DNA of 64,000 nucleotides from Oceanispirochaeta sp. (lineage in GTDB: Bacteria > Spirochaetota > Spirochaetia > DSM-2461): assembly GCA_963666275.2 (NCBI GenBank), contig CAXXOA010000001.1, forward strand, positions 1,440,001-1,504,000, written 5' to 3'. Under the pieces are notes generated by a model. The model was not told the DNA's origin. It worked only from the letters and a program-made list of their open reading frames with translations, and searched no databases. The position numbers and the translations under genes were made by a program. Position 1 is the first letter of the stretch; every line of letters starts with the position of its first letter. Shown in pieces: positions 1-64,000 of this stretch.

Positions 1-754
1 CATTTTTGACGATTCACAGATTGTGACAGCCCTATTGAAAAGTAAAGATTCAGGTGTCCTGGCGGGGCTTCCCTTTTTCAGCCAGGTTTTCAGGAAAGTA
101 AACAAAGACATTGTCGTAGAGAAAATCAAAGAGGACGGTGATGTTCTCAAGCCGGGAGATCTGGTTGCAAAGGTCACAGGGCCTGTGGCTTCGGTTCTGG
201 AAGCGGAACGTACAGGTATAAACTTTCTCTCTTTTCTCTCCGGTATCGCCTCTGTTACGGCGGAGCATATAGCCGCTGCCAATGATAACGGCCATGTTGT
301 TATTCTGGATACAAGAAAAACCCTGCCCGGTTACAGGACTCTCTCCAAGTATGCCGTTACCATGGGAGGCGGCCAGAATCACAGAATGGGCCTGTATGAC
401 ATGGTTATGATAAAAGACAACCATGCCGATGCGGCCGGCGGAATCACAAAGGCTGTACAGAAAGTCCGCGAAAAGTGGGGCGAACTCTACAAGATTGAAG
501 TGGAATGCCGAAACATCGAGGAGGTCAAAGAAGCCCTGGACTGCCGGGTTGACGTGATTATGCTTGATAATATGTCTCCGGAAGAGTCAAAGGAAGCCGT
601 GGCTCTCAGAAGAGGGGATGTGGAGTTTGAAGCTTCGGGAAATATGGATCTTGAAAAAATCCGTAAATACAATACAACCGGTGTGGACTATATATCCATC
701 GGAAGGTTGACCCATTCTGTGGAGGCTTTTGATTTCTCCCTGGTCATGGAATGA
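1..754 (+). CDS. nadC: Quinolinate phosphoribosyltransferase (5' end outside window)
   Basis: Motifs LDTRKTLPG, NHRMGLYDMVMIKDNH, IEVEC, IMLDNM, EASG; frame is open back to position 2. Confidence 0.96.
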   Translation, partial: IFDDSQIVTALLKSKDSGVLAGLPFFSQVFRKVNKDIVVEKIKEDGDVLKPGDLVAKVTGPVASVLEAERTGINFLSFLSGIASVTAEHIAAANDNGHVVILDTRKTLPGYRTLSKYAVTMGGGQNHRMGLYDMVMIKDNHADAAGGITKAVQKVREKWGELYKIEVECRNIEEVKEALDCRVDVIMLDNMSPEESKEAVALRRGDVEFEASGNMDLEKIRKYNTTGVDYISIGRLTHSVEAFDFSLVME

Positions 755-2349
755 TTATGGCCGAATTCAGCAATTTTGATGTGATAATCATAGGCACGGG
801 GCTGGCGGGCCTTTCCTGTGCCATCACGGCGGCTGAGCAGGGCAGGAAGGTCTGTATCTTCAGTAAGTCTGAAAAACTGGAGGAAGCCAATACCTATTAT
901 GCTCAGGGGGGGATCGTCGGCAAAAGCGCGGAGGATTCCCACCAGCTCTTTTCGGAAGACATATACAGGGCGGGTGACTACCTTAACAGCAATGATGCTG
1001 TGAAGATGATCACTGAGCTGGGGCCTGATCTGGTGGATGAGTTCCTGGTGGACAAAGTCAAAGTGCAGTTCACCAGAAAAGAGGACGGCACTCTGGATCT
1101 GACCAGAGAGGCGGTCCACTCCATCCGGCGGATTTATCATGAAAAGGATAGAACCGGAAAGGCTATTGAAACAGCTCTTCTGGAATACATCCGTAAAACC
1201 GATAATATCCAGATCTTTCCCTTTCATATGGCTATAGACCTTATTTCGAGCTGTCACCACTCCCAGGATCCCCAGTCCAGGTATAAGCAGAACCGGATCA
1301 TAGGGGTATATGTCCTGAACTGTGAGACCAAAGAGGTCAATGCTGTCTTCGGCGGAGCTGTCGTTCTGGCCACAGGCGGAGTCGGGAATCTCTATAAGCA
1401 CTCTTCCAATCCCTCGGTGGCTACCGGCGACGGTCTGGCAATGGCCTATCAGGCGGGAGCTTCCATCATTAATGCTGAATTCGTCCAGTTTCATCCCACA
1501 ACTCTGTTTCACAGGGATGCAGAAAATTTTCTGATATCCGAGGCTGTAAGGGGTGAGGGGGCTATCCTTCTCAACCGCTATAAAGAACCCTTCATGCACC
1601 GCTACAATCCCAGTCTGAAAGACCTGGCCCCGAGGGATGAAGTAGCCCGGTCTATCTATATTGAGATGGAGAGGTGCGGTTTTTCCCATGTCTATCTGGA
1701 TACCCCTTCCATGAAAGTGGATATCCCCTCAACTTTCCCGGGGATCTATGAACAGTGCCTCAAGGTGGATATTGATATTACAAAAGAGCCGGTACCGGTT
1801 GTGCCGGCGGCCCATTACTTCTGCGGGGGCATCAAAGTCGATATGAACGGGCAGTCCTCTGTTCCGGGGCTTTTCGCCATCGGCGAGACAGCCTGTACCG
1901 GCGTGCACGGAGCGAACAGGCTGGCATCGGTGTCCCTTCTGGAAGCACTGGTCTGCGGTGTTAAAACCGGTAAGTTTGTGTCTGATCATGCAAAAAAACC
2001 GAGTCTTGAACTCAGGCGCTCCATCCCGGACTGGATCTACCCGGTTGATGAAGACAAGATAGACCCAATCCTTATCAAAAGCGACATAAACTCCATTAAA
2101 AGTCTTATGTGGAACTATGTGGGGATTATCCGATCCAGAAAACGCCTCTCCCGGGCGTTGAGCGATCTCAATTACCACTCCCACAGGATCGACAGGTTCT
2201 ACAGGGAAGCCGGTATTACAAGGGATCTGGTTGAGCTCAGGAATTCTGTCCTTGCCGCTACGGTGATAACAAGGGCTGCCTATAACAACAGGAAATCCCA
2301 GGGATGCCACTATATTGCCTCAAGAGACAGCAGCAGTGGAAAAAGTTGA
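751..2349 (+). CDS. nadB: L-aspartate oxidase
   Basis: GTGLAG FAD motif, TYYAQGG, QFHPT, SEAVRGEG, HYFCGG, GVHGANRLAS; overlaps nadC stop. Confidence 0.95.
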   Translation: MIMAEFSNFDVIIIGTGLAGLSCAITAAEQGRKVCIFSKSEKLEEANTYYAQGGIVGKSAEDSHQLFSEDIYRAGDYLNSNDAVKMITELGPDLVDEFLVDKVKVQFTRKEDGTLDLTREAVHSIRRIYHEKDRTGKAIETALLEYIRKTDNIQIFPFHMAIDLISSCHHSQDPQSRYKQNRIIGVYVLNCETKEVNAVFGGAVVLATGGVGNLYKHSSNPSVATGDGLAMAYQAGASIINAEFVQFHPTTLFHRDAENFLISEAVRGEGAILLNRYKEPFMHRYNPSLKDLAPRDEVARSIYIEMERCGFSHVYLDTPSMKVDIPSTFPGIYEQCLKVDIDITKEPVPVVPAAHYFCGGIKVDMNGQSSVPGLFAIGETACTGVHGANRLASVSLLEALVCGVKTGKFVSDHAKKPSLELRRSIPDWIYPVDEDKIDPILIKSDINSIKSLMWNYVGIIRSRKRLSRALSDLNYHSHRIDRFYREAGITRDLVELRNSVLAATVITRAAYNNRKSQGCHYIASRDSSSGKS

Positions 2350-3226
2350 AATTCTCTCACCGGCCAAGCTGAACTTTCATCTGTACGTGGGGGAGACCCG
2401 CTCGGACGGATTTCATGAGATACTCTCTCTCTTTCAGGCGGTTGATCTCTATGACAGAATAGAGGGGCATCTGCTTGAGGAAAAAGATGTCTGTACCATA
2501 GAGGGAGACTTCCCCTGCAAGACGGAAGAAAACCTGATCTTTAAGGCCTTTCAGCTCTTCCGGAAAAAAACAGGAAAAGACGATGGCGTGGCATTCCGGG
2601 TGGATAAAAAGATCCCATCCGAAGCCGGGCTGGGGGGAGGATCCTCTAATGCGGCTTCGGCACTGAAGGTTCTTGAACGTCTTCATAGACTGGAAATCCC
2701 ACGGAAAGATATGCTGGAAATGGCGGAAGCGCTGGGCAGTGATGTTCCCTTTTTCTTCTATGGGGCCTCTGCCGCGGTCAGTGGAAGGGGTGAAATTGTA
2801 GAGCCTCTGGAGGCTCGTGAGGCCTTCTCTATGGTGCTTGTCAAGCCTGAAAGTCTGAGCATTTCCACAGCCGAGGCCTATAGGCTTGTTGATCAGTGGC
2901 AGGAGTCTGTTTCCAGAAAGCAACCGTATATATCAAAAGAAGATATGGTTGAGCAGTTCCTCTATTCCGCCCCGTCGGAATGGTCCTACTATAACACCTT
3001 TTTTGAAACTTTTAAAAATCAATATAAACCCCTTGAGTTTATTTCTAATCTTCTTTATGATTCAGGAGCTGTATTCACCGGGCTGTCCGGAAGCGGCAGC
3101 GCCCTGTTCGGAATCTTCCAGAAAGAGGAGAATTCGGAGGAAGCGCAGCTGAAGCTGTCAGAGTACTTTCCCTTTGTGGAAAGAATTATTTCTATTAATA
3201 GCATTCCGCCTGCTTATGTTATATAA
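2336..3226 (+). CDS. ispE: 4-diphosphocytidyl-2-C-methyl-D-erythritol kinase
   Basis: SPAKLN, KKIPSEAGLGGGSSNAA, LGSDVPFF, SGSGS; GTG at 2336 chosen as likely start. Confidence 0.94.
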   Translation: MEKVEILSPAKLNFHLYVGETRSDGFHEILSLFQAVDLYDRIEGHLLEEKDVCTIEGDFPCKTEENLIFKAFQLFRKKTGKDDGVAFRVDKKIPSEAGLGGGSSNAASALKVLERLHRLEIPRKDMLEMAEALGSDVPFFFYGASAAVSGRGEIVEPLEAREAFSMVLVKPESLSISTAEAYRLVDQWQESVSRKQPYISKEDMVEQFLYSAPSEWSYYNTFFETFKNQYKPLEFISNLLYDSGAVFTGLSGSGSALFGIFQKEENSEEAQLKLSEYFPFVERIISINSIPPAYVI

Positions 3227-3263
3227 TAAATTTAACATTGCGCATAAGCGGTAGGAGGAGCTA

Positions 3264-3548
3264 ATGGAAATTACTGACATCCGCATTCGGAAAGTTAATG
3301 CAGACGGTAAACTGAAGGCCTATGTAACGGTTACTTTTGATGAATCCTTTGTTGTTCATAATGTGAAAATTATTGAAGGAGACAGTGGGGTTTTCATTGC
3401 TATGCCAAGCAGGAAGACGAAGAACGGTGTGTACAAGGATGTGGCTCATCCTATCAATACGGAATTCCGGACGGTTCTACAGGACCGCATCCTGGAAGAA
3501 TATAATAATTTAGGCCCTGATGCGGAAGTTGCCGATGCAATGGGCTGA
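3264..3548 (+). CDS. spoVG: SpoVG family nucleic-acid-binding regulator
   Basis: MEITDIRIR...FIAMPSRK...YKDVAHPIN; AGGAGG Shine-Dalgarno; typical ispE-spoVG synteny. Confidence 0.96.
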   Translation: MEITDIRIRKVNADGKLKAYVTVTFDESFVVHNVKIIEGDSGVFIAMPSRKTKNGVYKDVAHPINTEFRTVLQDRILEEYNNLGPDAEVADAMG

Positions 3549-3573
3549 TAATGAAACATTAGATAGAAAAAAT

Positions 3574-3645
3574 TTGGACGTCGGCAAGCGGTAAGCCACC
3601 GGGTTTTGATCCCGGCATTCGCAGGTTCGAATCCTGCCGTCCAAG
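3574..3645 (+). tRNA. tRNA-Gln (anticodon TTG), CCA not encoded
   Basis: Acceptor TTGGACG/CGTCCAA; anticodon arm CCGGG-TTTTGAT-CCCGG; T arm GCAGG-TTCGAAT-CCTGC. Confidence 0.96.
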
Positions 3646-3678
3646 CTACTTTTTTTGTCATTGCAAGGAGATTTTAAA

Positions 3679-4275
3679 ATGGAGCAGAAAACCCTCTCTG
3701 TTGTTGAGCGGAAGGAATTCAAAAAGGGACCTGCCAAACAATTAAGAAAAGAGGGGAAAATCCCCGCGGTGATTTACGGGCACACAGACCCTGTTCATAT
3801 TTCGGTTGACGCCAGAGAATTTGGAAGAAAATTCAAAGTCGTTACTGAAAACACCATTATTTCTCTTGATATGGATGGTAAGAGTGTAGAGGTTCTGGTT
3901 AAGGATCTTCAGGAAGATATTGTAACTGAAACCGTAGAGCACATCGATTTTTATGAAATCGAAAAGGGAAAAGCCCTGAAAACTCACGTTCCTATTCATC
4001 TGAAAGGAAACTCTGTGGGTGTGAAAGAAGGCGGACTTCTGGAACAGATTATCGATCAGCTCGAAGTGGAATGTCTTCCTAAGGACCTTCCCGAAGAGAT
4101 TTCAATTGATATTTCCGGACTGCAGATGGGAGAATCCATCCATGTGAAGGATCTGGCCCTTTCTGAAGGTGTAAAAGCCCTGGTTGCAGAAGACAGAACA
4201 GTTGTTGTTGTAACAGCACCTAAAACTGAAACTACTGCTGACGCTGAAGGCGAAGAAGAAGCTGCAGAGGAATAA
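3679..4275 (+). CDS. rplY: 50S ribosomal protein bL25 / Ctc
   Basis: LRKEGKIPAVIYG, EHIDFY, GVKEGG, VECLPKDLPE; AAGGAG upstream of ATG 3679. Confidence 0.95.
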   Translation: MEQKTLSVVERKEFKKGPAKQLRKEGKIPAVIYGHTDPVHISVDAREFGRKFKVVTENTIISLDMDGKSVEVLVKDLQEDIVTETVEHIDFYEIEKGKALKTHVPIHLKGNSVGVKEGGLLEQIIDQLEVECLPKDLPEEISIDISGLQMGESIHVKDLALSEGVKALVAEDRTVVVVTAPKTETTADAEGEEEAAEE

Positions 4276-4277
4276 TT

Positions 4278-4856
4278 CTGAATATTCTTATTGCCGGTCT
4301 GGGGAATCCCGGAACGAAATATATAAAAACCCGGCATAATGTCGGGTTTTATATGTTGGAGCTGCTCGCTGAGCAGCTCTCTTTGTCTCTGAAGAAGCCC
4401 CTGTTCAGAAACTATCATACGGCGCATCATAAAAGCGGGTCGTCCAGCACTGTTCATCTTGTAAAGCCTCTGACCTACATGAACCGGTCGGGCGAAATCC
4501 TTCCGGCGCTTATGAAAAAGTCCCGAACAGAGATGTCCGGTCTGATTGTCATTACTGACAACATGGACCTCCCTCCTGGGAAAATCCGCATGAAATTCGG
4601 TGGATCTTCGGCTGGTCACAACGGATTGAAATCCATTATGGCCCATACGGATTCTTCCGATTTCTACAGACTGTATATCGGAGTGGGAAGGCCTGAAAAA
4701 GGTCATTCCGTAGTCGACCATGTCCTGGGAGATTTCTCGCAGGATCACAGAGCTCTTATGGAAGAAGCCGTCAGAAAAGCGACTTCTGCATTTCTGACAT
4801 TGGGAGAGGCATCTCCCGGGCAGGTAATGAATGTCATCAATTCAGGAAAAAGTTGA
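4278..4856 (+). CDS. pth: Peptidyl-tRNA hydrolase (probable non-canonical CTG start)
   Basis: LIAGLGNPG..Y..TRHNVGF lies in frame upstream of the first ATG (4353); also KPLTYMNRSG and GHNGLKS. Confidence 0.93.
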   Translation: MNILIAGLGNPGTKYIKTRHNVGFYMLELLAEQLSLSLKKPLFRNYHTAHHKSGSSSTVHLVKPLTYMNRSGEILPALMKKSRTEMSGLIVITDNMDLPPGKIRMKFGGSSAGHNGLKSIMAHTDSSDFYRLYIGVGRPEKGHSVVDHVLGDFSQDHRALMEEAVRKATSAFLTLGEASPGQVMNVINSGKS

Positions 4857-6135
4857 AAGCGCCTTTCTACAGACCCTGAATAACCTCCCTCCTTTAAAGA
4901 AACTTCATCTGATCTGCGCCTATTCGGGGGGGCCCGATTCCTCTGTCCTCCTCTTTCTTCTGAAAAAATTTCAGAAGCTGTATTCCTACGGTTTGACAGC
5001 CGCCTATGTAAATCATAATATCCGCTCTGAAAAAGAGATGTCTCAGGAAATGCATCAGGTCCGTTGCTTTGTAGAGGAGCATCAGATTGATTTTCAGGTC
5101 AAAACATATGCTCCCGGTTTTATAGAATGGTATGCCCGGAAAAAGGGACTGGGGATTGAAGCTGCCGCCAGACAGTGCCGCTACCACTTTTTCAGCTCTC
5201 TTTCAAAGAAGTATTCCCATTCCCTTCTGGTTTTGGGGCACAACGGGAATGATCAGACTGAAACCCTGCTCATGCGCCTTTTTCAGGGGGCCGGCCCGGA
5301 GGGGCTGAAAGGAATACGTCAGATTGAAGGGCAGCTGCTGCGGCCCCTGCTTGCTGTTTCCCGATCTGATATTCTCTCCTATGCTGAGAATCAGAAAATC
5401 CTCTACTGGAATGATTCAACCAACAGCGGGGGAGACTACAGGAGAAACAGAATAAGGCAGGAACTTGTTCCTGTCCTGGATTCCATATTTCCTGATTTTA
5501 GAAAAGCCTTTTACGGTCACATTGAAGACTATACTGCTCTGGGGGATTTTGCCTCTTTCTCTCTCTCCTGGAAAACCCATCCCGAAGGCTGGACCATTCC
5601 CCGGAAAGATTTCTCAACTTTACCCTTTTCAGCCAGAAAAAAGCTTGTCCTGGAAAAAATCAACCTTCTCAATAAGGGCAGGCTCCCCCGGGATTTCCGG
5701 ATTCCCGGAGGGTTTTTCAATCCTCTGGAAGACCTGGAATCCGATAGGATCCTTCTGAAGGGATATGGAATCTCTGTGAAGATACAGGGGGAGGATCTGA
5801 TCCTCTCCTCACATGACAGGAAGAAAAACTGCGGTCTTTTTCATCTTCTGGATCAGAAAAATCCCTATGATTCGGAAGCTCTTTCTCTTGCCCTTTCAGA
5901 TCCATCGGAAGGGAAATCCGGATATAAATATAATCCGGAAAGATATTTACTCGTCAGAGAAATGGAAAGGGGAGGGGGAGGACTTTACGATGGCCATCAA
6001 TGTCTGCTGAAATGGAATTCCGAGGGCACAATTATTTACAGGTCCCAAGTATTCAAGAAAAAACTGGAAAATAGGGCATATGAGGGACTAGATTGTATTA
6101 TAATTGAATTAGAGGTAAAAGATGCCCTTGGATGA
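4831..6135 (+). CDS. tilS: tRNA(Ile)-lysidine synthetase
   Basis: SGGPDS PP-loop, EAAAR..RY, GHNGNDQTET, RPLL, RNRIR; pth-tilS-ftsH synteny. Confidence 0.93.
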   Translation: MSSIQEKVESAFLQTLNNLPPLKKLHLICAYSGGPDSSVLLFLLKKFQKLYSYGLTAAYVNHNIRSEKEMSQEMHQVRCFVEEHQIDFQVKTYAPGFIEWYARKKGLGIEAAARQCRYHFFSSLSKKYSHSLLVLGHNGNDQTETLLMRLFQGAGPEGLKGIRQIEGQLLRPLLAVSRSDILSYAENQKILYWNDSTNSGGDYRRNRIRQELVPVLDSIFPDFRKAFYGHIEDYTALGDFASFSLSWKTHPEGWTIPRKDFSTLPFSARKKLVLEKINLLNKGRLPRDFRIPGGFFNPLEDLESDRILLKGYGISVKIQGEDLILSSHDRKKNCGLFHLLDQKNPYDSEALSLALSDPSEGKSGYKYNPERYLLVREMERGGGGLYDGHQCLLKWNSEGTIIYRSQVFKKKLENRAYEGLDCIIIELEVKDALG

Positions 6136-7990
6136 TAATAACAACAACGGTAACGACAATTTCAATTTTAACAACAACAAAACAGCTCTCATGTTCCTGG
6201 GACTCCTTGTCATGTTTTTCATGATTTTCTTCTCCATGTCCAATGAAGGCACCATGAATGAGATTCCCTATTCGGTCTTTCTCCAGTATGTGGAAAAAGG
6301 CCGAGTCTATGATATCCAGATCCTGGATCAGAGGGAGATACAGGGGCGTTTTGTCGATCAGAATGAGACTGACCGGGGAGGCGGTTACTTCTCGACGACC
6401 ATCCCCTACTATGATGACAATTTAATGAATATGCTCATAGAAAACGGTGTCAGCGTGGAAGGAGGGGAGGAAACTCTGTCCATAGGCATGGTTCTTCTCC
6501 AGCTTCTTCCATGGGGGCTGAGTTTTCTTTTTATCTGGTGGATGTTCCGCAGTGTTCAGGGGGGCGGCAATAAAGCGTTCAGTTTCGGCAAGAGCAAGGC
6601 CCGCCGTTACGATCAGACCATGGACAAGATCCTTTTTTCCGATGTGGCCGGTCAGGAAGAATCCAAATATGAACTTATGGAAGTTGTTGAGTTCCTCAAA
6701 GATCCTGATAAATTTACAAAAATCGGCGCCAAGATCCCCAAAGGGGTTCTTCTGGTTGGAAATCCCGGTACGGGAAAGACCCTGCTGGCCAGAGCCGTCG
6801 CCGGTGAAGCGGGGGTCCCGTTTTTTCATATGTCCGGTTCTGACTTTGTTGAGATGTTTGTGGGGGTCGGGGCAAGCCGTGTCAGGGATCTCTTTGAACA
6901 GGGAAGAAAAAATGCCCCCTGTATCCTTTTCATAGATGAAATCGATGCGGTGGGAAGAACCAGGGGCGCCGGATACGGAGGCGGTCATGACGAGAGGGAA
7001 CAGACCCTCAATCAGCTTCTTGTGGAGATGGACGGATTTGATACCAAATCGGCTGTAATTATCATAGCCGCTACAAACCGTCCGGATGTTCTGGATCCGG
7101 CTCTTATGAGGCCTGGACGGTTTGATCGTCAGGTGGTAGTGGATATGCCGGATATCAGGGAAAGAGAAGCCATTATCGCTATTCATGCCCGCAAGGTTCA
7201 TCTGGCCTCTTCTGTGAATCTTTCCATTATCGCCAGGGCAACCCCGGGCAGTTCCGGTGCGGATCTGGCCAATATTGTGAATGAAGCGGCTCTTTTTGCC
7301 GCAAGAAGAGGGTCCGAAGTGGTGGAGCTGGAGGACTTCGAAGAAGCCCGGGATAAAGTTATGATGGGTGTAGCCAAAAAATCCCGTGTCCTTAGTATTC
7401 ATGAACGGGAGATGACAGCCTATCATGAAGCGGGACATGCTCTCCTGCATTACCATCTCAAGAATGCGGACCCTGTCCATAAAGTCACCATTATTCCCCG
7501 GGGGATGGCTCTGGGGGTGACCTTCTCTCTGCCTGAAGAGGATCATTATGCCAGAAGCAGCGGATGGCTGATGGACAGGATCGTGATCTCCTACGGGGGC
7601 TATGTGGCGGAGCAGCTCATCTATAATGAAACAACCACCGGGGCCAAAAATGATATAGAGCAGGCTACGGGAATGGCCAGGAAAATGGTCTGTGAATGGG
7701 GTATGAGCCATTCCATCGGGCCTATTGCCCTGGGCAGTGATGATGAACCTATTTTCATCGGCAAGGAAATTGCCCAGCATAAAGATTATTCGGATCAGAC
7801 GGCATATATGATTGACAATGAGGTCAGACGCATATTAAATGAAGGATTAGAGACAGCGAGGAAAATCCTGACAGACAATCGGGGACAGCTGGAAGCTATT
7901 ACAGAAGCCCTTCTGAAGAAGGAAACTCTGGATGACCGGGAGATCCGGCAGCTTCTGGGACCTCAGTTTCAAATTAGCGAAGACAAGTAA
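6122..7990 (+). CDS. ftsH: ATP-dependent zinc metalloprotease FtsH
   Basis: Two TM segments, GNPGTGKT Walker A, FIDEID Walker B, RPGRFDR, HEAGH zinc motif. Confidence 0.98.
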
Positions 7991-7996
7991 CAACTA

Positions 7997-9643
7997 GTGA
8001 ATAAAAAAACAAAGACGATCCTAACTCTTATCCTGTGTACCGCTTTCACCTTATCTGCCCAGAGAACGCCCGATTCGGAAATGGCGGATCTCTATGCCCG
8101 GTATGCCTGGAGCGCCTATTCCGAAGGGAACTGGGACGAATTCAGGGATCTGACAGCCACGGGTGTGGAGTTTGATGCTCTTAATCCTGATCTTCTGAGT
8201 TTTCAGGGAATTATCTACAGGAATGACAGCAGATTTTACGATGCATCCGTCAGTTTTGAAAAATCCTATCAGCAGGAAGGGGATACAAACTACCTGGGAA
8301 AAATGGAGATCCTTGCCATTCTGGGGGAAATCTATTTCAGGCTGGGCGAGGATCGGGCTCTGATTGATCTCTACACTTCTGTGGACCGGATGTATACGGA
8401 TAATCCGGATCTGCTCTTTTATACTGTTCAGTCCTATTTCAGAGAGGGGCTCCGCGAAAGGGCAAATGCTCTGGCCGAGGAAGGGGTTTACAGATTTCAG
8501 GATCAGAGATTCCTCATTCTCCTCAGCAGCTGGCAGCCTAACTCTGGATATCCTGCCATACTGGCCGAGTTTATTGAGAGACAGGGGCTCCTCTTTCCGG
8601 ATCTTCTGGCCAGAACGATCATTGATTCCAGATCAGAGAATAAAAAACTCATGTATCTCTATATAGGAGCCGCCAGGGATCTGAACAGCTGGTATTTCTC
8701 CACCAGGTATCTCAATATCCGCACGGAGTCTCATCTCCTTCCCGAAGTGGATCCCCGCAGGGTCTGGCCGGTGGAAGTGATAAAAGCGGTCTGGGAGGAG
8801 AATAATCCCTCTTCACTGCTGCGGGGACTTGATTTGAAAGTTCCTGTAAGGGTGGATACTTCCGAGGACGGATTTCCCAACTGGGAACTTATTTCCACCG
8901 GAGAGGACTATATCTGGCTGAATGATGAAAATCAGGACGGCGCAACGGATTTCCGGATCCTCTGGAATCCCGACCTGTCTCTGAAGAGCATTGAAAACTT
9001 CAACAGGGATTACAGAATCCTCTGTAACTACAATGAGTATCCTTCCGTGGAGAGTGTTAATATTTCAGGACCGGGCAGAACAGTGAGAACCTATCTTTTT
9101 CTTCCTTCCACATACTCTCTTCCCATGAGGGAGGGGACCGGGATCTCCTGGGAGGAACTGATTGATCTGGATGTTGAAGATCTGCCTCTCTGGCTATTTG
9201 CGGGAGAGGCTTATCATCTTAAAGCCTGCTACTCTCTGAAAGACAGGGTTCAGTCCGGGAATGACAGTCTCTTCAGGGACTATACGGTTATAGACGGAAA
9301 AATCAGCCGGTTTCGGGAGGATTCCAATTTTGACGGCCATTTTGACAGGACCGTTCTGCTGGAGGACTGGATGCCTGTCAAAGGGTACAGGGATCTGGAT
9401 CTGGACGGGACCTTTGATCTTGAGGAGGTCTATCAGAACGGAAGGCTTACGAGCCTTAAAGTTCAGGGAGACCGCAGCCGTATTGAAGAGTATTATGATT
9501 TATGGAATAGTAAACGGTATCAGTTGTGGGATTTTGACAGAACCAGCTTTTATGATGCGGCTCTGATTCAGGAATCAGATCTTTCCTGGACTGAAACGAA
9601 ACTTAACGATAATGTGTTTATGCAATTGGATAGTGGTGAATGA
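7997..9643 (+). CDS. Exported protein with TPR-like N-terminus and DxNxDG-type repeats, function unknown
   Basis: Signal-peptide-like N-terminus; repeats DTSEDG, DENQDG, DSNFDG, DLDLDG. Confidence 0.7.
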   Translation: MNKKTKTILTLILCTAFTLSAQRTPDSEMADLYARYAWSAYSEGNWDEFRDLTATGVEFDALNPDLLSFQGIIYRNDSRFYDASVSFEKSYQQEGDTNYLGKMEILAILGEIYFRLGEDRALIDLYTSVDRMYTDNPDLLFYTVQSYFREGLRERANALAEEGVYRFQDQRFLILLSSWQPNSGYPAILAEFIERQGLLFPDLLARTIIDSRSENKKLMYLYIGAARDLNSWYFSTRYLNIRTESHLLPEVDPRRVWPVEVIKAVWEENNPSSLLRGLDLKVPVRVDTSEDGFPNWELISTGEDYIWLNDENQDGATDFRILWNPDLSLKSIENFNRDYRILCNYNEYPSVESVNISGPGRTVRTYLFLPSTYSLPMREGTGISWEELIDLDVEDLPLWLFAGEAYHLKACYSLKDRVQSGNDSLFRDYTVIDGKISRFREDSNFDGHFDRTVLLEDWMPVKGYRDLDLDGTFDLEEVYQNGRLTSLKVQGDRSRIEEYYDLWNSKRYQLWDFDRTSFYDAALIQESDLSWTETKLNDNVFMQLDSGE

Positions 9644-11430
9644 TTCTTAAAAAATATTTTGTACCGATTTTTTTTATAACACTGATTATGCTTCTTTTTT
9701 CCTGCCGTACCGCCAACGAAGAAACGGCGCCGGTGATTCAGTATGATGAACAGGAGCAGAGAATCAATCTGATAGACAGGCTTCTCCGGGAGGAAAAACC
9801 CGAAGAAGCTATACAGTGGATCCATTTCTACAGGTTTGAGAGTTCTGATGAGTCAGATTTCGATCTCAGGGAGACCGAAGCTCTGAATCTCCTGGCCGGG
9901 AAATTTCAGGAGGCTCTGAAGGAAAAGGAATACCTCAGAGCCATCTCGATCTATCAGTCTCTGGAAAGGCTGGGAAAGGAGGAACTCCTTGAGGATGCCG
10001 GAGAAACCATTGAAACCCTGCGTTTATCCTATCTCCTCCATCTTACAGAAATAGGCCGTACCGGAGCGGCTGCGGGGCTTATATCCGCCGAATTTGCTTC
10101 CCGGACGGAGCTGCAGGACAGCGATCTTCAGAGACTGGTAAGGAAGTTTACAGAGGGAGAAAATAGAAAAGCCCTGACCATCCTGACGGATGAAATGGTC
10201 GCCAGATCTCTTCCCGTACCGGAGGACACTCAGAATTTTCTCAGCAGAAAAGTTCAGATGGAAGATTTCCTTGAAGGTACTGTGACGATCTGGGTTGATA
10301 AAGGCCTGAGGATAGAAAAGGGCGTCGGCTTTCCAGACAGAGTGATAGGAAGCGGATTCTTTATTGATAAAGACGGTTACATCCTGACAAACTATCACGT
10401 GATCGAGAGCGAAGTTGATCCGGAGTACCAGGGGCATTCAAAACTGTTTATAAAACTTTCCGATGACAGAGGGGAAAAAATCCCCGCCCGGGTTGTGGGC
10501 TGGGACAGGCACTTTGACCTGGCTCTTCTGAAAACAGAGATTGAGGCGCCCTATGTCTTTTCCTTCTCCTCCAGCGACAAATATTCCCTGGGGCAGAATA
10601 TTATGGCCATCGGTTCGCCCGGCGGTTTGAATAACTCCATCACCTCGGGAACTGTGTCGGCAGTGAACCGTCCTCTCATGACCATGGGGGAGGCTGTTCA
10701 GATCGATGTTCCCATCAATCCGGGTAACAGCGGAGGGCCTCTCCTCAATCCTCAGGGTGAGGTGAAAGGTGTCATTTTTGCGGGGATAGAGGAGTTTGAA
10801 GGCATCAATTTCGCCATTTACGGCTCCTATGTCAAAAGCCTTCTGCCTTCTCTGTATGAAGGAGGGGCTGTTGTTCATCCCTGGATCGGCATCGGGGGGT
10901 ATCAGGAGTACAATCATCTGGAAGCCCTCTATACTGTTCCGGATTCTCCCGCTGCCGCCGCCGGTATTGAAAGGGAGGCTAAAATTCTCTCTGTAAACGG
11001 CATTGAGGTGAAACGAAATCAGGATGTCAGGGATATCCTTCTGGGGCTTCAGCCTGGAACCATCGTCTCTCTGAAATGGGAGCTCCGGGGAGAGGAGAGA
11101 ACCTCCTTGCTGACTCTGGCGGAACGACCGGATATTCCCTTCGCCTATGCCATTGAAAATGATGACAGGGACAGCCTTATTCCCGCATTTTTCGGGATGG
11201 TTCTCGAGAGGACCCGGAAGGATCAGTATCAGGTCCGGAAGGTCTATACGGGCAGTGCTGCGGATGAAGCGAGCATTTCCGCCAATGATGTGATCACACT
11301 GAAAAAGTGGCTTGTGAACCAGGAGGACGGGTATGTACTGATCCAGTTCCTCTTCAAGGGGGTCAAAGCCGGTTATCTGGAAAGTGCCATACAGCTTGGG
11401 GCAGGCTTTGAATCAGTGCTGTTTTTCTAA
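9640..11430 (+). CDS. Lipoprotein trypsin-like (S1C) serine protease with PDZ domain(s)
   Basis: Lipobox-like LLFSC; GSGFFI, LTNYHV, DLALLK, INPGNSGGPL. Confidence 0.88.
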   Translation: MILKKYFVPIFFITLIMLLFSCRTANEETAPVIQYDEQEQRINLIDRLLREEKPEEAIQWIHFYRFESSDESDFDLRETEALNLLAGKFQEALKEKEYLRAISIYQSLERLGKEELLEDAGETIETLRLSYLLHLTEIGRTGAAAGLISAEFASRTELQDSDLQRLVRKFTEGENRKALTILTDEMVARSLPVPEDTQNFLSRKVQMEDFLEGTVTIWVDKGLRIEKGVGFPDRVIGSGFFIDKDGYILTNYHVIESEVDPEYQGHSKLFIKLSDDRGEKIPARVVGWDRHFDLALLKTEIEAPYVFSFSSSDKYSLGQNIMAIGSPGGLNNSITSGTVSAVNRPLMTMGEAVQIDVPINPGNSGGPLLNPQGEVKGVIFAGIEEFEGINFAIYGSYVKSLLPSLYEGGAVVHPWIGIGGYQEYNHLEALYTVPDSPAAAAGIEREAKILSVNGIEVKRNQDVRDILLGLQPGTIVSLKWELRGEERTSLLTLAERPDIPFAYAIENDDRDSLIPAFFGMVLERTRKDQYQVRKVYTGSAADEASISANDVITLKKWLVNQEDGYVLIQFLFKGVKAGYLESAIQLGAGFESVLFF

Positions 11431-11441
11431 AGATCCTTTGA

Positions 11442-11470
11442 TTGAATAAAATTATCACTTCGTATATAGT
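11442..11470 (+). promoter_or_regulatory. Sigma70-type promoter of lepA (likely leaderless)
   Basis: TTGAAT-17 nt-TATAGT, then 7 nt to ATG 11478; no Shine-Dalgarno. Confidence 0.65.
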
Positions 11471-11477
11471 GCATCAC

Positions 11478-13289
11478 ATGAAATACAATCAGAATAATAT
11501 CCGCAATTTCTGTATCATTGCCCATATAGATCACGGTAAATCCACCCTTGCAGACAGGTTCCTCCAGAAGGCTCATGCTGTTTCCGACCGGGACTTCAAG
11601 GAGCAGATGCTCGACTCTATGGACATTGAACGGGAAAGGGGCATTACCATAAAGTCCCAGGCTGTCACCATCGAGTATACAGCCGACAACGGTGAGATCT
11701 ATGAGCTGAATCTTGTCGATACTCCCGGTCATGTGGATTTTTCCTATGAAGTCTCAAGGGCTATCACATCCTGCGAAGGAGCGCTTCTTCTGATCGATGC
11801 CTCCCAGGGGGTTGAGGCTCAGACCCTTTCCAATATGTACATGGCTCTTGATCATGATCTGGATATTATTCCCGTTGTCAATAAAATGGATCTTCCCAGT
11901 GCGGATCTACCTATGGTAACCGAACAGATCGAACACGATCTGGGGCTGGAATCAGAGCTTATTTATCCTGTTTCCGCTAAAACCGGTCAGAATGTGGAAG
12001 CATTGATTGAGGGGCTGATAAAATGGATCCCCTCACCCAAGGGGAGTCCCGATGATCCTCTCAAGTGTCTTATTTTCGACTCCCACTATGATGCCTATAG
12101 AGGGGTTGTGATTCATATCAGAATTTTTGAAGGATCCATAAAAACCGGAGATGAAATTTACATCATGTCCAATAAAGCTTCCTATAAAGTAGAAGAGGTC
12201 GGGATGTTTAAACTCTCCCTCTCCAAGACAGGAGAGCTGAAAGCCGGTCAGGTCGGATACATCATCGCCGGTATCAAGAATATTTCAGATATCAGAGTCG
12301 GTGATACCATCTCTCTGAAGAACAATATCTGCAAGGAGGCTCTCCCCGGATTCAGGGAAGTCAAACCTGTGGTTTTCTCCTCCATCTATCCAGTGGATAC
12401 CAATCAGTACGAAGAACTGCACTCCGCCATAGACAAGCTGAAACTGAACGATGCATCCCTGATTTATGAAAAAGATGCTTCAGCTGCACTGGGATTCGGA
12501 TTCCGCTGCGGTTTTCTGGGTCTGCTCCATCTCGAAGTTGTTCAGGAGAGGCTTGAGCGTGAGTTCGGTCTGAATATAGTCCTCACATCCCCTTCGGTTC
12601 AGTACCGTCTGACCAATCAGAAAAAAGAAACCTTCTATCTGGATAATCCCGCTGAGTATCCGGATCCCGGGACCTTGGAAAAGGCCGAAGAACCCTATAT
12701 TACCGCCGCCATTATTACGCCTACTGATTTTCTGGGCAGCATCATGACCCTCTGTATGAATAAGAGGGGCATTCAGACCCATATGAACTATCTGGATGAA
12801 AAGCGGGTTGAGATCAAATTTGATATGCCCCTGGCGGAAGTCCTTTTTGATTTTTATGATAAGCTCAAGTCCATCAGTCGCGGCTATGCGTCTTTTGATT
12901 ACGAAGTCATCGGGTTCAGAGAAACTCAGCTGGCAAAGCTTGAGATTATTATCAATGGTGATAAAGTGGATGCTCTGGCTCAGCTTATTCATAAGGATAA
13001 TGCCTATGATCGGGGTAAGGGAGTTTGTAAAAAACTGAAAGGGGAAATTACCCGTCAGCAGTTCAAGATCCCCATACAGGCGGCCATTGGGAATACAATT
13101 ATTGCCAGAGAGACCATAAGCGCCCTCAGAAAAGACGTAACATCCAAATGTTACGGTGGTGATATCTCACGGAAGCGGAAGCTGCTGGAGAAACAGAAAG
13201 AGGGTAAGAAGAGGATGAAAATGGTTGGTAATGTCGAACTGCCCCAGTCAGCCTTTCTGTCTGTTCTCAGGACTGACGATTCGGACTGA
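11478..13289 (+). CDS. lepA: Translation factor EF-4 / LepA
   Basis: IRNFCIIAHIDHGKSTLADR, DTPGHVDF, CYGGDISRKRKLLEKQK. Confidence 0.98.
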   Translation: MKYNQNNIRNFCIIAHIDHGKSTLADRFLQKAHAVSDRDFKEQMLDSMDIERERGITIKSQAVTIEYTADNGEIYELNLVDTPGHVDFSYEVSRAITSCEGALLLIDASQGVEAQTLSNMYMALDHDLDIIPVVNKMDLPSADLPMVTEQIEHDLGLESELIYPVSAKTGQNVEALIEGLIKWIPSPKGSPDDPLKCLIFDSHYDAYRGVVIHIRIFEGSIKTGDEIYIMSNKASYKVEEVGMFKLSLSKTGELKAGQVGYIIAGIKNISDIRVGDTISLKNNICKEALPGFREVKPVVFSSIYPVDTNQYEELHSAIDKLKLNDASLIYEKDASAALGFGFRCGFLGLLHLEVVQERLEREFGLNIVLTSPSVQYRLTNQKKETFYLDNPAEYPDPGTLEKAEEPYITAAIITPTDFLGSIMTLCMNKRGIQTHMNYLDEKRVEIKFDMPLAEVLFDFYDKLKSISRGYASFDYEVIGFRETQLAKLEIIINGDKVDALAQLIHKDNAYDRGKGVCKKLKGEITRQQFKIPIQAAIGNTIIARETISALRKDVTSKCYGGDISRKRKLLEKQKEGKKRMKMVGNVELPQSAFLSVLRTDDSD

Positions 13290-13325
13290 GTTTCTCCGGA
13301 TTTTTTGAAATATCCCTGTAATTTC

Positions 13326-14939
13326 CTATGAGGTAAGACGGGATAGGAGCCTGTAGTAACGCCGCACCGACTGGAGCGCCCTGAAAAGGAACTCCGGTCT
13401 GGTATTGGGCAGACTGATAGTATCCGGAAAGTGATAATAACTGAAGTCAGACTGAATCAGCAATGGAATCAGGGCTTCCGGTTCCGCATTCTCGGCATTG
13501 ACTCTCTCCCACATCTTTATAAGAGCTTCCAGCTTATCTTTTTCCTTTTTCAGAATCCTCAGGACTGTTCTGTTCCGTTCTGAAGAAGAATCGCTATTTT
13601 TATTTTCCAGGCAGCTTTTTTCCTCATTGCCCGGGGAGATGCACAATTCCAGTGCTTCTGATGGTGTCAGCCGGGGAATGCCGAAATCTGCTCCTCCTTC
13701 AGCGATGTCATAGACTCTTCCATCCATGCAGTGGCAGAGGTCCCTCAGCTGGCAGCCGTACTGCTGAAGCACCGGATTGGTCCTCAGGCCGGAGCGGCCG
13801 TCTTTGGATAAGGCGGGAATGCTGGGTCTGGAAAGGGTGAAGTTCAGCCAGGCATCACCGCCAAGCCTTCCATCCAGGAGTTTCATCCAGTCATGGAAAG
13901 GGGTTTCCCGTGCGTGGGACTTTCCCTCTCTGTAGCTGAAATCAAGTCCCGTCAGTAAGATGGGAGCCTCGGTGATTTCTCCGGCCACATAAAGAGCTGT
14001 TACGCCCACAGAACCCAGAGCGGGTATTTCTGCGGGAAGGAGCTCTTCCTTCTCAAATTCCTCCACCAGGCCGTTGGTGCCGAACCGGGAAGAGAAATAG
14101 TAATGGTCCCCCTGAAAATCTCTCAGAGTCTGAGGGTAGGCCGTGATATCGGAAAACTGAAGAATACTGTGTCCCTTCAGAGGGTAGAAATCCTTCAGAT
14201 TGTGAAACTGTGCTTCCAGATTCACAACTCCGTCGGGCAGTATCCCCCCCCTTGCCAGCGCCTGGACCGCTGTATCCACACTGAGTATGAAGAACTTGTC
14301 TCTGTGAGTCTTCATAAAAGGGAGCGACTCTTCCAGGGATTCTCCCGCTCCCGCCAGAATCACAGGTTTTGTTGTTTTAAAATCACCGAGATCTCTGAGA
14401 TCTGTCTCTGCCATATTAATCAGAAGGTTCTGCATCCACAGACGGCCCAGTTTCGTGGTTGTCAGTCTGTTCCTCCAGTAATACTGCTGAAAGCTCTGAA
14501 GGGAAGAGAAGAGTGAATCATAGAGCTTTTTATTGAAACTGTATCCTCCGTTCAGGGGAACTATCCGGCAATTTCTGAATCGTGCCGGCTGAAGGTCATA
14601 GAAAACTCTGTACAGGGATACAGGGCTGTCAAGGCGGTAGACCAGGCAACGGGGAGACCGCAATTTTTCAAGATAGGGGGACGACTCTTTCATCAGCTGC
14701 TGATCCGTTTCAACTGCAAGGACAATTGAATCTTCCGGGAGGGAGTCTAAAAGCTCAGAGAGTCCGTATCCGAAAAGGGGAGAAGGGATAAAATAGATTG
14801 TTCTGGGAAGAATTTCCGCCTGGCTGACCAGGCGGATAGATGATCCCGAGGGATTGTAACGTGAATAGAGTGTTCTGCTGCCAATCCGGAAATTCAGGTC
14901 CCCGTTGGGGGCGGAAATGATTTCCCTTTCCTTATCCAT
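13326..14939 (-). CDS. Maf / DUF115 (MptE-like domain) family protein, possible flagellin glycosyltransferase
   Basis: LYSRYNP N-terminal motif, W..N...N, LAGAGESLE, VDTA, GSVG, LTGLDFSY...HAR. Confidence 0.7.
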   Translation of the reverse strand: MDKEREIISAPNGDLNFRIGSRTLYSRYNPSGSSIRLVSQAEILPRTIYFIPSPLFGYGLSELLDSLPEDSIVLAVETDQQLMKESSPYLEKLRSPRCLVYRLDSPVSLYRVFYDLQPARFRNCRIVPLNGGYSFNKKLYDSLFSSLQSFQQYYWRNRLTTTKLGRLWMQNLLINMAETDLRDLGDFKTTKPVILAGAGESLEESLPFMKTHRDKFFILSVDTAVQALARGGILPDGVVNLEAQFHNLKDFYPLKGHSILQFSDITAYPQTLRDFQGDHYYFSSRFGTNGLVEEFEKEELLPAEIPALGSVGVTALYVAGEITEAPILLTGLDFSYREGKSHARETPFHDWMKLLDGRLGGDAWLNFTLSRPSIPALSKDGRSGLRTNPVLQQYGCQLRDLCHCMDGRVYDIAEGGADFGIPRLTPSEALELCISPGNEEKSCLENKNSDSSSERNRTVLRILKKEKDKLEALIKMWERVNAENAEPEALIPLLIQSDFSYYHFPDTISLPNTRPEFLFRALQSVRRYYRLLSRLTS

Positions 14940-14959
14940 CTGGCAGCAGTTGATCCTGA

Positions 14960-16498
14960 TCAGGATTCCTTGAAAATCCTGTTGAATGTGGCGTCAAAAT
15001 TGTCTTTCAGTTTATCTGAGTTCAGATAGACAGCCTGAATCTGGCTCTCTTTGTACTGATTCAGTTCGCTTGTAAGCTGAGACTCGATATAGGGCTTGTA
15101 CTCTTCGGGATACTGAAATCCTTCCTGTTCTTCAAGGAGGGAGAAGACAATGACTCTTCTGTCCAGGATGACAGGCTCTGAGATCTCTCCGGGAGTGTTC
15201 AGGCCGAAGGCATTCTGAAAGAAGTCATCGCTGTAGGCTGCAGAGCTCATCAGGCTGTCGCTGGTTTTGTTTCCGGGGCTGTTCACAATAAAAGGAACAT
15301 TGCCGTATACGGGAGCAATAAAACCGGTTTCTCCTGTTTCCAGGCCCATATCAGCGGCGGCAGTGAGAAGATCGGAAGACTGGGCTGATACAGCCAGTGC
15401 CTGAGCCTGCTCCACAAGATAATCTTCAATCATACCGACTTCTTCTCTTTCCATGTATGTCCTGATGGAAGCAATCGTATCAGTGTCGCTCGTATCGGCA
15501 GAAATGACAGGACCAGCTGCCTGAAAGATGAAATAGGCACTGTCCGTTGAAAGGACGCCGGTGTAGCTGTTCGCATCCAGGGCAAAAACTTCATCAGCCT
15601 GCTCTTTATCAAGGAAGGTGAGAAGATTGTAGTAGGGAGTTTCTCCCATGGATCCGCCGTTTTCAGAATAGGAGTCTTTGGACATATTTCTTGCCACTTC
15701 ATCAAAGCTAGAACCGCTGTCCAGTTTGTTCAGGATGTCCAGTGCATCATTTTCGGAGGTGTAAACAGTGATCCTGTTGAGGTCGCGTCTGGCAAAAATC
15801 TCGGCGTTTTCCTGACCGTATTCGGAAACTTTGCTGACAGGGTAGGCAGAATAGGGCAGAGAGGCATAGGAAAAGTTCTTTTCCGTTGACCCCATGTCCA
15901 GCAGAAAATCTATCTGTTTATCCGATCTCTGAATGTTGTTCAGAGTGTCCGTATAATAGGTCTGAACTTTCAGATCTTCCTCCAGGGAATCCCTGATCTC
16001 TTTGATTCTGGTGCCGGGAGTGTTCATATAGGCTTCTTCGTTAAAAGTACCGTTTTCAGTGAAGATTCCGGATGTGACAATGGCTCTGTCGATTTTCCGG
16101 GAGGAAACGTCTGCATCCGCAGATTCCACATCGTCCAGCATAGCGGTTCTGACGATTGTCTGGTTGAATGCGGACCGCCAGATGAGCTGTCTCAGGAAAT
16201 CCATATTTCCGTTGGTTCCGAGACTGTCCCGGTACATGCTGTTGATGGATTCAACCTGCTGGGAAAAGTAATTTCCCTGCTCGAAAGTAATAGGAGTATT
16301 ACCGTATTTTCCGAAAACCAGTAAACCCGAAGCTCCTCCGGAGCCTGCCAGTGCGGGGACGAATACAAAACTGACTATGGTAATGGCCAGGACAACAATG
16401 GTTCCTGCCATAAGATTTTTTTGTTTTCTTTTGTGCTTGTCTGCTTTTAGCTTTGCTGCATCAGTTGAATTTGAGAGCTTTTTCTCTTTTTTAGACAT
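14960..16498 (-). CDS. SurA-N/PpiD-like membrane-anchored peptidyl-prolyl isomerase chaperone
   Basis: N-terminal TM helix, SurA_N-like region, rotamase-like SFDEVARNMSKDS..NGGSMG. Confidence 0.75.
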   Translation of the reverse strand: MSKKEKKLSNSTDAAKLKADKHKRKQKNLMAGTIVVLAITIVSFVFVPALAGSGGASGLLVFGKYGNTPITFEQGNYFSQQVESINSMYRDSLGTNGNMDFLRQLIWRSAFNQTIVRTAMLDDVESADADVSSRKIDRAIVTSGIFTENGTFNEEAYMNTPGTRIKEIRDSLEEDLKVQTYYTDTLNNIQRSDKQIDFLLDMGSTEKNFSYASLPYSAYPVSKVSEYGQENAEIFARRDLNRITVYTSENDALDILNKLDSGSSFDEVARNMSKDSYSENGGSMGETPYYNLLTFLDKEQADEVFALDANSYTGVLSTDSAYFIFQAAGPVISADTSDTDTIASIRTYMEREEVGMIEDYLVEQAQALAVSAQSSDLLTAAADMGLETGETGFIAPVYGNVPFIVNSPGNKTSDSLMSSAAYSDDFFQNAFGLNTPGEISEPVILDRRVIVFSLLEEQEGFQYPEEYKPYIESQLTSELNQYKESQIQAVYLNSDKLKDNFDATFNRIFKES

Positions 16499-16542
16499 GG
16501 GACGTCCTTAGTAACAAGATATTTATAATAGAGAGCATCGAA

Positions 16543-16571
16543 AAATTATCATGAAAGGGTATACCTGTCAA
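16543..16571 (-). promoter_or_regulatory. Candidate sigma70 promoter of the PpiD-like gene
   Basis: Minus strand TTGACA-17 nt-TAATTT with upstream TGn; divergent from the tRNA promoter. Confidence 0.5.
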
Positions 16572-16598
16572 CTTGATGTAAATTATTTCACAGGGGTG

Positions 16599-16627
16599 TT
16601 GACATAATGGGGAAGCATGAGTAAAGT
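16599..16627 (+). promoter_or_regulatory. Sigma70 promoter of tRNA-Asp
   Basis: TTGACA-17 nt-TAAAGT, 12 nt upstream of the tRNA. Confidence 0.75.
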
Positions 16628-16639
16628 ACGCCTTTATAT

Positions 16640-16713
16640 GGAGGCGTAGCGAAGATGGTTATCGCGCCGGCCTGTCAAGCCGGAGATCGCGGGTTCGAGA
16701 CCCGTCGCTTCCG
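16640..16713 (+). tRNA. tRNA-Asp (anticodon GTC)
   Basis: Acceptor GGAGGCG/CGCTTCC; anticodon arm CCGGC-CTGTCAA-GCCGG; T arm GCGGG-TTCGAGA-CCCGT. Confidence 0.96.
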
Positions 16714-16716
16714 TTC

Positions 16717-16748
16717 CTTTCGGCTCCGTTCTGGAGCCGAAAGTTTTT
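16717..16748 (+). terminator. Intrinsic terminator between the two tRNA genes
   Basis: CTTTCGGCTCC-GTTCT-GGAGCCGAAAG followed by TTTTT. Confidence 0.75.
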
Positions 16749-16814
16749 CTCTTCCCCACGTCTGGCGTGAGGTTTTGAAAGAAGATCCCATTTAAAAAGT
16801 TTACACAGCAATAT

Positions 16815-16886
16815 CGGGCTGTAGCGCAGGGGGAGCGCGCGCCGTTCGGGACGGTGAGGTCGGAGGTTCAAATCCTCTCAGCCCGA
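16815..16886 (+). tRNA. tRNA-Pro (anticodon CGG)
   Basis: Acceptor CGGGCTG/CAGCCCG; anticodon arm CGCCG-TTCGGGA-CGGTG; T arm GGAGG-TTCAAAT-CCTCT. Confidence 0.95.
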
Positions 16887-17137
16887 CTCTTTTCCATTTT
16901 AACAGTAAAGAATCAACTGTTTCCTGTCGTTTGTAGATCTTTCATAAAACAGTCAATGGATATGACTCTGGTTTCAATTTTATGAAACAAAGTGCTCCCT
17001 GATGCCTTTTTCATTATAATTAATGAAGCCGTGCCCCGGGGAGTCTGCGGAACGGCGGGACCTGTCCGGATTTGAAGGGGTCCAATATTTTAAAGAACTC
17101 TGTTTAGTTCATTGTGGAAAAAGCCGAAAAATTAACT

Positions 17138-17974
17138 ATGGTAAAAGCTGGAAAATTACTCCCACTGATCCTGTGTTTACAGGGCATAATTTTTGTTAAC
17201 GCCCAGACGGTGTATCATACTCTGCAGAAGGGAGAGACCCTGTACAGTCTTTCCAGGCAGTATAATGTCACTGTGCAGGATCTTATTGAACTGAATGATA
17301 TAGATTCTCCGGAAAGTCTTTCTGAAGGATTCAGGTTGATTATCTCTACCGGTTCTTCACAGGAAAACGATGGAAATTCCATAGAAAAAAATGATTTTTC
17401 GGACAATGTTCAGTATACTGTAAAAAAGGGAGATACATTCTACCGCATTGCCAGAGCTCATAATATGAGTGTCAATGAACTGATGAGTCTCAATGATTTT
17501 TCCGGTTCCAGTATACTGAAACCGGGAGATGTCCTTGTGGTGAAAGAAGGGGGGCAGACACAGACTGTCCCGCAGCCCATAGAGGAAAGAAGCGAGGCTG
17601 TACGGACTGTCATGACCTCGGCTGATTTAACATGGCCGGTGGAAGGGGCTATGCAGACACTGACAGGCAAACTCCGGGGAGTTACCATTCAGGCCGCCGA
17701 GGCGTCTCTTGTGCAGTCTGTTGCATCCGGAAAGGTTGTCTGGACCGGACCATACAGAGGTTTCGGTCAGGTCGTTCTCATCGATGTCGACGGATATATC
17801 TATCTTTACGGCGGCAATGATGATATTTTTGTCAATGTAGGAGAGTACGTTCCGGCGGGGTCACGAATCGGTCGTCTGGGCAATTCAGGTCTGGCATCAC
17901 GAACTGTAGATATGTATTTTTCCGTTTTTAAAGACGGTGTACCTGTGAGTGTAGTATCTGCTCCCAGGGGATGA
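17138..17974 (+). CDS. 2x LysM + degenerate M23 domain protein (NlpD-like)
   Basis: LysM repeats YHTLQKGETLYSLS and YTVKKGDTFYRIA; WPVEG...GKVVWTGPYRGFGQVV; M23 zinc His motifs not evident. Confidence 0.85.
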   Translation: MVKAGKLLPLILCLQGIIFVNAQTVYHTLQKGETLYSLSRQYNVTVQDLIELNDIDSPESLSEGFRLIISTGSSQENDGNSIEKNDFSDNVQYTVKKGDTFYRIARAHNMSVNELMSLNDFSGSSILKPGDVLVVKEGGQTQTVPQPIEERSEAVRTVMTSADLTWPVEGAMQTLTGKLRGVTIQAAEASLVQSVASGKVVWTGPYRGFGQVVLIDVDGYIYLYGGNDDIFVNVGEYVPAGSRIGRLGNSGLASRTVDMYFSVFKDGVPVSVVSAPRG

Positions 17975-18005
17975 ATAAACCAGAGGGAGTACCGGTTTTT
18001 ACCTT

Positions 18006-18953
18006 ATGAAAGACGATGAATCTCGAGAATTGAACAATGAAACAGATCCGTTAGCATTATACCTCAAGCAGATTTCCAGATATGACCTTCTGACAATAGC
18101 AGAAGAACAGGAGATCGGGATAAATCTTGAAAAGCTGAACGAAAGAGTGGCCGAACTGGAAACGGAATTCTCCAGTGATCAGGTTTCCGCTCAGGAATAT
18201 AAAATACAGAAAAAGATTTTTGACGAAAAAATCAAATTCAATAAGAATAAAATGATCCAGTCCAATCTACGGCTGGTTGTTTCCATTGCCAAAAAGTACC
18301 AGCACCGGGGAATGTCTCTGCTGGATCTTATCGATGAGGGAAATATCGGCCTCATAGAGGCTGTTGACCGTTTTGATTATACCAAAGGCTGCCGATTTTC
18401 AACCTATGGTACCTGGTGGATCAGACAGGCCATTATAAAATCCCTGGCGGATAAGTCGAGAATCATCCGGATTCCCATTCATATGCTGAATACCATAAAG
18501 AAGAGTTACCTTGTTTCCAAACAGCTGACTCAGGAGCTGGGAAGGGATCCTCTTCCCGAAGAAATGGCTGAGTATATGAATCTTCCCATCGAGAAGGTCA
18601 AGGAGATCATGTCTCTTTCCCAGGAGACTGCCTCTCTGGATACCACTGTTGATCAGGACCATATGACCCGTCTGAGCGATCTCATCAAGGATGAGAATAA
18701 CAAGGAGCCCATTGATGCGGTTTTTAAGCTATCCCTTCAGGATACGATCAATGAGGTTCTGAATCAGCTCAGCGAGAGGGAAATGAAGATTATCCAGCTG
18801 CGGTTCGGTCTGAATGAAACCACACCCCTGACTCTGGAGGAAACCGGAAAAGTTCTGGGTATCACAAGAGAGCGGGTGAGGCAGATTCAGGAAATGGCCA
18901 TTTCCAAAATGCGGAATTTCAAAATTATCAAAGATCTTGAAGATTACGTTTAA
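18006..18953 (+). CDS. Sigma-70 family group 2 (RpoS-like) sigma factor lacking region 1.1
   Basis: Region 1.2 [57 protein letters not shown]. Confidence 0.9.
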
Positions 18954-18992
18954 TCATCTCGAATTTTCCCGAACTATACCGATATAGAAAGT

Positions 18993-19250
18993 ATGGACCA
19001 GTTTCATCCCCTATTCTATGTGCAGTTAAAGGACGATTTTGCAGAAAATTGTGAAGTCCGGGAGCAGACACCGCTCTTTCCGGGTATGGACGAAGATCCC
19101 TACCTGGAAGCCAGGGCTCACGTTTCTGTCGGAAAAGTCTATCCTGTGCTTAAAATTCAGGGGGAACGGGATCTTCTGATTCTTGATGACAGGGGATTTC
19201 TCTACACAACCCCCCGTGAACTCTTCAAGTTTGCCGATCCTCCGGAATAA
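18993..19250 (+). CDS. Small hypothetical protein
   Basis: 85-aa ORF filling the gap between the sigma factor and the convergent methyltransferase. Confidence 0.6.
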   Translation: MDQFHPLFYVQLKDDFAENCEVREQTPLFPGMDEDPYLEARAHVSVGKVYPVLKIQGERDLLILDDRGFLYTTPRELFKFADPPE

Positions 19251-20031
19251 TCTTTTTCAGAAGAGAAAAATAGATCGGACCCCAGTCCCCTCTGTCGGGT
19301 AGTATTATCTTACCGTACTCTGTGGGTTCTCCCTCCTGGCTCCCCGTATCCCTGACTTCAAACAGACCCTTCCTTTTTTTAAGCATTTTCGCAATAACGC
19401 CGTCATTCTCCAGAGGAGAGAGGGAGCAGGTGCTGTAGAGGAGCCATCCTCCCGGTTTAAGGACATCCAGTGCTGACACAGCCAGGCTGTACTGACGGAC
19501 CGCGAGATTTTTTGTGCGCCCCGGCGACCACTGGTTCAGAAGGGAAGGGGAATGGAGAAGGTGCCTTTCCGAAGAACAGGGCGCATCCAGAAGAACAGCA
19601 TCGTAGATGTCTTTTTCATAAAGACACCATTTCCCCGCATCAAAACCTGTGACTTTTACCGATTCCCGCCACTGGTCGGGAAGGTGATCCTGAAGGACTG
19701 TTTTCAGCCTTTTGCGCCTGCCCGGAGATAGTTCATTGCATGTGAGAGAACCAGTCCCTTCAAGACGGGATGCCAGTATCAGGGATTTTCCTCCCGGAGC
19801 GGCGCACATGTCCAGAACTTTCATGCCAGGTTCCAAAGGAAGAGTCATGGCAGCTGTCCAGGACGCCCTGTCCAGGTAATAGGTTGATTTTTCAGGAGAG
19901 AAGTTCAAGTCCATATGGCCGCCCTGAAGGAGGAGAGCCTCCCGCAGTGTGTCCCATCTCTCTCTGTAGATCTCCCTGTAGTAGTCATCAAAAAGTTTAT
20001 CCCCCGGGGATTTTGATTTTTTACGGGCCAT
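19225..20031 (-). CDS. RsmB/NOP2/NSUN-family RNA m5C methyltransferase (compact form)
   Basis: DMCAAPGGKS, DAPCS and YSTCS (both catalytic Cys); AGGAGG before ATG 20031. Confidence 0.9.
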   Translation of the reverse strand: MARKKSKSPGDKLFDDYYREIYRERWDTLREALLLQGGHMDLNFSPEKSTYYLDRASWTAAMTLPLEPGMKVLDMCAAPGGKSLILASRLEGTGSLTCNELSPGRRKRLKTVLQDHLPDQWRESVKVTGFDAGKWCLYEKDIYDAVLLDAPCSSERHLLHSPSLLNQWSPGRTKNLAVRQYSLAVSALDVLKPGGWLLYSTCSLSPLENDGVIAKMLKKRKGLFEVRDTGSQEGEPTEYGKIILPDRGDWGPIYFSLLKKIIPEDRQT

Positions 20032-21115
20032 TGAGGACCTCCTCGAAATGGAAATCAAATTTTTCTGCTATGGTTTGCCATGAATATTTCCGCATGGATT
20101 CGGAAAGAGATTTCCGTAAAGACGGGAGTGCCTCCGAATGGACCAGTGTGTCCCATTTTTTAAGAAAATCCTCCTGATCGGTAAAAATCAGAGACGAATG
20201 GAACTCTTCCGGTATGACTTCCGGATAGGCCAGTCTGTCGGGTACCAGGGGGATCACCCCGTAGCTGGCTGCTTCGACAATGGAAATCCCGAAATTTTCC
20301 TGAACAGCCGTGCTGATAACAAAATCAGCCTGAGAGAGCCACATTTCATAGTCATTTCTGTCCTTTGCATAACCCCGGTGGACAAGCTCCTTTTGAAACT
20401 CCTCCCCGGCATTTTCGAAACAGGCCGGTGTTTTGCCGTAGGCCTCACCCAGAAGGGCCAGGCGGAAGGCATCTCCCCTGGACTGCAGTACTTTGAGAAT
20501 CCGGAAAAATTCATCAGGATTTTTATCATGTTCCCATCTGTGATTCCAGAGGATCAGCGGTGCCTCTCCTGTGGATTCAAACCGGGCCGATTCCTCCCTG
20601 AATTCCCCTGTCAGGCATCCCGGCGGTATGACCGAAGTTTTATCAAGGAGAGGGGAATAGTCACTGGAGGGCCTGCAATCTGGCAGACGGCTGATAAGAG
20701 AGGTCAGGGCCTGAAAGAAACTGTCCCGGTTGAACCGTGAGTTATAGATGATATCATCAGCGCAGAGCTGATTGGTGTAGTCTGTCCAGCCATACTGGAA
20801 ATCCGCCTGTTCGCCCGGTTTTAAAGGGTAGGCCAGCTGGTTTTCATGGATATAGAGAATCAGAGGCAGCGACTTTCCGGGAGTCAGGGCTTTCCATTGA
20901 GCCAGATCCATCAGGTTGCCTGCCAGCACCAGGTCATAGGAATCAAGGTTTTCTGCCTGTTTGAGAAATTCAAGGGCTGCTCCCCGCATTCGCCACTTCC
21001 AGAATCTTCCCGGCAGGGTTAACAGATCTATGGTGTGGCGGGAATATTTCTTCAGTCCCAGTGCAAAATATTTGTGGGAGCCTCCGAAAAACGGCTCCAG
21101 AAAGAGGATCTTCAT
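20021..21115 (-). CDS. DUF3524 + GT-B glycosyltransferase (GTDC1/QTMAN-like)
   Basis: EPFFGGSH, LPGRFWKWRMRG, YIHENQLAYP, YNSRFN, WNHRWEHDKNP, ENFGISIVEA. Confidence 0.85.
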   Translation of the reverse strand: MKILFLEPFFGGSHKYFALGLKKYSRHTIDLLTLPGRFWKWRMRGAALEFLKQAENLDSYDLVLAGNLMDLAQWKALTPGKSLPLILYIHENQLAYPLKPGEQADFQYGWTDYTNQLCADDIIYNSRFNRDSFFQALTSLISRLPDCRPSSDYSPLLDKTSVIPPGCLTGEFREESARFESTGEAPLILWNHRWEHDKNPDEFFRILKVLQSRGDAFRLALLGEAYGKTPACFENAGEEFQKELVHRGYAKDRNDYEMWLSQADFVISTAVQENFGISIVEAASYGVIPLVPDRLAYPEVIPEEFHSSLIFTDQEDFLKKWDTLVHSEALPSLRKSLSESMRKYSWQTIAEKFDFHFEEVLNGP

Positions 21116-21164
21116 TTCCTAAGTATCATATTCTGAAATGGAAAATTGTAAACCCCGGTATGAG

Positions 21165-21193
21165 TTGCGGTGAGCCTTTGTTTTCTGTAGAAT
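21165..21193 (+). promoter_or_regulatory. Sigma70-type promoter of the HAD hydrolase (likely leaderless)
   Basis: TTGCGG-17 nt-TAGAAT, then 6 nt to ATG 21200. Confidence 0.55.
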
Positions 21194-21199
21194 ATTCCT

Positions 21200-21865
21200 A
21201 TGAACCATCCTAAATATGATGCTGTTATCTTCGATCTGGACGGGACTCTCGTGGATACGGTCCGCGATATCGGAGAAGCTGTCAATTATGCTCTTGTGAA
21301 AACGGGAAAGGCTCCACAGGGGGTGGATTTCCACAGAGAGCGGGTCGGCTGGGGCTTCAGGGCATCCCTGGCAAAGTCTGTTCCCGGGGAATCGGAAGAT
21401 TATATTGATAAAGCTTTTGTTCTGGTAGAAGATTATTACAGGAACCACCCCTGTGTGTTCACCCGGGCTTACGAAGGCATACCGGAGGTTCTGGATACCT
21501 TCAGAAGAGCCGGTATTGATCTGTATGTCTATACCAATAAGCAGGAGAATATCGCCAGGCTTGTGGTGGAGCATGTTTTCGGGCAGGATCTGTTCCGCGG
21601 GGTCTACGGGACTGTTCCCGAACGTCCTCTGAAGCCGCACCGGGACGGCATCGACTGGGTTGTCGACCAGACCGGTGTGGACCGGTCCCGTATCCTCTAT
21701 GTGGGGGATTCGGAAGTGGATATGGAGACAGCCCGGGAGGGACAGCTGGATGCTCTGGCGGTTCTCTGGGGATTCAGAACCCGGGAACAGATGGAGGAGT
21801 ATCCGAAACTGGCTTTTATTTCAGAGCCGGGAGAGATGGTAGACTATACGCTTCAACAGGGATAA
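21200..21865 (+). CDS. HAD-IA family phosphatase (phosphoglycolate phosphatase-like)
   Basis: FDLDGTLVD, TNK, KP, YVGDSEVD, WGF. Confidence 0.88.
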   Translation: MNHPKYDAVIFDLDGTLVDTVRDIGEAVNYALVKTGKAPQGVDFHRERVGWGFRASLAKSVPGESEDYIDKAFVLVEDYYRNHPCVFTRAYEGIPEVLDTFRRAGIDLYVYTNKQENIARLVVEHVFGQDLFRGVYGTVPERPLKPHRDGIDWVVDQTGVDRSRILYVGDSEVDMETAREGQLDALAVLWGFRTREQMEEYPKLAFISEPGEMVDYTLQQG

Positions 21866-21912
21866 TAACTGTTGAACAAAATCATAACAGATGCAACTGA
21901 AAGGGAGATACA

Positions 21913-23664
21913 ATGGATAAGAAAGAACTGAAAGCCAAGGCGGAAGAGTATCTGCAGCTGGAGAAGAATGATCATTTCAGAAAAGAGGTGGAAGATCTTC
22001 TGGCAAAAGAGGACTGGGAAGATCTGAACGACAGGTTCTATACGGAACTTTCCTTCGGTACCGGAGGTCTCAGAGGGGTCATCGGCGGCGGTATGAACAG
22101 AATGAACCCCTATACAGTGGCAAAAGCCACTCAGGGGCTGGCTCAGTATGTGGTCAATAATGTTCCCCAGGAAGACCGGAAGGTGGTTATCTCCTATGAT
22201 TCCAGGCACTTTTCGGATCTTTTTGCAGAACAGGCTGCCCTTGTTTTTGCCGGAAACGGTATAAGAACCTGGCTGTTTACATCTTTGAGACCCACTCCCG
22301 AACTCTCCTATGCGGTCAGAAAACTGGGCTGTGCGGCAGGAGTGATGGTGACAGCCAGTCATAACCCGGCGGAATACAACGGCTATAAAGTATACTGGTC
22401 CGACGGGGGACAGATCACGTCTCCCCATGATACGGGCATCATTTCCGAAGTAAGAAAAGTCTCAGATACCATCAACATTGCCGAAAAAGAGGAAGCTCTG
22501 AAGAGCGGTATGCTTACCATGATCGATGAGGAAGTGGATGTTCCCTATCTGGACATGGTTATTGCCGAATCCCTTCGTCCCGAAATGGTAAAGGAAAAGG
22601 GAAAGGATCTGAAAGTTGTCTATACTCCTCTCCACGGCTGCGGCACTATCCCTGTAGAAACAGCTCTCAGCCGAATGGGCATCGAGGTTGTTACTGTAAA
22701 AGAGCAGAGAGAACCCGACGGAGCCTTCCCCACGGTGGATTTTCCCAATCCTGAAATAACTCCGGCCATGCAGATGGCTCTGGACTATGCGGTAAGGGAG
22801 AAAGCCGATCTTGTGATGGGGACCGATCCCGATGCGGACCGTCTGGGTATCGCTGTGCCCGACGGAGACGGATACACCCTTATAACAGGAAATCAGCTGG
22901 GATGCCTTCTGACGGACTATATTTTTCTCTCCCGGAAGGAACTGGGGAAGATGCCTCCCAAACCGGCCTTTGTGAACACCATTGTTACCACTGATCTTCA
23001 GATTAAAATTGCCGAATCCTACGGAGCCGCCACATTCAAGGTTCTGACGGGATTCAAGTATATCGGTGAAAAAATGCGGGAGTTCGAACAGGATGACTCG
23101 TATCAGTATATTTTCGGCGGTGAGGAGAGTTACGGTTTTCTTGTAGAACGGGATGTCAGGGATAAGGATGCCGTTTCGGCAGCCACTATGACCGCTGAAA
23201 TGGCTCTGTGGAATGTTTCCCAGGGAAGAACCGTTCTGGACCATCTGAAAGAGATCTATGAAAAGTTCGGATACTACGAAGAAACTCTGATCTCCCAGTA
23301 CTTCAAAGGCCAGTCGGGGCAGCAGATTATGGCTAAACTGATGGCCGATCTGAGGAGTGAACCTCCCAGAACCCTCGGGGGAATTGCCGTGACGGAAATG
23401 AAGGATTACAAAGACGGCACCACCCGGAATCTGCTTACGGGAGATATGGATACCGACATCGATCTGCCCAGTTCCAATGTGATCCAGTTTGTCCTGGAAG
23501 ACGGCAGTCTTGTGACAGCAAGGCCCTCAGGGACAGAGCCTAAAATCAAGTTCTATGCGTCGATCTGCGGCGAGAAGGGTCAGTCTCTGGAGGATGCGAA
23601 AAAATCTGTTGCAGGGAAGATAAAGGCCATTGAAAGCGATATCAACACTATGATTGAAGGCTAA
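21913..23664 (+). CDS. Phospho-sugar mutase (phosphoglucomutase/phosphomannomutase)
   Basis: FGTGGLRG, TASHNP, DPDADR, GGEESYG, RPSGTEPKIK. Confidence 0.95.
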   Translation: MDKKELKAKAEEYLQLEKNDHFRKEVEDLLAKEDWEDLNDRFYTELSFGTGGLRGVIGGGMNRMNPYTVAKATQGLAQYVVNNVPQEDRKVVISYDSRHFSDLFAEQAALVFAGNGIRTWLFTSLRPTPELSYAVRKLGCAAGVMVTASHNPAEYNGYKVYWSDGGQITSPHDTGIISEVRKVSDTINIAEKEEALKSGMLTMIDEEVDVPYLDMVIAESLRPEMVKEKGKDLKVVYTPLHGCGTIPVETALSRMGIEVVTVKEQREPDGAFPTVDFPNPEITPAMQMALDYAVREKADLVMGTDPDADRLGIAVPDGDGYTLITGNQLGCLLTDYIFLSRKELGKMPPKPAFVNTIVTTDLQIKIAESYGAATFKVLTGFKYIGEKMREFEQDDSYQYIFGGEESYGFLVERDVRDKDAVSAATMTAEMALWNVSQGRTVLDHLKEIYEKFGYYEETLISQYFKGQSGQQIMAKLMADLRSEPPRTLGGIAVTEMKDYKDGTTRNLLTGDMDTDIDLPSSNVIQFVLEDGSLVTARPSGTEPKIKFYASICGEKGQSLEDAKKSVAGKIKAIESDINTMIEG

Positions 23665-23709
23665 GGTGCGGTTCTTTTTCTGAGAAGAGAAGACATCGCT
23701 CCTCTTTCG

Positions 23710-23736
23710 GGGACGGAGGGTTCTGCTTTCCGTCCC
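23710..23736. terminator. Hairpin between convergent genes
   Basis: GGGACGGAGGG-TTCTG-CTTTCCGTCCC. Confidence 0.55.
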
Positions 23737-24020
23737 TAGTATCCCATCCTTTTCCGTCGTTCCGCTTCCATCTCTTTCAGAATATCCCGTACATGGCTCT
23801 CGTCCAGGGTATGTTCGTCCATCTGATCCTGCAGTTTCTGTAGATACCGCTCTTCCATGTTATAGAGTTCGTCACTCATTTCACCGGACCAGATATAACG
23901 GGTCAGTTCTTCGGGTTCTTCCACGTGGGACAGGGCTTTGTGGGTCATGATTTTTGACAGATACCATCTGACATCATCAATTTCGAGTGTATATTCTTCC
24001 AGCAGTTCTCTGATATTCAA
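23736..24020 (-). CDS. Hypothetical acidic helical protein
   Basis: 94-aa ORF, TTG start with AAGGAG upstream. Confidence 0.75.
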   Translation of the reverse strand: MNIRELLEEYTLEIDDVRWYLSKIMTHKALSHVEEPEELTRYIWSGEMSDELYNMEERYLQKLQDQMDEHTLDESHVRDILKEMEAERRKRMGY

Positions 24021-24107
24021 TTGAAACTCCTTGTCGGGGGTGTAGATTCTAGCAGAAATTGTCTCTTATCCCTATCCCCGCTGAGCAAAAAAATATATCC
24101 TTCGCTT

Positions 24108-24563
24108 ATGAACAGCAATAGTGAAAAAACAGTAATCTATACCGACGGAGGCTGTACGGGAAATCCCGGCCCCGGAGGATGGGCCTGCGTTCTTCTGAAA
24201 GACGGTGAAGAGCATCATTTTTCGGGTGGAGACGGGTCTACAACCAATAACAGGATGGAAATGACTGCTGTCATAACAGCCCTGAAACAGATCATTAGCA
24301 TGGGCTGGGAGAAGAAAGCCGATATCTATACGGATTCCCAGTATGTGAAAAACGGTCTCACCCAGTGGATCCACGGCTGGATCCGGAACGGCTGGAAAAC
24401 AGCGGCCAAAAAACCTGTAAAAAACAAAGAACTCTGGATAGAAATGAAAGAGCTCTGTGATCAGTTCGATCTGGAGTGGCACTGGGTTAAAGGCCATTCC
24501 GGGGACAAGTACAATGAACTCTGCGATCAGCTTGTGGAATCGGAAAGGATGAAATTCGCCTGA
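24108..24563 (+). CDS. rnhA: Ribonuclease HI
   Basis: IYTDGGC.GNPGPGGW, TTNNRME, TDSQYV, WVKGHSG, NELCD. Confidence 0.97.
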   Translation: MNSNSEKTVIYTDGGCTGNPGPGGWACVLLKDGEEHHFSGGDGSTTNNRMEMTAVITALKQIISMGWEKKADIYTDSQYVKNGLTQWIHGWIRNGWKTAAKKPVKNKELWIEMKELCDQFDLEWHWVKGHSGDKYNELCDQLVESERMKFA

Positions 24564-24577
24564 TAGATCTTTAAAAC

Positions 24578-24601
24578 TTCTCCCGGGTGAGTCCGGGAGA
24601 A
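24578..24601. terminator. Hairpin between convergent rnhA and the DA1-like gene
   Basis: TTCTCCCGG-GTGAGT-CCGGGAGAA. Confidence 0.55.
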
Positions 24602-24680
24602 ATCTTTCTCTCCAGCATGTCGTTCTTTTGTTTCTCATAGGGAAGAGTCAGAAAATGGAAGGGGGGGATGAATATATTCT

Positions 24681-25403
24681 TTACCTTTTCCGGAGGCTTA
24701 TGTAATTCAGCCAGCCTGATATCCCTTCTGCATCAAAAATCCTATGCATTTTCCGGAAGCCTCTGCCGTAGACCTTATGGGGATCCGCAAAGAAATTCTG
24801 AATGAGATAGGCCGCTTCGGGTTCTTTCCTCTGCTGAAGGATCAGATAAGACGCCAGGTTGCAGCTTCCTTCAGTCAGGCCGGGAGAAGCCTCTGTAATT
24901 CCTCTGCTGTAGAACCAGATGTGCATCAGTTCGTGGGCACATGTGGAAATACAGCTCACAAGGGGAAGATCCTTGAGGATAAATACCTGAAGTTCGAAAC
25001 TTTCGATAGTGTTCCCCTTCAGAACCCTTTTGAAAACGGCTGCACCCTGTTTTTCCCGTCCTGTCGAATCCAGTCTTTTCAGATCCTTTCGGTCGATCAG
25101 GGCAAATTCCGGTTTGAAAGGGTCAATGGTGATGCCCAGTCCTTCCAGTTTTCTGTAGGTATCCATGAGGATCTTTTTCCCCTCTGCCGGAAGGGATACT
25201 GCCTTTTTGAAACAGAGACCGCAGATCGCTCTGCCGTCTTTCAGGGCTTTGCCTCCTCCTGTGGTTGATTCGGTGATAAACCGTCCGCAGTAGGAACAGG
25301 AAACCGTCCTTTTAAAATGGGCGGCACAGAGGGTATTTCCCCAGAAGTCTCTGTAGTATCTGCCGCTGACAGGATGTTTGCCCTTTATGCATATGGGATT
25401 CAT
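24681..25403 (-). CDS. DA1-like zinc metallopeptidase with LIM-like Cys/His motifs
   Basis: CAAH, CSYC, DGRAICGLC, AHELMH, EGSC, YGRGFR. Confidence 0.75.
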   Translation of the reverse strand: MNPICIKGKHPVSGRYYRDFWGNTLCAAHFKRTVSCSYCGRFITESTTGGGKALKDGRAICGLCFKKAVSLPAEGKKILMDTYRKLEGLGITIDPFKPEFALIDRKDLKRLDSTGREKQGAAVFKRVLKGNTIESFELQVFILKDLPLVSCISTCAHELMHIWFYSRGITEASPGLTEGSCNLASYLILQQRKEPEAAYLIQNFFADPHKVYGRGFRKMHRIFDAEGISGWLNYISLRKR

Positions 25404-25499
25404 TACCTAAGAGGATAATAGATGCGGGGATGGAAAAAAAATATTTTTTCCGGTATTTTATAAAGAGTATATCCAGTCTGGGGGAGGACAAGCTTTTAT

Positions 25500-26726
25500 A
25501 TGAAACTATACAGCCGAAATCAGGTCATCTTCTACGCCGCCGCCGCTGTCCTTGTGGTGCTTCTCTTTCTGATCGGTTTCGGAGTCCTTTCCTTTTCTGG
25601 AGGAGACTCCACCGGCTCCGGACAGGATATGGCTCTGATTCAGAGTGAGCTTCCGCTGGAGGATGTTCTGGTTACATCCGAGTCCGATCTGGGTGTCTAT
25701 GTGAATAACGGCAGTGACTATTCCCCGGATGAACTGAACAACATCCGTGTGTATGAAGCCCTGAACGAAGCGGTTGTGAATATTACCACCGAAGTGGTGG
25801 GGTACAACTGGTTTCTGGAACCTGTCCCCAAAGAGGGGTCTTCCGGATCAGGATCCATCATTGACAAGAGAGGGTTTGTCCTGACCAACAATCATGTGGT
25901 CGACAAGGCCTATAAGGTATACGTGACTCTGGCCGACGGCTCCCAGTACGAGGGAGAGGTGATCGGAACGGATTACGAAAACGATCTTTCCGTCCTGAAG
26001 TTTGATCCCGAGGGAAAGAATCTTGTAACCATTCCCTTCGGTTCATCGGACAATCTCAAGGTGGGGCAGAAGGTGATTGCCATTGGTAACCCCTTTGCCT
26101 TCGAACGGACTCTGACCACCGGGATTGTATCGGGTCTGGGAAGGCCCCTGAAGAATGATGCCGGACTGGTTATCCGGGATATGATCCAGACCGATGCTTC
26201 CATCAATCCGGGCAACTCGGGAGGGCCTCTGATCAATACCAGAGGTGAAATGATCGGAATCAATACAATGATTTATTCTCCTTCGGGCGGATCTGTGGGG
26301 GTTGGATTTGCCATCCCGGTGGATACGGCCAGAAGGGTTGTTCCCGACCTGATGGAGTTCGGTATGGTCCAGCGGGGCTGGATAGATATGGTTCCCGTTC
26401 AGCTCTTTCCCTCCCTGGTGAGGTATGCGGATCTTCCCGTTTCCCAGGGAATCCTTGTTTCCCGTGTGATTTCCGGGGGCAATGCCGAGGAGGCAGGGCT
26501 TCTGGGAGGTTCTTCCCGGGAGGCTGTGAGAACCGGTTCCTCCGTCATATACCTGGGGGGAGATATCATTGTCGGAATTAACGGGAAAGCAGTGGCCACC
26601 CTGTCGGATTATTACGGCGCTCTGGAAAGTACAAGGCCCGGGGACACTGTGACAGTTCAGGTCGTTAGAGGCAAGAAACCTCTGGAATTCAGCCTGGTCC
26701 TCTCCGAAAGACCTTCCAACAACTGA
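25500..26726 (+). CDS. htrA: HtrA/DegP-family membrane-anchored serine protease
   Basis: N-terminal TM helix, GSGSII, LTNNHVV, AIGNPF, QTDASINPGNSGGPL, C-terminal PDZ. Confidence 0.92.
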   Translation: MKLYSRNQVIFYAAAAVLVVLLFLIGFGVLSFSGGDSTGSGQDMALIQSELPLEDVLVTSESDLGVYVNNGSDYSPDELNNIRVYEALNEAVVNITTEVVGYNWFLEPVPKEGSSGSGSIIDKRGFVLTNNHVVDKAYKVYVTLADGSQYEGEVIGTDYENDLSVLKFDPEGKNLVTIPFGSSDNLKVGQKVIAIGNPFAFERTLTTGIVSGLGRPLKNDAGLVIRDMIQTDASINPGNSGGPLINTRGEMIGINTMIYSPSGGSVGVGFAIPVDTARRVVPDLMEFGMVQRGWIDMVPVQLFPSLVRYADLPVSQGILVSRVISGGNAEEAGLLGGSSREAVRTGSSVIYLGGDIIVGINGKAVATLSDYYGALESTRPGDTVTVQVVRGKKPLEFSLVLSERPSNN

Positions 26727-26738
26727 TTAAGGATAAAA

Positions 26739-28727
26739 ATGGATAAATTTGAAGTGGTCGCTCCCTACCAGCCGGCGGGAGATCAGATAGAGGCGATCAA
26801 GTCGATTTCTGAAGCTTTGAACAGCAATGAACAGGCTGTGACACTCAAGGGGGTCACAGGATCGGGTAAGACCTACACGATGGCCAAGATCATCGAGCAG
26901 GTCCAGAAACCCACCCTGATAATTTCTCATAACAAAACTCTTGCCGCTCAGCTCTACAGGGAGTTTACGGACTTTTTTCCTCATAATGCGGTGGAGTATT
27001 TTGTCTCCTATTATGACTATTATCAGCCCGAAGCCTATGTCCCGTCCAGGGATCTTTATATAGAGAAAGACTCTTCCATCAACGATGAAATAGACAGGAT
27101 GCGTCTGTCGGCCACCATGAGCCTGATGGAACGGCCCGATGTTCTTATTGTTTCCACCGTGTCCTGCATCTACGGACTGGGAAATCCCTCTTCCTACAAG
27201 GATATGCGGATCCAGCTCCTGGGCGGCAGGGAGTATAAGCGGGAAGAGATCATCCGGAACCTCATATCTCTCCAGTACGAAAGGAACGATATGGTACTGG
27301 AACGAGGGAAGTTCAGGGTCCGGGGGGATGTTTTCGAGATCTATCCCGCCTATCTGAAGGAAGCCTATAGAATCAGTTTCGACTGGGATGAAATAGAAAA
27401 AATATCCCGGTTCAATCCGGTTTCAGGAGAGGTTCTTCAGGAGCTTCCCATGTGTACGATCTATCCGGCCAAACACTTTGTTATGCCCGAGGACAGGATC
27501 CAGCAGACTCTGGGGAATATCCGGGATGAGATGGTCCGTCAGGTGGAGTTTTTTGAAAGCCGCGGACAGATTGTGGAAGCTCAGCGGCTTAAAACAAGGA
27601 CAGAGTACGATCTGGAGATGATGGAGGAGATGGGCTACTGCCCGGGTATTGAAAACTACTCCCGCCATCTGGCAGGCAGAGAAGCCGGGGAGAGACCGGA
27701 AGTGCTTCTGGATTACTTTCCCAAAGATTTTCTTACCTTTGTGGATGAGTCCCATGTCACCCTTTCCCAGATCCGCGCCATGTACGAGGGAGACCGGTCC
27801 CGGAAAACCAACCTTGTGAATTTCGGATTCCGCCTGCCTTCGGCTCTGGATAACAGGCCCCTCGTGTACAGCGAATTTGAAAAGATCAAACAGCAGGTCC
27901 TCTATGTCTCCGCCACTCCGGGCAAGGAGGAGATTGAAAAATCCTCCCGGGTGGTGGAACAGATTATCCGGCCGACGGGTCTGCTGGATCCCAATGTGGA
28001 AATCCGCCCCACCGAAGGGCAGATGGAGGATCTCTACGGGGAGATCCGGAAAAGGATAGAACAGGATGAGCGGGTTCTGATTACTACGCTGACCAAGAAA
28101 ATGGCCGAAGATCTGACAGACTATCTGGGGGAGCTGGATCTGAAGGTCCGGTACCTCCATTCTGAGATTGAAACCATTGAGCGAGTTGAGATCATCAGGG
28201 ATCTGAGGCTGGGTGAATTTGATGTCCTCGTGGGGATCAACCTTCTCCGTGAGGGACTGGATATTCCCGAAGTGTCTCTGATTGCGATTATGGATGCCGA
28301 TAAAATCGGCTTCCTCCGGTCTGAAACCTCACTGATCCAGACCATAGGTCGGGCCGCCAGGAACTCCAACGGCCAGGTCATTATGTATGCCGACCGGGAG
28401 TCTGCCGCCATGACCGCGGCCATAAGAGAAACCCGGAGGAGACGGGCCATACAACAGGCCTATAATGATGAGCATGGGATCACACCGGAAACTGTCAAAA
28501 AAGCCGTGCATGACCTTCTTATCCGGAAGGTGGAAAAGAAGAAGAATGCCGAAAAAATGACCATTGATGTGATGAAAAAGAATGTAAACCTTCTGGATCC
28601 CAAGCAGAAGAATAAACTCATCAAAGCACTGGAAAAAGAGATGCTTGAAAAAGCGAAAAATATGGAGTTCGAAGAAGCTGCAGTTCTCAGGGATGAGATA
28701 CAGGAGCTGAAAGGAGAGAAAAAGTGA
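26739..28727 (+). CDS. uvrB: Excinuclease ABC subunit B
   Basis: [37 protein letters not shown]-terminal FEEAAVLRD. Confidence 0.98.
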
Positions 28728-29110
28728 GCCGGAAACTGAAAGGTCTACTCCTTGTTCTGACATTACTGGGTTTTCTCTCCTGTCAGAAAGAAGAGACACC
28801 CTGGGAGATCGAACTTCCTCCCACGCCCATACTGACGGGTACCACGGGATGGGGAGTGGTGAACACCTCCTATCTGAAGATAAATCTGAATCCCGACGAT
28901 GATAATTATGTGGTAACCACATTGAGAGAGGGAGATCTCGTGAAAATTGAATCGGTCCACTATCTCAAGGATGACGGAGGAAAGGCCCTGGGTGTCTGGT
29001 ATCACATCAGCTGGGAGGATCTGGACGGCTGGGTTGAAGAGAGTTCTCTCAATACTTATGAAACCAGAGGTAAAGCTGAAACAGGTGCTGAACTCCTTCT
29101 GAATCGATAG
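28724..29110 (+). CDS. SH3b-like lipoprotein
   Basis: Lipobox-like GFLSC; LREGDLV...WYHI...GWV. Confidence 0.7.
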
Positions 29111-29160
29111 GCCTGGCTTTCCTCTTTCTTCAGATTCCCAGTTGTGTTAAAGTAGGTTTC

Positions 29161-29847
29161 ATGAGCATTTCGGAAAATCTTGAACGTGTTAAAGAGTCTC
29201 TGGAGAGGGCCGTGCAGAAAGCGGGCCGCAGCTCCGGAGAGGTTGAGCTTATGGCAGTAAGCAAAACAAAACCCCTGGAAATGATCCGGGAAGCCTACCA
29301 GGCGGGGCAGCGTGTTTTCGGTGAAAACCGTGTTCTGGAAGCGGAGGAAAAATTCCGGGAACTTCCCTCTGATGCCAGGGTGGAACTGATCGGCCATCTG
29401 CAGAGCAATAAAGTCAAAACAGCAGTGGGAGTATTTCACAGGATACAGACTGTGGATTCTCTGAAACTGGCCGGAAAGCTCCAGAGCCGCTGTGAGGATA
29501 CAGGACAGGCCCTGGAGGTCCTTCTGCAGCTCAAGACCTCGGAAGAGGAGACTAAAACCGGTTTTGAATCGCTGGATTCTCTGCGGAAGGGGCTGGAACT
29601 CTTTCTGGACAGCTCCTCTGTAAAAGTCTGCGGACTTATGACCATTGCCCCTTTCACGAATGATGAAAAAACAGTCAGGAAGGCATTCGCCGTCTGCCGG
29701 GAAGCCCGGGACCTTCTCGAAAGGGAGTATGGCGGGCTGAGCCTGCCTGTCCTTTCGATGGGGATGTCCGATGATTTCGAGTGGGCCGTCCGGGAAGGGT
29801 CTACCCAGGTCCGGATTGGCAGTGCTATTTTCGGAGTCAGGAATTGA
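29161..29847 (+). CDS. yggS: PLP homeostasis protein (YggS/PLPBP)
   Basis: MAVSKTK, FGENRV, IGHLQSNK, LSMGMSDD, VRIGSAIFG. Confidence 0.96.
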   Translation: MSISENLERVKESLERAVQKAGRSSGEVELMAVSKTKPLEMIREAYQAGQRVFGENRVLEAEEKFRELPSDARVELIGHLQSNKVKTAVGVFHRIQTVDSLKLAGKLQSRCEDTGQALEVLLQLKTSEEETKTGFESLDSLRKGLELFLDSSSVKVCGLMTIAPFTNDEKTVRKAFAVCREARDLLEREYGGLSLPVLSMGMSDDFEWAVREGSTQVRIGSAIFGVRN

Positions 29848-30233
29848 AAAAAGCTGTATCCGTTCTTCTGCTCCTGCTTTTTCTGGAGTCTCTGGCGGCG
29901 CAGTCTGATTCTGAAGAGTTTACAGGCCCCTATACGGATCCCCTCCCTTATGAGCAGGTGGAATTTCCCGAGTGGGCCTGGGATATCAGAAGGATGGAAG
30001 TCATATTTTTCGGTTCTGTCCCTCTGACCTATATTCTTACAAATCTGGTTTATGATATAAGCATCTATGCCTCTCATGAATGGGATAACGAGTACAGAAT
30101 GGGAACTGCCAGGACTCAGGATGACATCAAATTTATGCTGGCCACATCCCTTTATATATCCGGCGGCATTGCTGTGACGGATTTTATCCTGGGGAAATTT
30201 TTTACTCTTCGGGAAAGACGAAGCAAGGAATAA
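29844..30233 (+). CDS. Hypothetical membrane protein
   Basis: TTG overlapping yggS stop; signal-like N-terminus; RRMEVIFFGSVP and further hydrophobic segments. Confidence 0.7.
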   Translation: MKKAVSVLLLLLFLESLAAQSDSEEFTGPYTDPLPYEQVEFPEWAWDIRRMEVIFFGSVPLTYILTNLVYDISIYASHEWDNEYRMGTARTQDDIKFMLATSLYISGGIAVTDFILGKFFTLRERRSKE

Positions 30234-30242
30234 CGGAAACAC

Positions 30243-31163
30243 ATGGAAGAAACGATTATTGTAGATCTGCCTGAAGGCGACAGCATCCGGGCGGATAAAT
30301 ATATCTCCACTCAGGGAATCATGAAACGGAGTCAGTTCGAAGCCTGCGGGCTCAGGATATTTGCAGACTCCCGGGAAATCAAATTTTCAAGGAAGGTGAA
30401 GAACGGGGAGACCCTTGAACTTCGCTGGGAGGAACCGGAAGAACCCCAGTACGATGCGGAAGAGATGGATCTGGATATCCTCTATGAAAATGAGGATGTG
30501 ATCGTTCTGAATAAACCCCAGGGGGTAGTCGTTCATCCCGGAAACGGCAATTTTCACGGCACTCTTGTACAGGGACTTCTCTATTATAATAGAAAGCTCG
30601 GAACCGCTTTTGCTGAAGAAAAGGTCCGGCCCGGAATTGTCCATCGTCTGGATAAGGATACCTCGGGCCTTATCATAACAGCCAAAAACTACAGCTCTCT
30701 GGAAGCCCTTTCGGAACAGTTTCGCCACAGGACCACGGAAAAATACTATATGGCTCTTGTCAAGGGAAGGATGCCCGCAAGGCGGGGAGATATTGAAACC
30801 TATATCAAAAGGGATGACAGGAACAGGAAGAAGTTCATTACCCATGATTCCCAGGGGAAATATGCCCTGACCCGCTATGAGGTCGTGAAATCCTGGCAGA
30901 ACTATACGCTGGTAAAACTGAAGCTGGAAACCGGAAGAACCCATCAGCTCAGGGTTCATCTCCTTTCTCTGGGCTGTCCGATCCTGGGAGATCCCATCTA
31001 TTCCCGGAAAGATAACCGCTTTCCCGACACGACTCTGATGCTCCACTCCTGGATTCTGAAAATAGCCCTTCCCGGTGACGAGGATGCCAGCGAGTTTACT
31101 GCACCCCTTCCCGAAAGATTCCTTGAAATGCAGGAGATCCTGGACAGGGAGGACAAACTCTGA
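30243..31163 (+). CDS. rluD: RluA-family 23S rRNA pseudouridine synthase
   Basis: NKPQGVVVHP, GIVHRLDKDTSG, LETGRTHQLRVH, PILGD. Confidence 0.9.
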   Translation: MEETIIVDLPEGDSIRADKYISTQGIMKRSQFEACGLRIFADSREIKFSRKVKNGETLELRWEEPEEPQYDAEEMDLDILYENEDVIVLNKPQGVVVHPGNGNFHGTLVQGLLYYNRKLGTAFAEEKVRPGIVHRLDKDTSGLIITAKNYSSLEALSEQFRHRTTEKYYMALVKGRMPARRGDIETYIKRDDRNRKKFITHDSQGKYALTRYEVVKSWQNYTLVKLKLETGRTHQLRVHLLSLGCPILGDPIYSRKDNRFPDTTLMLHSWILKIALPGDEDASEFTAPLPERFLEMQEILDREDKL

Positions 31164-31171
31164 AAAGACTC

Positions 31172-31750
31172 CTAGAACTCCTGTTCCTGGGTATACTCAT
31201 TCATCTTTGAGAGATTTGATTCCGCTTTGATGGTCGTGGGAGGGCCGTGGCCGGGAAGAAGGATTCCGTGGCCGTCCCGGTTGAAGAGCTTGCTTTCCAG
31301 TTCTCCCATGAGAAGCGCCTTCGTGTATTTATCCTGGGTCGTTCCGGTGCGTCCGGCCGAAAGGACATCCCCCGTAAAATAGAAGTGCCCGCAGCGGTAC
31401 ACCAGGGAATCGAAGGAGTGGCCGTTTACCGATATGGCCTCCAGGGTAAAATCTCCCAGCTGGATTTCCCCTTCATCCACGGGAGTGCAGGGAATCCCCT
31501 CCAGGGAGCTGACTTTGGAATATATGGTGGAATCATAGATCTTCAGAATGGTTTTGATCCCCCTGAAGTGATTGGGGTGGGCATGGGTTATCAGAACATG
31601 CCTCACATAGTAGTCATTGTCTTCAATAAGCTGCAGAAGCTGAACATCCAGTGTTCCCGGATCGACCAGGATGGCATCGCCTCCCATGTCGGGGCCTATC
31701 AGGTAGGTGTTGCTGAATCCGACGGCGGTAAAATGGTTGAACAGTTTCAT
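31172..31750 (-). CDS. MBL-fold metallo-hydrolase
   Basis: LVDPG, THAHPNH, GHS, FTGD, LLPGHG. Confidence 0.85.
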   Translation of the reverse strand: MKLFNHFTAVGFSNTYLIGPDMGGDAILVDPGTLDVQLLQLIEDNDYYVRHVLITHAHPNHFRGIKTILKIYDSTIYSKVSSLEGIPCTPVDEGEIQLGDFTLEAISVNGHSFDSLVYRCGHFYFTGDVLSAGRTGTTQDKYTKALLMGELESKLFNRDGHGILLPGHGPPTTIKAESNLSKMNEYTQEQEF

Positions 31751-32337
31751 TTTTTTCCTTCCGAACTGAAATAGGCTTCTTCCGCATTGGAGTATTTAAA
31801 GCTCGTGTTCGTTCTGGTGGAAACCGAAAAGTCCACCCGTTTCAGATTGCAGTCCACCATTTTGACATCTTTCAGCGAGGCAGAGATAAAGCGGGAGTAA
31901 TAGAGGTCGGATTCACTGAAATCACAGTTGAAACAGTGAATGTTGTTCCAGTTGATCGAGATCAGGTCCGATCCCCGCCAGTCCAGGTTGGTCATAACAG
32001 AATCACTGAAAATGCAGTGCTTCATATTGACCGATGTGAAAGTGGTATCATTAAAAACAGATTCATCAAAGAAGCACATCTGAAATACCGAATTGTCAAA
32101 ACGGCAGTTGATCCACTGGGTATGATGAAAGTAGCAGTCAAAGAAACTCTTATTCCGTAAATCAAGATCTTTGAAGGTAAGACCCGGAGCTTTTATGTCC
32201 CTGATCACGTCCTGTTCCTGGAGAAGCCGGGAAAAATGTCCCACGCTGTCCCAGTCCTGATGTTCCCGGCAGAGCCTTGAGGTGGGTTTAACCGGGTTGG
32301 TACAGTCCGGATGAGAGCAGATATCCAAATCAAACAT
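31747..32337 (-). CDS. Pentapeptide-repeat protein with N-terminal Cys/His motif
   Basis: Five-residue periodicity (CRFDN SVFQM CFFDE SVFND); N-terminal C-x4-C...C-x2-H. Confidence 0.85.
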   Translation of the reverse strand: MFDLDICSHPDCTNPVKPTSRLCREHQDWDSVGHFSRLLQEQDVIRDIKAPGLTFKDLDLRNKSFFDCYFHHTQWINCRFDNSVFQMCFFDESVFNDTTFTSVNMKHCIFSDSVMTNLDWRGSDLISINWNNIHCFNCDFSESDLYYSRFISASLKDVKMVDCNLKRVDFSVSTRTNTSFKYSNAEEAYFSSEGKK

Positions 32338-32392
32338 ACTACATTATGTAATTTATTGCCTTTTTTTTGACAAGGGGGTAATATCCGAAAGT

Positions 32393-32668
32393 ATGTGCAT
32401 TTGTTATTTCTGCGGAACTTCCTATGAAGGAAAAGTCTATAAAACCTCACTGTGCGGCAGCTGCGGCAGGGAATTGAAAATCTGCAGAAACTGCCTTCAT
32501 TTTGATCCCTCCTCCCACCATGAATGCCGGGAACCCCAGGCTGAATATGTCAAGGACAAGGAACGGGCCAATTTCTGCGATTATTTTACTCCAGGAAAAG
32601 GTTCCGGAAAAAAACAGGACGGAAAATCGGACCAGGCGAAGAAGCAGTTTGAGGATCTTTTCTCCTGA
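32393..32668 (+). CDS. Small Cys-rich (metal-binding) hypothetical protein
   Basis: CYFC, CGSC, CRNC, C..., NFCDYF; stop overlaps murI start. Confidence 0.8.
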   Translation: MCICYFCGTSYEGKVYKTSLCGSCGRELKICRNCLHFDPSSHHECREPQAEYVKDKERANFCDYFTPGKGSGKKQDGKSDQAKKQFEDLFS

Positions 32669-33489
32669 TGCCTGAATCAATGAGAAAACTTGTTTTCATG
32701 GATTCCGGTATCGGCGGAATTCCCTACCTCCGATGGGTAAGGGAGAGAAGGCCCGGCTGGGAGTATATTTATATTGCAGATAATCTTTTCTTTCCCTATG
32801 GCGGAAGGAATACGGAAGAACTGACGGCACGTCTTACTGAGCTGACCGGCCAGGTGAATGAACTGTATCAGCCCGATATTGTTGTTCTTGCCTGCAATAC
32901 CGCATCTGTAACAGCCCTGAGTCATTTACGAAATACCTTTTCCATGCCCTTTGTAGGTGTTGTTCCTGCTGTGAAACCGGCAACGGAGGGGCATTCCGTC
33001 GGGAAAATAGGGGTTCTGGCCACCCGAGGAACTGTAGAAGGATCCTATCTGAAAGAGCTTATCAGAAAATTTGCCGGTGACCGGGATGTGGTGGATCCCC
33101 TGGCGGCGCCCGATCTTGTCCGATTTGTGGAAAAAGAGTTTATCCATGCCGATGAGGCCGGAATCAGAGGCATTGTCATGCCCTATCTGAGGGAAGCGGA
33201 AAAGAGGGAATGGACCTATATGGTACTGGGGTGCACCCATTTTCTGTTTCTCAGGCCATGGTTTGAAAAGTGGAAACATCCCGGTCTGACCATTGTGGAT
33301 TCCACCGAAGGGGTGGGGAAGCGCATCCTCAGCCTTCTGGAAAAGGACAATATGACAGAAGCGGATGATGAATGCTGCAGGGGAAGAACCCGGTTCCTCC
33401 TGACTGCTCCGAAAGGTGCGGAAGAATATGCGGCCCTGGTACAGAGGGAAAAAATGGAACTGCACTATCTTGAGGAGAAACAGTTATGA
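32668..33489 (+). CDS. murI: Glutamate racemase
   Basis: DSGIGG, FPYG, ACNTAS, VPAVKPA, LGCTHF. Confidence 0.96.
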   Translation: MPESMRKLVFMDSGIGGIPYLRWVRERRPGWEYIYIADNLFFPYGGRNTEELTARLTELTGQVNELYQPDIVVLACNTASVTALSHLRNTFSMPFVGVVPAVKPATEGHSVGKIGVLATRGTVEGSYLKELIRKFAGDRDVVDPLAAPDLVRFVEKEFIHADEAGIRGIVMPYLREAEKREWTYMVLGCTHFLFLRPWFEKWKHPGLTIVDSTEGVGKRILSLLEKDNMTEADDECCRGRTRFLLTAPKGAEEYAALVQREKMELHYLEEKQL

Positions 33490-34421
33490 GAGGCCTTGTT
33501 TTATGGGGAATCAACAATATTTATTCAGTCAAAGGGGAAGAGGATGACCAGGTCCGGGAGTGCCGGATCAAGGGCAAAGTCCTGGGGGGCGGAAAAAAAA
33601 TGTACAATCCCCTTTCGGCTGGTGATTTCGTTAATTTTGAAGATGTAGAGGGAGAAGAAGGGAAGGGCGTTATTATCTCCCGGGAAGACAGAAGGAATTT
33701 TTTCGGGCGCTATAATAAAAAAGGCCGGGCTCTTCAGACTCTGGCCGTGAATATGGACCGCCTGTACTGCATTGTTTCTCCGGAAGTTCCCCCTTTCCGT
33801 CCGCGCTTTATCGACAGGACACTCATCCTGGCGGAGCAGGGAGGCCTTGACGTTTCTGTTATTCTGAATAAATGCGATCAGACAATCAGCCCCGAGGTTC
33901 TGGCCCGGCTGGATTATTTTGAAGCCATGGGGATCCCCGTTCTCTATACGTCTGCTGAAAACGGAGAAGGTATGGATAAGCTTGTCCTTGAGACTGCGGG
34001 GAAAACTGTAGGATTCGCCGGGCAGTCCGGTGTGGGAAAATCCACAATCATAAACCGGCTGATTCCCGGTGCGGACCAGAAAACAGCGGAAGTTTCCCGG
34101 AAAATGGCCAGAGGACGGCACACGACCAATTTTGCCGTTATGATTCCCTATGATCAGGGGGAGGGGTATATCATTGATACTCCCGGTATCAGGGATCTTC
34201 TCCTCTGGGGGATTGAAAGCAGTGATCTGGATCACTGGTTCCCCGACTTTCTCCCTGTTGTCGATTCCTGCAATTTTTCGGGATGCCGCCATATTCATGA
34301 ACCCGGTTGTGCTGTCAAAGCCTCTGTGGAATCAGGGGAAATCAATGCGGACCGCTATGAGAGCTACATCCGGATGTATGCGGAACTCAGGGAAAACGAA
34401 AGCTGGTATTCCAAAGGATAA
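33486..34421 (+). CDS. rsgA: Ribosome small subunit-dependent GTPase A
   Basis: NKCD, GQSGVGKST, GRHTT, DTPG, zinc site C.FSGCRHIHEPGC. Confidence 0.96.
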   Translation: MRGLVLWGINNIYSVKGEEDDQVRECRIKGKVLGGGKKMYNPLSAGDFVNFEDVEGEEGKGVIISREDRRNFFGRYNKKGRALQTLAVNMDRLYCIVSPEVPPFRPRFIDRTLILAEQGGLDVSVILNKCDQTISPEVLARLDYFEAMGIPVLYTSAENGEGMDKLVLETAGKTVGFAGQSGVGKSTIINRLIPGADQKTAEVSRKMARGRHTTNFAVMIPYDQGEGYIIDTPGIRDLLLWGIESSDLDHWFPDFLPVVDSCNFSGCRHIHEPGCAVKASVESGEINADRYESYIRMYAELRENESWYSKG

Positions 34422-34530
34422 TCCTACCGGGAGTGCTGTATAACTCCCTTTTGGCTTCCCACGCTGTCCGCTGGGGAAATACGATTGCTGTTGTTCTTTA
34501 AAATATGATATATATAGGCAAAGGACATAT

Positions 34531-35148
34531 ATGAGATTCAATATTCCACTATCTCTCTCATGCCTGTTTTTACTGGTACTCCTCTCTTCATGCCTGACCC
34601 TGGAGGCTGATCTGAACCTCCGGCAGGACGGAGGAGGGACCCTTTTTCTTGACTATACTCTTGATAAAAAGTTTACGGGAATCCGGAAGGACGGGAGTCC
34701 ATACGGAACCCTTGTCTCTCTTCCTGTGAGCCAGCAGCTTTTTTCCGACAGAGCCGCCGCCCAGGACGGCATGAGTCTGACGAGTCTGAGCGGGGAGGAG
34801 GATTCTGAAACCGTATCTCTTACGGCGGATCTGAATTTCACATCCCTTCTTACCCTCCGCGGTATAACGGGAATTCCCATGGAACTGGAGCAGAATGCCA
34901 ATCTCACAACGCTGAGAATCATATTTCTTCAGCAGGAGCAGAGAGTACCGGCTGAATCGTTAAGACTTCTCGACACGTCTCTTCTGGACAACACAATCGA
35001 CATACGCATAGAAGTTCCGGGGCTGATCCGTTCCAGTACACTGGGGGGAGTGGCCGTGGATAACCGGAGTGTCCGCTATACCGGCCGTATTGATGAGCTT
35101 TTTACGGGGAATGAGTTCGTCTGGGAACTGGAGTGGCTGAACCGATGA
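34531..35148 (+). CDS. Hypothetical lipoprotein
   Basis: Lipobox-like LLSSC; AAGGA upstream. Confidence 0.7.
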   Translation: MRFNIPLSLSCLFLLVLLSSCLTLEADLNLRQDGGGTLFLDYTLDKKFTGIRKDGSPYGTLVSLPVSQQLFSDRAAAQDGMSLTSLSGEEDSETVSLTADLNFTSLLTLRGITGIPMELEQNANLTTLRIIFLQQEQRVPAESLRLLDTSLLDNTIDIRIEVPGLIRSSTLGGVAVDNRSVRYTGRIDELFTGNEFVWELEWLNR

Positions 35149-35543
35149 AGCATTATAAGCTGAGAGAGTGGGAACGGAAGCTTAAGAAAATCTGTGATGA
35201 AGCGGATTCCCGGCTGGAAGACCGGTTCGGAAAAATGTACAGGCTCAGGACTAACAGACCCGAAAGAGGGGAAACGGAAAATCCCGAAATGGACGGTCTC
35301 TTTAATGTTCAGGCTGTATTTACACCAGGGTACAGATCAGAAAAAGGGCGGGGATATCTTGTTGAGGTTGAAATATCCACTTATGATAATGTCAGTACCC
35401 TTGTTCATCAGGAGATACGCGATCTTGTCCTTTCTGTGTTTCAGGAGCTCCTTCCCCGGGAATTCCCGGAAAGAAAACTTGAAATAGGTCTGGATGGGAA
35501 TATGATTAAAATATGGGGAGATCTGAGTCTGGGATTATTATAA
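35145..35543 (+). CDS. Hypothetical protein
   Basis: ATGA overlap with the upstream stop; protein-like composition. Confidence 0.7.
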   Translation: MKHYKLREWERKLKKICDEADSRLEDRFGKMYRLRTNRPERGETENPEMDGLFNVQAVFTPGYRSEKGRGYLVEVEISTYDNVSTLVHQEIRDLVLSVFQELLPREFPERKLEIGLDGNMIKIWGDLSLGLL

Positions 35544-35548
35544 AATCT

Positions 35549-35577
35549 TTGAATATTTAATTTTTTTCCTGTAGAGT
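35549..35577 (+). promoter_or_regulatory. Candidate sigma70 promoter of the V-ATPase operon
   Basis: TTGAAT-17 nt-TAGAGT upstream of the 35605 ORF. Confidence 0.55.
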
Positions 35578-35604
35578 GTATTTTAATGACAAAGGGGGAC
35601 GGCT

Positions 35605-35955
35605 GTGTCAGATAAAAGGAAACTGTTTTTAAAAATTCTCAAAGTGGAATTGGAGGAAACAGAGAGCGATATCAGTGTTTTGATGAAAATAGCTCATGAG
35701 CGCTATGCAAAAGGAGAAATCACTCACTATGTTGAGCAGGAGAATGATGCCTTCCTCCATCATGAGATCTCCTGTATTAATAAGCTCATACCGGCTATCG
35801 ATTCATTTTCTACAGAAGGCTACGAAGATGAAGAGGCATTTGTTTCTGGTTTAAAAGTCTTTCTGAAAAGTTTTGTTAAGGAAAATCAGTTTCCTCAAGC
35901 CATTTTTCTTTTAGCGGAACATAAAATTCAGAAAGTTGTTAAATATATCTTTTAA
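35605..35955 (+). CDS. Hypothetical helical protein, first gene of the V-ATPase operon
   Basis: GTG start with AGGGGG upstream; 15 nt gap to subunit E. Confidence 0.7.
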   Translation: MSDKRKLFLKILKVELEETESDISVLMKIAHERYAKGEITHYVEQENDAFLHHEISCINKLIPAIDSFSTEGYEDEEAFVSGLKVFLKSFVKENQFPQAIFLLAEHKIQKVVKYIF

Positions 35956-35970
35956 AGAGGGTGAAGTCGC

Positions 35971-36570
35971 ATGGATGTTCAAGTAAAGGAACTTATTGAG
36001 AAAATCAAGAATGACGGCGTGAAAAGTGCTGAAGAATCAGCTGCCGTTATTATCAGCGATGCAGAAAAGAAAGCGGCTGCATTGGTGGACAAGGCAGAAA
36101 AAGAAGCTGCCGAAATCAAATCCCAGGCTCAGAATGAAGCCTCCAGAATGGAGCAGGCCGGGAAAGAGGCGCTCAAGCAGGCCGGAAGGGATCTGCTTCT
36201 GGGTGTAAGAAAAGATGTGGAATCTCTTTTCGACAGACTTCTGAAGGATGATACAGCTGAAACCCTTAAAGGGGACTGTCTGAAAGAGTGTGTTGTCTCC
36301 ATAATGAAATCCTGGAGCTCCGAAGAAGTCAAAGACCTTACCGTTCTTGTTCCCGAAAAACAGTTGAAAGACCTGGAAGGGAACCTGAAGAAGGAACTGA
36401 AAGCGGAGATTGAAAAAGGTCTGGAAATCAAACCTTTTAACGATATTGAAGCCGGTTTCAGAATCTCTTCCAAAGACGGAAGAGCATTTTATGATTTTTC
36501 AGATGAAGAGCTGATGACGATGCTTTCCAAGTATCTGAATCCGGGACTCATGGCGATTCTTGAAAAATAA
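35971..36570 (+). CDS. ntpE: V/A-type ATP synthase subunit E
   Basis: MDVQVKELIEKIKNDGV, long coiled coil, GFRI...FYDFSD; operon position. Confidence 0.88.
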   Translation: MDVQVKELIEKIKNDGVKSAEESAAVIISDAEKKAAALVDKAEKEAAEIKSQAQNEASRMEQAGKEALKQAGRDLLLGVRKDVESLFDRLLKDDTAETLKGDCLKECVVSIMKSWSSEEVKDLTVLVPEKQLKDLEGNLKKELKAEIEKGLEIKPFNDIEAGFRISSKDGRAFYDFSDEELMTMLSKYLNPGLMAILEK

Positions 36571-36582
36571 AAGGAGTCAATT

Positions 36583-37146
36583 TTGAGTCAGTTTTACTAT
36601 ACTGTCGCATCATTGCCCATGCTGTCCTATGACATTCCTCCGGGAATCAGTTTTTCAGACTTTCTGGAAGACTGCCGGAAATGGCTGAAACCCTCAGAAT
36701 GGGAGATCCTTTCCGCGGCCACACTGGAGCCGTCTGCAGATGAGGCAATTGCCCTGGAAGTGGGAGAGGAATTCCGGAAATGGGAAATCAGTCTGAGGAA
36801 TGACCTTGTACATCTCAGAGCTGCCGCTATGGGATTGGAGTCAGAACAGTTTCTGGTAAAAAGTGATAGGTATTCCGATACAGCCGCCCTGGCTGCTCAT
36901 GCTTTCAAACAGGAATCCCCTCTGGATGCGGAAGACGCTCTGGGTCGGGGGCGCTGGCACTTTCTGGAGAATTTGAAAGTCGGACACTTTTTTGATTTGG
37001 ATTATCTGGTTCTGTATGCACTGCAGCTCCAGATCCTTGAAAGGAAAAGCTGTTTTGTCGAGGAAACCGGATATACCCGCTATCAGGAAATATACCAGAA
37101 TATCCTGAATCAGCTGGATGATGATGCTGTTGGAGTTGAAGAATGA
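36583..37146 (+). CDS. DUF2764 family V-ATPase-associated protein (subunit C-like)
   Basis: YYTVASLP, LRNDL...RA, HFFD...YALQLQILER; between subunits E and A. Confidence 0.8.
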   Translation: MSQFYYTVASLPMLSYDIPPGISFSDFLEDCRKWLKPSEWEILSAATLEPSADEAIALEVGEEFRKWEISLRNDLVHLRAAAMGLESEQFLVKSDRYSDTAALAAHAFKQESPLDAEDALGRGRWHFLENLKVGHFFDLDYLVLYALQLQILERKSCFVEETGYTRYQEIYQNILNQLDDDAVGVEE

Positions 37147-38906
37147 AGAGTACTGGAAAGGTAGTCGGTGTCAACGGTAACATGGTAACCGTTGAAGTTA
37201 CCGGTGATGTTAAATTGAATGAAGTCGGTTACATTGTAACCGGAGGAAAAAAACTGAAATCCGAAGTTATCCGAATAAACGGAGACAGGATTCAGATGCA
37301 GGTTTTTGAAATAACCAAGGGTGTGGGAATCGGAGATCCCGTAGAATTCTCCTCTGAACTTCTGGCTGTCGAGCTGGGCCCGGGTCTGCTGGGACAGGTT
37401 TACGACGGGCTTCAGAACCCGCTGCCCGAACTGGCCGAAGAGGCCGGACATTTCCTTGAAAGAGGATTTTATCTTGATCCTCTCTCTAAAGAAAAAAAAT
37501 GGGATTTTACCCCTACTGTTGAAGCAGGCGCTCAGGTGGTAAAAGCGGATAAACTGGGAGAAGTTCCCGAAAGTGCCTTTGTTCATAACATTATGGTTCC
37601 TTTCGGAATGCTTGATACCTATACTGTCAAATCCATCAAGCCTGCCGGATCCTATGCCATTACAGAAACTATTGCGGAGCTGGAAGACTCCCGGGGAAAT
37701 ATCACTCCCGTCACCATGTCTTTCGAATGGCCCGTTAAAAAAGCCGTGACCTGTTATGCCGAAAGGCTTAAACCCGTGGATCCCATGGTGACCCAGGTAC
37801 GTCTGATTGATACCTTCCTTCCCGTTGCCAAAGGGGGAACCTACTGTATTCCCGGTCCTTTCGGTGCGGGAAAGACTGTTCTGCAGCAGATTACATCCCG
37901 TCATGCCGACGTGGATATCGTAATTGTTGCCGCCTGTGGGGAACGGGCCGGTGAGGTTGTGGAAACCCTGAAAGAGTTTCCCGAACTGATTGACCCCAAA
38001 ACAGGCAAATCCCTGATGGAAAGAACTATCATTATCTGTAATACCTCCTCCATGCCTGTCGCCTCCAGAGAGGCCTCTGTATACACAGCGGTAACCCTGG
38101 CGGAATACTACAGGCAGATGGGGCTGGATGTTCTCCTTCTGGCAGACTCCACATCCCGTTGGGCTCAGGCCATGAGAGAAATGTCCGGTCGTCTGGAAGA
38201 GATCCCCGGTGAAGAAGCCTTCCCCGCCTATCTGGAATCCACCATTGCCGGTTTCTATGAAAGAGCCGGTATCGTCAGGCTGAGAGACGGCCGTAAGGGG
38301 TCTGTTACCATCGGTGGTACCGTATCTCCCGCGGGAGGTAACTTTGAGGAACCTGTGACCCAGGCGACTCTGAAAGTAGTAGGTGCCTTCCACGGTCTCT
38401 CCAGAGAGCGTTCGGATGCCCGTAAATATCCGGCTATCCACCCGATCGATTCCTGGAGCAAATACAGCGGAATTATTGATCCCGAACAGACAAAGTATGC
38501 CTATGGTATTCTGTTCCGGGCCAATGAAATTGAATCAATGATGAAGGTTGTCGGTGAAGAAGGTACGTCTCTGCAGGACTTTATCCTCTTTCAGAAAGGA
38601 GAGCTCCTGGATGCCACCTACTTCCAGCAGAACTCTTTCGATCCTGTGGATGCGGCGGTTTCTCCGGAAAGACAGAAGTATGTGTTTAACCTTATGATGG
38701 AAGTTCTGACAGCGGAACTCGATCTGAGCAGCAAAGAGGAAGCCCGTAACTGGTTCAACCAGCTCAGACAGATTGTTCTGGACTTTAACGGTTCCGAATG
38801 GAAGAGTGATGCCTTTGTCAAACTGGAAGATCAGCTGAAAAAGACAGTTGCCGAGAAAAAGATCCGGGTGGATGAAAACGCCGCTGCCCTGGTGGAAAAT
38901 AACTGA
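37143..38906 (+). CDS. ntpA: V/A-type ATP synthase subunit A
   Basis: GPFGAGKT P-loop, [28 protein letters not shown]. Confidence 0.97.
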
Positions 38907-38914
38907 GGTTAAAT

Positions 38915-40213
38915 ATGAGAAAAGTTTACAGCAAAATTGATTCAATCGTTGGAAACGTCATCACAGTTAAGGCCGATGGGGTCCGGTACGGAGATCTGGC
39001 GGAAATCCAGACATCCTTCGGAGACTCTCTGGCAGAGGTTATCAAGCTGGATGACGAGAATGTTTCCCTTCAGGTTTTTGCCGGAGGTAGGGGTATCTCC
39101 ACCGGTGATGAAGTCCGGTTTCTGGGACATCCCATGCAGGTTTCCTTCTCTGACAATCTTATGGGACGGATCTTCAACGGTTCAGGAGAACCCAGAGATA
39201 ACGGTCCTACCCTGAATGAAAATATGATTCCCATCGGAGGCCCCTCCTTCAACCCGGCCAACAGGATCATTCCCAAGAATATGATCCGAACCGGTATTCC
39301 CATGATCGACCTTTTCAACACCCTTGTGGAATCCCAGAAGCTGCCGATCTTTTCGGCCTCCGGTGAGCCCTACAATGAGCTGCTGGCGCGGATCGCCATG
39401 CAGGCGGAAGTAGATATGATCATCCTGGGCGGTATGGGACTTAAATATGATGACTACCTCTTTTTCAGGGATACCCTGGAGGAAGGCGGCGCTCTGAGCC
39501 GTACCATCATGTTTATCCATACAGCCGCCGACCCGGTGGTAGAGTGTCTGATGGTTCCCGATGTGTCTCTGGCAGTGGCTGAAAAATTTGCCCTTCAGGG
39601 TAAAAAGGTTCTTGTTCTTCTGACAGACATGACCAACTTCGCCGATGCCATGAAAGAGATCGCTATTACTCAGGAACAGGTTCCCTCCAACCGGGGTTAT
39701 CCCGGAGACCTCTACTCCCAGCTGGCCTCCCGGTATGAAAAAGCCGTTGATATCGAAGGATCCGGATCCATTACCATCCTGGGTGTTACCACAATGCCCG
39801 GTGACGATGTAACCCATCCGGTTCCTGATAACACAGGATATATCACAGAGGGGCAGTACTATCTGAAAAATGCCAGAATCGAGCCTTTCGGTTCTCTCTC
39901 CCGTCTGAAACAGCAGGTGAATGACAAAACCAGAGAGGACCACAGAGCCCTGATGGACGGTATGATCAAACTCTATGCCTCCTATAAGGAGTCTGTAGAG
40001 AAACAGTCCATGGGTTTCAATATGTCCGACTGGGATACCAAGCTCCTCAAATACGGAGCCGCCTTTGAGAAACAGATGATGGACCTTTCCGTGAATATCC
40101 CTCTGGAAAAAGCCCTGGATCAGGGTTGGCAGATCCTTTCAGACTGTTTCAATAGAGAAGAAACCGGGTTGAAAACCTCATTGATCGAGAAGTTCTGGCC
40201 TGTAGAGGGTTAA
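38915..40213 (+). CDS. ntpB: V/A-type ATP synthase subunit B
   Basis: [37 protein letters not shown]. Confidence 0.97.
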
Positions 40214-40216
40214 GCA

Positions 40217-40816
40217 ATGGCAAAAATTAAACTGACGAAGAATGAGCAGAAAAAGCAGAAAGACGCATTGAAAATGTACACAAGGTATCTGCCGACTCTC
40301 ATTCTGAAAAAACAGCAGCTCCAGATAGAGATCCGCAATGTAGAACTGCGGGAAGCTGAAGTTCGTCGGAAACAGGAAGCACTGAACCGGGAATTCCGTA
40401 AATGGATCGGAGTTTTCGGTGAGGATGTAGGTTTGGATGAAGCCCTTTTACGGGTCAAATATGTCTCTACCGATACCGGCAATATCGCCGGTGTGGAGAT
40501 TCCCGTTTTCAAAGGGGCCGAATTCTATCCCGTTTCCTACAATCTGTTTGAGATGCCTCTGTGGGTGGACAAAGCCGCAGAGAAACTGAAACAGATTATT
40601 CTGCTGGATCTGGAGTTTAAAGTATTGGAGGAACAGATAAAGAGACTGAGCCGTGAGCTCAGGACCACTACACAGCGTGTAAATCTGTTCGAAAAGGTAA
40701 AAATACCTGAAACCAAAGCAAATATCAAAAAGATTGCCGTGTATCTCGGTGATCAGCAGACCGCAGCGGTTGTCAGGGGAAAAATGGCCAAGAAAAAACT
40801 GGTGAAGGTGTCCTGA
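40217..40816 (+). CDS. ntpD: V/A-type ATP synthase subunit D
   Basis: LPTLILKKQQL, NIAGVEIP, TTQRVNLFEKVKIP. Confidence 0.95.
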   Translation: MAKIKLTKNEQKKQKDALKMYTRYLPTLILKKQQLQIEIRNVELREAEVRRKQEALNREFRKWIGVFGEDVGLDEALLRVKYVSTDTGNIAGVEIPVFKGAEFYPVSYNLFEMPLWVDKAAEKLKQIILLDLEFKVLEEQIKRLSRELRTTTQRVNLFEKVKIPETKANIKKIAVYLGDQQTAAVVRGKMAKKKLVKVS

Positions 40817-40817
40817 T

Positions 40818-42626
40818 ATGATAGTGAAAATGCGTAAAGTTTCCTTTATCTTTCTGGATTCCGAAAAAGATACGGCCCTGGAAAAGATACGGAATGCCGG
40901 GGTGGTCCACCTGGAAAGGACACCCGGTTCCAGTGAAACTCTTTCCACTCTGATTGCGGAAAAGGACAAGGTCCAGAGAGCCCTGGGGCGTCTGGATCAG
41001 AAAGCCAGGAAAGATTCTGTCTCCTATTCGCGGGAAACCGCCTGGGAGATGACAGAGAAAATCCTGGATGTTCTTGAGAGCATAAAAGAGACGGAAGACC
41101 GGATCAATCTTATCAAAGATGATCTGATCTGGTGGGAGCCCTGGGGGGATTTTGATCCTTCCGAGGTCGCCATTCTGGGAAGCAAAGGTGTATCGCTCCA
41201 TTTCTATGAGGCGACGAAAGCGGAATGGCAGGAGTTTGCAGAGGACAGCCGCTCTTTTGTGGTGTCTTCAGAAAAAAATACGGTTTACGGTATAGTCGTT
41301 GTGGCTGATGGAGAGGAGGCGCCTTCTGCGGACAGTGTCAAACTCCCCGAATACGGGGTGAGCGAACTGAATAAGCAGAAGCTGCATCTGGAAGAGAAGC
41401 TCAAAGGGCTGTATGAAGTACTGGATCAGTTCAGCGGTCAGCGGGAGATGCTTGAAAAGCTTCTTCAGGCTGTAGAGTCTGATCTGGAGTATCATGAAGT
41501 CAGAACCGGTCTGGGAAATGAAGAAATCCTGGATTATTTCACAGGTTTCATGCCTGCCAGGGATCAGGAGAAAATCCAGTCCCTTGCGTCCGAAAACGGC
41601 TGGGCTGTGATGTTCAGCGAACCCACGGAAGAAGACCGGGTTCCTTCGCTTGTTGAAAATAACAGGGTTGTGACGACCATCAAGCCTCTGTTTAACATTC
41701 TGGAGGTTCTTCCCGGGTATAGAGAGATGGATATCAGTCTGGATTTTCTGATCTCATTTACTCTGTTCTTTGCCATCCTTATCGGTGATGCCGGTTATGG
41801 TTCTCTCTTTCTTCTGATCACACTCTTTGTGAGGCTCAAATCGAAGAAGGGAGGTCCCGGATTCAACCTGATGTACCTGCTCAGTGCAGCGGCCATCGGG
41901 TGGGGTGTTATCACTGGTAACTGGTTCGGTTCTGTTTCTCTGGGTAACTGGGCGCCTCTCAAGGGGCTTGTTATTCCGCAGATTGCAGCCTTTCCGGAAC
42001 TGTTCGACGGCAATATTGACAGCAGCAATACGATCAAGTATCTCTGTTTTATTATCGGTACAGTCCAGTTGTGCATTGCCAGGCTGAAGAATTTTATATT
42101 CAAAATGCCTTCGCTGGTGGCATTCGAACAGCTCGGTTGGCTTATGATGCTGATTGGTATCTACCACATTGTTCTGTTTCTGGTTCTGGCTATCGGGCCG
42201 ATCCCGCCTTATGCGCTGAATCTGATCGGAGCGGGACTGATTGTGATCATCCTCTTCAGCAAACAGGAGAAGGGTGTCAATTTCTTCAAAGGCGTACTGA
42301 GAGGATTGAATCCCATAGGACTGTTCACCCTGTTCCTGGACTCCATAAGTCTTCTGTCGGATATCATTTCCTACATTAGACTCTTTGCTGTCGGTCTGGC
42401 GGCTCTGGCAATTGCCATAAGTTTCAATGCCATGGCTGCTCCGATGATGCACGGTCCGGCAATGATCGGCGGAATCCTGATTCTGCTGCTCGGTCATAGT
42501 CTGAATATCATTATGGGAGCCCTGGCTCTGATCGTTCATGGCGTCAGGCTCAATATGCTGGAATATTCCGGCCATCTCGATATGGAATGGTCCGGTATAA
42601 AATATGCGCCTTTTAAAAAAGGCTGA
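40818..42626 (+). CDS. ntpI: V/A-type ATP synthase subunit I
   Basis: MIVKMRK, LPGYREMD, GDAGYG, SDIISYIRLFAVGL, HGVRLNMLE. Confidence 0.95.
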   Translation: MIVKMRKVSFIFLDSEKDTALEKIRNAGVVHLERTPGSSETLSTLIAEKDKVQRALGRLDQKARKDSVSYSRETAWEMTEKILDVLESIKETEDRINLIKDDLIWWEPWGDFDPSEVAILGSKGVSLHFYEATKAEWQEFAEDSRSFVVSSEKNTVYGIVVVADGEEAPSADSVKLPEYGVSELNKQKLHLEEKLKGLYEVLDQFSGQREMLEKLLQAVESDLEYHEVRTGLGNEEILDYFTGFMPARDQEKIQSLASENGWAVMFSEPTEEDRVPSLVENNRVVTTIKPLFNILEVLPGYREMDISLDFLISFTLFFAILIGDAGYGSLFLLITLFVRLKSKKGGPGFNLMYLLSAAAIGWGVITGNWFGSVSLGNWAPLKGLVIPQIAAFPELFDGNIDSSNTIKYLCFIIGTVQLCIARLKNFIFKMPSLVAFEQLGWLMMLIGIYHIVLFLVLAIGPIPPYALNLIGAGLIVIILFSKQEKGVNFFKGVLRGLNPIGLFTLFLDSISLLSDIISYIRLFAVGLAALAIAISFNAMAAPMMHGPAMIGGILILLLGHSLNIIMGALALIVHGVRLNMLEYSGHLDMEWSGIKYAPFKKG

Positions 42627-42679
42627 AAACTTAAATTGAATTTTGAAGTTTGAAAAGAACTGAATTGAAGGAGATAGAA

Positions 42680-43111
42680 ATGAATATTGGATTAATCGGT
42701 TATGCTGCGGCTCTTGGATTGGCTGGTTTTGGTTCTGCATTCGGTGCAGGTGTGGCAGGACAGGCTGCAATCGGTGCTTGGAAAAAGGCTTTTGCCAATA
42801 ACAAACCCGCTCCCTTTCTGCTTGTTGCGTTCGTCGGTGCTCCTCTGACTCAGACAATCTACGGATTCATCCTTATGAATCAGATGATTGCGGCTATTGA
42901 AGCCGGCGGAGCGACTCTGGCTCATCTGGGAATGGGAATCTTCGGCGGTCTTGCCATGGGTGCTTCCGCCTATGCTCAGGGAAAAGCCGGTGCCGGTGCT
43001 GCAGATGCCATGGGTGAAACAGGAAAAGGTTTTGTAAACTACCTGATGGTTCTCGGTGTTATCGAGACTGTTGCCCTGTTTGCCATGGTATTCCTGATGG
43101 GTGCCCTCTAA
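42680..43111 (+). CDS. ntpK: V/A-type ATP synthase subunit K (four-TM rotor subunit)
   Basis: Hydrophobic; PLTQTIYG, AYAQG, VIETVA; AAGGAG before ATG 42680. Confidence 0.94.
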   Translation: MNIGLIGYAAALGLAGFGSAFGAGVAGQAAIGAWKKAFANNKPAPFLLVAFVGAPLTQTIYGFILMNQMIAAIEAGGATLAHLGMGIFGGLAMGASAYAQGKAGAGAADAMGETGKGFVNYLMVLGVIETVALFAMVFLMGAL

Positions 43112-43145
43112 TCGCAATCTGATTATCTGTAAATAAACGGAATAA

Positions 43146-43180
43146 GGCTGCTTTCCCATTCGGGAAAGCAGCTTTTTTTT
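43146..43180 (+). terminator. Intrinsic terminator of the V-ATPase operon
   Basis: GGCTGCTTTCCC-ATTC-GGGAAAGCAGCT running into a T-tract. Confidence 0.9.
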
Positions 43181-43298
43181 GTTCAGAATTTTTTGAGTCT
43201 ATAAATGTTTTTTATTGTATTTACAGATACAATTCGGATAGGCATTCTAATCTATTTAGTATACATACATTTTCCAATAGGTGTGATAGGATCATTGC

Positions 43299-44183
43299 GT
43301 GATCTATAATTATGAAACAGCGGCTAAAAAATATAATTCAGGATCATATTACTTTAATGCAAGGTGGTATGATGCCGGGACTGGTAGGTTTATATCTGAA
43401 GATCCGGCTCGTGACGGTTCAAACTGGTTCATTTACACCTACAATAACCCATTGAAATTCACCGATCCAACAGGCCTCGCTGCTTATGATGATGCTCCGG
43501 ATATGTCCCTTTCAGATGAGGATAAGGAAGAGATTCGAGCAGAGCGGGAACAAAATCAGAATGATGATGGTGAAAATAAAAAGGATGCGGAAAAAAAACC
43601 TGATGAATTATTAGAGCAGTCATGGGGTGAATTCTTTGCTGATTCGATGGAAGAATTTGTTTCAACCTTTGATCATTATACAGATTCGTATAATACAGCT
43701 AGAAATGAAGGTTTAATTGAAGGAGCTAAACAATTTACAGGAATTACTAACGTTGGTGATGCGATAGAGACCTTTGATGAAATTGGTATAGCAATAATGG
43801 GAGCAGGTGGTGTTTCTTTTGCAGGTCAAGTTGCGGCTCAATTAGAAAGTGCTACATCATGTATGGGTGCAAAAGCTGGTGCAAAAATGACCGAGTTAGG
43901 CTTAAAAACCCCAATGAAAAATGCTGGTGCTGCTCAAACACCTCGTTATTATAATCCCGAAACAGGACGTTTTGCTACTTCAGAACTTGCTGAAAGCAGA
44001 AAACAGGATGCTTATTCATCAATTGGTAAATTTAGTCGTGGTGTTGCAGAGGGTTATTTAGATGAATCTACACCAACATCAGAAAGTATTGCACCAGAAC
44101 CACGTTCAAGGCCACAAGCCGCTGGGCAAGCTGTTGGAAGAGGAATTCACCAGCTTCAGACAATTATGAAGGAGATCTTTTAG
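43299..44183 (+). CDS. Orphan RHS repeat-associated core plus variable C-terminal (toxin-tip) domain
   Basis: YYFNARWYD..TGRFISEDPARDG.NWF.Y..NNPLKFTDPTG; no YD repeats upstream; AT-rich. Confidence 0.85.
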   Translation: MIYNYETAAKKYNSGSYYFNARWYDAGTGRFISEDPARDGSNWFIYTYNNPLKFTDPTGLAAYDDAPDMSLSDEDKEEIRAEREQNQNDDGENKKDAEKKPDELLEQSWGEFFADSMEEFVSTFDHYTDSYNTARNEGLIEGAKQFTGITNVGDAIETFDEIGIAIMGAGGVSFAGQVAAQLESATSCMGAKAGAKMTELGLKTPMKNAGAAQTPRYYNPETGRFATSELAESRKQDAYSSIGKFSRGVAEGYLDESTPTSESIAPEPRSRPQAAGQAVGRGIHQLQTIMKEIF

Positions 44184-44684
44184 GTGATAATTATTGTTAT
44201 TGCTAGTATAATATTGTTGCTTTTTTTAATGAATCGCTATTTTTTTAATAAACCTTATAAACATAAAAATATTGGACTATCACAGTTAGAAAAATATTTA
44301 ATGATTTTAAGGAATAGTGGTTATGATGGCGGTTTTATTATTATTGAGAATGCAGTTACAAAAGAATTTGTTCAATTTCAGAAACATATCGATTCAAAAG
44401 GAAATATAACCCTTAATTCATCCTTCTTTCCAGTTGATTGGAATATGAAGTATTTTGGAGCCATAAAAGAGTACTTAGAAGAACAAGATTTTGAATATGA
44501 AATTATTGAAGACGAGGATGGAAAAGAAAGCATTGAGATTTTCTGTAATGATGATTTGTTGCTATGCGTTAAGTTAGTTAAAGATATAAATACCAAAGTA
44601 TTTGGAATGAATAAAGATGGAATGTTATTTTCTATATGGTTTGAAAATGTTTGTGAAAAGGATGTTTTGATAACTACAAAATAA
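44184..44684 (+). CDS. Putative immunity protein with N-terminal TM helix
   Basis: GTG abuts the Rhs stop; AAGGAG upstream; AT-rich; immunity role inferred from position only. Confidence 0.6.
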   Translation: MIIIVIASIILLLFLMNRYFFNKPYKHKNIGLSQLEKYLMILRNSGYDGGFIIIENAVTKEFVQFQKHIDSKGNITLNSSFFPVDWNMKYFGAIKEYLEEQDFEYEIIEDEDGKESIEIFCNDDLLLCVKLVKDINTKVFGMNKDGMLFSIWFENVCEKDVLITTK

Positions 44685-44703
44685 TTATGACTCATAACCA
44701 TGA

Positions 44704-45911
44704 TGTACAGTGACGGTATTCACCTGACAGTTGGCTAAAAAATAGAGGTGGCCATCTCATCTCCAGAAGATATAATGATTTTACCACAAATTGTTATATC
44801 AGGAGGATTCAATGGCCACCAACAGGACTGTAGCACAAAAGGCTACACGCAGAAAGATGAGCATGCTTGAACTTGCAGAGGATCTAGGAAATGTCAGTAA
44901 GGCATGTAAGATCATGGGCTATTCGAGACAGCAGTTTTACGAGATCAGAAGGAACTATCAAACCTATGGGTCTCAGGGGCTGGTAGATAAATTACCTGGT
45001 CCAAGGAATCCACATCCCAATAGGGTCTCTGATGAGGTTGAAAGGGCTATTCTGGATTATAGCCTTCAGTATCCAACACATGGCTGTGTACGCGTTGCTC
45101 AGCAATTAGCTTTAAAGAGCATATCTGTAAGCTCAGGCGGCGTCAGAGGGGTCTGGATAAGGCATAACCTAGAAAATAAGTATCAGAGACTTCTTCGGCT
45201 AGAAGAGCATCAGGGAAAGAAGAAAATCAATCTAACTGAGGACCAGATCAGACTCCTTGAACGTTTTGATCCAGAGTTTAAAGAAAGACATATTGAAACC
45301 ACATGTACGGGAGAACTTGTTTCTATAGATACATTTATGGTCGGGACGTTGAAAGGAGTCGGTAGAGTATATTTGCAGACAGTTATTGATTGTCACAACC
45401 GGTATTCATGGGGACGTTTATATACAAATAAAATGCCCGTCACAGCTGTTCATGTTCTTAATAATGATGTTTTACCATTCTATGAGGAGCATGGAGTGAA
45501 GATTAAAACAGTACTTACCGACAATGGACGTGAGTACTGTGGAAGAGAAGATCATCATCCTTTCGAGCTCTTTTTGCAGCTGGAAGAAATTGAGCATAGA
45601 ACAACTAAAGTTCGTCGTCCCCAGAGTAATGGATTCGTTGAACGGATGCATAGAACATTACTTGATGAGCACTTCAGAATCAAAGGGCGAGAGAAGTTCT
45701 ATGAGTCAGTTTCAGAGATGCAAAAGGATCTGGATATCTACTTGAAATACTATAATGAAGAGCGTGCTCATCAGGGTAGAAATATGAAAGGTAGAACACC
45801 AAAGACAGCATTTTTTGAAGGTATTCAAGAAGAGCAAAAAAGCGGTAATCCCGCATAAGAAGTTTCATTATTCTTCTGGAGAGAGTGTCAGGTGAATACT
45901 GTCATTAAACA
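44704..45911 (+). mobile_element. IS481-family insertion sequence, 1208 bp
   Basis: TGT...ACA ends; 26-bp IRs at 44704-44729 and 45886-45911 (22/26 match); 7-bp direct repeat ACCATGA at 44697-44703 and 45912-45918. Confidence 0.92.
44812..45858 (+). CDS. IS481-family DDE transposase
   Basis: HTH NVSKACKIMGYSRQQFY; IDTF..G.LKGVGRVY, TDNGREYCG, PQSNGFVER; AGGAGG before ATG 44812. Confidence 0.93.
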   Translation: MATNRTVAQKATRRKMSMLELAEDLGNVSKACKIMGYSRQQFYEIRRNYQTYGSQGLVDKLPGPRNPHPNRVSDEVERAILDYSLQYPTHGCVRVAQQLALKSISVSSGGVRGVWIRHNLENKYQRLLRLEEHQGKKKINLTEDQIRLLERFDPEFKERHIETTCTGELVSIDTFMVGTLKGVGRVYLQTVIDCHNRYSWGRLYTNKMPVTAVHVLNNDVLPFYEEHGVKIKTVLTDNGREYCGREDHHPFELFLQLEEIEHRTTKVRRPQSNGFVERMHRTLLDEHFRIKGREKFYESVSEMQKDLDIYLKYYNEERAHQGRNMKGRTPKTAFFEGIQEEQKSGNPA

Positions 45912-46046
45912 ACCATGAGCTCACCTGCCCAACTGCTGAACAATTCGTTCCGGAACCGGTAAAACGGTCAGGTGCAGCGTTCTTGTTATGATAGGCATTA
46001 TATTTTTCGCCGGAATGACTTTTTCCTGGTGAAGAATTTTTTCCGG

Positions 46047-46180
46047 GGTAGTGTCAAATATCTTTCGCAAATTTCAAAGACCTCAATCATCTTATCCAGT
46101 TACTACAATACATTCTCGTCCGTATTAAAGCCTATTAGAAGATTCATATTCAGATACTTTCTTTCACTCCAGGTCGATCC
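46047..46180 (-). pseudogene. IS256-family remnant: transposase C-terminus plus right terminal IR
   Basis: Minus strand reads GSTWSERKYLNMNLL...stop (46103), then TTTGCGAAAGATATTTGACACTACC; both resemble IS256 3' ends as recalled. Confidence 0.6.
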
Positions 46181-46209
46181 GTTCTGGCATCAGTAAAAAC
46201 GGTCAGCTG
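46180..46209 (+). repeat. Degenerate copy of the right half of the attC-like site
   Basis: CGTTCTGGCATCAGTAAAAACGGTCAGCTG versus CGTTCCGGAACCGGTAAAACGGTCAGGTG at 45946-45974. Confidence 0.6.
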
Positions 46210-46261
46210 ATTTTCCTATAAAAAAAGCATTCACTTGAGTAGCTTGAGAAGTCTTCTGATT

Positions 46262-46618
46262 TCAAATAAAGCGCCCGGGTGATACCTGAAAGATTTCAGC
46301 TAATTGATGTGCTGTTGCCTTACTGATTCCTCTGGTTCCACGTTCCATGGCAGAAATATTCTGCTTTGCCATTCCCAGTTTCTCTCCGAGCTGAGTCTGG
46401 CTCATTCCATTTCTTTTCCTGTAGCGTTTAAGAACCTGCCCGGGAGTAGATTTATTCGCCTTTTCCCTGTACCACGCAGTTTGAGTGATATCTACAAGCT
46501 CTTCATCATTATTAATAATTTCAACATTATGGTAGTTGTCAGTAAGAAATTTCAGGAGTTTTTCCGGAATCTCTTCAGCATTTATTTCAATATGGGGCTT
46601 TTTCACGACTGCCAGCAT
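46262..46618 (-). CDS. XRE/HigA-type HTH antitoxin
   Basis: LKRYRKRNGMSQTQLGEKLGMAKQNISAMERG HTH; overlaps the toxin 3' end. Confidence 0.85.
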   Translation of the reverse strand: MLAVVKKPHIEINAEEIPEKLLKFLTDNYHNVEIINNDEELVDITQTAWYREKANKSTPGQVLKRYRKRNGMSQTQLGEKLGMAKQNISAMERGTRGISKATAHQLAEIFQVSPGRFI

Positions 46619-46859
46619 AATAAACCTCCAATTCTAATTGGTCATCTGATATAATTCTCCAACAGGCAACCCATCTGTAATCCAAATGGCAATGGAATTC
46701 AGTCTTGTCGTTGTTCAAGGGACTGAAATTCTTCCAACCTTTCTGGATTGGTCCTGTCGCTCTCAAATCTTCTACAAGGTCAAAAAAGTCATCTTGCCGA
46801 GCGGAAGGCATCTTCTTCACATTTTTCAAGACTTTATTTTTTATCTCAACCTTGTACAT
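46587..46859 (-). CDS. RelE/HigB-like toxin
   Basis: MYKVEIK.KV.K...K.P..., FHCHL..RWVACW, EVYYAGSREKAPY; toxin-first order with an HTH partner. Confidence 0.7.
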   Translation of the reverse strand: MYKVEIKNKVLKNVKKMPSARQDDFFDLVEDLRATGPIQKGWKNFSPLNNDKTEFHCHLDYRWVACWRIISDDQLELEVYYAGSREKAPY

Positions 46860-46865
46860 GTATAA

Positions 46866-46894
46866 ATAGTAATGCAAATATGATTACCTGTAAA
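46866..46894 (-). promoter_or_regulatory. TA operon promoter with overlapping palindromic operator
   Basis: Minus strand TTTACA-17 nt-TACTAT, 6 nt before ATG; GTAAT-N9-ATTAC at 46869-46887. Confidence 0.65.
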
Positions 46895-47117
46895 TGTTAA
46901 AAACTTTAGTTTATGTATTTTCTCTATGATAAAATCAGTCTTTCAGATTTGCCGGATTACCATTAGTATCGAAATCGGGTTAAAAATTTCATAACTTTGG
47001 TTCTGTTTCATCCTGCTGGTTACTCCAAAACCTTTGCATTCTTCCATTTCTATCAAGAAAAATACTCTTCTGTCTTTTTCCCTAATCCTCTATAATACGG
47101 TTCATAAGGATTTTAAT

Positions 47118-48185
47118 ATGACACAGATTCATCAGGTAAAAATAGGCTCTGTTCTGATCGGAGGCGGAGCCCCGGTATCCATTCAGACTATGTGGGATAA
47201 ACCTGTAACCCGGATAGACGAAGAACTGCTGAAAACACTTGATTCTTTCCATAAAAAAGGCTGCGATATCATTCGTTTTGCCCTGCCCAGTCTCCAGGAC
47301 GTGGATGTTATCTCCCGTCTCATCCCTCAGGTGCCCATGCCTCTGGTGGGAGATATCCATTTCGATTATAAAATTGCGCTGAAAGCCATTGAGAAAGGTT
47401 TTCCCAAAATCAGGATTAATCCCGGCAATATAGGGGCGGACTGGAAGGTTCAGGAGATCATAAAAGCGGCGGCCGACAGTGGGACCGCCATCAGGATCGG
47501 AGCCAACGAAGGTTCCCTTTCGGCAGACCAGAAGAAAATCGCCGCCGATGATTCTCCCGAAGAAAGAGCCAAAGCCCTGGTGGCTGCGGCAGAGGCGAAT
47601 CTGGAACTGTTCGAACAGGCTGGTTTCAGGGATATAGTGATCTCACTCAAATCGTCGGATATCCATGTGACCTACCACAGCAACAGGCTTTTCCGGGAAC
47701 GCCACAGTTATCCGCTGCACCTGGGAATCACCGAAGCGGGACCTTTAATACCTGCAATAGTCAAATCTACGATCGGTTTGGCCGATCTTTTAAAGGAAGG
47801 GATTGGTGATACAGTCAGAATCTCCATATCAGACAATCCCGAATATGAAATCCTGGCAGCAGGGGAGTTGCTTCAGAATCTGGGGCTCCGCAAGGGACGG
47901 ATCAGGATTATTTCCTGCCCCAAATGCGGAAGATCCAGTTTTGATACCCACTCGTTCCTTGAATCTGTGAAGGAGGAACTTTATACTCTTCCCATGGATG
48001 TCTCTGTGGCTGTCATGGGATGTACAGTGAACGGTCCCGGTGAAGCCTCCCATGCAGATTTGGGAATCACAGGACATGGCAGGCAGATTCAGATTTTCCG
48101 GCATGGAAAAATCATTCGGAGGGAAGATCCTTGTTCAGCAAAAGAAGCTTTTCTGGAAGAGTTACGGCGTTTGCAGCAGGAGTAA
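47118..48185 (+). CDS. ispG: (E)-4-hydroxy-3-methylbut-2-enyl-diphosphate synthase
   Basis: DIHFDY, RINPGNIG, LHLGITEAG, GIGDTVR, ISCPKCGR, MGCTVNGPGEA. Confidence 0.96.
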   Translation: MTQIHQVKIGSVLIGGGAPVSIQTMWDKPVTRIDEELLKTLDSFHKKGCDIIRFALPSLQDVDVISRLIPQVPMPLVGDIHFDYKIALKAIEKGFPKIRINPGNIGADWKVQEIIKAAADSGTAIRIGANEGSLSADQKKIAADDSPEERAKALVAAAEANLELFEQAGFRDIVISLKSSDIHVTYHSNRLFRERHSYPLHLGITEAGPLIPAIVKSTIGLADLLKEGIGDTVRISISDNPEYEILAAGELLQNLGLRKGRIRIISCPKCGRSSFDTHSFLESVKEELYTLPMDVSVAVMGCTVNGPGEASHADLGITGHGRQIQIFRHGKIIRREDPCSAKEAFLEELRRLQQE

Positions 48186-49249
48186 TCCTGTTCCTTTCTG
48201 TAGCAGCATATTCTCAGCCTGTAGAGGATCAGGACCTTCCCGGCTGGGTTCTTTATGAAAAAGGTCTTTTTCTCTATGAAGAGGGAGAACTGGATCAGGC
48301 TCTTGAATATTTCAATCTTTCGGCAAAATCAGGGAACCTGACCCCCGAAGCAAACTATTATATCGGCCGGATCTATGAGGAAGAGGGAGATTATCTCCTG
48401 GCAGAAAAGCAGTATGACAAAGCCCTGGAGGATTCCCGCTTTCTCTATATTCCCGAGCAGAAGTGGTCTATCTACTATAGCCTGGCAGGTATTTATCTCA
48501 ATAGAGATGAATATGACAGATACGAGCAGATGCTGCTATCTGTATTTGACGAGGAGCTTTCCCGGAATGAGGAGATCCTCCGCAGAGAACATGCCTATGT
48601 TCAGATGCTCAAGGAAGAGGGGATGGATAAATTCCTTCTTCTCTTTCGTATCAATCTGACCTATTCCCTGGAGTCTGCCAGTCAACTGGGCGTCTTTTAT
48701 GCCAGAAGAGGCGAGGTGAAGCGCTCCCTCATAAAAAATCTCTACACAGTTCTGAGCCTCTACAGCAGTTCCATCGAGTATCTGCTGGCAAAAGAGCCGG
48801 ATTTTTCTTTTCCAGTGGACAGGGCCGAGATCTGGCAGAAGGATCCTGAGTTTCTGGCATCTCTCTATGAAGAGTATGCGGACCGCATAGACCCCGCTTT
48901 CCAGTTTCAGAGAGATCTAAGGGATTTCTCTCTGATAGATCCCGAAGGAGATGCACAGAGGGCCGAAAGGATTATCAAATCGAGGAATCCGTTTTTTGAT
49001 CTCTCCGGAAGCCTCTATGTGCTCAGGAAAATAGAGGCTCAGGAGGATCTGGATATTTTTCTGAAAGATGAAAAACTCTACAGAGCCCTCTATTTTCTGG
49101 GAAAAGCCCTCTACAATGAAGGTTTTTCCGACAGGGCAAGGGAAATCTGGACTCTGGGTTCATTGAGCAGCCGGGATAACAGCTGGAAGATCCTCTGTAA
49201 CCGGTCTCTTTCCGATCCGGAGTATATCCCCCCTTCTCTTATTTACTAA
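48131..49249 (+). CDS. Exported TPR-repeat protein
   Basis: Signal-like segment; TPR-like helices EANYYIGRIYEEEG and ALYFLGKAL; start position uncertain. Confidence 0.75.
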   Translation: MFSKRSFSGRVTAFAAGVILFLSVAAYSQPVEDQDLPGWVLYEKGLFLYEEGELDQALEYFNLSAKSGNLTPEANYYIGRIYEEEGDYLLAEKQYDKALEDSRFLYIPEQKWSIYYSLAGIYLNRDEYDRYEQMLLSVFDEELSRNEEILRREHAYVQMLKEEGMDKFLLLFRINLTYSLESASQLGVFYARRGEVKRSLIKNLYTVLSLYSSSIEYLLAKEPDFSFPVDRAEIWQKDPEFLASLYEEYADRIDPAFQFQRDLRDFSLIDPEGDAQRAERIIKSRNPFFDLSGSLYVLRKIEAQEDLDIFLKDEKLYRALYFLGKALYNEGFSDRAREIWTLGSLSSRDNSWKILCNRSLSDPEYIPPSLIY

Positions 49250-49270
49250 ACAGGAGTATAGTTCCTTTGT

Positions 49271-52093
49271 ATGAAAAAACTGATTGTAAAAGGTGCCAGA
49301 GAGCATAATCTGAAAAACGTTGATCTGGAACTTCCCAGAGATAAACTGATTGTCATTTCAGGGCTGAGCGGTAGCGGAAAATCATCCCTGGCTTTTGATA
49401 CCATCTTCGCAGAAGGGCAGAGACGATATGTGGAGTCCCTGTCTGCCTATGCCAGACAGTTTCTGGGAAGGATGGACAAGCCCGATGTGGACTATATTGA
49501 GGGGCTTTCGCCTGCAATTTCCATAGAGCAGAAAACAACTCATAAGAATCCCCGATCCACAGTGGGTACAATAACGGAAATCTACGACTATCTGAGACTC
49601 CTGTTTGCCAGGATCGGCATACCCCACTGTCCCGACTGCGGGGTGGAGATCAAAGAGCAGTCTGTTGATCAGATTACCGATGCGGTCCTTTCGAAAGAGG
49701 AGGGCAGCCGTCTGATGATTCTGGCTCCTCTGGTCCGGGGGAAGAAGGGGGAGCACCGGAAAATCTTTGAAGACTCTCTCAAATCCGGCTTTCTCCGTGT
49801 CAGGGTCGACGGGGAGATCCTTTCCCTGGAAGATGAAATCAAGCTTGAAAAAAATAAAAAGCATTCCATTGAGGTTGTTGTCGACAGAGTCAAACTGAGC
49901 GGAGAAACCGTATCCCGGCTGACTCAGTCCATCGAGACGGCCCTGTCCATTTCGGACGGTCAGGTCATTATCCTTGAAAAGTCATCGGAAGGTGACCGGG
50001 AGCAGTTCTTCTCTGAGAAAAATTCCTGTCCCAGCTGCGGTTTCAGCATGCCCGAACTGCAGCCCCGTCTTTTCAGTTTCAACAACCCCTATGGGGCCTG
50101 TGCCGCCTGTTCCGGACTGGGGCAGACCCTGGAGTTTTCCCGGGATCTTATATTTCCCGATCTGGATCTCTCTTTCAATCAGCACGGTATAGCGCCCTAT
50201 AATCCCAAGGCCAACTGGTACCGGAGCTGGTTCGAAGCCCTGGCAAAGCATTACGGATTTTCTCTGGATACACCTCTGAAGGATCTGGATCCAGCGATAC
50301 TGGACATTATGCTCTATGGAAGCGATGAGCCCATAGAGGTGCTTTATGAAAACAGGGAAGGCACGGGCCGGTTTGAATACAATTCGGAGTACAAGGGAAT
50401 TATTGAAGATCTGAAAAGGCGGTACCGTGAAACAGGTTCGGACTCCATGAAGGACTGGATTGAAGAGTTCATGGAAAAAAGGACTTGTCATGAGTGCGGA
50501 GGGAAACGTCTGAAAAAAGAGGCTCTCTACGTTCTTGTGCATGGACAGAACATCGATGATCTTACCCGTTACTCCATCAAGGAGAGTCTGGATTTTTTCA
50601 ACAGTCTCAAACTGGGAGAAACGGAGCAGCACATTGCCTCGCAGATCCTCAAGGAGATCCGGGACCGGCTGACCTTCCTTGTCAGTGTGGGACTGGAATA
50701 CCTGACCCTCCATCGGGAGGCCGCAACCCTGTCGGGAGGAGAGGCCCAGAGGATTCGTCTGGCAACCCAGATCGGGTCTTCCCTGGTGGGTGTTCTCTAT
50801 ATCCTCGACGAACCCACCATCGGGCTGCATCAGCGGGATAATGAGCGTCTCATCGATACACTGAAGCATCTCCGGGATATCGGGAATACCCTGATAGTGG
50901 TAGAACATGATGAACAGACCCTGAGAACTGCCGACTACATTGTCGATATGGGCCCGGGGGCGGGAGTTCACGGCGGAAAAGTCGCCGCCAGAGGAACTCT
51001 GGAGGATATTCTCAAAAGCCCGGAGAGTCCTACTGGCCGTTTTCTCAGCGGCGCTGTGACCATAGATCTGCCGGAAAAACGGCGGAAGGGGACAGGGAAG
51101 AAACTGACTGTCAAAGGGGCGACAGAACACAATCTTAAAAATATCGATGTTTCTATTCCTCTGGGAACAATGACTGTCATCACAGGAGTTTCAGGATCGG
51201 GAAAATCCACCTTCCTCACGGATATCCTCTATCCGGCACTGAGCAACAAGCTCCACAAGTCGAAAAAGCCTGTAGGAGCCCATGGCGAAATAAAGGGGCT
51301 GGAACATCTGGATAAGGTCATCTGTATTGATCAGAGTCCGATAGGCAGGACTCCCCGGTCCAATCCGGCCACCTATGTAGGGCTGTTTACACCGGTGAGA
51401 GAGCTCTTCTCGTCTCTGCCCGAATCCAAAGCCCGGGGATTCAAACCCGGCCGATTCTCCTTCAATGTGAAGGGGGGGCGCTGCGAGCACTGCCAGGGCG
51501 CGGGGACCCAGAAAATTGAAATGCACTTCCTCCCGGATGTCTATGTGACCTGTGATGTCTGCAAGGGAAAAAGGTTCAACAGAGAAACTCTGGAGGTCCG
51601 GTACAAAGGAAAAAACATCCACGAGGTCCTGGATATGCCCATCGATGAAGCGGTGGAGTTTTTCGCGGCCATTCCCTCGATTGCCCATAAATGCCGGACC
51701 CTTCAGTCTGTGGGGCTCGGGTACATCAAACTCGGCCAGTCGGCTCTGACCCTGTCCGGAGGAGAGGCCCAGAGAGTGAAGCTCTCTCTGGAACTGTCAA
51801 AGCGGCAGACCGGTAAAACCATCTATATCATCGATGAACCCACAACAGGGCTTCATTTCGCCGATGTGAAGCAGCTCCTGGAAGTAATGCAGGCCCTGGT
51901 GGATAAGAAGAATACAATCTGCATGATCGAACACAATCTGGATGTGATCAAACAGGCCGACTATGTGGTTGATCTGGGTCCCGAGGGGGGAGACAAAGGG
52001 GGGAAGGTGGTGAAAGCCGGTACTCCCGAAGAGATCGCTTCCTGTAAAGACTCCTACACGGGGAAATTCCTGAAAGAGCTGTTGCCTGGATAA
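49271..52093 (+). CDS. uvrA: Excinuclease ABC subunit A
   Basis: Two ABC cassettes ([26 protein letters not shown] twice) and zinc fingers. Confidence 0.98.
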
Positions 52094-55000
52094 TGAACAG
52101 GCCGGGGTACTTGCTTTTCATAATCTTTTTCCTGTTCTCTCTCTGCAGTCCCGGTTTTTCTCAGGAGGCGGCTGAGGTTCAGCCCCTCCCGGCAGTCCCT
52201 TCTGCAGAGGAGGACGCGGAAGATCCCGACGGGGAACTGTCTCTCTTTGATAAGACTCTCAGGAAGGATATTGAAACGGCCAGCTACTATGAACTGGTCG
52301 CCTGGGTAGACTCTCTGGGGCTGGACAATCAGGGCAGTATTGATGCTCTGAGAAAGCATCTTTATACCTTCTATGAGATCCCTGTGAATCCCGAAGAGAC
52401 CTCTTCTCCCGGAGGATCCCTGATTACCATAAGATCCGCTTCGGATACAGACTATTTCACCATTGAGGAACCGGATCATCAGATGATCCGTCTCAAGGGA
52501 AATGTCCTTGTCGAGATGGAAGAGGAGGATCGGAACAGAAGCCATATCATTCAGGCGGATGAAATTATTTTCAACCAGACCGAAAATACCCTTACAGCCA
52601 CGGGGAATCTGGAATACAAAATGATCAGCGGGGATTATGAAGACCTCTTTTACGGAGACAGTCTCACCTTTTCCCTCTCCTCCTGGAACGGCGTCATATT
52701 TAAAGGGTCCTCCCTCCGGACGGAAACCATTGAAGGGGAGGAGAGGACTTTCTACTTTAACGGGGAGGTCATCCGGAGGGCCGGTTCCGGCGGAGTTTTC
52801 ATCCTGGAAAACGGAGATGTTCAGACCCAGGATGTGGAAAATCCCGATTTTCATCTCAAGTCCCAGCGCCTGTGGCTTATGGGCCCAAAAGAGTGGGGTG
52901 TCCGTCACGGCATCCTCTACATGGGCCATGTGCCTGTCCTATATATACCCTTTTACTTCAAACCCGGTAATGAGATGCTTTTCAATCCGGTCATAGGATC
53001 CCGGCTGCGTGAGGGTAACTTCATCCAGACCACAACCTATCTTCTGGGCCGTAAGGATGCCAGCGAAAACCTGGCGTTTTTCCAGCTGGGGGATTCGGAT
53101 GAATCCAATTACAAACTTGTCCGGGAAGGGCTCTATCTTATGAAAGAGAATGAGCCTCCGGATGATGAAAATGACGACACTCTGAAAGTCATGGCCGACT
53201 GGTATTCCCGTCTCGGCTATTTTACTGGGATTGACGGCGAGTTCACCGATAAAGAACTGTTCAGCTCCCTCAATTTTTCGGCTGGCCTGGGAGTGAGCAG
53301 GACAATTACAGACAGCAACACGATTTATTTTGAAGACGAATCCGGTGACTTCCGTTCCGACTGGAACAGCATCGTCTGGGGGGATGAGGAATATCCATTC
53401 CGGTGGGGTCAATCTCTGAATTTTACCTCTGATCACCTTACGGGTACCTTTCTGTTCTATTCAGATCCCTATTTCAACAGGGACTTTATGAACCGGGAGG
53501 AATCATTCGACTGGCTGAACACTCTCCTCACAACCAACGAGGAGACCGATCAGGAGGATATTCCTCTGGTTACCGATATGGAGTGGGAACTGACCTATTC
53601 CAACACTTTCAATGCCGATGTATTTTATCCCTATGTGGAGAGCTTTTCTCTGAATGAGCTTCGCTTCAGAATGGACTGGAACCGGAAAAGCAATGAGTCT
53701 GAATCCCTGGAGTATGCCAATGATCCGGCCAGGGAGTTTTTCTTCCCGGAAACTGTGGATCTGCCCTATCTCCGAGCCAGTCTCAGCGGCACTCCCGTCT
53801 CTTTTTCCACTCTGGACGGCTGGGGATGGGACGGTGACAGAGAGGATGCGGAAGATGAGGAGACTGAGGAAGATTCTCTGATCGATCCTCCCTGGGCGGT
53901 TTCAGAACCTCAGGGGGAAGAGGATTATCAGGATGAAAACCGGGAGCTGATTCAGGAGGAACCTCACTGGAACCGCAGCTTTTCCGACTACTCTCCCGAA
54001 TACTACAGAGGCTCATTATCCTATGACTATTCCACCCTTATGCATATTCAGGGAGAAACAAACCATGAGGACTGGGATTCTCCCGATGATACGGATTTTG
54101 TTATGGATGAAACCCTGTATCAGAGCAATAACAGTTTTACAACGACCTTTTTAAATGACTTTTTTGATGAGACCTTCGGTGTGAACAACACCAATACAGT
54201 TCTTTTCAACTACAGGACCCACCTTGATGCCCTGGGGGCTGTTACGGACAATATGGAGTATGAGGACTATCTGAGCGATTATCAGTACCAGTCTCTGAAC
54301 TGGGATAATGCGTTTGAAGCGGAATACAACCCCTTCCTGGGAATTCAGTCCTTCTCTTCCTCCCGTATCAGTTATGAACTGGACAACATGCTCTATGAAA
54401 AGGTTCTCGAGTCCTATGAAGAGGGCGGTGATCCCGTCTTTTCGGAAGAATGGGCAGAATGGGATGAAGAGAAGATTGAAAGTCACTATGTGGAAGGCTC
54501 TCTGAAATACAGTCCGGGAATCTTTTATGCCACCTCCACGGCCAACTATGATCTCCCCCCACTGCTGAGAAATGACCTTTATACCAATACAGTGGGTATC
54601 GGCTCCGATCATTGGGATCTCAGCGGAAGCCATTCCTTTTCGTATACTGAAGACGAATATGGCGAGAGGGAGTGGACGAAAAATCCTCTCATTCTCAGTG
54701 CGGCCTGGACCCCCCTGGATGAAATTGTCCTGGAGCAGGATGTCTCCTACAATTTTGAAGAGGAAACCTACACGAAAAGCCGCTCCTACCTGTCGGCATG
54801 GGGGTTCTATGCGGAGTATCTCCATGAATACACAACCGCCTATGAATGGGATCCTGAGGAGCTGGACTGGATTGATCTGGATGAGGACTTCGTTCCCTCC
54901 CGGTTCAGTACCGGATATGACTGGGAGTTCCAGCAGAGAGATCTCTGGAAAAACAGGATCTCCTGGGATACGGACCTCACTCTGGACTGGTCAAGGGATC

Positions 55001-55443
55001 TTCAGAAGTATACAGACAATGAGCTGAGTTTTATCTGGTACTATCATCTGAATATCTTCCAGTTTCTGGATCTTGAATATGCAATGACAACTGTCAATAA
55101 AAATATGTATCTCTATTCAGATTCCTACAGGGAAAAGCTGGGGATTGACGGAGAGTACAGTTTCTGGGAGGATCTATCCCGCTCTTTTAATGTTTTCAGT
55201 ACGGACCAGCAGGACAGGTATGATTCTTTTTTCAATCTGGAAAATATCAGTCTGGACCTGGTTCATCATCTGAGAGAGTGGGATCTCACACTGTCCTATG
55301 AGGGATGGCCCGAGCTGGTCGAGAACCGGTATGAATGGCAGTCCCAGGTTTCGGTCTTTCTGAAATGGAACCCCATACCCCAGATCCAGGCGGATATTCT
55401 GTACAGCGAAGAGGAGTGGTCGGTGGATACTGAAAAGGATTGA
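52093..55443 (+). CDS. LptD/OstA-like outer-membrane assembly protein
   Basis: Signal peptide; jellyroll-like IQADEIIFN...ATGNLEY; PVLYIPF; aromatic-rich beta-strand C-terminus. Confidence 0.7.
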   Translation: MNRPGYLLFIIFFLFSLCSPGFSQEAAEVQPLPAVPSAEEDAEDPDGELSLFDKTLRKDIETASYYELVAWVDSLGLDNQGSIDALRKHLYTFYEIPVNPEETSSPGGSLITIRSASDTDYFTIEEPDHQMIRLKGNVLVEMEEEDRNRSHIIQADEIIFNQTENTLTATGNLEYKMISGDYEDLFYGDSLTFSLSSWNGVIFKGSSLRTETIEGEERTFYFNGEVIRRAGSGGVFILENGDVQTQDVENPDFHLKSQRLWLMGPKEWGVRHGILYMGHVPVLYIPFYFKPGNEMLFNPVIGSRLREGNFIQTTTYLLGRKDASENLAFFQLGDSDESNYKLVREGLYLMKENEPPDDENDDTLKVMADWYSRLGYFTGIDGEFTDKELFSSLNFSAGLGVSRTITDSNTIYFEDESGDFRSDWNSIVWGDEEYPFRWGQSLNFTSDHLTGTFLFYSDPYFNRDFMNREESFDWLNTLLTTNEETDQEDIPLVTDMEWELTYSNTFNADVFYPYVESFSLNELRFRMDWNRKSNESESLEYANDPAREFFFPETVDLPYLRASLSGTPVSFSTLDGWGWDGDREDAEDEETEEDSLIDPPWAVSEPQGEEDYQDENRELIQEEPHWNRSFSDYSPEYYRGSLSYDYSTLMHIQGETNHEDWDSPDDTDFVMDETLYQSNNSFTTTFLNDFFDETFGVNNTNTVLFNYRTHLDALGAVTDNMEYEDYLSDYQYQSLNWDNAFEAEYNPFLGIQSFSSSRISYELDNMLYEKVLESYEEGGDPVFSEEWAEWDEEKIESHYVEGSLKYSPGIFYATSTANYDLPPLLRNDLYTNTVGIGSDHWDLSGSHSFSYTEDEYGEREWTKNPLILSAAWTPLDEIVLEQDVSYNFEEETYTKSRSYLSAWGFYAEYLHEYTTAYEWDPEELDWIDLDEDFVPSRFSTGYDWEFQQRDLWKNRISWDTDLTLDWSRDLQKYTDNELSFIWYYHLNIFQFLDLEYAMTTVNKNMYLYSDSYREKLGIDGEYSFWEDLSRSFNVFSTDQQDRYDSFFNLENISLDLVHHLREWDLTLSYEGWPELVENRYEWQSQVSVFLKWNPIPQIQADILYSEEEWSVDTEKD

Positions 55444-55447
55444 GTTC

Positions 55448-55477
55448 TTGACTCTTCAAGCCCACAGGCGGTACACT
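55448..55477 (+). promoter_or_regulatory. Candidate sigma70 promoter of the phoH operon
   Basis: TTGACT-18 nt-TACACT. Confidence 0.5.
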
Positions 55478-55534
55478 GAACAGCGTTGGTTTGCGGTAAA
55501 TAGCTGTATGTCCATCAATTAATAAGGAACCTGT

Positions 55535-56491
55535 TTGATAAAAACTGATTTAATTACAATAGAAGATCCTGAGCTGCTGAGAAAAATCTGCGGACCCCAT
55601 GACAGGAATCTTAAAGAACTGGAAAACCTTCTCGATTCGAGAATATACACCAGGGGAAATGAAATCCATTTCGATTCTTCCGATGACAGGCAGATTTCTC
55701 TTTTTCAGACAATCATCAGAGATCTTGAATCCTCCGCCAGAAACAACTCATTTGACGATACCTATACAGTCAGGACAGTTTTCGAGGCCCGGTTGAAAGG
55801 CTCTGTTTCAAGAGAAGATCTTCAGAAAAAGAATATATCCATACCGGGAGGATCGCATAAAATTCTTCCCAGGAATCTCAGCCAGTACAACTATATGGAG
55901 ATTATGGGTTCTCATGATCTTACCTTCGGTATCGGCCCTGCGGGAACAGGGAAAACCTATCTGGCCATAGCCTATGCCCTGGGGGAAGTCCTCAGCAGAA
56001 GGTGCCGTAAGCTCATCCTGTCCCGTCCGGTGATTGAAGCGGGAGAGAACCTGGGGTATCTGCCGGGAGATCTGACCCAGAAACTGGATCCCTATCTGAA
56101 ACCACTGTATGATGCCATGGAAGATCTTCTCCTGCCGGCAACTCTTATGAAGATACAGGAGACAGGACTGATAGAGATATCTCCCCTGGCCTATATGAGA
56201 GGAAGAAGCCTCAGGAACAGCATTATCGTTCTTGATGAAGCACAGAATACAACTCAGGAGCAGATGAAGATGTTCCTTACCCGTCTCGGTGAGGGCTCCA
56301 GAGCTGTTATCACAGGAGATGTAACGCAGATCGATCTTCCCTGCAAGGAGAAGTCGGGATTGCTGCAGGCTGTAAAAATTCTTAAAAATGTAAGGGGTAT
56401 CGGGTTTGCATCCTTTACAAAAGATGATGTTGTCAGGCATCCTCTTGTAAAAAAAATCCTAGAGGCTTATGAACAGGAACATACGCATTAA
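55535..56491 (+). CDS. phoH: PhoH-family ATPase (YbeZ-like)
   Basis: GPAGTGKT, LGYLPGD, PLAYMRGRSL, LDEAQN, VVRHPLV. Confidence 0.94.
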   Translation: MIKTDLITIEDPELLRKICGPHDRNLKELENLLDSRIYTRGNEIHFDSSDDRQISLFQTIIRDLESSARNNSFDDTYTVRTVFEARLKGSVSREDLQKKNISIPGGSHKILPRNLSQYNYMEIMGSHDLTFGIGPAGTGKTYLAIAYALGEVLSRRCRKLILSRPVIEAGENLGYLPGDLTQKLDPYLKPLYDAMEDLLLPATLMKIQETGLIEISPLAYMRGRSLRNSIIVLDEAQNTTQEQMKMFLTRLGEGSRAVITGDVTQIDLPCKEKSGLLQAVKILKNVRGIGFASFTKDDVVRHPLVKKILEAYEQEHTH

Positions 56492-58658
56492 TTTTCTGGA
56501 ACATCCCATTGTTTCAGAAAACAAAATCATCAAAAGAAACCATCTGTTTTTTTATTATCTGGTCTTTGTGGTAACCATCCTTTTCTTCACACAGTTCGAT
56601 ACTCTTTTTATGCGTGACAGCTATTACGGATACAGAGAAGGTGACCGGGTCGAGGAAACAGTTGTCCTTACCAAGCCCCTCAGTTATATAGACGAGGAAG
56701 CAACGGAAAAAAAGAAGAATCTCGCCATGGAGATGATCCTTCCTGTCTATGTGATCAAAGACGATATCAATGAGAAGATTCTCGATGAATTCGGAAGATT
56801 CAATGAGGATCTGAGAGCCATCATTTCAGAGGAATTTCCCCGGGACAGGATGGAGCAGCTGGAAGGCCTCTATCCAGGATTTCAGTATCTCGGCAGCCTC
56901 AGTGAAGTCGATCCGGTAAGGCTGAATCTTATGATGTCTTCGGTTCTGGATATTCTGGAGACTCTCCTTTCGAGAGGGATTATAAACAAACTGGATGCTT
57001 CGGGAACAGGAACAACAGGTCTCATAGAAATACTGAGGTCTGAAATCGGTGAACGAACGACGGTTCCCTCCGATAAGGCTCTCACCATTGACAACTGGCA
57101 GTTTTATGCAAGAAATATGCTGGATAACTATGACTTCAATCAGGGTGAGAGAAAATTCATCGAACTGATAACCTACTATTTTCTGGAACCCAACTGTTTT
57201 TTCAGTCCCGAACTGACGGAACTGAAAACCCAGGAAGTTTCCAAAACCATGGCCCCAGTCTGGGTGCACAGAGATGCGGGAGATGCTCTTCTTACCAGAG
57301 GAACCATCATCACCGCCACGGAACTTCAGACCATAGATGCTGTGAAGGACAGCCGGGGAAGGATCAGGATTCATTCCATACTGGGAACGCTCCTGTATAC
57401 TTTTCTGATTTTTCTGTTCCTGATTGTCCTTCTGATTGCCTTTCCGGCGGGGCTGGATCTGCTTGAAAGCCCCCATCTTGTTTTTTCACTTTCCTGGTTC
57501 CATATTCTCAGTTCTCTTGTCCTGTACAGATTCCTGGACGAACCCGGGGCCATTCCGGTTGTCCTTTTTCTTCCAGGCGGGCTTATTGCCATGCTCATGG
57601 CAATCCTGACAAACAGAAAGGGAACTTTTCTTTTTATAATTGTTCAGTCCATATTTATCTTTTTTGTGCTGGATTTTAACTCCCAGGCACTCTATATGAC
57701 ACTTTTTACAGGCCTGGGAGCCTCACTGGTGATCGAAGGAGCCGAAAAAAGGATCGATCTGATCAAAGGCGGCGTGTATCTGGCTCTTGTTCAGGTTTTC
57801 CTGCTGGGAGTCATGTTTCTTCTCACGCCCCTGGCTTTGAATACAATGATGCTTTCCTTTCTGGTGGCTATTCTCAACGGGCTGCTTTCAGGGTTTTTCT
57901 CCCTTATGGTACTTCCTCTGTTTGAGCATGTCATGAATGCCTGTACCACCTTTCGTCTCCAGGAGCTTTCGGATCTGAACGCCCCCCTGCTGAAGAGGAT
58001 GCTGGCTCTGGCTCCCGGGACCTATGCCCACTCCATGAATGTTGCGAATCTGGCGGAAACGGCCTGCCGGAATATCGGAGCGGATGCTCTGCTGGCCAGA
58101 GTGGGTGCCTATTATCATGATATCGGTAAAATTGATCAGTCCCAGTATTTCAGTGAAAATCAGAAGGATTACAATAAACATGACGATCTGAAAACAACCC
58201 TCTCTGTGGCTGTTATCAAATCCCATGTGAAAATAGGGATTGAGAAATCCAGAGAATTGAATATGCCTGATAAAGTTATCAATATAATTGCCCAGCACCA
58301 CGGGACAAGTGTCATTGAATATTTCTATCAGCGGGCGGTCAGTGAAAAGGGAGCTGAAAATGTCTCTTTTGAAGACTACTCCCACTCAGGTCCCAAGCCC
58401 CAGTCAAAAGAGGCGGCTGTGGTGATGCTCTCCGATATGGCGGAAGCCGCGACAAGGAGTATGTCGAAACCGACAGTTGCAAAACTGGAAAAGTCTCTCT
58501 GGGATCTTATTATGATCCGGTTTAAAGACGGAGAACTGAATGAATGCGGAATGACCCTTCAGGAACTTGAAACAATCAAATCTTCTTTTGTGCATGTCCT
58601 GACAGGTCAGTATCACTCGAGAATTGAATACCCCGAAAGAGAAAAGGAAACAGGATGA
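56469..58658 (+). CDS. 7TM-HD phosphohydrolase (PgpH-like)
   Basis: Extracytoplasmic domain, TM bundle, APGTYAHS, YYHDIGK, QHHGT, D..EAA.R. Confidence 0.88.
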   Translation: MNRNIRINFLEHPIVSENKIIKRNHLFFYYLVFVVTILFFTQFDTLFMRDSYYGYREGDRVEETVVLTKPLSYIDEEATEKKKNLAMEMILPVYVIKDDINEKILDEFGRFNEDLRAIISEEFPRDRMEQLEGLYPGFQYLGSLSEVDPVRLNLMMSSVLDILETLLSRGIINKLDASGTGTTGLIEILRSEIGERTTVPSDKALTIDNWQFYARNMLDNYDFNQGERKFIELITYYFLEPNCFFSPELTELKTQEVSKTMAPVWVHRDAGDALLTRGTIITATELQTIDAVKDSRGRIRIHSILGTLLYTFLIFLFLIVLLIAFPAGLDLLESPHLVFSLSWFHILSSLVLYRFLDEPGAIPVVLFLPGGLIAMLMAILTNRKGTFLFIIVQSIFIFFVLDFNSQALYMTLFTGLGASLVIEGAEKRIDLIKGGVYLALVQVFLLGVMFLLTPLALNTMMLSFLVAILNGLLSGFFSLMVLPLFEHVMNACTTFRLQELSDLNAPLLKRMLALAPGTYAHSMNVANLAETACRNIGADALLARVGAYYHDIGKIDQSQYFSENQKDYNKHDDLKTTLSVAVIKSHVKIGIEKSRELNMPDKVINIIAQHHGTSVIEYFYQRAVSEKGAENVSFEDYSHSGPKPQSKEAAVVMLSDMAEAATRSMSKPTVAKLEKSLWDLIMIRFKDGELNECGMTLQELETIKSSFVHVLTGQYHSRIEYPEREKETG

Positions 58659-59116
58659 ATGAAATAGACGTGATTTCACAGCTGGAGACAGCCCCCCCCT
58701 GGCTGGAGCAGCTTGAACAGTTCGCTTCCCGGGTATTATCGGAAGAAGGGCTTTCAAATTGGGAAATTTCATTGACTCTCTGTCATGATCCTTATATAAA
58801 GGAATTAAACAGTCTTTACAGAGACAAAGATGAACCGACCGATGTCCTTTCTTTCTGTCAGAACGAAGGGGAGGATCCTTTTCCTACCGGAGCGGAAATT
58901 GTTTCCGCCGGCGATATCATTGTCTCTATGGATACTCTTGAGCGGCATGCCGCTGAGTTTGAAGTCCCTCTGGAAGAAGAACTGAAGAGGGTCGTCATAC
59001 ACGGGATTCTGCATCTCAAAGGGATGCAGCATGAAACAAATGATCTGGAAGAGAAAATGCTGAAACATCAGGAAAAACTTCTGGGTGAGCTGGGTTCATT
59101 CAGGATTTTTCAATGA
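58655..59116 (+). CDS. ybeY: rRNA maturation endoribonuclease YbeY
   Basis: LN..YR.KDEPTDVLSF, GDI, HGILHLKGMQH. Confidence 0.96.
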   Translation: MNEIDVISQLETAPPWLEQLEQFASRVLSEEGLSNWEISLTLCHDPYIKELNSLYRDKDEPTDVLSFCQNEGEDPFPTGAEIVSAGDIIVSMDTLERHAAEFEVPLEEELKRVVIHGILHLKGMQHETNDLEEKMLKHQEKLLGELGSFRIFQ

Positions 59117-59901
59117 AATTATTCAAACAACTTGTGAGAAAAGGAAAGACGGAAAGAGTTGTTGACCATGAAACTCTCAATGAACTGAACTCTGATGAAC
59201 AGGGTATGATACAGGGAATTGTGGAGCTTTCTGACACAACAATCAAAGAGGTCATCATCCCCCGTATCGATGTGGTTTTCATTGATGGGAATATTGAAAA
59301 GGATGAACTCTTTGAAACTCTGATGAAGTCGGGACACTCCCGTTTTCCTGTATATAAAGACACCATAGATAATGTGGTGGGAGTCCTCTATGTGAAAGAT
59401 CTGCTGGGATCTCTTGTGAAAAATGAGGATTTTGCCATCTGTGAAATCATGCGGAAAGCCTATTTTGTTCCCGAGAGTATGAAACTGGATGTTCTGCTCA
59501 AGGAATTCAAACTCCGTCGGGTTCATATCGCCATTGTGGTTGATGAATACGGCGGGGTATCCGGAATAGTCTGTATGGAAGATATCATCGAGGAGATCGT
59601 CGGTGATATCCAGGATGAATTTGACAACGAAGAAGATGATATACTTGAGATAGGCCCCAATACCTATCTCTGTGATGCCCGAATTGATATCGAAGATTTG
59701 AACGAACACCTGTCTAAAGAACTGCCTGATGAAAAGTTTGATACACTGGGCGGTTTTGTTTTTGACCTGTTCGGAAAAATCCCTGTAAAGTATGAAAAAG
59801 TCACATATGATAATATGGACTTTATTATACAGTCGGTGGAAGGGCATAAAATTAAATCCGTAAAGGTCGTTGTCAATGATGAAGAGACTACTCAAAACTG
59901 A
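59113..59901 (+). CDS. corC: CBS-pair + CorC_HlyC domain protein (CorC/YbeX-like)
   Basis: HSRFPVY, VVDEYGG, EDIIEEIVGDIQDE, DTLGG. Confidence 0.85.
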   Translation: MKLFKQLVRKGKTERVVDHETLNELNSDEQGMIQGIVELSDTTIKEVIIPRIDVVFIDGNIEKDELFETLMKSGHSRFPVYKDTIDNVVGVLYVKDLLGSLVKNEDFAICEIMRKAYFVPESMKLDVLLKEFKLRRVHIAIVVDEYGGVSGIVCMEDIIEEIVGDIQDEFDNEEDDILEIGPNTYLCDARIDIEDLNEHLSKELPDEKFDTLGGFVFDLFGKIPVKYEKVTYDNMDFIIQSVEGHKIKSVKVVVNDEETTQN

Positions 59902-61849
59902 AATACTGACACTGCTTCTAATCTGTCTGCTGGTACCTCTGGCAGCACAGTCTCCAATTGATTTCTACAATACCGGTTACAGATCCATGGCTTCAGGCGA
60001 CTACTTCACCGCTCTGGATAATTATAAAAAAGCCCTGGAAATTAATCCTTCCTATACGGATGCTCTACTTGGAATCTCCCGGACCTACTTTCTGCTTCAG
60101 GAGTATGAAGAGGCCCTGGATTATTCCCGTCTGGCTCTCAAAGGCTCTGAAAGGCGCATCGATGCCATAAACCTGCAGGGACGGATCTATCTGGGGCTAT
60201 CGGATCTGGAGAAAGCTTCTGAAATGTTCAATCTGGTCCAGTCTATTGAACCCAATAATATGACTGCCGCCTACGGACTGGCGGAAATCGCTGTTTTCCG
60301 GGGCAATTACAAGGAAGGGTCCAGTCTTTTTGAAAAAAGCCTGGCCGTAAATCCCGACAGCCGGCGGGCTCTTTTGTCTCTTGTGGTCCTGGCGGATAAA
60401 ATGGGTGATGCCGGCAAAGCGGAACAGTATCTGGAATCAGCTCTTGCCTATTATCCCCAGGACCGTGTGGTTCTGAATGAAGCCATTCGTCACTATGTGG
60501 ACGGCCGTCGCTGGGACCAGGCGGAAGCACTGGCCAGACAGCTGGTTGCATTGGAACCGGAGAACAGGGATACGAACCTGACTCTGGGGCATATCTATAC
60601 CAATACAGGCGATTTTGATCAGGCAGTGCATTACTTTCAGGAAAGTATAAAAAACGAGCAGGAAAATCCCATGCTCTGGTTCTACCTGGGAAGGGCTTTT
60701 CTGGGACTGGGCAGACATGAGGAAGCTCTCCTCTGTTTCCAGACCGTGAATCTCCTCAATCCTCAGGATGAAGTGGCAAGGCTGACAGCCGAAAACCTTC
60801 TGATGTCCTACTATCCTCTGAATCATGATCAGAGAGTTGCCGCGGCAGCATGGCACTTTGAAAAAGGCCGCTCCTATAAGGCCTCCTTCCAGTACGATAA
60901 AGCCTTCGATGAATACCGGCGGGGGCGTTTGCTGGCGCCTCTGGATCTGGACGGCTGGTGGCAGTATGCGGGGATCCTGAATGCTATGGGGCAGGGGAAC
61001 AGGTACCGGGAGGAACTGGAAGCTCTTCATCGGGAAGAGTATGCCAATCTGGAGTTTAACAGGCTCTACGAACTTGTCATGAGTTCCGAGGACCTCTCTT
61101 TTCCCAGAGTCTGGGAAACTCCGGTGATTCAGAGAAACAGCAATATCAATCTGGCTCTGTTTATTGATAAATCCGCCAGTGATCTCTATCACACAGGCAG
61201 CGAAATGGATTTTATCCGTTACCTGGGAGATACGCTTATGCGTAATTCCGGTCTTTCTATCGATGAGCAGAAGGTTCTGGAATCTTCTTCGGATGCTTTC
61301 AGTGCCGGACGGAACGGGAACTCGGATTTTTATGCCCTTCTGTCTGTTTCAGAAAAAGAGCGATCCATCCGTATCAACTGCCGTCTGTTCCTGTCCAGAA
61401 CGGGAAATGAGATAACCTCTTTCGATCTGCTTCGTTCGGGAAATATGAGGGTCAGTGAGATCATCAGGAAGGCCGCCGAGGAGCTGGAGCAGAGGCTTCC
61501 CGTCAAAGGCTATCTGGCCGGTATAGACGGAGACAGGGTTCTTGTCAATCTTGGTACCATGAACAATGTGGAAGCCGAAATGTCTTTTGTCCTGCTCAGG
61601 CAGGGAACAGGCCGCTGGCTGGACAGGGAACCCTACCGGGACTATCAGCCCGAGGATGTTCTGGGAACAGTCACCATTGAAGAAACCCAGGAAAAATATT
61701 CCATTGGCATACTCCAGAGGAATTCCCCTTTTGATCTTGTCAATGCAGGGGATGAGATTTATAGACTGCCGGAAGACATGGAAGAACTGGTTCTGCCCGA
61801 GGATACCATGAATAATGAATTGAAAAACCAGCTGCTCAGGCTCTATTAG
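59876..61849 (+). CDS. Exported multi-TPR protein
   Basis: Signal peptide; repeated ALEINP, SLAVNP, VALEP helical repeats. Confidence 0.85.
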   Translation: MMKRLLKTEILTLLLICLLVPLAAQSPIDFYNTGYRSMASGDYFTALDNYKKALEINPSYTDALLGISRTYFLLQEYEEALDYSRLALKGSERRIDAINLQGRIYLGLSDLEKASEMFNLVQSIEPNNMTAAYGLAEIAVFRGNYKEGSSLFEKSLAVNPDSRRALLSLVVLADKMGDAGKAEQYLESALAYYPQDRVVLNEAIRHYVDGRRWDQAEALARQLVALEPENRDTNLTLGHIYTNTGDFDQAVHYFQESIKNEQENPMLWFYLGRAFLGLGRHEEALLCFQTVNLLNPQDEVARLTAENLLMSYYPLNHDQRVAAAAWHFEKGRSYKASFQYDKAFDEYRRGRLLAPLDLDGWWQYAGILNAMGQGNRYREELEALHREEYANLEFNRLYELVMSSEDLSFPRVWETPVIQRNSNINLALFIDKSASDLYHTGSEMDFIRYLGDTLMRNSGLSIDEQKVLESSSDAFSAGRNGNSDFYALLSVSEKERSIRINCRLFLSRTGNEITSFDLLRSGNMRVSEIIRKAAEELEQRLPVKGYLAGIDGDRVLVNLGTMNNVEAEMSFVLLRQGTGRWLDREPYRDYQPEDVLGTVTIEETQEKYSIGILQRNSPFDLVNAGDEIYRLPEDMEELVLPEDTMNNELKNQLLRLY

Positions 61850-61871
61850 TCTGCGTGTCTTCTCATGGATA

Positions 61872-61900
61872 TTGACCTCTACAAGCTATTCTAATATATT
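61872..61900 (+). promoter_or_regulatory. Sigma70 promoter of gap-pgk
   Basis: TTGACC-17 nt-TATATT. Confidence 0.7.
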
Positions 61901-61922
61901 AAATTAGATAAAATTCTAATGA

Positions 61923-62936
<1,014 letters not shown>

Positions 62937-62948
62937 GGAGCAACCAAA

Positions 62949-64000
62949 ATGGCTGTTGTTACAGTAAAAGACAAGGACCTGAAAAATAAACGCGTACTGG
63001 TCCGCGTGGATTTCAACGTTCCTCTCAAAGAAGGAAAAATTACTGACGATACAAGAATGCAGAGAGCTCTTCCAACTCTGAAATACATCCTTGAACAGGA
63101 AGGGGCTTCTCTGATTGTTATGAGCCACCTGGGACGACCCTCAGAAGAGAGAGAACCTCAGTTCAGTATGAAACAGCTGGAGGCGCATCTGGCGGAAATT
63201 GCAGGGGTTCCTGTAAAAACTGCTCCCGACTGTGTCGGGCCCGAGGTCGAGAAAATGGCTTCTGAACTCAAAGCGGGAGAGATCCTTCTCCTGGAGAATA
63301 CCCGGTATCATAACGCTGAAAAGAAGAATGATCCCGAATTCGCAGCTCAGATGGCCAGGCTGGCAGACGTGTATGTGAATGATGCCTTCGGAGCTGCACA
63401 CCGTGCTCACGCATCTACGGAAGGCATTACAAAATATCTTCCCTCCTGCGCCGGTTTTCTGATGGAAAAAGAGTGCCTGTTTTTTGACAAGGTCCTCGAA
63501 AATCCCGAAAAACCCTTTGTTGCCATTATCGGGGGAGCGAAAGTTTCCTCTAAAATTGCTGTTCTGGAATCTCTGATAGACAAATGCAATACCTTCGTGA
63601 TCGGTGGTGGAATGGCATACACTTTCCTAAAAGTTCAGGGGCATGCCATTGGTAATTCTCTTTTTGAAGAAGAGTTTATTGACACGGCAAAAACATTCCT
63701 TGAAAACGCTGAGAAAGCCGGCGTTGAAGTAATCCTTCCGATGGATCATGTCGTGGCCTCTACCTTCAGTGAAGATGCTGATGCCGTAGCTGTTGATTCT
63801 GTTGAAATTCCCGAAGGAAAGCTTGCCATGGATGTGGGACCCAAAACGGTTGCCGCTGTCAAAGAGAGAATCGCGGCTGCTAAAACCGTTGTATGGAACG
63901 GACCCATGGGTGTTTTTGAATTTGACAAGTTTGCCAAAGGAACACTGGAAGTTGCCAACTTTGTGGCAGATTGTAAAGGAACGACAGTTGTCGGCGGTGG
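62949..64000 (+). CDS. pgk: Phosphoglycerate kinase (3' end outside window)
   Basis: Own translation: VLVRVDFNVP, MSHLGRP, LLENTRY, NDAFGAAHRAHAS, GGAKVSSK, WNGPMGVFE; AAGGAG upstream. Confidence 0.97.
   Translation, partial: MAVVTVKDKDLKNKRVLVRVDFNVPLKEGKITDDTRMQRALPTLKYILEQEGASLIVMSHLGRPSEEREPQFSMKQLEAHLAEIAGVPVKTAPDCVGPEVEKMASELKAGEILLLENTRYHNAEKKNDPEFAAQMARLADVYVNDAFGAAHRAHASTEGITKYLPSCAGFLMEKECLFFDKVLENPEKPFVAIIGGAKVSSKIAVLESLIDKCNTFVIGGGMAYTFLKVQGHAIGNSLFEEEFIDTAKTFLENAEKAGVEVILPMDHVVASTFSEDADAVAVDSVEIPEGKLAMDVGPKTVAAVKERIAAAKTVVWNGPMGVFEFDKFAKGTLEVANFVADCKGTTVVGG

Follow-up and report, generated by a model that had tools for sequence, protein, structure and literature searches.

How polymorphic toxin tips are exchanged is an open question. 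For Rhs proteins, displacement of the C-terminus has been proposed to proceed by homologous recombination through circles, and the available text of that study notes no co-occurring integrase (Jackson 2009, PMC2935791); for effector-immunity arrays, the available text of a later study likewise reports no evidence for an integrase (Kirchberger 2017, PMC5361080). Both papers had already raised the analogy with integrons, in the text available without a link to an integrase. In integrons, according to Bouvier 2009 (PMC2727003), the extrahelical bases of an attC site lie by definition on the R''-L'' arm, and inverting them switches both the strand that is recombined and the box in which crossover takes place. 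A literature search, with most subscription journals outside its scope, found no report of attC sites or integrons beside Rhs or immunity genes, nor of an element combining Rhs, a Xer pair and a primase. Here we describe a module from Oceanispirochaeta sp. with defined junctions at both ends, one of them attC-like, which makes a site-specific route directly testable. Comparison with its relatives suggests that a spirochaete family swaps antibacterial toxin modules by site-specific recombination.

The module lies in a 64-kb stretch of DNA (the window), where an insert at about 43180-47055 separates atpK from ispG, two genes that are directly adjacent in 5/5 congeners examined. A terminator-like hairpin recognised in the sequence (43146..43181, plus strand) ends the V-ATPase operon and gives the approximate left edge of the insert. 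An ORF of 294 aa (43299..44183, plus strand) encodes an orphan Rhs tip, composed of the last core motifs, with a match to TIGR03696 at residues 4-60 (62.1 bits, cut-off 32.5), and a C-terminal domain of no assigned family that is presumed to be an antibacterial toxin. It is followed by a putative immunity gene (44184..44684, plus strand; 166 aa, 26% GC), named from its position. The locus thus has the Rhs core C-terminal motif, the variable domain and the small downstream gene of an orphan tip-immunity module, the "toxin" and "immunity" roles of the two ORFs being inferred from where they stand. A Pfam search returned no family match for either ORF. The putative immunity protein has no assigned family, two homologues at 65-66% identity, and Atlas matches below 0.9; those of the tip reach at most 0.82 and are a lead only.

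The left end of the module is a sharp junction within the Rhs core, at the YYFNA codons (43347..43360, plus strand), where the similarity of the tip's core to other tips starts. In several loci, orphan tips with unrelated upstream DNA begin at the YYFNARWY codons (43347 in the window); other tips keep a longer core. We presume this junction to be the att core of an integrative element that encodes a pair of Xer-like recombinases. The earlier note on this DNA, which proposed an integron cassette, could not identify its 5' boundary; an attC model trained on cassette arrays (see below) has no match upstream of the tip, and the edge that is present is tied to this different element and not to a lost attC. 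No full-length rhs gene was found in the window's genome, where the longest frame is 450 aa, so what the window module now provides may chiefly be immunity, or a place for the element to land.

The right end of the module is interrupted by an IS481-family element (44704..45911, plus strand) of 1208 bp, with TGT...ACA ends, a DDE transposase (44791-45858; NF033577, 258.5 bits, cut-off 224) and a short target duplication, the 7-bp direct repeat at 44697-44703 and 45912-45918. The earlier note held that removing the insertion sequence and one copy of its duplication restores an 85-bp site, and this was borne out: in silico deletion of 44704-45918 yields an 85-bp hairpin that starts 7 nt past the stop at 44684, with outer boxes that are complementary at 7/7 positions and carry an AAC/GTT core, and with spacers of 5 and 6 nt, as that note had described. 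In the present, split locus the boxes pair at 4/7 positions, and the core triplet is retained in the remnant. An identical second copy of the IS481 element (C1:538339-539546) also has a 7-bp repeat; its flanks carry no such hairpin, and targeting of hairpins by the element was rejected.

Read on the minus strand, the site consists of an R' box at 44692..44698, identified by structural scan, which the insertion splits from the remainder at 45919..45991. The latter comprises the L' arm (45919-45929), a variable terminal structure, the L'' arm (45966-45978), a 6-nt spacer and the R'' box (45985-45991). Where the earlier note saw arms that differ by one extrahelical base, structural scan, folding and covariance model together identify two, at 45968 and 45975, both on the right arm and hence on the side away from the immunity gene. 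There, the position of the surplus base, in the right arm, had been listed as a caveat; following Bouvier 2009 (PMC2727003), it means that the site is inverted. With both extrahelical bases on the far arm, crossover is predicted in the gene-side box, between 44697 and 44698 beside the immunity stop (by analogy with PMC2727003 and PMC7439510), and the hairpin is not the immunity gene's own attC. The first copy of the IS481 target duplication spans this predicted crossover.

The features of an attC site, namely an unpaired central spacer and, on the R''-L'' arm, two extrahelical bases separated by 6 bp, are found on the minus strand only; there the structural scan gives 11/11 L-stem pairs, and on the forward strand it has no match even at threshold 7. 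The earlier note had proposed running an attC covariance model, and the restored site does score. Our array-trained model was built from 24 array-type attC sites, which include none of the tip-linked class and one that closes a Rhs cassette in genome G010. With filters off, its only match in the 64 kb is the window site, on the minus strand (22.4 bits, E 0.007), found although the insertion cuts one box and with a one-base insertion in the spacer. The same model recovers 21 of 22 selected loci at E <0.1, on the strand predicted by class. Both strands of the restored site fold as hairpins, with z of about -2 relative to 300 dinucleotide-shuffled sequences. Such a folding energy is modest evidence by itself; the case beyond chance is made by architecture, homologues and covariation. 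By its architecture, the window site is an attC-type site inverted relative to the immunity gene, so the attC structure proposed in the earlier note stands and the orientation it assumed does not.

We compared pairs of inverted sites from the genus whose hairpins are at least 88% identical, using 60 nt of the immunity-side flank. Of 46 such same-hairpin pairs, 17 have the far side in common and none the immunity side. Eight hairpins of type B, nearly identical to one another, follow eight different immunity ends, and one identical immunity end is joined to a type B hairpin in the window's genome and to a type A hairpin in G011. In these alignments the hairpin travels with the downstream DNA and not with the immunity gene. 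The proposal that the immunity gene, or tip and immunity gene together, form a cassette closed by this hairpin is therefore not supported: the site is inverted, no attC co-travels with the immunity gene, and the window holds no second boundary (attI or other attC), the model having a single match and the left edge being the Rhs-core junction.

Across 47 pairs drawn from 25 sites, which are not independent, identity rises from about 0.35 to the left of the site to 0.83-0.87 at the two outermost bases of the box and mostly about 1.0 within the site, then declines gradually beyond it; the step falls at the outer box edge and so cannot serve to place the crossover. Some pairs with unlike hairpins have the far flank in common right from its first base (10/10), which implies exchange at the other box too and speaks against a strict one-box model. 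Full 7/7 pairing of the R boxes was dropped as proof of intact, circle-type sites, because most modules share one box and composite sites would pair as well.

Relatives of the site are present in the window's genome and in its family. A DNA search with the right part of the site matched 7/38 family genomes, strongly only in the window's genome, G009 and G011. Scanning behind Rhs tips revealed several hairpin types, with unrelated loops in one common frame, and the sequence at 45997..46046 (plus strand) is conserved at other Rhs loci, where it follows hairpins of types A, B and C. When 20 sites were aligned, 95% of cells were paired and two-sided changes occurred at 8/18 pairs; slid controls gave 27-55% and are lenient, since the structure was derived from the same 20 sequences. 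A covariance model from these sites, R1, matches 22/38 family genomes; its match to the window site is not independent, because close type A copies are in the training set. The immunity stop lies a few bases from the site and in some loci overlaps it, and several site copies are truncated, degenerate or split by an insertion sequence. Within the window, a 25-codon minus-strand ORF across the site was dropped as a candidate gene, being frameshifted in another copy and not kept in other hairpin types, and a Rfam scan of 43000-47100 returned just two chance-level matches, none relevant. A box-like heptamer at 46989-46995 stands alone, with no partner in either covariance-model search.

The link to Rhs tips was measured by a model-free scan of 80 tips from fetched loci, of which 9 with less than 1.8 kb of downstream sequence were dropped. 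A site lies within 2.6 kb behind 20 of the 27 genus tips (a set close to the 33 matches of a separate search, in which kin are not independent), the first site being inverted in 19; the background is 6/600 random windows and 12/800 shuffled windows. All five tips in the window's genome have a site. In other genera, 11/44 tips have one, 9 of them forward (a partial set, partly chosen by model matches, with kin again not independent), a result that counts against the IntI-exchange model discussed below. The earlier note would have abandoned its idea had the site failed to score with an attC model, lacked relatives or shown no association with Rhs modules; none of these was the outcome.

The tip-linked sites differ from those of the host integrons. 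A relaxed scan of 23 array loci found 26/26 distinct array-sense sites with AAC/GTT cores and the first extrahelical base at +9, whereas 22/22 genus tip-linked sites in the same scan have it at +10, the G lying one base further out than in host arrays. A stricter-core scan places 36/38 array sites at +9. The window site, at +10, falls outside the host-array class (+9, 5/5 spacers). Among 57 distinct model-found sites, a set biased towards the R1 training class, 33 have AAC/GTT cores, 10 AAG/CTT and 9 AAT/ATT; mismatches account for 4 more, and the last 1 was excised one base out of register. Covariation in the core is confined to its first base. Both extrahelical bases are conserved, and compensatory changes keep the stem and the unpaired spacer across unrelated loops. 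A T-rich run lies downstream of many copies.

For IntI1, the available texts report that the first core base need only match between partners (Frumerie, PMC2811028) and that moving both extrahelical bases apically by one position is tolerated (Nivina 2020, PMC7439510). In the latter, this move raised recombination threefold in one synthetic site, while two others gained nothing further from it; its fig. S5 is relevant to the exact extrahelical numbering. Judged against IntI1, both the changed core base and the +10 shift appear compatible with an IntI-type enzyme. On alignment and position, the tip-linked sites are a lineage-specific attC-type class, compact, with an extrahelical G at +10 and a variable core base, and in this spirochaete family the class marks where Rhs tip-immunity modules end on the right. 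It is taxonomically narrow. Outside the family, R1 matched 1/150 sampled phylum genomes (stricter filters, 36 candidates scored per genome); among 185,579 genomes the exact +10 pattern occurs at 8 loci, 7 of them spirochaete (two Oceanispirochaeta sp.) and one from Omnitrophota, where no Rhs tip was seen, and there was none in viral contigs.

Many tips follow two Xer-like recombinases within an integrative element, whose content is the tip, the immunity gene, the site, a variable toxin-antitoxin pair, an HTH protein, ParA, a CHC2-Toprim primase and the two recombinases. Copies stand in tandem, with different tips and same-facing sites, in the window's genome and in G009, G011, G015 and G016; in G016 they lie inside a full-length rhs gene. 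The window carries, as cargo on the hairpin side, a HigBA/RelE-like toxin-antitoxin pair (46262..46877, minus strand; HTH_3 and a weak YafQ-type match), homologues of which adjoin sites at loci L056, L109 and L123. The element recombinases score 89 and 103 bits against the TIGR02249 cut-off of 265 and have a gap at the IntI-specific insertion, the part of the integrase that contacts extrahelical bases; they are not integron integrases. With this query, the element recombinase matched at 5 metagenome loci and was found neither in viral contigs nor in near-complete G002, G008 and G010, which have sites.

The genome-wide search for intI that the earlier note suggested was positive: the host has an intact intI (390 bits, TIGR02249 cut-off 265) about 420 kb from the site, and a cassette array is present. 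In G010, an antisense Rhs tip with its downstream gene is the first cassette at an attI-like sequence resembling that of the window's genome; its stop lies about 24 nt from the crossover, and a canonical attC forms its other end. The same attC also accompanies a second Rhs module, located in another array fragment of G010. The cassette has a +9 attC and belongs to another Rhs subfamily than the tip-linked sites. From this arrangement, it follows that Rhs modules can be integron cassettes, in the same antisense geometry.

Taken together, these results lead us to favour IntI-linked exchange of Rhs tip-immunity modules at the inverted attC-type site, to which we assign a probability of roughly 55%. 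The gene-sense strand of the site would fold into a hairpin, and crossover, catalysed by an IntI-type integrase that probably comes from the host and works in trans, would fall in the box adjoining the immunity stop. By integrating at the Rhs-core junction, the element would displace the resident tip; recombination of two same-facing sites would excise the element body together with the displaced tip-immunity pair, the incoming pair would stay, and hairpins and bodies would become re-paired with new toxin-immunity pairs. In this scheme, the window locus, lying between atpK and ispG, is a module without the body, and IS481 split its site afterwards. Were tandem bodies to recombine homologously, each hairpin would stay joined to its immunity gene, contrary to what is observed. 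The broad idea of the earlier note, that IntI recombination is linked to Rhs diversification, survives in this form, without the sense-cassette geometry. Counting against exchange by IntI, intI is interrupted by an internal stop in both G010 and G011 and was looked for without success in site-bearing G014, G017 and G035, there is no sign of traffic between the tip-linked +10 class and the +9 host arrays, no cassette arrays have built up at tip-linked sites, and the window's genome shows no full-length rhs. Possible, and offered tentatively, is a more specific swap by two recombinases, in which the element at the Rhs core installs the tip and host IntI, acting on a private +10 class, excises the element with the displaced pair; the GTT, CTT and ATT cores would then form mutually exclusive channels that limit swaps and keep some modules from attI.

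Other readings assign the hairpin to different partners. It could be the attC of toxin-antitoxin cargo cassettes dropped by IntI at a secondary site, with the Xer-pair element and homologous recombination as the sole routes by which tips move. The inverted orientation indeed places the hairpin on the toxin-antitoxin side, where genes stop 16-18 nt short of the R'' box at L056 and L073, divergent site pairs surround toxin-antitoxin modules at L061 and L073, and the cargo differs among element copies. However, one hairpin type precedes different toxin-antitoxin families, mostly hundreds of bases off; the immunity-side box is almost perfectly complementary, as a random secondary site would not be (the R boxes pair 7/7 in 40 of the 57 model-found sites); and the +10 class is absent from arrays, so that we think this fairly unlikely. 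Recombination of the hairpins by another tyrosine recombinase, either the element's Xer-like pair or host XerC/D, would explain the geometry and the variable core base of a class that is distinct from the host arrays and located inside the element, and it would fit the genomes in which sites are present and intI is broken or not found. Set against this, both extrahelical bases are conserved even though the element recombinases lack the IntI-specific insertion, and the three near-complete genomes named above have sites where the query recovered no element recombinase; we regard this reading as unlikely, ranking below the previous one.

Of lower probability again is that the ancestor of the element captured an attC on a single occasion and that this persists as a relic, either inert or serving as an RNA hairpin between convergent immunity and toxin-antitoxin transcripts, with immunity genes changing in some other way. 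A terminator would not need the unpaired spacer and the two extrahelical bases that compensatory changes preserve along with the stem, and an inert relic sits poorly with the type B hairpins behind eight different immunity ends; the decayed or split copies, the T-rich run and the failure of arrays to accumulate are what it has in its favour, and we consider it improbable. The geometry of the first reading, a sense-oriented cassette of the immunity gene, or of tip plus immunity gene, ending in this attC, is the least credible and very unlikely. That hairpin and immunity gene never co-segregate tells against it, as do the silent forward strand of the window site and the absence of a model match upstream of the tip; what it would account for is the closeness of site and immunity stop, at times overlapping, the hint of far-box exchange, and the forward sites behind immunity genes in G021, G022 and G036.

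CALIN are attC sites away from an integrase. The window-type sites resemble them in lying far from intI with toxin-antitoxin genes adjoining, and differ in their fixed position behind toxin-immunity pairs, their own geometry and their place inside another mobile element. If IntI-linked exchange is correct, integron integrase activity would extend past cassette arrays to such an element. With integron attC sites, as described in the available text of PMC2727003 and as found in the family's host arrays, the tip-linked sites share paired R boxes with AAC/GTT, an unpaired central spacer, a variable loop and two extrahelical bases 6 bp apart on one arm, G then A/T; they are also detected by the array-trained model. 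Unlike those sites, they are inverted relative to the adjacent gene, have the first extrahelical base at +10 and not +9, measure mostly 54-87 bp where array sites measure mostly 97-135 bp, include natural AAG/CTT and AAT/ATT cores, and occur singly or as divergent pairs without arrays.

The compensated change of the first core base has a counterpart in engineered GTT-variant attC/attI sites (PMC2811028), and the apical displacement of the two extrahelical bases by one position has one in synthetic attC sites (PMC7439510). In the available texts, such variants are laboratory mutants assayed with IntI1 and are described only as engineered; the tip-linked sites are natural attC-type variants that carry changed core bases together with shifted extrahelical bases. 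With the Rhs displacement described in the available text of PMC2935791, finally, the present loci share orphan tips with downstream immunity-like genes and displaced tips behind full-length rhs. They differ in that many tips here share a single starting codon, terminate at an attC-type box and have recombinase genes next to them.

Rhs tips, the C-terminal Rhs regions matched by TIGR03696, may share their sites with a second polymorphic family, because two such sites in the window's own genome (G000) end gene runs in which no TIGR03696 match was found. One site has an AAG/CTT core (C1:2183586-2183646) and the other is a degenerate copy of type A, the hairpin type of the window site (C1:1669744-1669860). 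One of the two runs comprises a 1053-aa ORF belonging to no NCBIfam family and a sulfatase-modifying-factor-like lipoprotein. Among relatives, genome G036 carries an array of ∼18 Rhs matches (C2:136000-202000), with AAT/ATT-core sites, forward relative to the immunity gene, on only a few tips. In G008 (L045), a Rhs tip-immunity pair with an inverted site of the +10 class (numbered by the first extrahelical base) lies immediately past the last visible attC of an integron array.

Divergent site pairs separated by ∼35-830 bp were observed at seven loci (L059, L060, L061, L064, L073, L138, L147). The core bases of the two members often differ and the pairs sometimes enclose a toxin-antitoxin pair; possibly they form an invertible or insulated cargo slot. 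Two type A copies (G000:C1:1792671-1792750 and G011:C1:177-257) are cut off at an almost identical point, and both abut the end of a HigBA-like pair. Within the window, a lone R-box-like heptamer (46989-46995) located 5' of the toxin-antitoxin pair, close to the right insert edge, is possibly the remnant of a second site.

Elsewhere in G000, a tandem integrative element encoding two Xer-like recombinases, a CHC2 primase and ParA is located at C2:1-12000 (L042) and C3:1-6200 (L043). The element end supplies the start codon of displaced tips, ∼29 codons 5' of the junction in the Rhs core, and these tips may therefore be expressed as short proteins.

Group II intron copies with reverse transcriptase genes, oriented antisense to the cassette array, interrupt many attC sites of the G000 chromosomal integron (C1:1032000-1064710; L040, L041), and attC sites in G009 (L081) are interrupted likewise. 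Distant from this integron, a lone canonical +9 attC (G000:C1:1290216-1290316) lies 7 nt 3' of a 385-aa ORF. The G020 array (L089) contains ∼10 near-identical attC sites of 135 bp at ∼399-bp spacing, suggesting tandem cassette amplification.
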